NCBI RefSeq assembly: GCF_001194135.2
Contig: NC_068981.1
Span: forward strand, 173,367,293 to 173,431,292
Source: Octopus bimaculoides
Taxonomy: Eukaryota
DNA length: 64,000 nucleotides
Direction of reading: 5' to 3'
Shown here: piece by piece, positions 1 through 64,000 of the stretch
Position numbering within the stretch: the stretch's first letter is position 1
Layout of the letters: each line of letters begins with the position of its first letter
Made by a program: the position numbers and the translations under genes
The notes under the pieces: generated by a model
What the model was told of the DNA's origin: nothing
The model's database searches: none
The model's input: the letters and a program-made list of their open reading frames with translations, nothing else

Positions 1-19
1 GAGAGAGAGAGAGAGAGAG

Positions 20-150
20 GTCAGGTCCCTTTAGTTTTATTCACAAGGTGTTATGTGTGAAGCATCGGCAATAATAAAAGTAATTTGCCCAATGTGCCGC
101 ACAGCAAAATTGAACCCCGAATCCTGCTGCGAAGCGAACTTGATAACATA
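20..150 (-). mobile_element. Diverged tRNA-derived SINE fragment
   Basis: Reverse complement resembles the head of the SINE at 23708 (ggttcaattttgctgtgcggcacattgggcaa); retains CpGs. Confidence 0.5.
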
Positions 151-590
151 TCTTTTAAAAGAAATAAAATAATCCAAAACCGAAATGTTTAAATTAATGC
201 TTGTATGAAAGCCTATATACATATTTATATATATATGTCTGTATGTACATATATTTATATATGTATATGTACACGCACACACTCATGTATGTGTAAATAT
301 ATTAAATAACTTTCATATGATCGTTTTAAAGAATGTGCAAAATAAAAAGTATAAGTTTTCATAGCTAAATTTGTTTATTTAGACTCTACTCCATCCATCC
401 CCACCTTCGTTCGAATTTAGACGAACTTTATATATTTGCACTTTAAGAGCTCTATTACTTTGTGTTCCTTTTGTTACACGTCAGAGCTCATCTTTTAAAT
501 GGTCGGTCCTCGGCTGTTAACTTCAACTGAGTTATGCCCCTTCCTGAAATAATTTACCCTACCTTTCACTTCCATTACTAAACAATCAAA

Positions 591-600
591 CAAAATGGCG
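591..600 (+). promoter_or_regulatory. YY1-like motif (CAAAATGGCG), possible TSS-proximal element of the orphan ORF; contains a tiny uORF (ATG GCG CAA TAG)
   Basis: Matches the AANATGGCG YY1 core, ~150 bp upstream of the ATG at 749, in CpG-retaining sequence. Confidence 0.3.
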
Positions 601-748
601 CAATAGTTCCAGACTAGAGCTTTTCAGCACCTGCTTTTATTTTTGCCTAGCTCATATATTTATAGACATTTGTATTAGTTTTTGTTCCACCAAATCCCAG
701 CTACAGATAGCTACATCAACAACATATATAGGTGCGGGGTTTCCTGCC

Positions 749-1636
749 ATGCCAAAGAAGAAAAAGAAAATGAGTTACGAAAGACGTCGACGACAAGACA
801 GAAGTCGCAAGAGATTATTTCGTGGTTCACAGTCTGATTTATCTCCAATGAACGGTAATCATGGTAATTATGTTTCAAAAGCTTATGCTATTAATGAATT
901 TAATTTTGAGGATTTGGATCGAATGATTATGTTTATTACGGAATCGAAACAAATTCAGGGTCGCTACTACGTTCGTTATCTTCCAGGCATGCTTAATTCC
1001 GCTGGAGAATTGACTCCATGTAATTATAGACCCGTTTTCAGCTTTACTTCTACTGCTGCTTCATCTGATTATAACTTTATCCAAAATAATGATTACAGCG
1101 ATGGTTCCCCTGAAGTTGTTGACCTAACTGACAGCGACGGTGTTTCGTCGGAAAACAGTAATCCTGCATCGCCAGCTTCACCTTCAACTGTTGACGAAAC
1201 TCAAGAGAAACATACTGAAGTTGAAGGTTCAGAAAATGGTGAACCCGGTGAAAAAAAAGATTCGAAAAGTGAAACACCGGGAGCAGAAAAAGCGAACGTA
1301 TCTAAATCGGTACCAGGTTTTCTATCAACGATAAACAGGAAACAAACCGCACGGAAAAGTATGCGGCAACAAACTGAATCATTGTCTTGCGGAACTGAAA
1401 ACAGTGCATCTCCGGCGATTGACATGGAAACGGAAACTTCGTCCGTTTCTGCTTCTAATTCCGATTCAGTAAATACCAATAATAATATTCGAAGTAAAAG
1501 TACCAGTAGTTCTATCAACAAAAATAACCTTGTAGCTAACTCCTCACTAACTAGCAACTGTAAGAGTAAGCTACCATCTGATAAGTGGGACATTTTGGAT
1601 GGAATAACAGTGACTATGAATCCAGATTTTCGATGA
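749..1636 (+). CDS. Intronless 295-aa orphan ORF; predicted nuclear, largely disordered Ser/Thr/Asn-rich protein with NLS, SIM and H3-tail mimic
   Basis: Uninterrupted 888-bp ORF in AT-rich DNA, not repeat-derived by eye; gccATG start context. PKKKKK (aa 2-7) and RRRRQDRSRKR; VVDLT at 1115-1129; KQTARKS at 1340-1360. No family recognised. Confidence 0.6.
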   Translation: MPKKKKKMSYERRRRQDRSRKRLFRGSQSDLSPMNGNHGNYVSKAYAINEFNFEDLDRMIMFITESKQIQGRYYVRYLPGMLNSAGELTPCNYRPVFSFTSTAASSDYNFIQNNDYSDGSPEVVDLTDSDGVSSENSNPASPASPSTVDETQEKHTEVEGSENGEPGEKKDSKSETPGAEKANVSKSVPGFLSTINRKQTARKSMRQQTESLSCGTENSASPAIDMETETSSVSASNSDSVNTNNNIRSKSTSSSINKNNLVANSSLTSNCKSKLPSDKWDILDGITVTMNPDFR

Positions 1637-4600
1637 CCTAATGTTGTTCTTCTCGTACAAAAAAAAAAGATACAAAACAAAACAAAAAAAAGCAAAAAAA
1701 TTTTAATCATGTAAACTTTTACCAATTCGTAGCATATACATTAATTTCATGAAGTCATTCATTCAAGCGAATTTCTCGTTCTACTCATGAATTTCCAACA
1801 TGGCTGCCTGATTGATAATTGATTACAGGTATCTATTGAATGGATTAGTCACTTTAACTGGAAATTAGTGAGTGTGCAATTATATTCTAGTTTTGTTCGG
1901 CCAAATTTTTGGGTATCTATTGCTACATTAGGACTCCTGCACTGATGTCACGTGTTTCAGCAGCCATATTGAGACGATTTTAGCTGGCTGAACTAATTTA
2001 GTCACAGGCACTGCTGCATTTAAAGTTCCGATTTTCATCTGATAATGTGTTCATTTTATCCTTCTCTATAAATATTGCAAAAAAAAAAAAAAACCATTTT
2101 TTTTTTTTCGAAATATCCTCAATATATATTTTATTTTCTATTGTAAGAAAATGGGAAATGTTCCGAAGATGAAACTAAATAATCTACATTTTTGGACAGG
2201 ATACTCTTGAGTCGGCTAAACTTAAATGACAAAAAGAAAAAAAATTATTCGAGAAAGGCGGGTTTACTATGTTTATACATATGTATATGTGTTTCATATA
2301 TATTTATAGATATATAAAAACCTGTTGATGTTCTTCAGCTTGTGTTCAAAACAAAAATGCTGTGTGTCTATTTACGTCTCACTTAGCTTTAATATTTCTT
2401 CTTTTTCCTATTTGCTCCCCCTCCCTTTCTCGTTTTAAAAGGTAATATTTAATTAATCATTATTTAATACTTGGAAACCTTTACTCTAAGACTGTAAACC
2501 TTCTTGTGGTTATGCTTTGACTTACTTTTTAAGATCTGACTGATACTTTCAACAAACACAAACAATTTGAAAGGAAACAATTTTTTTATATGAAAAATAC
2601 ATGTAGAAAGCAAGCCACTCCATTTGAAAAAAAGGTTCATAATCATATGACTGCCATGCTGACTTGATTTATATTTTATTCAGTACCTTAAAATGTATAT
2701 CATCTTGATAAACTTTTTGTCTCCCTTCTTTATAAAACTTCATTTTTCTCTTCATTTCAAGTTAAAAAATAAATCTTAGTTGTGAGAATGTTGACCTTTT
2801 TGTACCTTTATTAAAAAAAAAAAATTAACGATTGAAAAATATTTTTAAAATGTGCTCTCAAGAACTCAATATTTACATACACAGACACACAAAAAAAAAT
2901 TACTGTTGGTGTTGTTTTAGTTGTAGAAAATGTTTGAAGAAGTATTTTGAAGAGATATTTACATTTACAGAAAAATGAATGGTTAATTGTATATGCTTGA
3001 TATAGATGTTTATGCATTACACAGCAGATATAGATATCTAGAACATTGAAGTTTTAAGTCGTATTTATGAATCATATCCTAACGTCTTCTAGTGATATTA
3101 TTTAATATACAAAATGGTTTAAAACAAATGTTAATAATCTAAACTATTTTTAAAATACTGCTTCCAGATCTGGATTTATTGTTCTTTGTTTACATATTTT
3201 GGCTTTCATCAAATAGCTGTTATATGATCTTGTTTTGTATATGCAATTGTTTATTTGTAACATTTTGACATATTTGTTCTGGAGAGTACAATATTTTGAT
3301 TTCCAAATATATAGGATAGATACATTATTTAATGTTTTTATTTGCACAGGAAATGTTTTTTGTAAGGTTTTCACGATAACATTTTTTAATTCAATTTTTA
3401 AAAAATATTTGTTGACAACAGTTGTGTTAAGAGTTGTGGATATTGATGGAATTGCCTGTGAACGAATTTAAATTACTATTTTTGTTGCAAATTAATTGCA
3501 TTCAAGAAAGTTGTTGACGTTGCTTAGCGTATCAGATTTTTTTTTTCTAATAGCTTAACCACCGACCATTGGTCTTTGTATGATATACACTCTGAATAAG
3601 TCTCTCTTTGCTCTATTTTTTTCCCTAATCTTCGTCCTTTTTTTTTTTTTCATTACAAATTAAGGTTATATTTATTGCACTTGAGTTATTTTGCCATTAA
3701 AAACTGACTCGCTGATTAAAAGCTAAACTAATATTTTAATTGTTGGATTGTCCCCGGTCAACTCTATTGTCAGCATGGAGGCTGCCGATTAAATAATCAA
3801 CATTATTTTTCAAGCCATGGCTATCCCGTCTTGTGAAAGGAAGAACATTGCAATTGGGACGTTCTTATTTAGCATCTATCGCAATAGCAACCGATCTATT
3901 TCCCATTTATATCATTGTATACACTATTATTTCTTGTAGAAGCTTACTTATTTGCAACAACCTAGTTTTTTTTTTTAAAGAAATCGTGCTAATTTCATTG
4001 TATTGTTTTATTATATTGAAAAAAAAAATTTATTACTTCGTCCTATGAAGAAAGGCATTGTTCATTATCATCTGTACTGAACGGGTTGAGCTGTCTGGAC
4101 AAATTGAGTGCATTTAATTCTTCGACTGAATTGAGTGGGAGGGTGGTGTGGATATAGCACGGGAAATATACTTGTTTGAGTAGGAGGAGGCGTATAAAAT
4201 GCATGTTCAGTGGCAGTTGTAGGAAAAGCAGTAACGGTTTATAGTGGGAGGACACAGCTCAACAACTGGCTGGTGATAGCTTATTAGGTTCATATTGGCC
4301 CTGATCGAGCACACCTATGAGCTCTTTCAGTCGTGATCAGTGTGTCCTTTTTCTTTTTCACCCAGGATCGCGTTATTTAAATGTGTTTCATGTGCTTTAT
4401 GGGCGGTATGATAGCATTCAATGGAAATCTGTGGCTGTTCTTTCTAGCCGGTCGGCTGATCGTTGCCTCGTCAAGTTTTTTTTTTCTTGTGTCGTATTTC
4501 ATTGACAGGTTGTTCGTTAAGTAATTCCAGTCGTGGAAACAATATTCTGTGTTGTATATTTTTAGTTCAGGAATGACAGATATTGGCTTTTGAACAGAGA

Positions 4601-5230
4601 TCACTTGAAATAGGTCTAAGTGATTTGAATGTAGTTAATAAGCTAATTGTTTAGTTTATCATGACATAACATGAAAGCTTAGCGCTTATGTCCGATTTGG
4701 GGGATCTTTTGCCTCTGGTAAACCAAGACACTGATGATGTAGTTACATTGTCAATATATTTAAGGATTTTTACAGTTGCCCGATAAGTCTAGTAGTGTTG
4801 TAATAGTTTATCAGTTGTTATTACTTCTATTTAACTTGGATTGTTTTGGAGTTTTGTCAGGTTTATTGAAATTTTAGATATTGTCAATGGAAAAAAAAAG
4901 TAAATATTAGATTAAAATAAATGAAAGCTGAAGAAACCGTAGCTAATCGAGCTTCGATAGTAGAACCAAAACAGTAGCAGTTAGTGTGATAGTGGCCGAA
5001 GAATGCGTTTAACCGATTCTTTCAAGCCTACATAGTAGCTTTTTAAATATTAGCCGTCGTATTTTGCGATAAGCAGTTACTGTTATTTACTTAATGAATT
5101 TAACATTGCAAAAACACACGACTTATTAATGTTCCACAGATGCTTAATACTATAGTGTTAAAATTTATATTATAAATACTTACACTAATGAGAAGTACTT
5201 CGTCAGATTTGTCAGAATTTTTCCTGATGA

Positions 5231-5341
5231 AATGTGTGCGTGTATATATATGTATGTGTGTATGTATATGTGTGCGTGTGTGTATATATATATATATGTG
5301 TATATATATGCGTATGTATATATATATATATATATATATAG
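5231..5341. repeat. Compound (AT)n/(GT)n microsatellite; representative
   Basis: Similar tracts at 1-19 (GA), 200-290, 7310, 22725, 26100, 28545-28930, 31006-31130, 33870, 34165, 50315. Confidence 0.9.
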
Positions 5342-5517
5342 ATGGAATAGAGACAGCTGATGAAAGGATATTCCAAGTGGCTTTCCGTTTTCCTATGTGT
5401 TCGTTCCGTTGTCTGTAGTTTATTGTTCTAACGTCCTGTACCCTGATATGCATATATATACACATGTAGATGTAAGTATGTACATATATGTGTGTATACA
5501 TGTATATATATTCTTTG

Positions 5518-5559
<42 letters not shown>

Positions 5560-5801
5560 CATCGTTTAACGTCCGCTTTCCATGCTAGTAAGGGTTGGAC
5601 GATATGACTGAGGACTGGTTACGTATATAATGTGTGTGTGTATATATGTATATAATGTCTGTATGTATGTATGTATATAAAAGGAGATTATTGGTTGTAA
5701 AGGGTCTTCTGAAATAAGTTAATTGCAAGTGCTAAGAACAGCACATGTACATTCATTGCTGATGAAGTCATAATTTTGTAAAGTTAAATTAGATTCTTGA
5801 A

Positions 5802-6009
5802 CCCTTTAGCATTCAGATTAGTCTGTCAAATTTAATGCTTATTTGTTCACATTGTTTTGCATTAATCATGCATTATCTTGTAGCTTTGAGATTTCAATGA
5901 TGTGATTGATTGTTTTCAGAATGACATTGCAGAGCAGATGTAAGAGGCCAGATCTGGCTAAACAGATAGAATATTTGGGTTGGATGTGGTGGGGTTAAAT
6001 GCTAAAGGG
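5802..6009. mobile_element. piggyBac-type MITE
   Basis: CCCTTTAGCATT...AATGCTAAAGGG termini; flanks TGAA and TTAA. Confidence 0.7.
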
Positions 6010-7308
6010 TTAATAACTATCAATCTTTTGCAAGAACCAGAAAAAGTGAATCTCTATATCAAAATGGTCTGTGTAACTTTAGGTAGGATTAACAGTTTAT
6101 ACTATTCTTTAGCCAGCCAATTTGAAAACTATATAAGGCAATATCACCCAACATTAATTTTGATAAACATGTTATGAAAAAAAGACCTAGGTTCACCATG
6201 TGTGTGCAGACCTATGATCAAACACATTTCAGTTTTTCTTTGCTATTTTACATCATCATCAGACCATGTGTTCTTTTCCAGTTAGCAGTGAGATTTGGCT
6301 GTTACATCTTGTAGGTTGGAGATTATAGAGGCTTCCTTACTGGATAAGAAGCTTGTTTTATTTTCAATATTTGAATATAGTACAAAAGCCTTCTGAGATT
6401 ATCTAAAGGCCAAACCCAAATTCTCAATGTATTCTATGACTTGTGCGATCCTATTTTCTGGTATTGGTTATATGAGAGAGACACTTGTCAATGGAGCACA
6501 TTTATGCATACCTATGTAGATAGAGGCATGTATATTTGCATATATTTTATAGTACCTCTTGTGAAAAATAGCAGTATTCATTTTATATTTTCAGTGTGTA
6601 CACTACATCATTTCCAGTGATTAGGAAGTGTCTCTACAAATTGGGTGGATTTTAGTTTAAGGGCATTGGTTTTCTTGACAATATTTGCATCCTTGCCAAT
6701 ATGGCAGTGAAAAATATATTGATCTCTGAATTCGAAAAGTAATCAGTTGTTTAATTAACTTCACTGAATTAGCATGTTATTGGTTGATCATTCTACAGAC
6801 ACCTGTACCCTGAATGCAATTTTTAAGTTAAATCAATGTAACATGGTTTGACTTAAATTGCAGGTGTAGTCCAACTGTTGGGCATCCACACAGTTTCTGT
6901 GTGTCCTGTTTCACTCACAAGGCTTGGGTTGACCCTAGGCTAAGGTAAATAACACTCAAGATACCACACAGGAGGATTGTAATGAGCCCATGGGATTGTG
7001 ATGCAAGTTTCTTAACAGAGCTGGCTGTGTGTGTGATGGATTCTCCTGTCAAAGATGATGTGAGTGTTCAGCTTTAGCTGATTTGTTTATAGCGATTGAA
7101 TGTATGTGTTGTACATTAGCTAACTCCCTTGTTCAAATCAATGTTAACTGAACTGGTGCAAGGTGTACCACATGTCAGGTGTTGGAATGATCACAGAGAC
7201 TTAGATGAAATGTGTTGCTCAAGAACGCACCAACTGATTTAGGAATTGAAACCATGATTTCTTGAGTGTGGGTGCAGCACTCTAGACACTAGGCTATGCA
7301 TATTCTCA

Positions 7309-7339
<31 letters not shown>

Positions 7340-7552
7340 AACACACATGACTGGCCTGTTGTGTATGTATATAGTCAATCCAAGAATATGGTAGAAAATG
7401 CTGACGTGAAATTTCATGTGCAATCATATTTTTGGAAAGTGTCCTTTACACATAGCTGTATAAACATGAGAAAACTATTAGTATGAACATGATGCATATG
7501 AAGGATGGCAGTTTGGTGAAGAAGACTAAGTTTAACCCCCTTTTTTTTACCA

Positions 7553-7697
7553 TATTGGCGTTAGGAAGGGCATCCAGCTGTAGAAACGCTGCCAAATCAG
7601 ATTGGAGCCTGGTGTAGCCATCTGGTTCACTGGTCCTCAGTCAAATCATCCAACCCATGCTAGCATGGAAAGCGGGCGTTAAACGATGATGATGATA
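7553..7697 (+). repeat. RTE 3'-end short repeat with (GAT)n tail; representative of at least 14 copies
   Basis: ggcgttaggaagggcatccagctgtagaaa...gttaaacgatgatgat. Others at ~5560(-), 14780(+), 20865(+), 21727(+), 22375(-), 34697(-), 47730(+), 48120(+), 48560(+), 50690(+), 54730(+), 60775(-). Confidence 0.85.
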
Positions 7698-10109
7698 TTG
7701 CTATTGAATTGTACTGCCTTTGCTTTAATTAATTTCAAAAATAGTGAATTCATTAAAATAAATTTATCTTTAGGCTACTGTTTGTTAAATAAACAAGTAA
7801 TTTTGCAGGTGATTTTCATTTAGATCATTTTAAAATGGTGAATTTATATATCATAGAATCGGGTGCTTTCAGGCAGTTTGGTATCAGAATGGTTAAATGA
7901 TGATGCACCTTGCCAACCATCCCAATATCCAGCTTGTAACTTCAGAAATTGCCCACTTAGTGGATTGTGCTTCTCTAACACCTAGATGATTATCTGTAGC
8001 TCATCACAAATACTTCTAAGAATTGATACAACCAACATATACAATCATTCAGATTGAGGGACAAAATTTTACTTTTTAGTCACAAGTTGTTTAGAAATGT
8101 ACATCATAAAATAGGACACATTGGATAGTCTATAATCTCGGAATTGCAGATTGTGCTCAACTGACATGGTTTCTTAGATCCAAGTTCATATTGTTTGCTT
8201 TTATAGACATTTCTTTTCAGAGAATCCTAAAGGTTTGCAAATGAATTTCAGAATGAAGCAGAGTAGTTACCCCTGTCACCCACCTAGCACCAAGAGTGCT
8301 CTCCCCTTTTATAGAAGCCAAAAAATAGAGCCTATTGATTAATACCAATAATTCTTCATGATCACCCTAGCCAATTTGACTTAAAAGTTGCCTAAATGAC
8401 TATGTGGCAGGAGGCACAGTAGTAATACAGTGAATTATCAGCTGCCTTCTAATAAATACACACGGAGTATTTTTTAAATTTTATTCGTAATAAAAAAAAC
8501 ATATACCAACTTCCTGTCATATAAGCACTATCTATTAATCGAGAATATATAACTAAAAAAGAAATATTCCCTCATGTAATCCATGAAGAATATCTAGAGA
8601 TCCTTCCAGATTTAGGATCAAGTTGAAAGAAATGGGTGTTAAATCAGTTGGTATTTGGTTGTTTGTCTAAATTTCAGGTGACAAGTAAAAATTAAGCATA
8701 CATTATGCATTTATTCAGGGTTACTGTAATGCTAAGTTTAGTTCTAAAAAGGATTTTGATTTAGTCTTTTCTAATCCTGTCTAAGCAGTAATATTGTATT
8801 CTGTAAGCAAACCTTCGTCTACGCACAGTCAATATCTTAAATTTGAAATATTGATTTAAGTATTCTAAGAAGTAATGGGGAACAAATTTTTATATCTTTA
8901 TGCAAAATGATAGTTGATAGCATGATCAGATACTAAAATAGATCCCTCAAGAATAACAAGATCAAAGAAATGTTAGTTTTCCACCAAGGGACTTGTAACA
9001 TATTAGCAAAGAAAAAAAACAAACAAACTATCTTCTGGTTTAACTCCCTTTTCAGTCTTAATTGAACTCTCATCCAGCTAAAAACTTAGTTTAATTTCAA
9101 AGTATTTTCCTGGTTGCAACAAACTGTACAAGTTATCTATTCTTAAAAACACCAGCATGATCTACACTTGTTTTTCAAGTGTCAGTAACACTGTTGCAAA
9201 TAGTAACCAAGCTAAACCACAATGTACACTAACCAGGGCTCATATAAACAGCTCTATGCTTGAGAACTAAAGCAGTAACCCACCAGTTTTTACAAATACT
9301 GATAAGAAAATCAACTACTTAGATAAGCAACTATGCAACTAGAAATTGCTAGATTGCCTGCCACATTGCTAAATGTTTATCTCCATCAAAGTGTGGAATG
9401 GTTCAAGAGCAACTAGCTTACAGCCCCAACTAGGTAACAACTAGTTTGACCAATGTAACTAGGTCATTGGGGGTCAGCAACAGAAATAGTTGTTTTCTTA
9501 GCTCCAGGTTACCTTTCATCAAATGAATCTTTGATAAGACACATTTCACTTGTAACCATTCACTTTTTTCTTGGTAAAGTGTACCTTGGACTGAAAAAAA
9601 CCCAGGATAACTATGACTAGAACATCTTTAATCATAGGTTGCTTGATGATAGCTGGTCTGGATGTAAACTAACAACAATAACAATTATACTATCTACCAG
9701 CCAAAACCTAGTGTCTCAGTTACTTTGGCTAATAGATGGCCAAGCTAGTTGTTACCCAGTTGCCATCTTATCTCTGGAAGAGTTCAAATCATATACAGGT
9801 ATATGTGAGGGACCCTTCCATTTAGAAGTTATGTGAATCACAAATTCACCTATAAATTTGCAAATAAGAGAATACCATAGCTCTATCAAGTTGTGAATAC
9901 AAACTAAAATTTAAGTCACATGATCCATTTTAGCTCATGGCATGGAATAAATTAATTAAAAAAAAATCCTGTGATCTTTATAAAATTCTAGATATTAAGT
10001 AAGGCAACAGACATTTTAAACACGGACTGAGTTAATAGCAAATGTCATACAAGGTTCTAGCTACAAAATGACAAACACTCACACTAGATTAATTTGACAG
10101 ATATATATT

Positions 10110-10660
10110 ATCAACCTGCTACCAGATTGGTAAAATTTGTCTTTATTGGCTTCTGATGCTTCCAGTAGATTGGAGTAGACTTCCACTCTCCTCTCTTTGA
10201 AATCTGGTATCAAATGCCAAGGTACCCACTTTACACACAATTTGCTATATCTAAAGTCTTTCACCACTTATGTATTGCTTCATGACAATAGTTCAGTTGT
10301 GCAACAAACTCACAGATATTGACTTGTTTGTCCACTTGCTGGCAATCCAGTCAGTGATCACAGTTGATGGTCTCCAACTGTGTGCTTTGTCTTCGATGCT
10401 GGTTTCCCCTTTAAAATTCTCCATTCATCTGTGCACATTATTCTTCTCAACAGTGTCATCTCCATAAAAAATCTGTAACCTTTTGTGGATATTGGACATC
10501 TTGCACCACTCCTTCATTTAGACCTCAATGACAGTACATTGCTTCTGCTTGAAACCTGTTATTTACCTGCAATAAAAAGCAAGAATAATTACTTTAGAGA
10601 AAGAGTTACTCTACCAACATGTGCAGTTTGAACTACCTCTGTCAATAAAAAATTATGCAT
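10110..10660 (-). mobile_element. Mariner transposase N-terminal remnant
   Basis: IHKRLQIFYGDDTV...GETSIEDK...RPSTV and SKLCVKWVPWHL (WVPHEL-like motif). Confidence 0.75.
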
Positions 10661-10697
10661 ATTTTTGCATTACTTTTGGTGCAACCCCTCATATATA

Positions 10698-12990
10698 TCA
10701 TGATCATCATTGTTTAACATCCATTGTCCATGCTGGCATGGGTTGGACGGTTTGACCAAGCTGGCATGCTGGAAGGCTGCATCAGACTCCAGTTTGATTT
10801 GGCATGGTTTTCCATGGCTGGATGCCCTTCCTAATGCCAACCACTTTGAGAGTGTAATGGGTGCTTTTACATGCCACTGGCATGGGTGCCATTTGCTTGA
10901 CACCGGGATGTGTTTACATGCTACCGGCATGGGTGCCAATTTGCATGACACTGGTATCTGCCATGACTACAATTTTCCTTGGCTTCATGAGTCTTCTAAA
11001 GCATGACATAATGCCAAAGGTCTTGGTCATTGCCTCCGAGAGGCCCAACACTTGAAAGGAACTCAACCACTTTGCCTCTGTGAAGCCCAACATTCAAAAG
11101 ATGTTTTTTACTTGTCAACAGTACGGGTGCACTTGGCTTGACGAGACCTCTCAAGCACAGTACATTGCCAAAGGTCTCAGTCACCAGTCATTTCCACAGT
11201 GAGGCTCGAAGTTTGAAGATCATGCTTCACCACCTCGTCCCATGTCTTCCTGGGTCTACCTCCACCACAGGTTCCTTCCACAGTTCGAGATTGGCACTTC
11301 TTTACACAGTTGTCCTCGTCCATACATATCATATGACCATGCCAGTGCAGTCATGTCTCTTGCACACCACATCTGATTCCCTTATGCCTAACTTTTCTCT
11401 CAAGATGCTCACACTCTGTTGAACATGCACACTGACATTGCACAGCGAAGCATACTGGCTTCATTTCTTTCAAGCCTACGCATGTCCTCGGCTGTCACAG
11501 CCCATGTTTCACTGCCATGCAGCATAGCTGTTCACACACAGGCATCAAACAATCTGCCTTTCACTCTGAGAGCGAGGCCCTTTGTTGCCAGCAGGGGTAG
11601 GAGCTCTCTGAACTTTGCCCAACCTAATCTTATTCTCACAGCTATGCTCTCTGAGCATCCACCTCCACTATTAATGTGGTCACCTAGATAACAGAAGCTA
11701 TCTACTACCTCTAGCTTGTCCCCTGGCAGTTGATGGAGTCTATTTCCTGCACATTTTCAGCCTTTATTGTACCTGTGCATCTTCCACATGCAAAAGTTAG
11801 TTTCCCTGTTAACCTTCCTCTGATGTTGCTGCACGTTTTATGTGTCCAAAGCTTACACTGGGTGCATCTTATGGAATTTCTACCTACACCTTTTCTACAG
11901 ATTGAGCAGGGCCATCTACCTGAAGGGATTTGTGATTTGTCTGCCTTCCTACTTACTAAGACTTTGGTTTTTGCTAGGTTAACTCTAAGGACCTTTGATT
12001 CTAGACCTTGCTTCCATACCTGGAACTTCTTCTCTAGTTCTGGTAGTGACTCAGCTATTAGAGCAAGGTCATCAGCAGCCTAACTTGAATTCCTCTGTTA
12101 TTGCCTGGAGAACTAAACTGAACAAGAGGGGACTGAGCACCGATCCTTGGTGAACCCCTACCTGTACCCTGAATTCTTCACTGTACTCGTTGCCCACCCT
12201 CACCTTACTGGTAGTGACCCTGTACAAGGCTTGTATGGCTCTCACCAACCATTTGTCTATCCCTAGTTTCTGCATTGATCACCAGATAAGGCATCGGGGG
12301 ACTCTGTCAAAGGCTTTCTTCAAGTCAACAAAAGTCAAGTACAGAGGTTTATCTTTGGTTAGGTATTTCTCGTGCAGTTGCCTTACCGGAAATATAGCAT
12401 CAGTGGTGCTTCTACCTGGCACAAAACCAAACTGCATGACTCTCTCCGTAACTTTCATCACCTGATCCAACAATTTGATACCTCTGTAATTATTTCTATC
12501 TAAGGCATCACCTTTACCTTTATAGCAGTTGACTATGGTGCTGTTACACCAGTCAGTGTGTATGACTCCTTCATGAACCACATGATTTACAGTATGGGTG
12601 ACAAGGCCATAACCCACACTGCCAGATATTTTAAGCATCTCAGCAGTGATTCCTGATGGGTGGGGGTTCCCTGTCTTCACATCCTTAATTGCTTTATCTA
12701 CCAGGGTACTCATCTTTGAGGTAGCCTGCAGAAGATTATCATAAAAGTGGTCCCTCTGTTCATTTGGTAGGCCCACTTGTTGGGTGTAGGCAGATTTAAT
12801 TGTAGCTATACTATTCTGCAAAACTAGCCTGAGCTTAAGCACTCTACCGCACACTCTTACTTCCTCTATGACCTTATCCACCTATTTCTCTGCAAGAAAT
12901 ATGCCCACACCACCTTCTCCATCACTGTTACCTTCCCAGAAGATTTTATACCTATGTGTCTTGTCTGTGAGGAACCTCTGGATAAAAAAA
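10698..12990 (-). mobile_element. RTE-clade LINE, internally deleted, with complete 3' UTR and (GAT)n-type tail
   Basis: NYRGIKLLDQVMK, FGFVPGRSTTDAIF, TFVDLKKAFDRVPR, GVHQGSVLSPLLF. An APE remnant (IKSAYTQQVG) is fused directly to the RT start. Confidence 0.9.
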
Positions 12991-12994
12991 AGAA

Positions 12995-13420
12995 AATGAC
13001 TTGCTGATGTCACCAAGGCATCTTATGATGGAACTGAAGCATGTGAACTTTAGGTCCCATACATCCAAGAACTTGTAGGTAAAGTATCCACCAAAGCCAG
13101 CATAGGCCCAGCCAGGGATGAATGCTTAGCTCTATGTTCCAAAGTACAAATAGATACAAGATGGAGAAATTCAGAAAGGGCTTAATAACAAAAGCTTGAC
13201 TTAAGAACATAAATAAAAGTTCAATCTACCCACCATCCACAATTATAAACCTTGTTGGCAACATCAGCAAAAGAATTTTGAAAATTTTGTTTGATAAGGA
13301 AATCTTCAACCAAACTGCACCACTCATATAACGAAACCTAAAATCAAGTGGATTTAATGAAGAGCTGTAATACGTACCAAAACTACTACAAACAGACACT
13401 GAACAAAAGAAACTCAGGAA
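12995..13420 (+). mobile_element. Degenerate Penelope-like RT fragment
   Basis: Remnants SYDGTEACEL and HPPSTIINLVGNISKRI...EIFNQTAPL, with stops. Confidence 0.6.
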
Positions 13421-14249
13421 AAGATGTATCTGGTTTAACCCACTCTCCAGCCTGAATGTAGATATAAATATAGCACACATCTTCCTAATACTAATCAGCA
13501 AGCATTTCCCAATTGATCACAAATACTATAAATAAGCAAAAGAGAAGTGTAGCTGAGTGATTGAGAAGCTATGCTTCTCAACCATGTGGTTTCAGGTTCA
13601 GTCTCACTGAAGCCTTGGGTATATATTTTCTATTATAGCCCCAGGCCAACCAAAACCTTGTGAGTGGATTTGGTATACATTTGTGTGTGTGCATGTTTGC
13701 ATGTACCCTTATCTTGAGTTGTGATGGTTGTAAATGAGTATCACTGTCAAACAAGCAATGCTGTTTGTTTCCAGTTTGGCCAAGAGGAATTATTATCTTG
13801 CTTGAAGGCAAGTGAGATTTGACAACAGGGATAACATCCGGCCATAGAAAATCTGCCTGTACATAAATATGTGTGTGTACACACGTACACACACAGTCTT
13901 GAGCCTTTAGGCCCATTAGGCAGAAGCTTATCTTGGTTTCTAGTTATGTAAAGTGTCTGAGAATTCAACACTTCACTGAATGGAATGCCAATCTGTTGCA
14001 GGATTAGCCTCCCCCCCACCATTGCTGTTGCCAGTACTCAATTCCACTTGAGTGGACTGAAGAAATGTGAAATATATAAGCAATTTAGTAGTAGTGAGAT
14101 GTCAGGTGCGAATATCTGTCCATGTGTCAGAACAAGAACTCCTCAATCATCATCAAACGATCACATTCACTTTTTCTTACAGATGCAGAAAACAGAAATT
14201 GAATAACCAATCATCATTGGAAACTCTGTTCCTTCTGTTAGGTATAACA

Positions 14250-14370
14250 GTTAAAGGCTGTCACCATCAACATTGGCTCAATGAAAGGTAGAGCTGGACA
14301 GATTGTAGACATACTGGAATGGAGGCTTGTAGAGTTGTGCTGTGTACAAGAGATAAGATGAAGGTGTACA
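14250..14370 (+). mobile_element. RTE endonuclease N-terminal remnant
   Basis: TINIGSMKGRAGQIVDILEWRLVELCCVQEIR. Confidence 0.6.
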
Positions 14371-15703
14371 AGAAATAAGATGAACCATGGGAAAATATTA
14401 CCTTACTTGAAAACAAGTAAGAGTTGGTGTCAGGGAAAAGCAGCCAACTGTAAAAAAAATCTGCTTCAATAAACTCTATCCAACCTATGCAAGCACAGAA
14501 AATTGGACATTAAAACAATGATGCTGATATAAAGCATATCACAATCATGATCACATAACAATAGTCTTAGCTGTTCTGTTTATTTCTGTTCAAGTGAAAT
14601 GGCTAGGAGTTTGTTGATTTGATATTTAGAAATGACTTGCTGGTTTCTGACACCAACTATATCAAACTTACAGTTCTACCATCTAATTCAGGGGCCGGGT
14701 AACTTTTTAACCAATTACCCCAAAATATATTTATTTACAACAACATAACTGGTACCTGTGCTGGTGGCATATGAAAAGCCCCTTTCAAGACACATGAAAA
14801 GTTCCTTTTGAGTGTTGGTCCACACGGAGGCAATGTTGTACTTGAGAAGAAGCCCCATCAAGCCAAGTAAAATTACAGTTGTGGCAGATACTGGTGTCAT
14901 ACAAATGGCACCCATACTGGTGGCACGTAAAAGCACCTATTACACTCTCAGAGTGGTTGGTGTGAGGAAGGGCATCCAGCCATAGAAACCATGCCAAATT
15001 AGACTGGAGTCTGGTGTGGCCTTCCAGGTTGCCAACCCTGGTTGAACTGTCCAATCCACGTGAGCATGGACAACACACACTAAATAATGATGATGTTACC
15101 CCCTTGATTTGAAAGTAAGAAAATCACAGGATTCTTTAAATTCAAAAGGTTTATTGAATCTATATGGAAAATACAATTATAAATATAAAAAGTATAAAAC
15201 AAATGCAATAGAATAAATATCCTCGTTATGAAACAAAAGGATTTTTCTCAAAACTTTTTCACTTCAGGTTTTGGAGAAATGACGTTTCATTTTTGTTACA
15301 ATTACAACAAAATTGGGGCATTTTGATGTTTTCATGTTCATTAGAGTGGAAAATCCTTGTTTGCAAAGGTAGGTTGTTGCAAAAGGTAGCAACTTTTTGA
15401 CTGCCTCCTCATGTTACAAGTAAAAAATTTTTGTCGTAACAAGGAACACATTTTTTTAAATATAATTTTACTTATGTCTAATGAAGACTCATTAGACATA
15501 CCTACAAGAATTTCATTTTTACCCTGTTTCGCCGACCCCTGTTGTACTTTAAGGTTAATGTATAATATTGCAAGATGTGCAGATATCTATCACCATCATG
15601 TAATAGTCTCTTGCTTGTTTTAGTACACTAGTCACTATTTCATAGGAGGGAAATAACTAATAACAGATTTTCAGAATAATTAACCTATAGCACACTGTAA
15701 GTG

Positions 15704-15793
15704 CATCATGTCACTGTACAAGTTTTCTCCCTTCTCAATGCAGCACAATATGCCTTCAGTTACAGGGGAGAAAACTTGTATGGTGACATGATG
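15704..15793. repeat. 28-bp inverted repeat (hairpin)
   Basis: catcatgtcactgtacaagttttctccc and gggagaaaacttgtatggtgacatgatg; 26 Watson-Crick plus 2 G-U pairs. Confidence 0.8.
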
Positions 15794-17569
15794 TGCCTAA
15801 GCACGCTGAAAGTTAAAATAATGTTATAGTGGATATTCTACAATAACAACCTAAATTTCTCTACATTTCTTATAAATGTTTATATTTGAAACTTTATTAG
15901 AAACATTACAAGCAAAATCTTAGCTTTGTTCTTTGTGGTTGACTTTCATGTGAAGTTTTTCATGAGACTTTGAGCCTATGGAGAATCACTTAATTTCTTA
16001 ATTGGGTAAAGAGAGAAATTGAAAGTAAAATTAATCTTTACAAATGGATTGCATTTTCATCAGCAAACAAAAAGTATTATGATTATAAGGTGATGATGAA
16101 AAATATTTATTGCATGAATTAAGAAAGTGAATCAAAGCTTGAGTGAAGATTTCTTAAGATAGCTTTTGAAACCAGGAAGATAATCAGATAGTAAAACTAA
16201 AGATGAAAATAGAGCAAGATACAGAATAATTATTTATCTAAAAAGATCACTGTATCAACCAGACTACCAGATGTTGTTATTACACCTCTGGTCATAATAT
16301 GCTTCCTTACATTGTTGTAGTTTTTAAATGATGTCACCCTATTGGCTAGCTGGGCAGGCCTATGACAGGTAAATAACCAAGATCCTGATGCTTCTCTTAA
16401 ATAGGATGCCTATTTGTTGCATGGTTACTAATTTGCAGCTGAATGAAATAAAGTATTTTGCTCAAGAACACAATTCACCTTTGGTCCAGCAATCAAGACC
16501 ATGATTTTGTGATCATTTGTGCAACATTGTAGCCAATTAGACTGTATACCTTCACATGTGAAATATATGTTTGCTTATTTAAGCTTAAAATCACTGATTC
16601 ATAGGTCAGGTATAATGTTTTTTCTTCATTAGAGGGCATTAGTGGCATAAATAACAAGAATTATACCCAACAGTATATAATATAGGTTTGTCAGGAACTC
16701 ACCTACAAATAATGAGTACAAATTGTTAAGTTTAAATTGTATGATTAATTTCATTCACCCATGTAGAAATAGAAATATGACACTTTAAATGATGCATTTG
16801 GATGGCAACAGAATAATTTCTAAAAAAAAGCAGTAATTAACAAACCCAAATCTTGTTAAACTATTCTTATAATAACTTCTAATAAACTAATTAAAAATAG
16901 GAAGTATTTCTAATAGCTGCGAAACAAGGGAGACTTTGAATATAGTAATTTGATCAAACCTGGGGATGTTGGATTTATTGTTAAGATATTGCAGGATCAA
17001 GTGCTATAGAAAAATACAGCTGTGTAGGTGTTAGTAATCTCCATGCTAGCAGTGGACAATGATCATTAGCAGAAAAACAGATGTTGATAGGATCACTCCT
17101 ATACAATGGTTAATAATGACATTTCTTAGCTGCTGATGGCCTGAATGTGATTGCAAATTAGGACAATTGGTACTTGAGATAAGTAGGGTTATTTTGAGTT
17201 CTAGATTGTTGTAACCAGTTTTATATATCAACATAATTTTCAATATTTTTGTTACTGTCTAAGTTATTACACCAGATAAAAATATTTCATTTTAGCTCTA
17301 TTCCTTTATTATAGAAATAAATAATAATATTCATTATAAGAATAAATAATATTGTTATAAGGTCAGAGTGATAAATATTTGCAGTTATGAAGTATTTGAC
17401 ATTGCCTTTCACTGTAGGATATGAAATTTAAAATGTTTACTAGACTGTCTCTGAATATCAGATTAATTTAGAATTAGTTTATTTATCTGACAAGAGTTTA
17501 CTATATTTTGGTTTCCTCCAATTTTTGCCTTTTATGACACACAGAGGAGATGTTGGTTCTATTCTTTGA

Positions 17570-20500
17570 CATGCCACTCCTCACACGGCATGAAAGAGGT
17601 AGGATCTGCATTCCAACCTCGTAAAACCCTCATCAGCGACAATCTTTTGTGCAACACCCCAAATTTCTCTCCTATGGGCAATTACCTCAACTGCCTATAC
17701 AGCAACTGTGACAAAGTCATCAGAACTGCCATCTGCTAAATGGGGAAAACCCTGGAGGATTGGATGGGCTGGAAGGGTGTTGCCTGAGAGGTGCAAAGGT
17801 GTCATCCACCAGGAATAGGAAATCTCAGTTCAACCTGAGGAAACCTATTTGAGTGGGGACCTAGAATGTTCTCTCTCTGAGGGATAGTTCCTGCCTGCCC
17901 CTGTTGTCTTTGGAACTCAGCTATTTTCGAGTTGCTGTAGGAGCCTTATCAGAGGTGCATCATCCAAGGAGGAGCAACATCTCAACTGGTGGTTACATCT
18001 ACTATTTACTGGTCTGGGCACTCTGATGGCTGGCATTACAGAGAGGTAGCAGTTGTAGTACCTGACTGGCTGGTTCCAATTATTTAGATGTAACACCTGT
18101 CAACGAGTGTTATTATGCAGCTGAGGATCTGATATTCTCTCTCAAATCTGTCATTTTCTTGCTTGCAGTGCATGCTTTGACTGCTATGAGTGACAGGTTG
18201 GTGAGGGACATATTCTTCACCCATCTGTGCTCTGTTGTCATGGGAAATTTTAACCGGGGTTGACAGAATGGGATATGAATGTGTTGTTGGCCCTTTTGGA
18301 TCTGATGCTGAACAAATGGGGTGTGATGCCCCTGTACATGGATTTTGCATTTCTGGCTCCTGGTACCAATATCTTGAACTGTATCACTGGATTTGGTATT
18401 CTAATACTGGCTGTATGGCAAAAGAGATTGACCATGTACTTGTAGTTGACTGCAGGAGCCTCCTACAGAACTGCAGGGTTTTTTGGAGTGCTAGTTTCTT
18501 GGGCACCAACCACAGACTTATTGTGGCTGAGTTGAGATTGTGACTGAAGTCTAAGAGGCTGAAGGCAGTCAGTCCTAGACTGAATGTTGACAGACTCAAT
18601 AACAACACTGTAAGTAAGACTTATTTGCAGTAACTTAGATCTGTGCTACCTGGGGCTGACTTTATGTCTGATCCAATAACAATGCGGGAAACTTACAGGG
18701 ACACCCTACTGTCGACTGCGAGGGAATTTATTGGTTTCCAAAATTGGACCAGGAAACGTTTTATTTCCAGGGAGACCCTTGTATTGGGGGAGTGTAGCTG
18801 CAGGGCAAGACTGGGTGGTGATTTGCTTTGGGAGCTGAGATGTGGGGTAGTCAGGGCACTGAGGTCCAACAAGGAAAAGCAGTCCAAGAAATTTGTAAGA
18901 AGGTTGAGACTGTGTCATATGTCTGACTCATGTACTGTCTACAGAGAAATCACTTTGATTGCAGTGGGGGTGAAGCCACCCCATCGATGTTCTGAAGTCT
19001 TAGACTCTTGTGCACTCCTGATGGAGGTGCCTAAGGTGATGGTTCACTGGGCATTGTACTTTGAGGAATTATATAAGGTGGACCTACCTAGTACTGATCT
19101 GAATACCATGATGCCTTCAGTACTGGTGACTGACCAGCCAGTCAGCTATGATCTGCTGTCTGAAGATGAGGTTCATATAGCAGTAAATTACTGGAAGATT
19201 GGGAAGGCAGCTGGTGTTTGTGACATCTATGGGAAGATGATCAAGAAAGGTGGTCCTGCTGCAGTCATGTTTTTGCAGCAGATCTGGAGCAGTGACATTA
19301 TACTGCTGGACTGGAAGAGGGGCATAACTATCTCACTTTGGAAAGTTAAAGGTGACAACTACAACAATTATAGGGCTGTTACACTCCTCTCAATGCCTGG
19401 TAAAGCCTTTGTCAGGGTCATCCTGAACAGAGTGTGAAATCATCTGCTTGCATCTCAGCAACCGGAGAAGTCAGGGTTCATGTCAAAGAGGTCGACTACT
19501 GACAGGATCCTAGCTCGTTTTGTACTCATTGAATGCAAGCAGAGCTTTCAGCAGGGGCTGCTTGCAACCTATGTTGACCTCTGGTGGACAGGAATGTGAT
19601 TCTGGAGCTGTAAGTTATACCTCCTCAGCTGATTGGGCTGATGATGGCCTTGTACACTGGAACAGTCAGTGCAGTTCAGATTAGGGGATCAACATCTGTC
19701 ATTTTCCCAGTTAGAGCTGGGGCCCATCAAGTTGCGTCTTGGTTCTGATCTGTTCAGTGACTGCATAGATTGGATACTCAATTGAGTTGTGGTGCACTCA
19801 TTTGTGAAACTAGGATTACAAAACTAGATTTTGCTGATGTTGCAGTTATTCTTATTGAGTCTCTGGATGTCTTAAGGAGTATTCTCTTTTCAATGAGTAA
19901 GGAAGAGGAGCTACTTGACTTTGGAGTCTCTTGGGTCAAGACAAAAATCCAGTCCTTCCTTGATATCTAGGAGGGCTGTGCCTCTTCTGTCTCTGTTGTG
20001 GGTGAGAATGCTGAAATTGTTGATTGATTCACTTATCTCAGCTGTGAGATTCATAGTGGCATTAGCTGTAAGTCTGAAGTCCTAAAAAGACTGGGACAAA
20101 CTCGTACAGTTGTGGACTCATTTGACCAAGGTGTTTGGCCCTCCTGATATCTGTGCAGGAAGATAAAGGTTCGGGTCTTTAGGTCTTTGGTCCTCCTTGT
20201 CCATCCGTATAGTTGCAAGAGTTGGACACTGTCCTGGGCCCTTAGGAGCCACTTGAACTCCTTTGGTACCAGGATGCTTCACAGGATTATGGATTACCAC
20301 TGGTTGGATTTCATATCCATTTGATTACTCTGCTCAGAAACTGGGATGCATCCTGTCACTTGTATGATTTGGGAATGCTATCTGAGACTGTTTAGCAACG
20401 TTGCTTGATTTTCCAAGTTAGACCTTGCTTACTGTGTTCTCTTCACCGAAGTTCCAGCTGGGTTGATGTCTCATGTTGGTCAACCATATGCCACATGGTC

Positions 20501-20652
20501 ATGGCAGATAAAGAGGTATCTTGTGGAGATGGGAACTGACTGGGACTCTACTCGACAGGTCATTAGGAGGACCCAGGAATATACCAACAAATGGCAAATG
20601 CAGCAGTAACATACTGCAACAATGACGCATGTCCTTACACCTGACCTGACCT
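17570..20652 (+). mobile_element. Near full-length degenerate RTE-clade LINE (different subfamily) with (ACCTG)n tail
   Basis: APE: WYSNTGCMAKEIDHVLV...GTNHRLIVAEL. RT: GKAAGVCDI, NNYRAVTLLSMPGK, ITKLDFADVAV. Ends acacctgacctgacct. Confidence 0.88.
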
Positions 20653-21019
20653 CCAATCTTCTCCAGACTGATTATCATTATTGCTTAAAATTATCAAAAC
20701 ATTTTTTCATTATACCTACATGACTACATCTGAAAAATGTTGGAAGTCAGTATTAAATCTTTATATCTTTTTCATTTTAATTGGGCAGTTTTCTTGGTAG
20801 TTTTCTTTTTTTTTTTTTTTTTTTTTTTTTTTTGTTAAGTTGCAATAGTCTGAAGTTTGTGTTAGGAAGAGCATCCAACCATAGAAACCATGCCAAAGCA
20901 GACACTGGAGCATGATGCAGTCTTTGGGACTCGTTAGGTCCTGTCAAATTGTCAAATCCATGCTAGAATGGAATATGGATGTTAAATTATGATGATGCTG
21001 ATGATATTGCAAAGTACAG

Positions 21020-21250
21020 ATAAAACAATATTTAAATTAAACTTATGGCCACATTGTATTGACCCTTCCCTCATCATTCCCTTCAAAAAATCAACAACCA
21101 GTCTCATTCAGTGTCAGATGCTTTAAATCCAATAGGTCTTGGTGTTTATAATCAAGACAACAGTAATATATGAAGCTGTTTGCAAAACAACTATTGCAGT
21201 ATTTAAAAAGTAAGTACAATGCTAAACAGAGTTATTTAAACATGAAACAT
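21020..21250 (+). mobile_element. Degenerate Penelope-like GIY-YIG fragment
   Basis: Remnant TVIYEAVCKT...KYN pattern typical of the PLE endonuclease region; heavily decayed. Confidence 0.35.
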
Positions 21251-21322
21251 CCCTTTCTTGTATTTTAAGATTGTCTTTAATGTTGATTTGGTATTCTATG
21301 ATTTTAGAGTTTTCTCTTTCAG

Positions 21323-21518
21323 TTTTCAAAGAAATTCATATTTCTTTGCTTTCTCGTGACCTGAAAACAACTGTCAAAACTATTTTAAAGACTTGCAACT
21401 TACCTCTGGATTATGTTGATCATGTTGCGAATCAGAGCAAAATCAACACAAATTCTCCTGTATACAAACCCCTGGATACATCAATAGTCATGAAGCCTAA
21501 CCCTCAAATAAGTTTACA
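21323..21518 (+). CDS. TCAIM: TCAIM coding exon (first one found; phase 1 in, phase 2 out)
   Basis: tttctctttcAG acceptor, GTAAGT donor; FKEIHISLLSRDLKTTVKTILKTCNLPLDYV... Confidence 0.85.
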
Positions 21519-24500
21519 GTAAGTAAAGTTATTTAGTGCTGTTTGTCATCTTTTCATTTTATCTTGACTACATTCTATCATTACTATCTGGGTTTTTGCT
21601 AAATCAGAGGTTCTCAATATGGGTAGTAGCACCCCCTAACAGTTGCTGGGCATGTCAAAGAGAGTCAGTGAGGTAACTTAATTAACATACTAAATTTTAC
21701 CTATAGTAGTAATTATATTATACATACACTCTCGGAGTGGTTGGCATTAGGAAGGGCATCCAGCTGTAGAAACTCTGCCAAATCAGATTGGAGCCTGGTG
21801 TAGCCATCTGGTTTCACCAGTCCTCAGTCAAATCGTCCAACCCATGGAAAGTGGATGTTAAACGATGATGATGATGATGATAAAACTAATAATAATTATT
21901 AAAATAAAATGAGAGATAAGTAGTGTACTGCTACTTCTAGCAGGTCGAGCACCTGTATAGATTCTACACAGTTGCTTGACCTGCTAGGAATAGCAGCACT
22001 CTAACTCTCTCTCATTTTATTTTAATAACCATTACTAGTATTATCATATAATATAATTACTATTGTAGGTAAAAATTAAGTTAGTTTAGTCATGATACCT
22101 CACTAACCACTTAGGTGGCCACTAGATATAACAACTACAGGGGCGCTACAGAAACAAAATGGCAAAGAACCATTGTGTTAAATCTAAACTCAGTTGATCC
22201 ATGACTCATTTCATTTTGTTATGTTTTTTACATATATTTATCCAACCCATGATAGTAAGCCAGGTGTCTATCTTGTTGCTATCTTTATCTCTTTTTTTCA
22301 GTAAAGGATCACATCTTCAAAAGCTGATAATGGAGAAGCTCAAACATAAACAAATGCACACACACACATTTCATCATCATCAACATTTTAATGTCTGTTT
22401 TCCATGCTGGCATGGGTTGGATGGCTTAACAGGAACTAGCAAAACCAGAGGTTGCACCAGGTTCCATAGTCTGTTTTGACTTGGTTTCTACAGCTTGATG
22501 CCCTTCATTACACCAACCCCTTTACAGAGTGTACTGGGTGCTTTTTTATGTAGCACCACCACTAGTGCTTTTTACATACCACTTTGGTTTTAGGATCTCA
22601 ATTCTGTTTGGTGGGTGGGTCTTCTTGAGTACAGCAACGTGTCACATTTCTTGATCCTCTGTCATCATTTTGAGATCGGGAAAATATGGAACGTTTCACG
22701 AATTTGTGTGTCATCCACATGTGTGTGTACACATACACACACACACACACACACACATACACACAAGCAGATGACACATGTGAAGGCTCGTGACCTAGTG
22801 GTAAGCCTGTTGCACTCATGATTGCTGGATCACGGGTTCGATTCCCTGTCTGGGTGGCACGTTATGTTCTTGAGCAAAACACATCATTTCACATTGCTCC
22901 AGTCTCCCTTCAATCAAGGGGAATGTTGGCCTGCTCGACTAGCCAGCAGGGTGGCATCATTTGAAGGCTAAAACAATGCAAAAGCGCATTGTGACCAGTG
23001 ATACTGTAGAAGACATTTTCTCAAGATGCCATGCTGTGAGTCCAAACTAGAAACCATCTGGATAAGAAACAGATTTCATATTAGATATTCCATATCTATA
23101 GGTTTAACAGCTGGTTACTTTTGGTGTGGATTTTCTATTTAATATAATAAATTTTGCTTCATAGAGCTATTATATATTTAACTGGTATATTATTATATTA
23201 TTTACTAAGATACTGCTTAGTTAGGTATTTGTTGCCTACAATTTGTGGTTTAAATCTTATTTATGTTGATTTAGTTTTTCTCTCCCATTCAGGTTTCATA
23301 AAATAAATGAATGATTCATTGAAGGTGATTATGAAAATATTGTTTGAATTTTAACAAGTTTTTTGGCAGTATTTCTTTATACCTGTAGGGATTGGATATA
23401 GTCCCAGACCAACCAAAGCCTTGTGAGTGGATTTGGTAGGCGGATACTGAAAGAAACCTTTTGTGTGTATGTGTGTGTGTGTTACTGTCTCCTTATCTTC
23501 ACATCATGTGATGGTTGTAAGCAAGTGTCACCATCTTTGTAAGTGGTGCCTTTTGTTTCCAATTTTCTGTGAAAACATGTCTGGTAATGGGGAAATATTA
23601 CCTTACTTGGAAACAGGTGAGGTATGGTGACAGGAAGGGCATCTGACCATAGAAAATCTTCCCCAACAAATTCCATTTGACTTATGCAAGCATGGAAAAG
23701 TGGACAGTGGCTGTGTGGTAAGTAGCTTGCTTACGAACCACATGGTTCTGGGTTCAGTCCCACTGTGTGGCACCTTGGGCAAGTGTCTTTAAAACTATAG
23801 CCTCGGGCTGACCAAAGCCTTGTGAGTGGATTTGGTAGACAGAAACTGAAAGAAGCCCGTCGTATATATGTATGTGTGTGTATATGTTTGTGTGTCTGTG
23901 TTTGTCCCCCCAACATCACTTGACAACCGATGCTGTTGTGTTTACATCCCCGTAACTTAGCGGTTCAGCAAAAGAGACCGATAGAATAAGTACTAGGCTT
24001 ACAAAGAATATGTCCTGGGGTCGATTTGCTCGACTAAAGGTGGTGCTCCAGCATGGCCACAATCAAATGACTGAAACAAGTAAAAGAGTAAGAGTATGAT
24101 TAGAATATTAAATATATTTTTAGTAATCAAACATTGTCTCAGAAGCATGTATGGTTCTGAAGTATATGTTGTCCCTTTGATACTAGTTTGTTGTAATTTA
24201 CCTGCGTTATCTAATTCAGCAGTTTATAAAACTGTCATTGAATTATTGAGTTATTTTGTTTTTTACATTTTTTTCCTTCTTAATTACTTTCATTGTCAGA
24301 ATGTGGTTGGAAAAGAACAGTCAGGAAATCCAGAGGCTGTCTCTGGCAACTTTAGCCATTCAAGATGAAATTGACCGTCTTAGCCTTGTTCTAAAGGAAA
24401 AGTTAAAACTCCGAGAACTTCGATGGGATAGTGCATGGGGAAATATCCATTTCCGAGCTTGTTTAAAGAGCTTTGATCGTCTATATGCTGAAAATACCAT

Positions 24501-26127
24501 CAAATTTGAAAGCATTCTTAAAGGCAAGTTGTAATATAAATTTTGATAGTATTCCAACTATTTATATTTAAGAAATTTAAGCAAACTAATAATTATGATT
24601 TGTAAATTAAATATGTTTAGTGGTATTAATCATTATTTCATCATTTGTAGAATACAATATTAATCTGTGTGTGAAGGCTTGACTATACTAACATTTTAAT
24701 AAGTTTCTATATTTTTCAATACCCAGAACATTTGAATTTACATATCATCATGATAATCATCTTTGTTTTAGTATGTACTTTTCCATGCTTGCATAAGTTG
24801 GACAGAGTTTGCTGAGGTAGATTTTTTTTTTTTGGCCAGATACCTTTCCTGTTGTCAGCCTCCACTTGTTTCCAAGCAAGGTAACAGCATTCCCCCATGT
24901 ACATATGTACATTAATTATTTGAATAATGGAGCATACATAAGATAGTGGATGTGATAGTTAAAAGTCTTTTCATAAAAACTTTTAATTATTTATATAAAA
25001 TCATTCATGCTTATTAAAGACAGAATAAGAGGAAGAACACCTTATCACAAAACTAACTGACAAAGTTCTGTAACATCTGAGGTTTATCCCAGATTTTTAT
25101 AACATTTAGTAAAGCTTCCAGAACCTTTGGCATGACTATTTGGCAGAAATATTCACAAAACTTACTTTCAAGTCTATTGCTTATTTGGTTACATATTGGC
25201 TGATGATTGATCAAACCATGTTCATGTTAATGCCTCTTACAGCAATGCAGTTAACTTGTAGAAGTTGTTCTTGCCTTTTATGGCAATATAGTTAGGCTGT
25301 GGCCCTGAACTGGAGATCTAAGTGAGATGGTTAAAAACTTGACAGAAACTTCACTGCATATGAAGACTTTGTGAAAGGAAATGAAACATTAAGTTCATGC
25401 TTTTCACAAAAGTAGTAGTGCTATAGAGAGATGTACTTTCATCTAGTATTCAAAACCCTTTGCAATAACTCTTTAGCATTTAAACCGGCTGCATCAGGAC
25501 AAAATATTTTTCCTGTTTTATGTTCAAACTGGCCAGATCCATTTTCTCACACCTACTCTACAATGTTAGTCTAAAACATTTACAGTCCCATAATTGAAAT
25601 CTCAAGGCTACAAGATAATGCAGGATAAATTCAAAACAATGTGAATGAATGTGTTACATTTGATAGAATAATCTGAATGCTAAAGGGTTAAAAGTGGTAT
25701 TATTTCAAAGTCATTAATCTACTTATGAATGCTTATTAAACTGAATTTAAATATTGCAGCAGCTTAAATATTAATAAATTTAACAATATTTCAAATAATA
25801 ACACTAACGTATATACAATCTCTATTACTCTCTTTCTATTCCCTTCACATATTTCAGTTGATTAACTGAGAACTGTCTGCTCAATATTAGTTTAATAAAA
25901 AAAAAACAAAAAAACTTTAAATGTAATGAATTGGTAAATGGAGTATATATGAAACTTGAAAATAAAAGAAAGCATAATTTTCTTTATTTCTTAGATAGAA
26001 TATTGGTATTTGCAAGTTCTACTGGCGTAAATCTTCATGGTGAAATCATCATCAGTACTGAGCATGTTCCAACATTTTGGTTGTCTGTAAGTTGGTAATA
26101 TATACATACACATACATACATACATAC

Positions 26128-26170
<43 letters not shown>

Positions 26171-29100
26171 NNNNNNNNNNNNATAAACATTCAAAACTTT
26201 GCTTCTATATCTTACATTATTTTCAGTGTTACATTTTAGCTGATGGTGAGGAATGTATAATGTGCTTACTTTAATTTCATTAAAATACCTTCTTTCGATT
26301 AATTCCAACAGTTAAGGCTTATTCCAGTTTATTGACTCTCAGCTGGGGTCCATATAACCCTTGGGGGCCCACATAAGATTTTGTTGCTAAAATTTATGTG
26401 CAATAAATTTGTTATACTCTTACAAGATATTTTAACAATTTTTAATACAATTCCTAATAATATTTAATTGTAAAAATATAGTTGGATTTTTAAAATATTG
26501 CATGACTATGGGGGTCCATCCAAGTAAAATAGGAATCAAAGGGGTCCATAGATAAAAAAAAAAAAAATCATTGAGAACCACTGCTCTAAATAAAAGTTTT
26601 TGTCCCCACAATTTAAGGAATCAAGTTCATTATTATTGCTGCTAGTGGTGAGGTTGCATACTTGTTTTACTCCATATGGTTGTTGTTTAACCCCTGGTTA
26701 GTTCTGACCAAGCAGACTTATGATCTAAAGCATTTCAACTGTTACTACTCATTTTTTTAAAGACATAGTTTATCTAAGAGTACACTATAAAATGTATCTT
26801 TTTCTTTGAGATAGTTGTTTGTGATTTGAGGGAGATCTAGGTGCTATTTTTAGCAGGTTAAGTGACTGTAGAAAGAGACTCTCATTGGATTGTTTACCTC
26901 ATCTTTTTAAACAAGTCTAGACATTTGCATAAAAGATTGCTTAAGTTAATGTTATAATCATTGTAAATCTGTAATGACAACCTCTGAACTGGGATTTATG
27001 GTTGGTACCTGTTTTACAGTTGGATTGACTGAGGCAATATAGTTACATTTACTAAGATAATTTCCTTGAATCACAAAGCTGTGATTGCTAAAAATGAACT
27101 AAAGAACACTCTACTGTCTTAACAAAGGATGAATACATTGAACAGTGTTTAAGATACAATGATGGCATGGTCATAACTGGAATGCCTTTCATCATAAATC
27201 TTCTCAGCTAGGACTGACCTGGAGCTAAATAACAGCAACTACTATTTAATTACCCCCTCCCAAGGGATGAGTTTAAATGTAATAAAATGCAAATACACTA
27301 ATTTATACAGTGTGGATTGGTATGTTATGAAGGCCATGCCTTAGACATTAGTGAGATAAATGAAATGCAGTAACACATTACTAGGACATTATTCAAACAT
27401 TTATTTATAAAGCTTGGGATACTGTTGTCCGAAGATAATGTTCAGAAAATAGGGGTCGTTCTTTAGCAGAGATGAAAGAAGTTTATGGCATGGTTAAGAT
27501 AAATAAGAAGATTGTAGGTGATGTATCAATTCTACTCATAGCACACTGTTGATTGTCCTTTTTGGTATGTCTTTACATATGTGTGTGTGTGTGTATTCAT
27601 TTTTCTTTTTATTGTATGTGTGTGTTTTCAGAGGTAGAGGGAAATATTATAATTAGAATTAGTTGCTAAAGAAAAGAGTAGTTTTGCATTTAGTGTTTTT
27701 CATCATCTTTAGATGTGTTTCTGGGAGTTTATTTCATCAGTGTAAAATTGTGATTTTTTTTCTTAATAATATTAATAGATTGTTTTTTTTGTTTTGTTTT
27801 TGTTTTATATGAAAGTCTATGGTAGAATTTTTGTTTCTTTTCACTTCTACTGTTTTAATGTCCAACATTATTAAAATTACACTTTTGATCAACAGAAGCA
27901 GTAAAATCTGTAAGAGATTTATATTTCAATTTTCCCAGCTCTTCAATAATGTTCGAGCTTATGATCCCGTCCTGGCAAGATTACCTCATATGGAGAAAGA
28001 ACTGTCACAACTCATGAACAATATTCAAATTGTGCGTCGACAGAGAAAACATACAACCTTAATGGCTGAGCAATATGAAGAACTCTTGAACAAGTTAATC
28101 AACTCACTTCGCAAATGCCAGTTAGAAGCCAGTTTATATTTCTTGAAAGAAGACCTTTCAGATTTTGAATTAGTCTTGGAATGGTTTGTTGCTCACATAT
28201 TCCTATCTTACTTACTTTTGGTCAAGAGATTTAGTATGTATTTTATTATTGTTTTATTGTTGTTGTTGTTGTGATAATGACGATGCTAGCGTACGTTAAT
28301 TTAGTTAGCAGGTATTTTATCTTGAAGTTTGGTGAGAAACAGGTCTCCTCAACTCTCAAGAATCTTTCTTAGGATTTTTGCAGAATATAGGATAGCATTT
28401 TTCTACAGGTCGACAATGCGAGTTTCAATTCCAATTTCTTTCAATCTTTAAGATAATATTTTGGGTGTTGTACAAGTGCACCAATTACTACAGGAATAAT
28501 TCTTGTCTTGGTCTTCCAAAGCCTCCTCAGCTTTCTGACTAAATAAATACATACATACATGCATGCATACAAACATACATACATACATTTGTACGTACGT
28601 ACCTACATACATATGTATGTACGTACGTACGTACACACACACACTCAGACTCATATTATCATACATGTGAATATAGATGCAGGCATGGCTATGTGGTAGA
28701 AATCTTTCTTCTTGGCCATATGGTTTAGAGTTCAGTCCTTCTGCGTGGCAATTTGAGCTAGTGTCTTCAACAACAGCTCCAGGCTGACCAAAACCTTGTG
28801 AGTAAATTCGATAGATGAAAACTGAAAGAAGCCCATTATGTGTGTGTGTGTGTGTGTGTGCATACACACGTGTGTGTGTGTGCATGCACACATGTGTGTG
28901 TGTGTGTGCATGCACACATGTGTGTATGTGTGTTACTATTTCCTTCTCTTGATTTCATGTGTGTCACTGTCACGCAAGCAGTATCATTCATTGCCAACCT
29001 TCTGAGAAAACATGTCTGATCATTGGGAAGCATCACCTTATGTTTGGAAACAGATAAGGATTGGTGACAAGGACATCTGGCCATAGAAAATCCACCTCAA

Positions 29101-31005
29101 CAAATTCTGTTCAACCATGCAAGCATAGAAAAGTTGATGTTAAAACAAAAAATAAGGATGATGGTAATGTATATGTATATGTGTGCTTGTGAATGTTTAT
29201 ATTACGACTGTTATTTTTAGGTAAATATTTTCATAGCAACTACATCTAGGTGTATATATTTGCTTAACACTAACTGCATCCAAGTGGTATTGTTATATAG
29301 TTAAAGGGAGATGACACTTACAGAATTACACCAGTTTTTGAGTGATTGTTCTTTTCAAATTAGATTAAATTCAAATTATCATTACTGACTGATCATTCAG
29401 ATCTGGTTTGCACTTCTTAATTAAACACTTTTCTTTTGCTCTCCTTTTAGCCTCACTTGAGTCATAAAGTTTATTAAGTGAAAATATTGAAACATTAGAA
29501 TTGCAGCATGTTTTTAAATGAGTATTTAAAGGGGTCAGCTTGACATATGCATGTGTTTAACCCTTTGCCAAGGCATTTTCATAAGTTTCTCCTAAACATT
29601 TATGCTTGTTTTCAGACATTTAGTTAGCCCTTTGTTTCATATGGTCTGTGTAATGGCAAGCATTCCTTTCATAAGTCCTAAGTATTTTGAATAAAATGGG
29701 GATATTATCAAATATGATGCATGGATGCCAGGAAATTCTGTCCTGATACACAGGACAGACAAAGGATTTAGGCTATTTGTCAATGAGGACTCCTGTATGC
29801 TGATGGTTTAGCACTCATGGCTGAATCTGTTGAAGATAGAAAGAAGGAATTCCAATTGTGAAAGTGAAACCTGAAAGGTCTCAAAGAAATGAATTTTTGT
29901 ATATATATATTTACATCAGCTGTTTCAGTATAATTTTACACATGCGTGAAACATAAGACAAAGTGAAACATTGGGTGGCTTTCGCCTTTTGAAAGTGGGT
30001 AGGTGATGGGTGGGAGAGGTAGGAGAAGGGGCATTGAGTGTTTGTTTAAGAAAAATTAAACTTTAAAAATAAATAGGAAACAACTTCTCTCTCATTCCAG
30101 GGAGAAAAACTAGAGGTAGTTGATAGCTTCCGCTATCTGGGTGACCAAGTNNNNNNNNNNNNNNNNNNNNNNNNNNNNNNNNNNNNNNNNNNNNNNNNNN
30201 NNNNNNNNNNNNNNNNNNNNNNNNNNNNNNNNNNNNNNNNNNNNNNNNNNNNNNNNNNNNNNNNNNNNNNNNNNNNNNNNNNNNNNNNNNNNNNNNNNNN
30301 NNNNNNNNNNNNNNNNNNNNNNNNNNNNNNNNNNNNNNNNNNNNNNNNNNNNNNNNNNNNNNNNNNNNNNNNNNNNNNNNNNNNNNNNNNNNNNNNNNNN
30401 NNNNNNNNNNNNNNNNNNNNNNNNNNNNNNNNNNNNNNNNNNNNNNNNNNNNNNNNNNNNNNNNNNNNNNNNNNNNNNNNNNNNNNNNNNNNNNNNNNNN
30501 NNNNNNNNNNNNNNNNNNNNNNNNNNNNNNNNNNNNNNNNNNNNNNNNNNNNNNNNNNNNNNNNNNNNNNNNNNNNNNNNNNNNNNNNNNNNNNNNNNNN
30601 NNNNNNNNNNNNNNNNNNNNNNNNNNNNNNNNNNNNNNNNNNNNNNNNNNNNNNNNNNNNNNNNNNNNNNNNNNNNNNNNNNNNNNNNNNNNNNNNNNNN
30701 NNNNNNNNNNNNNNNNNNNNNNNNNNNNNNNNNNNNNNNNNNNNNNNNNNNNNNNNNNNNNNNNNNNNNNNNNNNNNNNNNNNNNNNNNNNNNNNNNNNN
30801 NNNNNNNNNNNNNNNNNNNNNNNNNNNNNNNNNNNNNNNNNNNNNNNNNNNNNNNNNNNNNNNNNNNNNNNNNNNNNNNNNNNNNNNNNNNNNNNNNNNN
30901 NNNNNNNNNNNNNNNNNNNNNNNNNNNNNNNNNNNNNNNNNNNNNNNNNNNNNNNNNNNNNNNNNNNNNNNNNNNNNNNNNNNNNNNNNNNNNNNNNNNN
31001 NNNNN

Positions 31006-31042
<37 letters not shown>

Positions 31043-33868
31043 ATATATGTATATATATATGTGTGTGTGTGTATATATATATGTGTGTGTGTGTGTGCAT
31101 GTGTGTGTGTGTGTGTGCGTGTGTGTGTATAAATAAATAGATGGAGTTAAATGCAGGTGTTATTCAAATTCTTTTACTTCCAACATATGTTTTGAAGACA
31201 ACATTGGTATTATTCCAAAGGAATAAAATGGTGTAAAACAATGTAATCTTCTCATCAGGGAAAGAAAGAAAGAAACCAAACTCATCAATAAGACATTTTA
31301 ACAAAATGTGATGGAGATGTATAATGATGAACGGAACCCTATTAAGTTTTTTTAAAGAGCCGTTAGAAGATATAACGTCAAAGGTAGCCTATAGAAAGAG
31401 AAGGGGTAAAGGAGAGATATAAGCAGAAAACTAATAAAGGAGAAGTATAGAGCGATATGTGAATTAAAATAAAAGCTTAAAGCCTTGGAAATAGATATAT
31501 TTAGTGGAAGTGAAATGTAAGAAGAAAATCAATGTTCAAATTATATATAACGGTAGATATCACTTACATGAACTAAAGGTATGTTTCTGCCAATGTTTAC
31601 ATCGACAAGCACGCTCTATAAACGTGTTTATAAGGAGAATCTTAGAAAATAGAATAGGAAATAGTTCACTATTACAGAGTTGGCAGAATTCTTTGCCTTT
31701 ATCATATGGGAATGAAATGGAGAGAATCAACCAATCTAAATTAAATTGTTTATTATGGTCTTTTAGATACCAAATTAATTTTTTAAGCTCTGTACTGTTG
31801 CATTTATTACTATCCCTAAATGTAGAGTAATGATTAGAAATTCTTTTAGATAACTGAGAAGAAGAACTACCTATATAAAAAAAGACATCGGTACCTGAAG
31901 TAATTTTACACTGGTATATAGAGATTTTAATCTTAGAATTACTAGACATAAACTTAATTCTGTTGGAATTGACTTCAGAGACAATAACCTTGTTATTAAT
32001 ATTTCTAGTGGGATGATTAATATTAGCTAAATTAATGTTAGTATTAGTAATTGGATTCTTATTTAACTGACTAATATTATGTGAGGAGATAATTTGTGCA
32101 AGTTAATAATCGAGTAATACCCAGAATTCTTCAGAAAATTCCTAATAATAGCTTCCCAAAACTGGAAAGGAAGATTAGATTTAATTTGTCTCCCATAAGG
32201 AATAATCAACCAAATAGTTTTGCTAGTAGTTGCCTTATTTTTAGTGTAACTATCTTTGAAAGACATTGATTTACCTTTAGAATGAAGAAAGGGGGTTAAA
32301 TAACGGATATCTCCCTTATGTTGTAAACAAACCTTCCTCTGTTTGGTGTTGGCATATAAATTAAAATTGAAATCGTTCATATCGTTACAACTAGATTGCA
32401 TGTCTCCATTACTAAAGGTAGAATAAGATTGAATAGAATTAATGTAGGTAACTTTTCCTGTATAACCTACTGTAAGTAAGGCAGAGTTATAAAATTCAGC
32501 TTTGTCATTGAAAATGTCAACATTAGCAGATAACTTAGACAATCTAAATGAAATATTCTTAACTAAATTCTTAGTGATTGCCCTAGAATGATTACTGAAT
32601 TGGCTAATATACTTAAGATTGGTTGATGGTTTGTGGTATGGGAAGTACGAATTATTGTGTAAGTTAAGTGTAATATCTAAAAAGTTGGCTTCCGTTACAT
32701 CATCATAAAAAAACGATGCCTAAGCCCATTCTATGGAAAAACTTAACTAAACTATTCTTAACCTTTTGTACTTTTTGGTCAGAAACATTTTGAAGATAGA
32801 GTAAACAATCATCACGATACAGACCTCCATTGATGCTTGGAAACTGTTCTGCCATTTCATAAAGTATATATATACTGACCAAATCAGCTATTTGTGCTGA
32901 ATCAGAACTTTCTATCGTGACATCAAAACCATCAGGTGTATCTTTACAGACCCACAGCTTATCAAATTTTATGATAGATTTTCTGGCAGCCAGCTATGGT
33001 AAAACTAAGCATGTCACACACACACACACACACACTACAAATTAGCTTGTCTGCACTCATTCATTCATTCAGTATAAAACATGTATACAAAAGCTATCTA
33101 CTTGTGTTTATTTTTGTAGCCAGTCTGGTCCATTTGCAGTATCACCCACTGGTCAGTTCCTAATACCTGGATCATGTCCTGGATCTCTTGTTATTGAATT
33201 CATTAACAAAAACAAAGCATTGGCTAAACAACTTTTAGCACAGGCACTCAGGTAAGCTTCAGTTGATTTATATTGTAAACTGTATGTCAGATCAAGATTT
33301 AACAAAGTTTATTTAACTTGGTGTAAATATCTTATAAAAAAAACAAATCAGAATTATTTTTTGTTTTTAGCATAAATTTCTGCAGTTATTGATGATGTGT
33401 TTTTATATTGATATTTACTAAGTTTAATATACAGGCTGGGCCAAAAGTCATGTGCCAAAACTTTTGACATTTTATTTAGATTATGCTATTAATATTATTA
33501 TCCATTTTGTCCGTACAAGTACATGTATATTCATCATTATTTTATTCAATTTTATAAAAATTGAAGCATGCCTTTGACAATTTAGGTATGTGTTGAACTT
33601 ATTTTGTGCATGACGTTTGGCTCACACACACACACACACACACACTAAGGTGCCAGTGTGGCTGTGTGGTAAGAAGTTTGTTTCCTAGCCACATGGTTTC
33701 AAGTTCAGCCCCACTGCATGTGCAAGTGTCTTCTACTATATCCCTGGCAGAACAAAGCCTTATGAATTGATTTGATAGATGGAAACTGAAAGAAACCTGC
33801 CATGTATATGTATGTGTGCATGTTTGTGTGCGTGTGTGTGTGCGTTACTGTTTCCTTACCTTGATGTC

Positions 33869-33911
<43 letters not shown>

Positions 33912-34152
33912 TATATATTTCTCTTAAACAAAATAAAAAAATTTTGTGTGCTCCACTTGTTAATTATGTGTTATTGCCATGTTTATAGTTTATTAATGGA
34001 CAGCTTTTAACTTTAGGCTGTTACCTCTTTGCATTGAGCCAACCATCTAAATAACAATTCTTCACATAGAAATCAGGCCAATATTTGTAGAGGAGAGACG
34101 CAGCCAATCGGATCAATTCTTATAAATTGCTGGCATAATGTTTTTACTTACA

Positions 34153-34198
<46 letters not shown>

Positions 34199-36913
34199 AG
34201 ATGAAACTGAATGTTGTAGTACATTTAGTCAGGCACTGTATAATCATAACTATTTATGTTGCCACCATCATCATCTAATGTGCAACAGCTATCTTATGTC
34301 TGCAGCACATACAACTTATTTTCAGCTGAGTGAACTGGAGCAATATGAAGTAAAGTCCCATGCTCAAGGATGTAATGTATTGTTCAGTTTGGGAATTGAA
34401 CCCACAACCTGAAGGATTGTGTCAAAAAGCTAAAAAGTAGGCCATGTACCTTTACATGCTATCATACATTATCAAAATAAATTATAGATGTTTTCGATCT
34501 AGTTTGGATTCTTTGCCATCAAATTTGAATTCTTTGCAATCAAATTTGATGGTAAAGAATCCAAACTAGATCAAAATCAATTATTTATCATTAGTGAAAT
34601 ACTGTTGAAGTTTAGATTTTTGCTTTTGATTATTTACATTACTTGTAATTATGTTGATTCACTATTAGCTTGCCTATAAATTATATTAAATCTTATCATC
34701 AACATTCAATGTCTGTTCTCCATGTTGGCACAGCTTGGATGGCTTGACAAGAGCTGGCAAGGCCAGGGACTGAACCATGTTTCATACATAGTCTGTTTGG
34801 CTTGGTTTCTACAGCTGGATGCCTTTTCCTAATGCTAACCACTTTACAGAGTACAATTGGTACTTTTTACATGGCACCAGTACCCACACCAATGCTTATG
34901 TGGTGCTTTGGTTTTATAGTACTGAATTATTCTAGATTGTCTATCAAGCCATCCATATCTGCCTTCTATTCCTGGGAAGGTTGAGAAGGTAGAGTCCTTA
35001 GGTCCCTGTAGAGGCACATAGCTTAGTGCTTAGAGTGTTGGACTCATGATAAGATTGTGGGTTTGATTCCTGGACTGGGCGATGCATTGTGTTCTTGAGC
35101 AAGACACTTCATTTCACATTGCTCCAGTTCATTCAGCTGGCAAAAATGAGTAATCCTGCAATGGACCAGCATCCCATCCAGGTGGGGAATTTATATGCCA
35201 TGGAAACGAGCCCTTATGAGTTGGCATGACTCAGAAGGCAACTTTACTGGGTTTTTTTTTTACCTTATGATCTTGTAAGAGGTAACCATCATTAGATTTT
35301 CTTGCTGGATACCCAAGCATGACCATCTGAAACTATGGATATCATTGGACTATGTCATTCCTAGTTCTCTTCTGTGAGCTGGCTTGGCTTGAAGAATCTG
35401 TCTTGCAATTCTTTCCCTGTGACATTTTAACCACATGTTCATTGTACTTGAAATGTAACCCTTTCAATGTGGAGGAGTAACAGCTCAACCCAAAGAGACT
35501 CCCTGATGTCTGAGCTACACACCCTATCAAATAGTGATACTCTAGAAATCCTTTGAAGGAAGCCCGTTTTAATTGATTGTATTTCATTCAGTACCCAACA
35601 TTCATGACCATGAGTTAGGATAAGCATAGAAACTGAATTGAAGAAAGTGAGTTTGGCTTTTTTTTTTACCATGCTCCTCTCTTCTGAGGGTTGACTGCTA
35701 GGGCATTAATTTTAGATTGACTACATATCTTTAAATTCTGATATTTTTCTTCCATTTAGCTCAAAGTACTTATTTATTTCTGAGTTGTGGTTGCTGTTTA
35801 ACTACCAAGTCAGTCCTTACTGAGTAGATGTAAACAAAGCCTTGACTACTATTCCATATTCTTTTTTTTTTCTCAAGCATTGTGCTATATATGAATTGGC
35901 TAGAGTTTGCTTCATCAGTTATTGTAATTGTTATAGCATATACTTGCATCAGTGCAACCAGAAAATTTTTTTTCTTATACTAGCATGGAATAACAAATGA
36001 AGATAAGTTACATGAATATATATAACTGAGGCATTGTTTTACAGTCAAATGTCTTTCCGATTGCTAACTTACCCATTTTTCCAAGAAAGGGGGATCTTAT
36101 TCCACCCTCATAGAGAGCAAAGCCAGTAGATGTTATGTTGACAAGGAAAATAATGTTATTTCTTCTAGCAATGATTTTCAGGAAAGTGCAAATGTTAACA
36201 GACACACACAATTATAAAGCATTTATTTATTTCTGAATTGTGGGCTTCTTTTAGTTTCCATCTACCAAATCCACTCACTTGGTTAGCTCAGGGCCATAGT
36301 AAGAAACACTTGCCAAAGGTGCACTGCAGCGGGACTGAACCTAAAACAAAGTGGTTGTAAATTGAACTTCTTAACCATAGTCATACCTGCATCTATATGA
36401 AAATTAATTTGCTAAAACAAAAATATATTCTTTAGTTTGTTTGGTAATGAGCTCTTATCTAATGAAATAATATAATTTCATTGCAATTCTATACTACTAA
36501 TAGCATAGCATGCAGCAGGGTATGTGGAAAAAGAAGCATAAAATTATGATGAAAAAGATTTAAAGTGATTAAAAAAAAAAGGAAAAAAATGGTTTTATTG
36601 CAAATATATATCAATCATTGTAATACACAAACATATTTTTATAAATTCAGAACATTGTAAATTCTTTTTCAGGTTACTCGAAATGGAAAGAATTGCACAT
36701 GCAAAATGCTTGAAAGAATTTAATTTTTCCACGTTAAAAAAAGACGACACAATATCCCATTATCAAATGGTTAATTTTTGTACTCGTCTATTAGAGAAAA
36801 AGGATAACCTAAACATATTAAAGTCCATGAACAATTTACACATTCAGGTTTCCCATTACTATTCTGTGATGCAAGATGGCCGAATATGTATACCTTGGGA
36901 CTGGACATTATGA
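21323..36913 (+). CDS. TCAIM: T-cell activation inhibitor, mitochondrial (TCAIM/C3orf23) homolog, 5'-partial: join(21323-21518,24300-24523,25995-26086,27939-28183,33120-33251,36673-36913)
   Basis: Six exons splice in frame (1130 nt, ~375 aa plus stop). C-terminus VSHYYSVMQDGRICIPWDW matches recalled human ISHFYSVMQDGDLCIPWNW; LRWDSAWG matches IRWQRSWG; SRDLKTTVKTILKTCNL matches TRDLLSTVLYILNSCSL. Confidence 0.9.
21605..22175. mobile_element. hAT-type MITE with long internal inverted arms and a nested LINE 3'-end insertion
   Basis: Termini cagaggttctcaa and aagaaccattg; 8-bp TSD tgctaaat / tgttaaat (7 of 8 match). Confidence 0.7.
23708..24095 (+). mobile_element. Young full-length tRNA-derived SINE, inserted at the tail of an older SINE (23400-23707)
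   Basis: A/B-box-like head (ggctgtgtggtaag...ggttcagtcc), CpGs retained. Older relatives at ~13550, 28685, 33655, 45655 (+) and ~36300, 44400, 55450 (-). Confidence 0.8.
24300..24523 (+). CDS. TCAIM: TCAIM coding exon ending at a probable GC donor
   Basis: cattgtcAG acceptor; MWLEKNSQEIQRL...LRWDSAWGNIHFRACLKSFDRL; AAG|GCAAGT donor. Confidence 0.85.
25469..25687. mobile_element. piggyBac-type MITE, second copy in opposite orientation
   Basis: ctctttagcatt...aatgctaaaggg followed by TTAA; internal sequence is the reverse complement of the 5802 copy. Confidence 0.65.
25995..26086 (+). CDS. TCAIM: TCAIM coding exon (absent from the ORF track)
   Basis: ttcttAG acceptor, GTAAGT donor; RILVFASSTGVNLHGEIIISTEHVPTFWLS aligns to recalled human CTIIFTDRSGMSAVGHVMLGTMDVHHHWTK. 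Confidence 0.85.
26325..26583. mobile_element. hAT-type MITE
   Basis: Right TIR ttgagaaccactg is clear; left end decayed; no TSD found. Confidence 0.45.
27939..28183 (+). CDS. TCAIM: TCAIM coding exon
   Basis: ttttcccAG acceptor, GTTTGT donor; LFNNVRAYDPVLARLPHMEKELSQLMNNIQIV...LSDFELVLE. Confidence 0.85.
29770..29860 (+). mobile_element. RTE RT remnant (LLYADGL)
   Basis: ctcctgtatgctgatggtttagcactcatggctgaatct resembles LLYADDLALMAES. Confidence 0.5.
30151..31005. other. Assembly gap (N run); smaller gaps at 26171-26182 and 48019-48085
   Basis: Runs of N. Confidence 1.
31140..33005 (-). mobile_element. Penelope-like retroelement, 5'-truncated: RT plus GIY-YIG endonuclease, about two frameshifts, with 3' region
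   Basis: Manual translation gives FDVTIESSDSAQIADLVSIYIL, GLYRDD (YRDD at 32808-32819), FLDITLNL...YFPYHKP...SNH. GIY-YIG ORF 31560-31949 has IYQCKI...FFYIGSS...KRISNH...TELKKLIWYLKD...CQLC. Confidence 0.9.
31169..31271 (-). ncRNA. Type I hammerhead ribozyme fold (probably inactive, G12A) in the Penelope 3' region
   Basis: Minus strand reads ...UUUCC-CUGAUGA-GAAGAUUACAUUG[loop]CAAUGUUGUCUUC-AAAAC-AUAU-GUU^GGAAG. Stem II is 13 positions with a 2-nt internal loop; stem III is the palindrome AACAUAUGUU; stem I pairs UUUCC with GGAAG. Confidence 0.7.
33120..33251 (+). CDS. TCAIM: TCAIM coding exon (absent from the ORF track)
   Basis: tttttgtAG acceptor, GTAAGC donor; QSGPFAVSPTGQFLIPGSCPGSLVIEFINKNKALAK; phase 2 at both ends. 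Confidence 0.85.
33430..33628. mobile_element. Small Tc1/mariner-type MITE remnant
   Basis: tacaggctgggccaaaagtca ... tgacgtttggctca imperfect inverted ends. Confidence 0.4.
34492..34576. repeat. 37-bp inverted repeat with 11-nt loop
   Basis: tttcgatctagtttggattctttgccatcaaatttga and tcaaatttgatggtaaagaatccaaactagatcaaaa; 35 of 37 Watson-Crick. Confidence 0.85.
35290..35700 (-). mobile_element. RTE RT C-terminal remnant
   Basis: LILTHGHECW...FLQRISRVSLFDRVCSSDIRESLWVELLLLHIER. Confidence 0.7.
36673..36913 (+). CDS. TCAIM: TCAIM last coding exon
   Basis: ctttttcAG acceptor; LLEMERIAHAKCLKEF...YYSVMQDGRICIPWDWTL*. Confidence 0.9.
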
Positions 36914-39900
36914 AACTATAGTTATTTAAAACAAAACCTCCTTTGGAGATGTATAGTGTAAAAAAGAACCTTTAGAAAAGACTTAACTTTGCAATTGATG
37001 TTGAAATGTTTAATTAAATATTTTTTGTAAATGTCATCTGTTCTGTCATTGAAAACTATTTTAATATTTTTTTTTTAAAAATTTTATGATGTAATATTTA
37101 TTATTTGTAACATTGATTGTAGAAAAAATTCATTAATTTTTATTTTCTTGGATATATATATATATAAATTATCTTGAATTAAGAAGTCAAGAATTTATCT
37201 TTACAGTAGAAGAAAGGCAAAAGAAAATGTTTTAACTGAGAAATCTAAGTTTCTGATCTTAATCAGATATTTCATAGAGGCTCAGTGGCTATGATATAGG
37301 AAAATGTCATTGCTTGTTTTAGCGTGTCTAGGTAAAAAATACCATTTTCACTTATGGAAGTTTGTTAGCTAGAGGTTATAAGAATATCCGGTTGATCAAA
37401 ATGAAAACAAACAAACCAAGCCAAACACTGGTTTCATATTACTATGCAAAAATATAAAATTTGAAGAGAAAATGTAAAGATGGGTTTAAATCAGTTTTGA
37501 AAAATAATTGATTTATTGCATATTTGATTTTGCTACCTCAACCAGAGATTCAACTCAAGTATATTTAGTAGGAGTCTTTCTTGGCTAAGGAAGATGTCTG
37601 CTTGATAATGGATGCTTATGTCTGTTATTCAAACATCATGTGCAGTTCATAGTAAGAACCTGAGCTTGTATTATTCCATTTCGAGGCAGTTGAAGATGAC
37701 TGGGGACTCTTCTGAAGCTTATGAGCTGAATTCTGCAATGCAAACAATGAGCCACTTGTCAATTTTACACTTCTTCTATTGCTTGTAGTGACAAGTTGTT
37801 CCTACCATGTGGTGCTTATTTTCACCTATGTAAACTAGGCCATTTGATAGTTAAGTTCCTTGGCTAAGACTCAAAGTGCTGGTGATAAGATATGAACAAT
37901 GAACTTTTACTGATTGTCTAATAGCCTATTAACTTTGCCAGCCACACTCTAGTACCATAAGAACAAGAATGTTTTCATGTATTTTGGTTGAAAAGATTTT
38001 GGCTTTGGAGTTATTTGAAAACATTAATAAATTCAGGAAATCAATTCTATGTCACTCATCCAGATTCTAGTGCAATAAACTTTTGAGTAATAACTTAAAA
38101 AAAAAAAAAAAAAAAAAAAAACGAGTCTGAAGATGGAAATATACTGACATATTGAATGTGAAGATTAGTTAAAATACACTATAACATCCGACATTTTTCA
38201 CATAGAAAAATAGAGTAAAATTTGAAAATTTTTGTCATTGTACGTCTATTATGATTTCTTACTTCAGCTCTGCTGCTTTGTGCTTATGTAGAAAATAATT
38301 AAATAATACTTTGAAATTTATGAGGTGTAATTCACTGTTAAATTGAATATTTTGTCATCAGCTAGTTCTCTGAACATGATTTGTTATACAAGAGTGACAG
38401 CCATTTCATGAAATAGAGCAAAATAACATCCTGTCATCTACAAGGTCTATGGAGCACCAACGAAAATGTTAGACTTTGCATTGTATTTTGGTTGTAAATA
38501 TATTACTTGGCTCAGATTATTAAGCTAATAAAATAAAGTTTTACTACAGTTATCAAGAACAAATTTAAAGATCTCCATTTGAAGACTGATTCAATGAATT
38601 GAAATATGGATATAGGAAAGAAATATATAAATATATACTCTATTTGAACTACTGATGAAGATGCTGTCCTATAAGGAGACAAGTGAATTGTGTCTAAACT
38701 AGAACATTTGATTACAAAATAGTAATCAGTGTTAAATCTAGAGCTTGGTGGCTTTCTGATCATTACTCTAAAAATAAAAATAAAAATTTAAAAGAAGAAA
38801 GTGTGCTCTTCCATAAAAAAAACAAAAAAACTTTCTCTGAAGCCACTTAATCTGAGATACATAAACAGGCAACTGGGTCATATCCTGAAAGAAGGTAAGC
38901 TTTCTCACTTATGATTTACTTCACCTTTAATATTTCCAGAGTGATGGACACAAACGACTTACATAAAATCATAGCTGCTGAAGATCTTACATTGTCACTT
39001 GTGCAGATTAATTTATGAAAAATTTCGATGCCAAGGGGAATAACTATGCTGCAACTAGAATGAGACTCCTGGTGAAACTGTACCATTACATCAATAAACA
39101 GCAGCTTTCAAGCGGTTTCGTTGTAGCTTCTGTTAATGAGGCTCCCTCCAAACCTCACTATCATCTGAATGAAATCTGTTAGAGCTATCTAAACTAATAA
39201 CCAACTCAGTTTCTTCTGATATCATACTCCTTTACAAACGTGATTACCTAATGTTTCTCCTCTACAAAACTTTTCATCATGGAACCCTCAAATGTCTCAT
39301 TAGTTACATATGCTTGAAATAGAAATTACAAGTTCCATTTAACAGTACCAATATACACACATCTTAAGAAACCTATAAATAAAACATCAGATTGCCTGCT
39401 AACACCTTGCTAATAACTTTGCTTTCACTGTAATTATATATAGTCAAAACAACAGATTTTTAGGCTCCTTTAAGAGCCATAAAATGTTGTACATGTGTTA
39501 ATGTTTAGAATGAGCCAACACATCCATTCTATTGAAACATTGTTCCTTTTCAGTTGAATAGTGCCATCTATCAGATGGGTTAACATTTCACTGGTGAACA
39601 TCCTAGAACCTTTGGTGCACTCACAAGTTGTACTTTCTGACTTCTATTGAAAACAGTAACCAGCTGAGCACACTGACTCCATCACTTCCATACTAACAGC
39701 TAATTCTTTTGACTTTATAATGCCAACTCTACAGCTCAACTGTTTTGCTGCTCATTTTTCTTCCAGCCATTTACCCTAATGAATTTGGATTAAATAAGCT
39801 GCTGCTTCCTTCAAATTAAGACATCTGAATAAAAATTTTTTTGAGATACAAGAAAGTTTTGTAAAGCAAAATGAGCAGTTGATTGAACAGGCAGTATAAT

Positions 39901-42011
39901 AGTGGTATCTTATTTAATAAAAAAATTACGAAAGATCAGCGCTACCTGGTGACCCTATAAAGACAAAACTATAGTTTAGTCGTTTTACTGTTTCTGCTGA
40001 CTCATCAAATTCAAAAGGTTTCTCTTTTTTGATGAAGCACAACTATATATTGCTTTCATATTTTTATGAACATGTTTAATTTATTTGATAGAATTATTTA
40101 TAACCCTTCAAACACATATTTTCATATTTAGACATTTTGAATTCATAGCAAACGCATGCTGTTAGATGCATTTATTGAGCTTTCACATTTAAGCTCTTGT
40201 ATGGAAGGGTTAAAAACAGTTTTCCTTTAATCTGTTCTTTACAAGAAGGCTTTTATAGACCTTTCATGTCTACATTTAAAAAACAGTCACGTAGACTACA
40301 TTGGTTAAAAGCTTGTTGAATCATCCATCATATTTGATGTCAGTGTGTTGGATAAAAATAACTTGCTCTGTTTAACAAATCTCTATCTTGAATTCAAATC
40401 CTTCCGAGGTCAACTTGCTTTTCATATTTTGGTGTTTGAAGAAGTAAGTACTGATCAAATTAATTGACTGCGCTCTCTCCACGAATTTGTGAACTAGGAC
40501 CACTTAAATTCATATTATTGCTGTTTTAAGAAATCATGCTGGGTGCCTGTCAGTATATTTTAGTAAGCTTAATAATTAATATATTCTGAAATTATTTTGC
40601 ATATTTATTCTAAGATTGCAACAGCTATTACTTTATATCAGTATTTTGATGCACTATTATAAAGCCTTTAAGATTTTTCTATTCTAAAAAGGCATATTAC
40701 CTTATTTCTAAAAAAAAAAAGTAGGGGTGATAGTAAATAAAAATTTTAAAAAAGTGAAAAAGGAAAAGAATCAGTTAAGAAAATCTTTATACACTGGTGT
40801 GCGAAATTCATTTTTATTTTGTAGTAAAATCCTGGTTGCAAAGTTATGGTGGAAAAAATCTTTTTTTAATATGAATCTTCAAAATGTTCATTGAAATAAA
40901 CTTAAAAAATGATTTACACTTATGAAGTTTAATCAAGAGAAAGGTCTTGGGGAAGGGGGGAGACTTCAACCAAATCAAAATGTACCCAAGAATAAAGAAA
41001 TTCAGAGATATGTAACAATATGTATATTCAAATTGACTGTTAGAATTACAGATTATTTGAATACTTTATATGTATTTGTGGAGAAAGAGAGAATGAGGCA
41101 TGTATGTACATATGGTGATAGTAAGAGAGATATATCTGGTTTCAATATCATTAGTAATAAATGTTAGAATTAATTATAAACTATACAGCAAAGTAAATGA
41201 AACATTTCTAGACGAAAATTTTAAAATTTCTTTTATAATTCAATTTATAAACAACCTGTGCTAGAGAAGGCTGTTTTAACTTTAATTATAAATTAAAAAA
41301 GGAGAAGAGAGAAGAGGGTGTGTGTGCGTGTTTGTGTAGGTGTGTATATATAGACAGCAATAAATAAAAATGCTTTATAGGCTAGGAAAACCTTAATACC
41401 ACTTTCTCTCTTCAATAAATTCAGAGATGTATTCCTTAAATTAATAAAATGATATCAAGAACAAGTAAATATATAAAATAAAAATAATACAACAATGGAA
41501 ACTAAAGTCAAAATTTATATATATATAAAGAAAAAAAAGCATAACTTTTGATATTGAGATTTTTTCTTATTCTTCCCTGCTTGCTTTTCACACAGCTTTG
41601 CACTAGTGTTTTACTTCAGTGTTAAACTTCATTTTAGAAAATGGGTGTTTTTTTCCAATTTTTTACAAAAAAATTAAAAGAATAAAGTAAATGAAGAAAA
41701 TAGTATATATATTTATGTATATGCTTGTAGATCTCTTTAACTTAACTTCATTTACATAGTTTACAGATTATAATTATTTTAATAATTATAATTATAAAAA
41801 TAATTATATATATATATAATTATCTTTTTTTCTATCTCCAACATTCTATGCTTATTCAGAGCATTTAGCAGGTTTGATTTTTTTCCCTTAAGTAGATGTG
41901 AAACTAAAATCAGCATCTGTTTCCAATTTTGAAAAAAAATTTGTAAAATGGTAGGAAAACAAGTATTTAGTGGTGATGGTTTGTTTCACATTAGACTGAT
42001 CTCTAGTTAAT

Positions 42012-42203
42012 TCAGTTGATAGTTTTTAATTTATTCAGATTGTCCCTTGAATCTCTCTTTCTTCTGTGAGTAGAAGGGCTTGGAAGGTACAAGTGTGAGG
42101 AAATTGGAGGAATATAATGGAGAATAGAGGTATCTAAATTTCGATCTTCTTCCACAAGAGTCTTTACAGTACGCTTCCAATAGTCAAAATATATTCTGGA
42201 GCT
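42012..42203 (-). CDS. TRPC4AP: TRPC4AP last coding exon (SSRIYFDYWKRTVKTL...KLKTIN*)
   Basis: ttttttcAG acceptor; similar to human SSCISFSYWKETVSIL; TGA at 42014-42012. Confidence 0.88.
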   Translation of the reverse strand, partial: SSRIYFDYWKRTVKTLVEEDRNLDTSILHYIPPISSHLYLPSPSTHRRKRDSRDNLNKLKTIN

Positions 42204-45200
42204 CTGAAAAAAAATGCAAAAGAGAAAAAAATGCTAGTTACAATAGCAAAATTTCATAATCATTGATTTCTCACGTTACCAGAATGTTTCATATTAATGG
42301 AAGAGAGGACTTTTACTTTATGGAGCTTGCAAGATTTAATGGGCAACCGTAAGTTCACAGCTACAGAAAACACCTTTGTGCAACTATTACCAACTTTAAA
42401 TCTTCTTTCTAAGGAGTCAGTTGTCAAGTTGCAAGCTGTTCTGGATGTTGCATATGGCTATCAAATCAATCTAATTAAAACTTTTCAGTTAACATTATAT
42501 AGGCCAATAAACCTCTTTAGGTATTATGCCACTTAAAAATGGTTTGTGTTACTTTTACAAATTCCAGATTTAACACCTCAATCTAAAACATACAAACTGG
42601 TGTGTATTAAGAAAAATGTATTGTTTAATCATTTATTTATTTCTTTATTGTCCACAGGGGGCTAAACATAGAAGTGACAAACAAGGACAGACAAAGGGAT
42701 TAAGTCGATGACATCGACCTCAGTGCGTAACTGGTACTTAATTGACCTCGATAGGATGAAAGTCAAAGTTGACCTCGGTGGAATTTGAACTCAGAACGTA
42801 ACGGCAGACGAAATACCGCTAAGCATTTCGCCCGGCATGCTAACGATTCTTATTTCTTTATTGCCCACAAGGAGCTAAACATAGAGGGGACAAACAAGGA
42901 CAGACAAAGGGATTAAGTCGATTACATCGACCCCAGTGCGTAACTGGTACTTAATTTATCGACTCCGAACGGATGAAAGGCAAAGTTGACCTCGGCGGAA
43001 TTTGAACTCAGAACATAACGGCAGACGAAATACCGCTAAGCATTTCGCCCGGCATGCTAACGATTCTGCCAGCTCTCACATCCAGTCTTGGTATATATTT
43101 CACTAGTCAACTTGAAAGTTGGTTGAAAACAATCTGTTCGCCACTGCTGATTACCAATAGTTACCAATAAATTAGTGTTAATTTATATGGCAATGTTATA
43201 CATGTTTTAAAGTAAATTTTGTATATGCACAGGTTTGAACACACAAGTGAATAAAGAATATTCATGGAAAAACGAATTGGATATGGAGAATGCATTTTAA
43301 AAGAAACCTTGCTACTTGTCTAGGATTAAAAAAAAAAGTTGTTACCTTCCTTTAAAAACAAATGCTTATGATTTTATATTTAAAAAAACTATAATATTGC
43401 TTGACACGAAGAAATTTGCAAAGGAAGGGCAGAGTTAATTGACTATGACAGGTGTTTATTTTATAGAGAGGCTAGGTAGATTACAGTTGACTCATCTCTA
43501 ATTTCACTAATTTGTGCAAGTGTTAGTTTCATAGCTACAACACTGCTCTTTAAACACCAATAATTTTGATTCCTTCTGGTTACAAACTCAGTTTCTGCCC
43601 ATCAGAGACAGGCCATTGAATCAATGTTAGAGTAGTACTGGTATTTTTATTATCAACTGGAAGAAGAGGGTTGGGTAGCACAAGAAAATCAAATATGATG
43701 CAACTTGAACTCTTAATGAAGAAGAATGAGACAAAATACTGCAAGGCATTTAATCTAGTACTCTACCATTTCTGGCAATTAGCTGATTTTGAAACATCAA
43801 ACAACTTGTGGTCTTCATTTAATACACATTGCAGAATGCAACAAATTTAAGGGTAGCATGTAGAAAATAGATAAAAATTAAAAACTGAAATAAACTTACC
43901 TTTTCAAGTGCACTGCAGTCTTTATCTTTATGCAAATAATGATCTTGCCAGAATAACAACAATTCCCTTCAATTAATAGGATAAATTAAATTAGAAACAA
44001 AGTCATGAATAGATTGGTTTTAAATTGTAAGTTTCCTTGCAAAATAGAAAACTGCTGAAAAGGCAAGATAAATACTTAATAGTATTAAGATAAGCTCAGT
44101 AAAAATATTTTCCTATTACTGTTTTAAAAATCTGTTTCTGTTTATTTTTGCTACATATCTTATTCTTTGCTTGTTTTAGTCATTGGACTGCCTTGACAGG
44201 TTTAATTGAACAATTTGGTCCCAGTATTTATTTTTAAGTCTGATACTTATTTCATTGTTCTCTTTTTGCTGAACCTCTAAGTTACAGGGATGTAGACAAA
44301 CCAATACCAGTTGTTAAACAATGGTGGGAGACAAACACACAACAGGCTTCTTTCAGTTTTCATCTACCACATAAAGTCACATGGCCTAGGGCTATGGTAG
44401 AAGACATTTGCCCAAGGTGCTGCACCATGGGACTGAAACCCAAGACCATGTGATTGAGAATCAAACTTCTTACCCACACAACAATGTAACATTTTTTTAA
44501 AAGCATTCCAATTTTTTTTCAAAATTTGCCGTTCTTAATGTTTGCTTGAAGTCTGTTTAGCTCTAAGTGTCTATGGCCTGGTCACTGATCATTCCATCTT
44601 ATATATTCATACAATATATCAGAGATTCCTTTATCTCAACAACCATTTTTTTGTCTGTAGACCTTTTTTGATTCCTATTTTACTCTGGTGGACCTCATAG
44701 CCATTCAATGTTTAAAAAACTTCTGTTATATCTTTATAATTAAATACTATTAGGAATTGTGTAAGAACCCCCCCCCCCCTCCAATTTCTTGTATGTTGAA
44801 TGACCACATAGAGGTTCTCTCAATGGTGTGTTAAAAGCTTTTTGCTACAAAAGGTGGATACAACTAAACACTAAGCAACTAAGTACCATATATATTTGTA
44901 GATGAATCTTTTTTTTTATATTTGCTCTGAGCTTGAATTTCATAGGACACAATTACACTCACTAGTTGAGTGTGTAGAGCAGAGTTTTCCTGTCACTATG
45001 AATATCAGTAAACGAATAATAGGGTGGATAATAACATGTATGAAAAACAAACAAGTAGAATTTGATTCTACTACAAAAACAGATGTGCCTGCAACAAAAG
45101 GTGTGACAACTATAACACACCTGTCCGAATTTCTTTAGTGTATATGCACAGATTTAATTTAAAAAATTCTATTTGTGATAGAATAAAGTGACAAAAAAAT

Positions 45201-48200
45201 AAATCCTAAAAACTAAAAGGTAAAATATCGAATTAAGAAGCTAGTTTTAAGTTGCATGTTACTCAATATGCTGAAGAGCATAGAAATCATAGTTATAAGA
45301 GAATTTTGGTCAGAAAAACTTGAGAAAATGCCAAAAGTAAAAAAAACAACACAAAACTGTTCTCATTTGAGAAACTGGAGAATAATGCACACAAACACAC
45401 ACACACATATATATATCCTCATAAATAGGACTTGACATTTATATGGTTATATTAGGACAAACATTTCACTGTTATCCATGGATAAAAAAAGTGGTGACTG
45501 AAATAATGCTAGAGCCAATTGAAAATGGGAATGAATTGAAACTCAACATACCACACAGAGCCTCGAGGTTTGAAAAAATAATTCTATTGTAATCAATTTT
45601 ACTCTTAGCAATGTAAGCTACCAGATGGTTTGCTAATTGAACAATATAAAGGCACAGGGATGGCTGTGGTTAAGTTTATTTCCTAACCACATGTTTTGGG
45701 GTTCAGTCACACTCTGACACTTTCGGTAAATGTCTATCACAGCCCAGGGTCAACCAAAGCCTTGGGAGTGGAGAAATCTGTTGCGTGTATATGTCTTGAC
45801 ACTGTATGATAATTTTAAATGAACATCAGTGTCACACAAGTGGCAGTGTTTTCAATTCTCTATGAAGCCATGTCTCGCCAGGGAGAAATATCTTGCATGG
45901 AAATAAAAGATTGGTGACAAACGGGAACCAGCCATAGAAAAATTGCCATGACAAAACCTGTCTGACTGCGGCAAGCACGAAAATGTAGACATTAAAACAA
46001 TGAAGATGATGAAATTATACTAACAAGACATCTTCAAGGCTTTGCCCAAATCTTTATCAATAAGTGTCTTAAGAATGATTATTCCAGCAGTGTTGAAGAT
46101 GTATATTAGGAATTGGGACTTCAATATTTTCTTTTAAAACATATTCATGTATAAATTATCTGAATAACTTTTGTAGAAGCTATTAATCTAAAATACTAAA
46201 TATCTTACTCTACTTTGTTTCATTTGCCAATCTAGTAAATACATAACATTTCATAAAATGTTTAGTACAAAAAAGAGTGACAAACTGCAAAATAGCTGCA
46301 GTGCATATAAAACTAACACGGAAAAACTGACATGAGGAGATTAGGAGAAAACATGATAATACTGATTAAAAGCTTTTATGTATTACCTGAAATTACCCAT
46401 GATTGAACCAGATATATTAACATCCAAAAGGTCATCTGTGTCATCCTGTAGAGCATGAAGATACTTTGGTAAAATTTTCTTTTGATTGGCAAACATTAGG
46501 AATACCAGTGTTGTATTTAAACAGCTTACATTTTCCTGATAAACAAACACAAATATAAAAATAATTATGAAAGCTACCAAAAAAGTTCAAAATACAATTA
46601 AGAGAAAATGATTTCTTTCTAACAAAAGAACTGACAACTAAGATTTTATGTAGATAGAGCATTCAGGCAGATGCCACACACACTTTACATTTTAGGAGAA
46701 ACAATTTCAATCAGTTTGTTCTCATCTTGGTTTAAAATGTTAAAGTCAAATGTATTGAATAAACTGGATTTTTTGTTTTTCGTAAATATTTTTTCATTTC
46801 AAATTTTAAAACTAAGTGATTTCTTATAGGAAAGAAAGGAGTCATGAAATGGCTACTGATTATGAATTTAAGAATGTTAAAGATACAAATTCAGTGTTAA
46901 AATATTTTTCAGATATGGGACAAGATACACTATGTCTAAAATATTGGAGTGGCCACAAGAGAACGGCTTCATCAAATTGCAAAAATATTAGCATCATCAA
47001 TACCTGAGTGAGATTTTGAACACTAATTATGTTGATTAATTTCCGCAAATAGTCAAGTTGTTGTTTAAAATCTGCTATATACACTAATAAACGGTTGTGC
47101 TTTCGGATAGCTGAAAGATAAAAATGCATAAATAATCAACATATGGTCCATTTTCATTTACACATTTTCTTTTTAATACATAGACATACACCAATCATAA
47201 AAAAAAAAAAAATTAAGTTATGGTACTGTACTGCTGATCACAAGGACAGAAATAAAAACTTATCTATAACTTGTACCTTACATTATGCAAATGATCCTAT
47301 TTGGTACAAAACTAAAGGATACGTTTGTATTGCAGACATGTTAATCCATGAGATTTCAACACAAATCTATTTTAAATAGAGCAGAGAGTCAATAACTAAT
47401 AAGCTCAACTTTCATTAACATAGCAATCAGGCTTTAATGAAAACTTTCCAGAGAAATTATTTAAAACGAATCAATTTAACTAAGCTAGCATAATTCTTAT
47501 GATTTCATCTTCTTTCCACTTATTCTTCCCCACCTCCATTGATATACTAATGTTCGCATATAAACAACAACTGATCTTACCATCATATTGTTCGTCATCT
47601 GAGAAATGTTCAAGAGACAGAATTAAACTTCGGATAAACATGTTAGAATCCACTAGATTTCTGTTGACTGTTGAGATGAATTTATTAAACTTAAAAGAGA
47701 AAAAAAGAAAGTCACATTATATATATATATAACCCATGCTAGCATGGAAAGCGGACGTTAAACAATGATGATGATGATGATGACACACACAGAGTTTTAA
47801 GAATGGAAAAATGAAATATTGCTTAAAATTCTAGAGGCCAGAAACTTACAATTATATGTACCTACAACGATCTCGCTCGAAAATCCTACAGGAGCCAGTC
47901 AGGCGGTACTGGCAACGGCCACGCTCAAAATGGTGCATCTCATGTGCCACCCGCACAAGAACCAGTCCAGGGGCACTGGCAACGATCTTACTTGCGTGAG
48001 AAGACCCGGCAAGCCAAGNNNNNNNNNNNNNNNNNNNNNNNNNNNNNNNNNNNNNNNNNNNNNNNNNNNNNNNNNNNNNNNNNNNGGCACATAAAAGACA
48101 CCATTTCGAGCGTGGCCGTTTTCGTGCGGGTGACACGTAAAAGCACCCACTACACTCTCTGAGTGGTTGGCGTTAGGAAGGGCATCCAGCTGTAGAAACT

Positions 48201-50311
48201 CTGCCAAATCAGACTGGAGCCTGGTGTTGCCATCCGGTTTCACCAGTCCTCAGTCAAATCGTCCAACCCATGCTAGCATGGAAAGCGGACGTTAAACGAT
48301 GATGATGATGATGATGAATACTAGCTTACAAATATTAAGAATTACCTTATTCATTTAAAAACACAGATAGTGTTTTATTTATATAGTCTAATCTTTCTAT
48401 TTTTATAGCTATATACATTTTGAATGTATTGGTGAAGTAGTGGAGTTAGAGTATGAAATAAAATTGATAAGCTACTTTACAACTAATATAATGAACAGAA
48501 AAACAGTATCCTGAAAATTTAAAGTATGAACTTACACTATTAAACATAAAGCACCCACCACGCTTAAATGGTTGGTGTTGGGAAGGGCATCCAGCCGTAG
48601 AAACCATGCCACAACAGACAGTTGGAGTCTTAGCCAGCTCTATGCCAAACCGTCCAACCCATGACAGCATGGAAAGCAGATGTTAAATGGTGTAACCTAA
48701 GGATTTGTTGTTTAACAATAAGGAAATAAATGCTGTCCTGAGAAATATTAACATTATTAGTAAGAATAAAGAATCCTAATTATGGAGGATTTGCAAATGA
48801 TAAAGATAAATGTGAGATGCAGACAAATATACAATCTAAATCTTAAGATTTACATCACACACATGCATAACATAAAGAAAATAAAATTACTAGACACTGA
48901 AAATATTATATGCTCTCAATATAATAGAAAAACACAAACTATTCTATGTTCTGGAGCCGCGTTGGGTTGTGATATAAAAATATGTAATAGAACTGGTGCA
49001 ATAAAGAATTAAAAACATCAGCCTTCAACTCACTTTACTTTCTGTATTGAGGATAGTATCGAAGTCCTTGAATCCGTCAATGTTGAATTTTATAAGTTCA
49101 CCCAAGAGATCAAAACTACTCTGAAGAATCTCTTTATTGGCTATATCATGTTTCACAATATTACCAGCAACGTGCTAAGAAGAAAAAAAAAAAAAAATGA
49201 AATACATCCTTCACTAGTTAAAGTGATGAGTAAACTGGTAGGAGATTATACATCGAGAGGGAGAGAAAGATTTTCTTTTGACTGTTTTAGATTTAATATT
49301 ACATGCTTACATGTGGATGAGAGGATTTATTGCTGATGCAGTTTTATTTTTTTCCTATTGCTAACCACTCGACAGTGAAGCAAAGTTGAGACCTTTTCTT
49401 TTGCATTAGTCAAGCAAATTTCAGAGTTTATCCCTTGTTCTTGAACTTGACAATGAATGAACATGTGATTTGAGGGAGATTTGGCTGCCACATCAAGTGG
49501 ACATAGAGACTTCATTGGTTCACATAAAATATTAACAGTAGTAGTCACTATCCATTAGATGAAGAAAAACTGCCATGCTTGAAATACAAAAATGGAGTTC
49601 ATAAGAGTCTTAATAAATATTGAAATCTGTGTGTGCACAACAATGCAACAAGATCTTAAATACTTTTTTTAATAAGCCACAAGTACTTATATAACAAACT
49701 TCATACTTCAGATAACATACAAGACTTCTGTTACCTATGCAAGCAAATTATTCCTGGATATGTAGTAGTGATAAAATAAACAGAGAGAAAGACATGCTTA
49801 AACAGAAAGTTATATTTGTACACTGATATCAAATTGCGACAAATGCCAACAAATGCAGTTTCTTCTACTATGACTACTATAGATTCTGCTCATTTGAACT
49901 AAGATACGTACAACTCTGTTGAAATCTACCCATATTAACCACAATAAATTCTTTTCCTGCCAAAATTGCAAACCTATTAAACCTCCTCTCTCCTTTTAGG
50001 CATTAGCATAGGAAAGTTCAAGCTGAACATTCTTTACATTGGTTGCAACAATTTGGTCGGACTCCAGAATCCAAGGGTATTGCTCTGTCCACTTTCCAAT
50101 CTCAACTAAATAAATATCAAAAACTTAATTTTAAATAAAGTGAGACAGAGAAAGAAATGGAAAAAAGGGAAAGAAAAAACAATTACCTGAAGCAAATCCC
50201 GCCGCATAAGAAAAATCTGATCACAGTAGGAAGTGTTACCCCTAAGATAACTTTCAACAGCTCGAGCTAACCAAAACCTGCAAGGAAGATTAGTTCATAT
50301 ACGTGTGTGTG

Positions 50312-50357
<46 letters not shown>

Positions 50358-52600
50358 CAACATGCTTCAGAAAACCTATTCAGCTAAGTAAAACTGAGGC
50401 CATGCTTCCACACACAATCTATCCCTGACAAACCTCTTCCATAGCCCATCTTCCCAACAACTCCTCCACCCCACCTGCCACTTGTGCTCAGCACTCACAG
50501 CATTCCCCTCCCCTCTATCTTTCACCTGCACACTATGTTCCAAACAAATCTCTTCCCCATAACATCTTCCTAACCTCTCCTTCTAGCCACTCACTACATT
50601 CTCCTCCCCTAGTATCTTCCACTTTTTACGATCTCATCTTTCTCCAATTGAGGCAGCCATGTATTTCTACTGCAAGGCACCTATTTCTTCACTGCTGCTG
50701 GTGCTACGTAAAAAGCACCCAGTACACTCTGTAAAGTGGTTGGCATTAGAAAGGGCATCCAGCTGTAGAAATCATGCCAAAGCAGGCAGAGCTTAGCACA
50801 GTCTTCTGACTTGCCAGCTCCTGTCAAACCATCCAATCCATGCCAGCATCAAAGGAGGATGTAAAATGATGATCTTATAATCCCTTGTACGAATTTTCAA
50901 AATTGAAACTCATCCCTATAGTTTACAGACACACCTTTTTTTAAATAGTAATTCATGAACAGTCTGTCTCATTTTTGACTCCTTTCTAAGTATAAACCCA
51001 CAATGAACCTGCAAAATGCATATAAGGTAATTTTAGAAAAAGACTTTAATATGCAAAATATTACTAACACAAATTCATTATACAAATAGTTTTTCTAAAA
51101 TATAGCTATATCATACAACTTATTCTGGATTTAAGAATATTGGTCTCTATTACCAGCATAGGGTCACAAATTTATAAGAGAAGGGGTATAATCAATTGAA
51201 TTGACTCAGTATATTACTAGCACTTATTCAACTGGCTGTAGTAAAGAAAGATAAACTTGAACCAGGACTGTAAAGGGATGCAACTAAATACCATAGTCTA
51301 TTACTCCACCAATTCAACCACTTCAATGCCTTTGAATTTAAGAATGCTGCACAACTTCTATTCTCTCACTGTAATATACTAACCGGAATGTCGATGTCGT
51401 TGGCTCTTTCTTCATGACTTCAACTATTTTCGTCAGCAATCCTTTGCTCCCTCTACACATCAGCTGCCTGGAAAGAGAAAGTATTAGACACCACATTATA
51501 AATATAGAAGACTGAAGAAGTTAAGCAGTACAACATTTACTTTCAGAACAAGGACAAAATACTAGACTTACTTGTTTAAATAATCAAGATTTTGTAATGC
51601 CAATGGACCAGCATGAGCTGAAAAATAAAGTTATCAGTTAATGTCATCTGAATTTGATGTTTTAAAATAATCATCTTAATGATTTTACATGTTTTCTAAT
51701 AGATTATACAAATTTGGATATTCATGCAAACATAAGTCAGAATGACACTAAGTTCAGAAATTAGACAGGTACATACATAAATCTACCATGTGCAAACAGG
51801 CATGATGTTATTTGCAACATAAAAGCTCATCTGCACTGCAGATGTGAACATCCTTTCCAAAATCAACAAGGAAAATATGGACAACTGCTTTAAAATCTGC
51901 TGCTCCTCTACCCTGATCATAAATTCACATAACAATAATTATTGGTGTATTTAGTTATGCTAGTAAATGTTTGAGACAATCTGGAAGAGTTAGAATTGTC
52001 AGACAAAGAGACCAATTAATATGCAAAACTTTCAAGTTCCACATGTAACACCTGTTAACCAAATTTCAGAGATGGTTCTAACATAGATAGATTCATGCTC
52101 AGTATGCCACCGTGAAAATAGAGTAATGCTAAATGTTTTTTTATACATGGAGTTCCATTCATTGACAGTGAAACATGAGCTGACTGGTACACTGTACCCA
52201 ATACCCCTAAACACTGCAATAGTAGGATTTCACTACCCTGGATGAGTACTTTTCCTTTTATTGACCCTGAAAGGATGAAAGGTAAAGCTGACTTTAGTGG
52301 GATTTGAACTGAAAGAGCAGAGACTTGGAACAAATACCACAGTATTTTCTCCACCATCCTAATGACTGCTTTCTAAGAAACAATATAGAGGCCAACAAAT
52401 CATGGATTTCAGACCTGCCATAGTTACAGTATTGTCTATAGATAAAATAGGAACTGAATAATTAAAAGTGTTAGACCTCTGACAAAAGCCATAAGCATTA
52501 TACCATCAAGCTGGAAATATCATATAGCCTTCACCTACCTATATGGAAACAAAAAAATTGATGATAAAGAACAGCAGAAAGTCCACTTGTTTTACAAAAG

Positions 52601-52648
<48 letters not shown>

Positions 52649-55600
52649 AATAATTTTACCATTAATGTTCTTGATTTCATTCAGTTCATTTCTAGATAAC
52701 AATAGATGCTTGTAACTGAAAAAAGAGAAAATGTGGATGAAGAAATTTATTTTTATAGAGGAGAGAGATTTCACTGAAAAGTAGTGTTGAGTAATTGGGG
52801 GAATGGAGATCAATGTTTCAGACCTATGCATACAAATTTTATTACAGGCAACCAATGCTAAAAGTCATACTTAAAAGAGCTTAGTGGTTACTCAGTAGAT
52901 GCAACATCTATAGGATTCTTAAGAAAGAAAAACACTGAATTGTATGTAGGTTTCCTTTTCTAGGCTCCAAAGATGTCCAACACTTAATTATATAATGCTT
53001 GCATTGCTTCTATCAGGAAGATAGCCCTACTCCATAAAACCTATTGACAGTTAGGTGATTTTAACATGTTAAAATGTCTGACAGACGGGGTACTGTGCTA
53101 GTGATGGATTATAAACCATCAATTATTTAGCTACAAGTTCAACACCATATTAACTTCAGTTGTATTTAGGGTCAGACATACATTTACAATAAAATAAGAC
53201 TGCATCACAAAAATTAACCTTCCACTTCGGGATGACAAAATGCTTCAGCTTTAACAAATTCTAGCCCTTTAAAAAAAAGCTCAAATGAGACTCACAACAG
53301 AATGCTGCTCTCACCTTTGGGATGGTGCTATTGCTACACACAAAGACAGCCTAGACTATAAAAATAGGAAAATTCCCACACAACTAATTGCACAAAGTCC
53401 ACTCTTTGCCTTTTCTGTTGCTATTGTAATTGCCTGCTCCTCAGAGCTAGCTGGTCTTGTGCTCTTACCATTCAGATACTCCTAGCTAACTCTGTCCATA
53501 TTGTGCTCCTCCTTTGACTCCACATTAATCATTATGCCCAGTCTTTCCTTCTCAGAACACCCATCCTCTGGCATTTTTCTAACACATATCCTGCAACTGT
53601 ACAATTTTACCAGCCCTGTGAAGGCCATTTGTACAGACCCTTCACCTTTTGTCCAGACAAGACCAATAAATCAAAAGGAAAAAAAAAAAGAAAAAACAAA
53701 ACTACACTTACTCTGAGTGATCACAAAAACTATGAACAAGTCGAAGGAACTGGATTTTTAAAGCAACTTCCTATTAAAGGATGAATAAAAAGAATGTTAT
53801 ATATATTATAAAGAAACAAATTTTGAAAAAAATATACCAGGATTGATATTAAAATATATCACATTTGATTATAAAAAAATAATTCTATGGTAATAAAGTA
53901 GTAAAAATTTTGTATGTATTTTTCCAATGGTTTGGCTATGACTAAAGTTTTTGTAGACTTTCCAAAATAGGTAAGGTTGATATGTTCTGGATTGAGGAAG
54001 ACTGCAGATTTATGGGTAGGGAAAGAATTCAAAAGGGCCAATATTCTGAGAAAGAATTTGGTATAGCAGGCAATGCAAAAGTTGTGTGTGTGGGTGGGGG
54101 GAACAGAGACAATATGAGCAATGAGAGAGACATGCGAGTCAGGAGGACCAGAGTGAAAGTGGCCCAAGAACTCCATTTTAAGGAGCAGAGTCTATTGTAG
54201 TAGTGATAGAAAAGGCAAAATGAAAAGAAAGAATGCCTATGGGTTAGAGTGTATTAGTAAACAACTCCATGTTAATCTGTCAGGTGGCATTTCTCTGGAT
54301 GTAGCTTAAGGAATCCAGTGTGTACAGCAGCACATCAAATGTAAGAGTATTTCACTGTAGGTCTCACTTGAATCTCATAGAGAGTTGGTGAAGTGATTAT
54401 TGGGAGCTAAAGTATTTTGGGGCTCTAACAAGGATGGTTAATCTCTGCTAGTGATCTCATATCCAATATGTAGCAAGACATCAGAGATTATTAGTAATTG
54501 AGATGCCTAGAATTTGTTGTGATTTTGAAGGTTTTAATTGTGCTGTTGTCCATTATTGGGAGGGATAGTTCAAAAGTGCATCAGACAATATGTATTTTAT
54601 TCTATATATATATATTTTTCATACGTGATATTCAGTATAAGTAAATCCATTACAATGCTATTTCAACAAAAGTTGTCTGCTTCAACAGCTGAGGTGGGGG
54701 ATTTCATAGTTATAATTCACATACTAGTACCAAGTAAAAGCACCCATACTGGTGGCGTGTTAAAAGCACTCAGCACACATTTTAAGATGTTGACGTTAGG
54801 AAGGGCATCCAACTGTAGAAACCAAGCTATATCAGACTGGAATCTGGTGCAGCTTCCCAACTCTGGTCAAGCTGTCTAACCCATGCTAGCATGGAAAAAG
54901 AACATTAAAGGATGATGATAATGTGCTCCATAACAGTTGCCATTTATATTTTTGAGATGAGGTAAGTGATAGCTGTTGGGTAGCTCCAACTTGTTCTGAT
55001 AAAGCAATCCTATGACACAAAAGTAGCTAATTAAACATTTTATTTTCAACTATGAAATTCAGAATGTCAATGTATTAAGTATTTAATTTATATAAAATGA
55101 CATGCCAAATCAACTCCTGTAGGATTTGAACTGAGAACAGGCTGTTATCATTGTTTTAATGTCTACTTTTCCATGCTTACATGGGTTGGATGGAATTTGT
55201 TAAGGTAGATTGTCTATGATCAGGTGCTCTTCCTGTCACCAACCTGCAGCTGTTTCCAAGTAAGGTAATAAATATTTCCCAATGACCAGACATATTTTCA
55301 TGAAAGATTGGAAATGGGGGACACGGTTTGCATAGCTGACGGTTGTCAAGACAATGAGATGCTAACATACATAAACATGCAATGAGCTTCTTTCAGTTTC
55401 CATCTAATAAATCTGCTCAAAGCTTTGGTTGACATGGGGCTATAGAAGATACTTGCTTAAGATGTTAGGCAGTGGGACTGAACCCAAAACCATGTGGCTG
55501 AGAAGTGAACTTCTTAACCATGCAGTCATGCCTGCATTTATTATAAACAATTATATTGTTTATAAATTATAATTCAAACAGAAATTTTACAAGTGATTCT

Positions 55601-58600
55601 TTTAAAAGTTGTGGCATGTCAAAAATGGTCGACTTTTAAAATTATCTTACAAATTTTAATGAGTGCCATTATACTGAACATACAAGGTCTAATCAATAAT
55701 TATCTGAACTGGTGCTATAAAAACAAAACTACAACACATACCAATTTGGCATTTAATCTTCTTCAAAGTAGTCCCCTTCAGAAGAGACTTAGTCCAGCAC
55801 TGTTTCCACTGATGGAAGCATTCCTGGAATTTGTTTTATGGGATAATTAGCAACTGCCTTATCACATTCACTTTGGTTTCACGACGTTCTGAAATCTTTC
55901 GAAGCGGGATTTGATTTTTGAAAAGAGGGAAAAGTTACAAGGGCTGAGATCTGGGGAATACAGTGGCTGTCAGACCTGGGGAATGTTGGCAGACACACAT
56001 CTCATATCGAAATCTCCAGTGATAATGGACTGAACCGTAACTTAGCTGCATGCATATCTGCACTGTTTTTCTGTTCTGTTGGTTGCAAGTCTCCCAGAAC
56101 GTTCATCACTATTGACATTTTTTCAGCTCATACACTTTCTGCAACTTTGAATAGTTCTCTGAGCAGGTATCGCTAAGCTTTCGACAGAATTTGATGCAGA
56201 TTTATGGTCAATGCGACGATCACATGCTACACAAGTTCTTTCCAAGCATTGCTGTAAACAGTAGAAGTGAGCTGGAATGTTAAAACAGTGTGCATACACA
56301 GCAGAGTTCAAGGTCAATCTGTGCTAAGCGGCTTTACTCTGCAAGCTTTAGCTTCGTTACTATGGCAACAGTCCGGATATTTATTGATCAGACTACGTAT
56401 TTTCTTCAAAATTTGCAATAAAATTAGTTGATTAAAGTTTGCAACAGAATTAGCCAATTTAACATAAAATTATCTCTCAAAAAATTCCGTACTATCTTAA
56501 GTGTATTAATTTATTTAGAAGGCTTACTAATGATATATCAAATACTTACAGGATAGCGGTGAAAAGTTGGATACAGAAACCTAAAATACTAATAGTGTAT
56601 TGGGAAACAAGAAAAACTAGCAATAAATCAATACTTACTGGACTACATTCACAGCTTGAATTGTGTCCAATTAGCCGGTGACGTACTCCATGTCGTGTTC
56701 TAAATGAAATATAACAATATTCTATTTATTATTATATTTTAACCCATTGATAGTAAGCATTTGTCTCTTAACCCTTAGGAGACAACAAGGCTGATCTATC
56801 AACAGAAAAGTCAAATGATGAAGATTGTATTAATTCATTCAATTTCCTACAAGAATATATAGTTTTATATATGTAATTATTTTATAATCTGTTTGAAAAG
56901 TAAGTGCATGCCCTCTGTAGGGCTTGTGGAAAGGGCTCTATCTTCTTGGCACCAAAACTTCAAATGTGGCCTTGTCTTCAAAGGATTAAATAACCTCCAT
57001 CTCTATAATAAGCAAAACAGGTCAGAACAACGCAGTTCAGTTTTTCGTTTCCACCATATGTATATGAAGGAGTGATGGGAGAGAGAATACAAAATGGATA
57101 AAGGGAATGACGAATAAGAAATGTTTGGAATGGAACACACTAATGATATAGAAATAAAGAAAATAGTATAATTGAGAAATATTCTAACAACTTACACTTG
57201 ACATTTCCATATAAATTGATCAAAAAGTTCACTTAATCCAGGAGCTAGCTTTAATTCAGCTAATTTTCTCTGCACCTGGAAGAAAAATCAAAATATACAT
57301 AAGGGAATTAAAGAGGATTATTTGATGGAGGTTTCAAAAATGTCAGATTGAATGACAATGAAATATGAATAATGAAAATAGAGAATCTAAAGTTTAATGG
57401 AATGAGTTCAGTATGGTACAATGGATATAAGCTGGTAGAAGATAGTACAAAGGGCAGTACAAAGCTAAAAATATTTAAAATATAGTCATTAGATTTGGAT
57501 TTAAATTGAATATAAGATTGACTGAGGGAAAAGTTTAGGAAATGGAAGGTGTTTGAAAGCAAAAGTTTAAAGGTAAACCTCAGGAAGACAAAGGTGATGG
57601 TGAGCGGGGTGGAAGGAGAAGTTTTAGTAAGGTAGATCCATGTGGTGTGTGTGTGGGGGGGAGAGAAGGGTAATGGCAAATGCGGTGTAGTGTTCGAAAT
57701 GTGGGAAATGGATTCATGGTAGATGTACATAAATGAAGGTGACTGGCAAGAGATTTTATTTGTGGAAGATGTGAGAAAGGAGATGAAGGGGTGGCGAAAC
57801 CAGTGGAAATGCTATGTGACGAGATGGAAATGGTGAGAGGGCTTTGTTATTTGGTAGATAGGGTGGATGTAAGTGGTGAATTTGAAGCAGCTGTGACAAT
57901 AAGAGCGAGACTTGGTCAGGTGAAGTTCAGGGAATGTGGAGCGTTATTATATGGGAAAAGGTTCTCCTTGAAGATGAAAGGAAAGGTTTATCGGAGTTGC
58001 ATGAGATCTGCAATGATGCATGGGAGTGAGACATGGTGTCTAAGGGAAAGTGAAATGGCAATTTTGAGAAGGACAGAGAGAGAGCAATGTGTTGTGTGAA
58101 ACTATTGGATAAAAGGAGGGCTGAGGACTTGATGGAGATGCTGGGGTTGGAGGAATCAGTGGAACAGTTAGCAAGGGCAAATGAAGTGCTGTGGTATGGA
58201 CATGTGTTGAGGAGGGATGAGGATCATGTTCTGAGGAGAGTGCTTGAGTTTAAAGTGAATGAACTGCGAAAGCAAGGTCAACCAAAGAAAACGTGGAGGG
58301 AACAGGTGGAGGAGGAGATTGGGAGGGTTGGCTTGAAGAGGGAGGATGCCTAAAACTGGGTGAGATGGTGTGAGAGCAGCTACCGTAAGAGTGAGGTAGA
58401 TCTGGCCACCCCTGTTAACTGGGACAAACCCAGATTTAAAATATTGGAATTCATTCATTGAGACATATTGAAAGTATTGCAAACTCATTCTACTCATAAA
58501 AGATCAAAAAATTTGATGATGATTGTTACAACTTTAACCAGAAAATATTTTTCTTAAAAGATGGACCAGAGCTGTTTTCAAACAAGCAGATTTCCAAAGT

Positions 58601-61600
58601 ACTATTATATTCCTTTGCTTAATATATGGGGACAAAAACCTATATAAGCTGCCAATTATACCTAATCTCACACACAAATATTACATAACCAGAACAATAA
58701 TCTCAAGGAGAGGGTTGCATCAAAAACTGTATCCAACTGTAATACATTTACTACTCAACATTGGATGAAAATATGAAACCTTGCAAATATTTAAACCACA
58801 GAACAAAGAATCCTTTTTAGCGCCTTCAATATACATGCTTGAACATAAAATTTAAACATTTTTGCATAATTGCTATAAACACCATACATGCAACTTACTT
58901 TTTTCCGATGTTTACCCAGTAAGAATAAGCCAAGAACATAAACAACTTCCACTCGCTGTGCAAGATCTTCTGTTATTCGTAAACCTTGCTGAGTTTTTAA
59001 AGAGGAACCTCGTGCAGTAGCAACAGAAATCCCTGCAAAGATAAAAATGAAAATAGGAAATACAAAAGACAATGAAATAAGTACTATACTAACTGTGTTA
59101 GCTCTAAATACTGAAATTCTAAATCACACACTAAATTTTTCCCTTCTTTGCAAAGAACCATCATTAATTTAGGAAACAGTCAGGAAGATTGCCCAGATCT
59201 TTCAGTCATCAAAATGTATATCTTATCCTACAACTGCCAGCAGATTGCTTTTAACGAAAGATTCCAGAAATAAAAATACTACAGAAAAGATCTGTTAATG
59301 TAGAATATTTTGGTGGAGGTCATTGTTTAACCTAAATCAGTTCGATTGAGCTGACCTATGATAAAAAATTCCAACCAATACACACACACATGCAATGAGC
59401 TGACAGAATTGTTACTACACCAGAAAAAATGCTTAGAGGCATTTCTTCCAGCTTTACATCCTGAGTTCAGATGCTGCAGAAGTTGACTTTGCCTTTCATC
59501 CTTTCGGGGTTGATGAAGTAAGAACCAGCTGAGCACTACAGTTGGTGTAATTGACAAAACCTTCCCCCAAAATTTCAGGAATTGTGCCTACAGCAGAAAA
59601 GACACACACACACAAGATCACATTATACAATGTGCCCCCTTTTGAGATGATATTGAAGTGATATGAGAGGGTGTTAAAGAAGTTGACAGTTGTCAGGAAG
59701 ACAAAGTGTTTAAGAATATGAGGACAGAGAAGGCACTTGGTCCATCAGGAATTACTGCCAAAATGCTTAAAATGTCTGGTGGAGTAGGGTATGGGCTAGT
59801 TATCCACATTAAATAGTACAGGAAATTTCATACCTAATTACTGGCATAACAGTAGCATTATCAACTGCTAAAAGAGAAAAGCAGATACACAAGAGTGAGG
59901 TATCAAACTGTTGGATCAGGTTATGAAGATTATGGTAAGAGATGCAGTTCAATTTATTAGGAATTAACCTAGATGAGATGCAGTTTGGCTTTGTGCTAGG
60001 AAGAACTGTTTCAGATACTATCTTCCTAGTGAAGCAACTACATGAAAAGTACTTAGCTAAAAACAAGCCTCTTTACTGGGCATTTGTTGATCAAGAGAAA
60101 GCTTTTGATAGAATTCCACAGTCAGTGAGCTAAAGGTTGCTGGAGATGTTATAGATACACAAATAGCTTCTGAGAGCTGAACAAGCTATGTACAGGGGTA
60201 CAGTTAGCTAGGTGAGAATTAGTGAATTTGTAATAAATTTAGTATCCAGGGCTCAGTTTTCAACCTCCTTGGCATTAAAGTCCAGGCTATAACAAAGGGG
60301 GTTTAAGACTGGTCACATGCTAATGACAGTCCTTATAGTGGACTCTGTAGAAGACTTAGAGAAGAAATTCCAGATGTGGAAGAGAAACGTAGAATTGAGA
60401 GGCTCCAGACTAAAGTTACGAGAGAAAAGGGAATGGCAGATGCTCAATATTCAGCAAAAAAGAGTAGATTAGATTTTGATAGAGTATACCCAATGTAAAC
60501 TATGGATGCACAAGAAAAGGGGTTGCAGGTTAACAGGGAAGGTAGACTTTGTATGTAGTAGGTACTATCAAATGCTTGAAAGATTTTCAAGTAGTCAATA
60601 GCTTTTGTTACATGGGTAATAGAATTAGCAGTGGTTCTGAAAGCATTGTAGTCAGAATAAGAACAGGTTCAAAAATTTTTGGGGAGCTATTACTTCTGCT
60701 AGAAACAAAAGGCTCCCCTCTCAGTGTGAAGGACAGATATTGTATAATACTTTTGCTCAAAATGCAATACTGCATCATCATCGTTTAACGTCTGTTTTCC
60801 ATGCTAGCATAGGTTGGACGATTTGACTGAGGACTGGTGAAACGGATGGCTACACCAGGCTCCAATCTGATTTGGCAGAGTTTCTACAGCTGGATGCCCT
60901 TCCTCACGCCAACCACTCCAAGAGTGTAGTGGGTGCTTTTGCAAGCCACCGGCACGAAGGCCAGTCAGGCGGTACTGGCAACAGCCATGCTTGAAATGGT
61001 GTATTTTATGTGCCACCTACACAGGAGCCAGTCCAGCGGCACTGGCAACAATCTCGCTCGAATGTCTTTTCATATGCCACCGGCGAAAGATGGAATACAA
61101 ATTAACTGAGAGAAAAAGTAAATATATGAAGAATCAGATATACATGAAAGAGAGGACAGTGTTGGTAATGGGCATGTGAAACATATGGAGGATGACAGTT
61201 GTATAAAGAAGTGTCATGTGCTCCAAAGTGAATGGTGCCTGTGGAAGAGGGAGATTGAGAAAAACAAGGGAAGAAATAGTGAAGACTGCTCAAGGTGTTG
61301 CATTTGATAAGAGAAAAGAAAAAGAACCATGTTGATTGGTGACAGTGTTGGAGAAGACTTATCCAGTCATGCAAGCACAGTGAAATGAACATTTACAATG
61401 GAATGGAGGCAGTAATGAAGGCTAAGCTGCCTCCCTACCTCTTTGACATCCTCTCCTCTATCACTTGATGTTCTATTCACTGTACTATAAATAAAGAGAG
61501 CAGTGGATCTCGCACTGTTACATGCTTCCAATGGACTTGTCTGACATCTGTTCACTGTACCATCCCATCAATGTAATGAAGAATATTTAGACTTATACAT

Positions 61601-62641
61601 CTTCAATCCTTACCTACTACCATCCTTGTCACTATTTAATTTGCTTATCACAAGGTATATGTATAAATGATTTTATCAGATCTTATATCCCATATGTTCT
61701 GCTATTACTATTTCTGTACTTCCAGCCATTATGCCCTCTCCCTTGGACATGTTATTGACAGCCACCACTCACTCTCTAACGTCTTATACTGGCTCCCTTC
61801 ACCTATTTATCTTGATTTTTTTTTTTTTAAATGGTTAGCATTCTTCTCACAATAAAAGATACCATCAATTTACTTCTAGCCATGAAATATATTATTTAGA
61901 TTAATATGAGGAATTTTATAATTCCTGACAAAATCAAAATAACTATTACAAATCAATGTACCACCAACAAAATCTTCAAATTCATCAGTATTTGCATCTT
62001 CTGATAAGTCATCATCATCCATTTGGTTTTCTATCCATTCCATCCAACAATCTAATTCACTTACAAAACCTGGAAATCTTGGTGTATCTAAAAACGACAA
62101 AATAAACAAAACAATATTAAATCATTTAAATTAAGAAAAAATAAATTAAAAAGCAATATACACACACACACATTTTTTCTAATGTTTATAAGGAATTGAA
62201 TTTTATTCTGTAATTGTAAATGCATTTTTCAGACAACTTTTCATAGTGATTCTTTTCCTCTGTTAGAACCTGTGTCAACTGTACAGATTCGTACAAGAAG
62301 AGTTAAGTACCTTGCTTCAAAGCACAGAGACAATAATTGTAGTAGTAAAGTTTAAAATCTTGTAATCCATAACCTCACATTGCTGCACAAATTACTAATA
62401 TTAATGATTGTGAGATTTACAGAGATTAAAAAGTTTAAATTTGACCAGTAAATCATGGGAACATCTAAATTTGCAGCAATTTGCTATCCTATGACAGGAC
62501 TGAACAATAAATATGAACAAAATTAAATTACAACAAATAACCTATATGGAAGCAAAAATTTGTTATACTTACAATCTTTTGCTTTTGAAACTGTGATATT
62601 AACCAATCTTGGCAGTAATTCTGGTATTCCTAAAAGAAGTT
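42012..62641 (-). CDS. TRPC4AP: TRPC4-associated protein (TRUSS, CRL4-DDB1 substrate receptor) homolog, 5'-partial, 16 coding exons
   Basis: All exon phases are compatible. Motifs match recalled human TRPC4AP: EVVYVLGLFLLGKHRK, LKIQFLRL, RFWLARAVESYLRG, QSSFDLLGELIKFN, LVDSNMFIR, QENVSCLNTTLV, FWQDHYLHKDKD. Confidence 0.92.
42638..43075 (-). mobile_element. Tandem dimer of a young tRNA-derived SINE (~213-bp period)
   Basis: Units 42638-42850 and 42851-43067 are highly similar; head gagctggcagaatcgttagc and B-box gagttcaaattcc on the minus strand. Confidence 0.8.
43900..43966 (-). CDS. TRPC4AP: TRPC4AP exon (ELLLFWQDHYLHKDKDCSALEK)
   Basis: ttgaAG / GTAAGT; similar to human NLLRFWQQHYLHKDKDSTCLEN. 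Confidence 0.9.
46387..46535 (-). CDS. TRPC4AP: TRPC4AP exon (ENVSCLNTTLVFLMFA...GSIMGNFR)
   Basis: tttatcAG / GTAATA. Confidence 0.92.
47004..47110 (-). CDS. TRPC4AP: TRPC4AP exon (IRKHNRLLVYI...LRKLINIISVQNLTQ)
   Basis: ctttcAG / GTATTG; similar to human LFRLINIIHVQTLTQ. Confidence 0.9.
47581..47689 (-). CDS. TRPC4AP: TRPC4AP exon (FNKFISTVNRNLVDSNMFIRSLILSLEHF...)
   Basis: cttttaAG / GTAAGA. Confidence 0.88.
49034..49174 (-). CDS. TRPC4AP: TRPC4AP exon (HVAGNIV...QSSFDLLGELIKFNIDGFKDF...ESK)
   Basis: Poly-T tract then cttAG / GTGAGT. Confidence 0.92.
50187..50277 (-). CDS. TRPC4AP: TRPC4AP exon (FWLARAVESYLRGNTSYCDQIFLMRRDLLQ)
   Basis: ccttgcAG / GTAATT. Confidence 0.92.
51384..51467 (-). 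CDS. TRPC4AP: TRPC4AP exon (QLMCRGSKGLLTKIVEVMKKEPTTSTFR)
   Basis: ctttccAG / GTTAGT; similar to human LVCDGKRGLLTRLLQVMKKEPAESSFR. Confidence 0.9.
51572..51617 (-). CDS. TRPC4AP: TRPC4AP 46-nt exon (HAGPLALQNLDYLN)
   Basis: tttttcAG / GTAAGT; supplies exactly the phase 1 to 2 change needed between its neighbours. Confidence 0.75.
52660..52715 (-). CDS. TRPC4AP: TRPC4AP exon (YKHLLLSRNELNEIKNIN)
   Basis: tttttcAG / GTAAAA; similar to human NKYLLLNNQELNEL. Confidence 0.85.
53280..53680 (+). mobile_element. CR1/L2-like LINE 3' remnant
   Basis: CSHLWDGA and CSSELAGLV motifs typical of the CR1 RT C-terminus. Confidence 0.5.
53712..53770 (-). CDS. TRPC4AP: TRPC4AP exon (EVALKIQFLRLVHSFCDHS)
   Basis: ttaatAG / GTAAGT; similar to human DITLKIQFLRLLQSFSDH. 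Confidence 0.9.
54240..54560 (-). mobile_element. CR1/L2-like RT remnant
   Basis: Decayed LGISITNNL...QVRPTVKY...IQRNA on the minus strand. Confidence 0.45.
55681..56399 (-). mobile_element. Internally deleted mariner with ~30-bp TIRs and TA target duplication
   Basis: Left TAcaaggtctaatcaataattatctgaactg versus right (reverse complement) TAcgtagtctgatcaataaatatccggactg; remnants ICIKFCRKL and PDLSPCNF...GDYFEED. Confidence 0.8.
56639..56699 (-). CDS. TRPC4AP: TRPC4AP exon (TRHGVRHRLIGHNSSCECSP)
   Basis: catttAG / GTAAGT; similar to human LHGHNQNCDCSP. Confidence 0.88.
57196..57275 (-). CDS. TRPC4AP: TRPC4AP exon (VQRKLAELKLAPGLSELFDQFIWKCQ)
   Basis: ttcttccAG / GTAAGT; similar to human VHRMIAEFKLIPGLNNLFDKLIW. 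Confidence 0.88.
57518..58445 (+). mobile_element. RTE LINE 3' portion, antisense in a TRPC4AP intron
   Basis: FCYL-D-like motif, FSLKMKGKVYRSCMRSAMMHGSETW, LWYGHVLRRDEDHVLRRVL. Confidence 0.85.
58899..59032 (-). CDS. TRPC4AP: TRPC4AP exon (ISVATARG...QRVEVVYVLGLFLLGKHRKK)
   Basis: tttgcAG / GTAAGT; 134 nt, phase 1 to 0. Confidence 0.88.
59620..60760 (+). mobile_element. Degenerate RTE RT
   Basis: DEMQFGFVLGRTVSDTIFLVKQLHEKYLAKNKPLYWAFVDQEKAFDRIP. Confidence 0.85.
61962..62087 (-). CDS. TRPC4AP: TRPC4AP exon (TPRFPGFVSELDCWMEWIENQMDDDD...EDFVG)
   Basis: gtttttAG acceptor; donor GTACAT (alternative GTGGTA 3 nt earlier, same phase); similar to human FLQELEEWYTWLDN. Confidence 0.75.
62573..62641 (-). 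CDS. TRPC4AP: TRPC4AP exon (ELLLGIPELLPRLVNITVSKAKD)
   Basis: atttgtatcctgtttcAG acceptor, GTAAGT donor; similar to human AALLSIPGFVERLCKLATRKV. Confidence 0.75.
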
Positions 62642-64000
62642 CTGAAACAGGATACAAATATAAATCCTCTGGTCTGTAACTGCTATGTGCATTATTGATT
62701 AATGCTTACTTACATGAATTTTATGTTAATATTCATTTAGATTTCTTTAGACAATACAAACATTCCATTAATAATATTCATTATGTACACAAATACATAT
62801 AGAACATGAGGTTATGTGATGTTCATGGCTTTCTCAAAAGCATTTATGGTGTACCGAATTGATTTCAGTCAGAAACTAAATTAAGTGGGAACTAAGCTTT
62901 GTTCAACAGTTATCGGCTGATGTTAGACACAAGATCAATTTTTTGTAAGGTGAGAAACAATTGAATGAAACCTTTCAGTATGCTACTGATTGATACTTGT
63001 GTTATTAATTCTAGAAAAATGAAATACAGTCTACCCTGGCGGAATTTGAACTCAAAATATAAAGGAATGAGGATTAAATGTTGTGAAGCAATACATTTGG
63101 CATTCTATTGCTTCTGTCAACTTCATTCCATAAAAATATCAATTTCTAACAGACATAAGACTAGGTTTTGTAGGACAGTACAGTTCCTGACTTGTACTTA
63201 TTTATTGATTATGAAAGGAAGACAAAGCTTGTCTTCGCAGGATCCAAAATCAAAGAAATTTATCTCAATACCACATGTATTTTGTCTAATGCTTTACCAA
63301 CCAATTCATCATCATAATTAATCTGACAAAACATACTGGGTCAGCTATGCTTTGATGGGACAATACTGCAGTATTTTGATGCAAAGGGTACAATGTGGAA
63401 GTTTGAACATTTAGTCTGGTTTTTTAATCCCTTTCTGGCATTGAACTGTGGCCATGGTAGGGAACTATTTTCCAAAGTAGAGTTTATTATATTGACTAAT
63501 AATTATAATATCAACCTCATAAAGATGAAAGACAAAGCATACCCAGCTGGGATTTGAGCTCAGGACATAACAGAATATAGTCAAATACCACACACTATTT
63601 TGACAGATGTTCAACAAACTCTGCCAACCCACACCATTTGATTCTGAATGTTTAGAGGTGTTAGGACTGATTGTAACAAGATGGATTTTATATACTTAGA
63701 GATGTTAGTAATGATTGTAATAAGCTGGGATTCCTTCTGTTTTTATCATAGTGCAGCTGAATTTAGATGTAGAGACGCATATGGTATAGCTTTGTGTGTG
63801 TTTGGTGTACAAGCATGTGCTTATGCATGCTTTATGTGATATCAGCAATGACATCTAACTGCACAGTACACACACCAAAAGTTCATAACTTTGAACATAC
63901 AAATCCTGAAGTTTTATTGGGAGGAGGGGATCAATGTAGTTTTAATTTATCAATAAGAGATAAATACAATTTCTATATATTTTATAAAAAGGAGATGGGA

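Follow-up and report, generated by a model that had tools for sequence, protein, structure and literature searches.

A histone H3-like peptide and a putative SUMO-interacting motif are conserved in a lineage-restricted orphan protein of Octopus bimaculoides

Results

A single-copy gene with a partly incorrect public model

The DNA analysed here, which is referred to throughout as the window, is a 64-kb stretch of the genome of Octopus bimaculoides. A complete single-exon coding sequence (CDS) of 295 codons plus stop is present at 749..1636 on the forward (+) strand, which also carries all the features described below unless stated otherwise, and it occurs in one copy within the window. The locus had been described before from its letters alone, and all the coordinates in that sequence-only reading were found to be correct. 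The gene is already annotated, though not characterized, in a public UniProt model: UniRef100_A0A0L8HZE9, an "Uncharacterized protein" of 357 aa from O. bimaculoides, shows 100% identity across all 295 aa and has the open reading frame (ORF) as its core. This entry was reached via the 90% cluster, as an exact-sequence look-up gave no match for the 295-aa protein. A literature search by the UniProt accession A0A0L8HZE9 did not return any match.

At its N-terminus the public model contains 62 residues beyond the 295-aa ORF. The last 16 of these are the in-frame translation of window positions 701-748, which start just 3' of an AG at 698-699, the apparent splice acceptor in the UniProt model. The remaining residues of the extension match at least 12 dispersed sites in the window on both strands. 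This scatter is that of a SINE-like repeat, and the 62-aa extension was rejected as repeat-derived. The public model A0A0L8HZE9 is thus partly wrong, because its first exon stems from a repeat. In the sequence P0004 a repeat-derived upstream exon is joined ahead of 'LQIATSTTYIGAGFPA'. An antisense ORF at 1201-1725 on the reverse (-) strand was considered as well and was rejected as a by-product, since the pattern of substitutions follows the forward frame. In view of the conservation described below, we regard the ORF as a genuine single-copy, intronless protein-coding gene of O. bimaculoides.

The coding sequence is under purifying selection

Contig L001 belongs to a closely related species (near-identical contigs were present in four runs) and is collinear with window positions 522-5169. 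Over the CDS the two are 97% identical and differ at 27 codons, 19 of them by synonymous and 8 by non-synonymous changes, which corresponds to a dS of 0.106, a dN of 0.0116 and a dN/dS of 0.11. The 888 bases of the CDS align without a single gap column, whereas the 3' flank contains 317 gap columns in 3,082 alignment columns and is only 83.5% identical. Frame-breaking indels in a close relative, which had been named beforehand as an observation that would speak against the gene, are therefore absent.

The 227 bases upstream of the ATG (522..748) are 95.6% identical to the contig of the related species, with one gap column. This high identity suggests that a promoter or 5'UTR has been conserved in the 5' flank, where a TATA-like 'tatatagg' lies at approximately 726-733 and a mini-uORF at 595-606. 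The contigs of the L001 group have a common 5' end at window position 522, and positions 300-521 are not repeated within the window. Contig ends as a sign of transcription were considered and rejected, as the ends of the Logan contigs coincide with stretches of poly-T or (TA)n and, for L001 at its 3' end, with a repeat.

Two more distant relatives, P0002 (370 aa) and P0003 (362 aa), are 43-47% identical to the octopus protein and 51% identical to each other, and both match it in the start region and at the C-terminal end. In the blocks that could be aligned with these relatives the proportion of synonymous differences (pS) is 0.8-0.95, which amounts to saturation, and that of non-synonymous differences (pN) is 0.03-0.11. 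Protein sequence that has changed so little while its synonymous sites became saturated implies strong, long-term purifying selection on the protein. The conservation statistics given below rest on three independent lineages.

The family is restricted to few lineages

When 1.84 billion cluster representatives were searched exhaustively with HMMER, only three relatives were retrieved, one at 97% and two at 43-47% identity. A word-indexed search of 5.8 billion proteins gave three relatives too, and the same search with a four-sequence profile returned the identical three proteins, its candidate list probably being swamped by low-complexity words. When the word search was performed with the domain described below (aa 44-99) only, zero matches were obtained and the known relatives were missed as well. 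In Pfam the octopus protein gave only two chance matches that were far below threshold (E >= 3.9), and P0002 and P0003 gave no match at E<=1. NCBIfam yielded merely a chance match to low-complexity sequence, and a sequence search of the PDB with the octopus protein returned nothing credible (best E 0.85). A scan of viral contigs produced 54 pattern matches, none of which was confirmed as a relative. The protein thus appears to be what it had been supposed to be from the start, a lineage-restricted orphan, with three relatives in 1.84e9 representative proteins and no match in Pfam, in the PDB or to a known fold. Among the proteins searched, the family is detectable in only a few related lineages, which are presumably cephalopods.

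Conserved islands in a mostly disordered protein

The three-lineage alignment revealed five conserved islands within otherwise unalignable, low-complexity sequence that is rich in S, T, N, D and E. AlphaFold2 modelling with the full-length alignment resulted in a mean pLDDT of 42, a prediction of near-total disorder apart from a long beta-hairpin at aa 59-82.

The N-terminus of the octopus ORF reads PKKKKK (aa 2-7; 752..769), which had been regarded as one of the notable features of the protein. It is an extension found in the Octopus lineage only. P0002 and P0003 begin with MSFDMRRRQ, which aligns with Met8 (ATG at 770-772, the conserved start codon), and contig L017, whose DNA does not differ from that of L001 over the aligned region 150-300, was also called from Met8 by the gene caller. 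This means that PKKKKK is not a feature of the family, and its translation is uncertain. The first conserved island is the basic cluster RRRRQDRSRKR (aa 12-22; 782..814), in which RRRQ (aa 13-16) and RKR (aa 20-22) are invariant in all lineages. This cluster resembles a nuclear localization signal (NLS) and would act as one, and the protein is probably nuclear.

The second island is a domain of about 55-56 aa (aa 44-99; 878..1045) with the consensus KAYA..EDLDRxIMFITESKQIQGRYYVRYLPGMxNxxGELTPCNYRPxFSF, in which runs of 22 and 10 residues are invariant. When this domain was modelled alone the mean pLDDT was 64, with values of 75-81 for the hairpin, and it is predicted to consist of a long beta-hairpin and a short third strand. 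Comparison of the aa 44-99 domain with the PDB by Foldseek left it without a match at E<=0.001, the highest TM being about 0.3, and sequence searches with it in the PDB and Pfam gave no match either. A lysyl-tRNA synthetase that appeared in the PDB search with the domain profile was rejected, since its score was summed from fragments none of which was individually significant. The island at the other end of the protein is the C-terminal peptide KWDILDGITVTMNPDFR (aa 279-295; 1583..1633), which in all lineages follows the pattern KWxxLDGIT[VI]TxNPDF and is located at the extreme C-terminus.

The two remaining islands, a putative SUMO-interacting motif (SIM) and a segment that resembles histone H3, are situated in the disordered linker between the domain and the C-terminal peptide (aa 100-278). 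The pLDDT is below 50 around both of them. In the three lineages 15 of the 16 motif columns in this linker are invariant, as opposed to 19 of the 249 other columns, and 200,000 shuffles failed to produce 9 invariant columns in succession. The motif codons differ between the lineages at most positions while the residues are unchanged. The SIM and the H3-like island are 70, 86 and 69 residues apart in the three lineages, and in the distant relatives the H3-like island is flanked by poly-Asp runs. The sequence-only reading had named as decisive whether the conservation of the H3-like segment, of VVDLT and of the C-terminal peptide stands out from that of their flanks. It does for all three, and in combination with the absence of frame-breaking indels this outcome favours functional motifs.

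A candidate SUMO-interacting motif

SIMs of the SIMb class are defined by the core [PILVM][ILVM]-D-L-T. Such a core is present in the octopus protein as VVDLT (aa 123-127; 1115-1129) within SPEVVDLTDSD, and the motif including its acidic and Ser-containing tail, PEVVDLTDSD, covers aa 121-130 (1109..1138). V123-V124-D125-L126-T127 is invariant, as is the longer P[ED]VVDLT, in spite of synonymous codon changes. The residues that follow it in the three lineages are DSD (DSDGVSSE), KEDD and NEEE, so that acidic or phosphorylatable residues flank the core in each of them, in sequence that is predicted to be disordered. The SIMs of PIAS1 and RNF4 possess VIDLT or VDLT cores and their affinity is raised by acidic flanks (PMC3901395). 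The octopus motif resembles these in its [VI][VI]DLT core, its acidic or phosphorylatable tail and its position in a disordered region, and its earlier assignment to the PIAS type of SIM is consistent with the core of PIAS1 and RNF4 (PMC3901395). Unlike PIAS1 and RNF4, the octopus protein lacks an SP-RING or RING and has a single SIM instead of a cluster. The VVDLT pentapeptide was also encountered in peptides from unrelated proteomics papers, one of which is on GAPDH, and the core by itself is no proof of SUMO binding.

Seven invariant residues identical to histone H3

The H3-like island is contained in RKQTARKSM (aa 197-205), of which KQTARKS (1340-1360) is identical to residues K4-S10 of histone H3. 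In this alignment Lys203 and Ser204 are the equivalents of H3 K9 and S10, and K198 is that of K4. No lineage departs from the 9-mer KQTARKSMR (aa 198-206; 1340..1366), although 7 of its 9 codons vary synonymously. In P0003 the likeness to H3 even extends to the R2 position (RFKQTARKS compared with RTKQTARKS in H3). A histone fold was not detected, as Pfam gave no histone match and the PDB no histone chain at E<=10. The possibility that the protein is histone H3 or an H3 variant was rejected on these grounds and because the identity is limited to 7 residues of the tail.

Given the composition of the protein, 1.3e-6 matches to KQTARKS are expected per protein. The chance of about 2e-7 that had been quoted initially is of the right order for a single motif, but it does not represent genome-wide significance. 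Matches to any 7-mer of H3 1-40 are expected at 2.9e-5 per protein, or about one per proteome post hoc. After such a post-hoc choice of motif across a proteome the match to H3 alone is unremarkable, and the argument is one of conservation. All seven H3-identical residues, as well as M205 and R206, are invariant at saturated synonymous divergence, which places the match above chance.

The island was compared with published rules for H3K9-type mimics. G9a requires an Arg ahead of the Lys that it methylates and favours a hydrophobic residue, for instance Ala, on the N-terminal side of this Arg and a hydrophilic followed by a hydrophobic residue on the C-terminal side of the Lys (PMC8541646). The chromodomain of MPP8 recognizes ARK[S/T], in which position -2 is Ala and position +1 is Ser or Thr (PMC7618375). 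Methylated mimics in G9a, GLP, ATF7IP and LIG1 recruit HP1, MPP8 or UHRF1, and phosphorylation by Aurora B of the residue after the mimic Lys blocks the binding of HP1 (PMC9768651; PMC6172828). In the octopus protein A201-R202-K203-S204 provides Ala at -2, Arg at -1 and Ser at +1, and the hydrophobic residue preferred by G9a at +2 is M205, which is invariant in all lineages. Moreover, the 9-mer lies in an accessible, disordered segment (pLDDT < 50 at aa ~190-215) and is conserved in the orthologues. The initial suggestion that the segment is an H3K9 mimic therefore stands to the extent that T-A-R-K-S-M agrees with the rules for G9a substrates (PMC8541646) and for ARK[S/T] ligands of chromodomains (PMC7618375).

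It could be argued that the identity to H3 is coincidental, in the sense that the motifs are functional but that KQTARKSMR is a docking or modification site outside the H3K9 machinery. The island might then be phosphorylated by a basophilic kinase (R-K-S-hydrophobic), act as a second NLS or importin site, undergo serine ADP-ribosylation at Lys-Ser or bind a cephalopod partner, and its match to H3 would reflect the limited sequence space of basic linear motifs. The expectation of about one post-hoc match per proteome agrees with this, and so does the abundance of K, R, S and T in the octopus protein; M205 and R206 are conserved without being H3-like, and Pfam revealed no domain of the H3K9 pathway in the octopus protein. 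Neither a kinase site nor an NLS, however, needs an invariant Q, T and A at -4, -3 and -2, and a coincidence does not readily account for seven H3-identical residues that all remained invariant despite saturated synonymous divergence, nor for the addition of the H3 R2 equivalent in the lineage of P0003. The Met at +2, although not H3-like, corresponds to the preference of G9a and is present in known mimics. A coincidental identity is consequently considered somewhat doubtful.

Discussion

A possible adaptor between SUMO and the H3K9-methylation machinery

We tentatively propose that the protein is a mostly disordered nuclear adaptor that bridges SUMO signalling and the H3K9-methylation machinery. 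It is possible, and is put forward with the same reserve, that the H3-like island engages writers and readers of H3K9 methylation while VVDLT binds SUMO. In such an adaptor short conserved modules would be set between fast-evolving linkers rich in S, T, N, D and E. The SIM would bring the protein to SUMO-modified chromatin factors. A G9a/GLP-type H3K9 methyltransferase, or possibly SETDB1 or SUV39, would methylate Lys203, and the methylated island would be bound by chromodomain readers of H3K9me of the HP1, MPP8 or CDYL kind. Phosphorylation of Ser204 could function as an off-switch, as it does for H3S10 and G9a T186. Contacts specific to the family would be made through the C-terminal peptide and the hairpin domain, the latter probably being a docking module. 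What was observed is the reality of the gene, its selective constraint and lineage restriction, the invariance of the motifs and their fit to published motif rules; each biochemical step of the adaptor model we infer from the sequence. The hairpin domain and the C-terminal peptide are the best-conserved modules, and the core activity of the protein may lie outside the SIM and the mimic. Likewise, the partner of the invariant basic 9-mer could be a different protein, for instance a kinase, an importin or a WD40 protein of the RbAp46/48 type.

Comparison with known histone mimics

Judged by analogy, the functionally closest known system would be ATF7IP/MCAF1 (Windei in Drosophila), a cofactor of SETDB1. 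ATF7IP shares with the octopus protein an ARK[S/T] mimic, an xVDLT SIM with an acidic tail and disordered nuclear regions. Its mimic is K16, which is methylated by G9a/GLP and read by MPP8, and its SIM is of high affinity (PMC6172828, PMC7618375, PMC3901395, PMC9768651). The proposed role of the octopus protein would be akin to that of the part of ATF7IP/MCAF1 that comprises the K16 mimic and the SIM, without relatedness between the two. There is no detectable homology, and the octopus protein is about a quarter of the size of ATF7IP. The SETDB1-binding domain and the C-terminal FN3 of ATF7IP were not found by Pfam in the octopus protein, P0002 or P0003. Furthermore, the order of the motifs is reversed, since the octopus SIM precedes the mimic. 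Membership of the ATF7IP/MCAF family was rejected for these reasons. The identity to H3 comprises 7 residues in the octopus protein compared with a core of about 4 residues in ATF7IP, and unlike ATF7IP the octopus protein has its own beta-hairpin domain and C-terminal peptide.

The octopus island can also be compared with K185 of G9a and K205 of GLP, which are automethylated, and with K126 of LIG1. These too are internal Lys residues of the ARK[S/T] type in disordered segments. Once methylated they bind HP1, MPP8 or UHRF1, and a phosphate on the residue that follows serves as a switch (PMC8541646, PMC7618375, PMC9768651). Whereas the mimics of G9a, GLP and LIG1 reside in catalytic enzymes, that of the octopus is part of an orphan protein that lacks a catalytic domain, and in contrast to them it conserves the equivalents of K4, Q5 and T6 as well. 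A non-homologous family that combines a histone mimic with a SIM seems plausible.

Could the island be a decoy?

A different use of the same peptide is illustrated by endogenous inhibitors. EZHIP is an H3K27M-like inhibitor of PRC2 whose functional core consists of a short, conserved stretch of histone-like sequence, and together with DPPA3, which acts on UHRF1, it provides the precedent for a decoy or pseudosubstrate. The octopus island would, if it worked in this manner, stoichiometrically fill pockets for the H3 tail and thereby keep proteins off chromatin or hold them inhibited. The targets could be H3K9 methyltransferases or demethylases, Aurora B, readers of K4me0-K9 or RbAp46/48, with the SIM and the hairpin domain providing the targeting. 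The motif evidence is shared with the adaptor model, from which a decoy does not differ in what it leads one to expect of the sequence. Like EZHIP and other known endogenous inhibitor mimics the octopus protein is small, disordered and lineage-restricted, with a short conserved peptide that is histone-like, and the conservation of K198 alongside the K9 equivalent would suit readers of both positions. In EZHIP, however, Met replaces the target Lys in a K27 context, whereas the octopus protein retains the Lys, in a K9 context, rather than having it exchanged for an inhibitory residue, and the motif occurs in a single copy. A decoy function is therefore regarded as unlikely.

It is highly improbable that the locus does not contain a host gene of this kind at all but a chance ORF, a pseudogene or an ORF derived from a transposon or virus, as the intronless ORF, the repeat-rich region, the low-complexity composition and the repeat-derived first exon of the public model might suggest, because the dN/dS of 0.11 without indels, the full-length orthologues that keep the positions of start and stop at saturated synonymous sites, the single copy of the CDS in the window with one sequence cluster in each of two distant lineages, and the absence of a relative among the viral contigs and of reverse transcriptase, integrase or transposase domains in Pfam all oppose it, so that such readings, among them the captured viral or transposon-encoded suppressor of silencing that had been envisaged earlier, appear to be largely refuted already.

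Implications for the family

To return to the adaptor, a more far-reaching and rather doubtful version of it may be sketched. The protein would be a cephalopod-specific convergent cofactor in which the copy of H3 4-10 is a surrogate tail that can be switched by methylation and phosphorylation. With its SIM and the new beta-hairpin domain it would couple SUMO-modified factors to the writers and readers of H3K9 methylation, or else titrate dual readers of K4me0 and K9 off chromatin, and it would thus be a non-homologous counterpart of regulators of the ATF7IP or DPPA3 type.

Apart from its correction of the public gene model A0A0L8HZE9, the analysis describes an arrangement that is uncommon among histone mimics. 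The endogenous histone mimics known to us are found in well-known enzymes and cofactors and usually copy the ARK[S/T] core only. Here an orphan family keeps seven consecutive residues of H3 (K4-S10) invariant beside an equally invariant SIM of the high-affinity type, while synonymous sites are saturated. If the mimic is used in another way than proposed, this would still be a lineage-restricted protein that is built almost wholly from conserved short linear motifs. If it is used by the H3K9 machinery, the design of ATF7IP, in which SUMO binding is combined with an H3K9 mimic, would have evolved independently. Cephalopods are known for the unusual organization and repeat content of their genomes. 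Should the adaptor model be true, the protein would offer a compact and tractable experimental handle on the control of heterochromatin in cephalopods, and a new small protein domain would have been defined.

Gene model of the orphan protein and its flanks

The 295 residues of the orphan protein (CDS 749-1636, +) are contained in the public gene model A0A0L8HZE9 (357 aa), which places an N-terminal extension of 62 aa ahead of them; the part of the window concerned is 1-748. For most of its length this extension is matched by a dispersed SINE-like repeat ('..PVKLPNPCQHGRHTL..') that was found at at least 12 places in the window on both strands, for example at 10697-10792, 54866-54919, 7628-7693 and 20937-21005. 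The additional 62 aa are probably a mis-predicted first exon.

In the 5' flank of the gene (522-748) conservation equals that of the CDS, with 95.6% identity versus 83.5% in the 3' flank. This conserved stretch contains a mini-uORF, ATGGCGCAATAG, at 595-606, and the base equivalent to position 522 is the exact start of all four related-species contigs. An antisense ORF of 174 aa (1201-1725, -) overlaps the CDS in the latter's 3' half. The substitutions here follow the plus-strand frame and the ORF is therefore most likely a by-product.

Other features of the window

A 151-aa ORF some 26 kb 3' of the orphan gene (27819-28274, +) matches Pfam DUF4461 above the gathering score (E 5e-14) and probably represents one exon of a neighbouring gene. 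The same ORF also has a weak match to coiled-coil MAD. A reverse-transcriptase fragment at 12279-12881 (-; RVT_1, E 3e-7) and a sub-threshold GIY-YIG match at 31560-31949 (-; E 0.004) are likely to be retroelement remnants, possibly of Penelope-like type. A 213-bp unit is tandemly duplicated at 42637-43067 (two copies, 92% matches). The window includes assembly gaps, written as runs of N, at 30151-31005, 48019-48085 and 26171-26182. The first of these, 855 bases of N, produces the long ORFs at 30063-31136 on both strands, which are only apparent, as well as the GC value of 0.17 in the bin that covers it.

Acidic tracts beside the H3-like island

In the two distant relatives of the orphan protein, P0002 (on L005) and P0003 (on L009), the basic H3-like island is flanked by poly-Asp runs of 6-10 residues, whereas in the octopus protein a milder, Glu/Ser-rich stretch takes their place. 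Acidic tracts adjoining a histone-tail-like peptide could serve in intramolecular masking or in histone binding.
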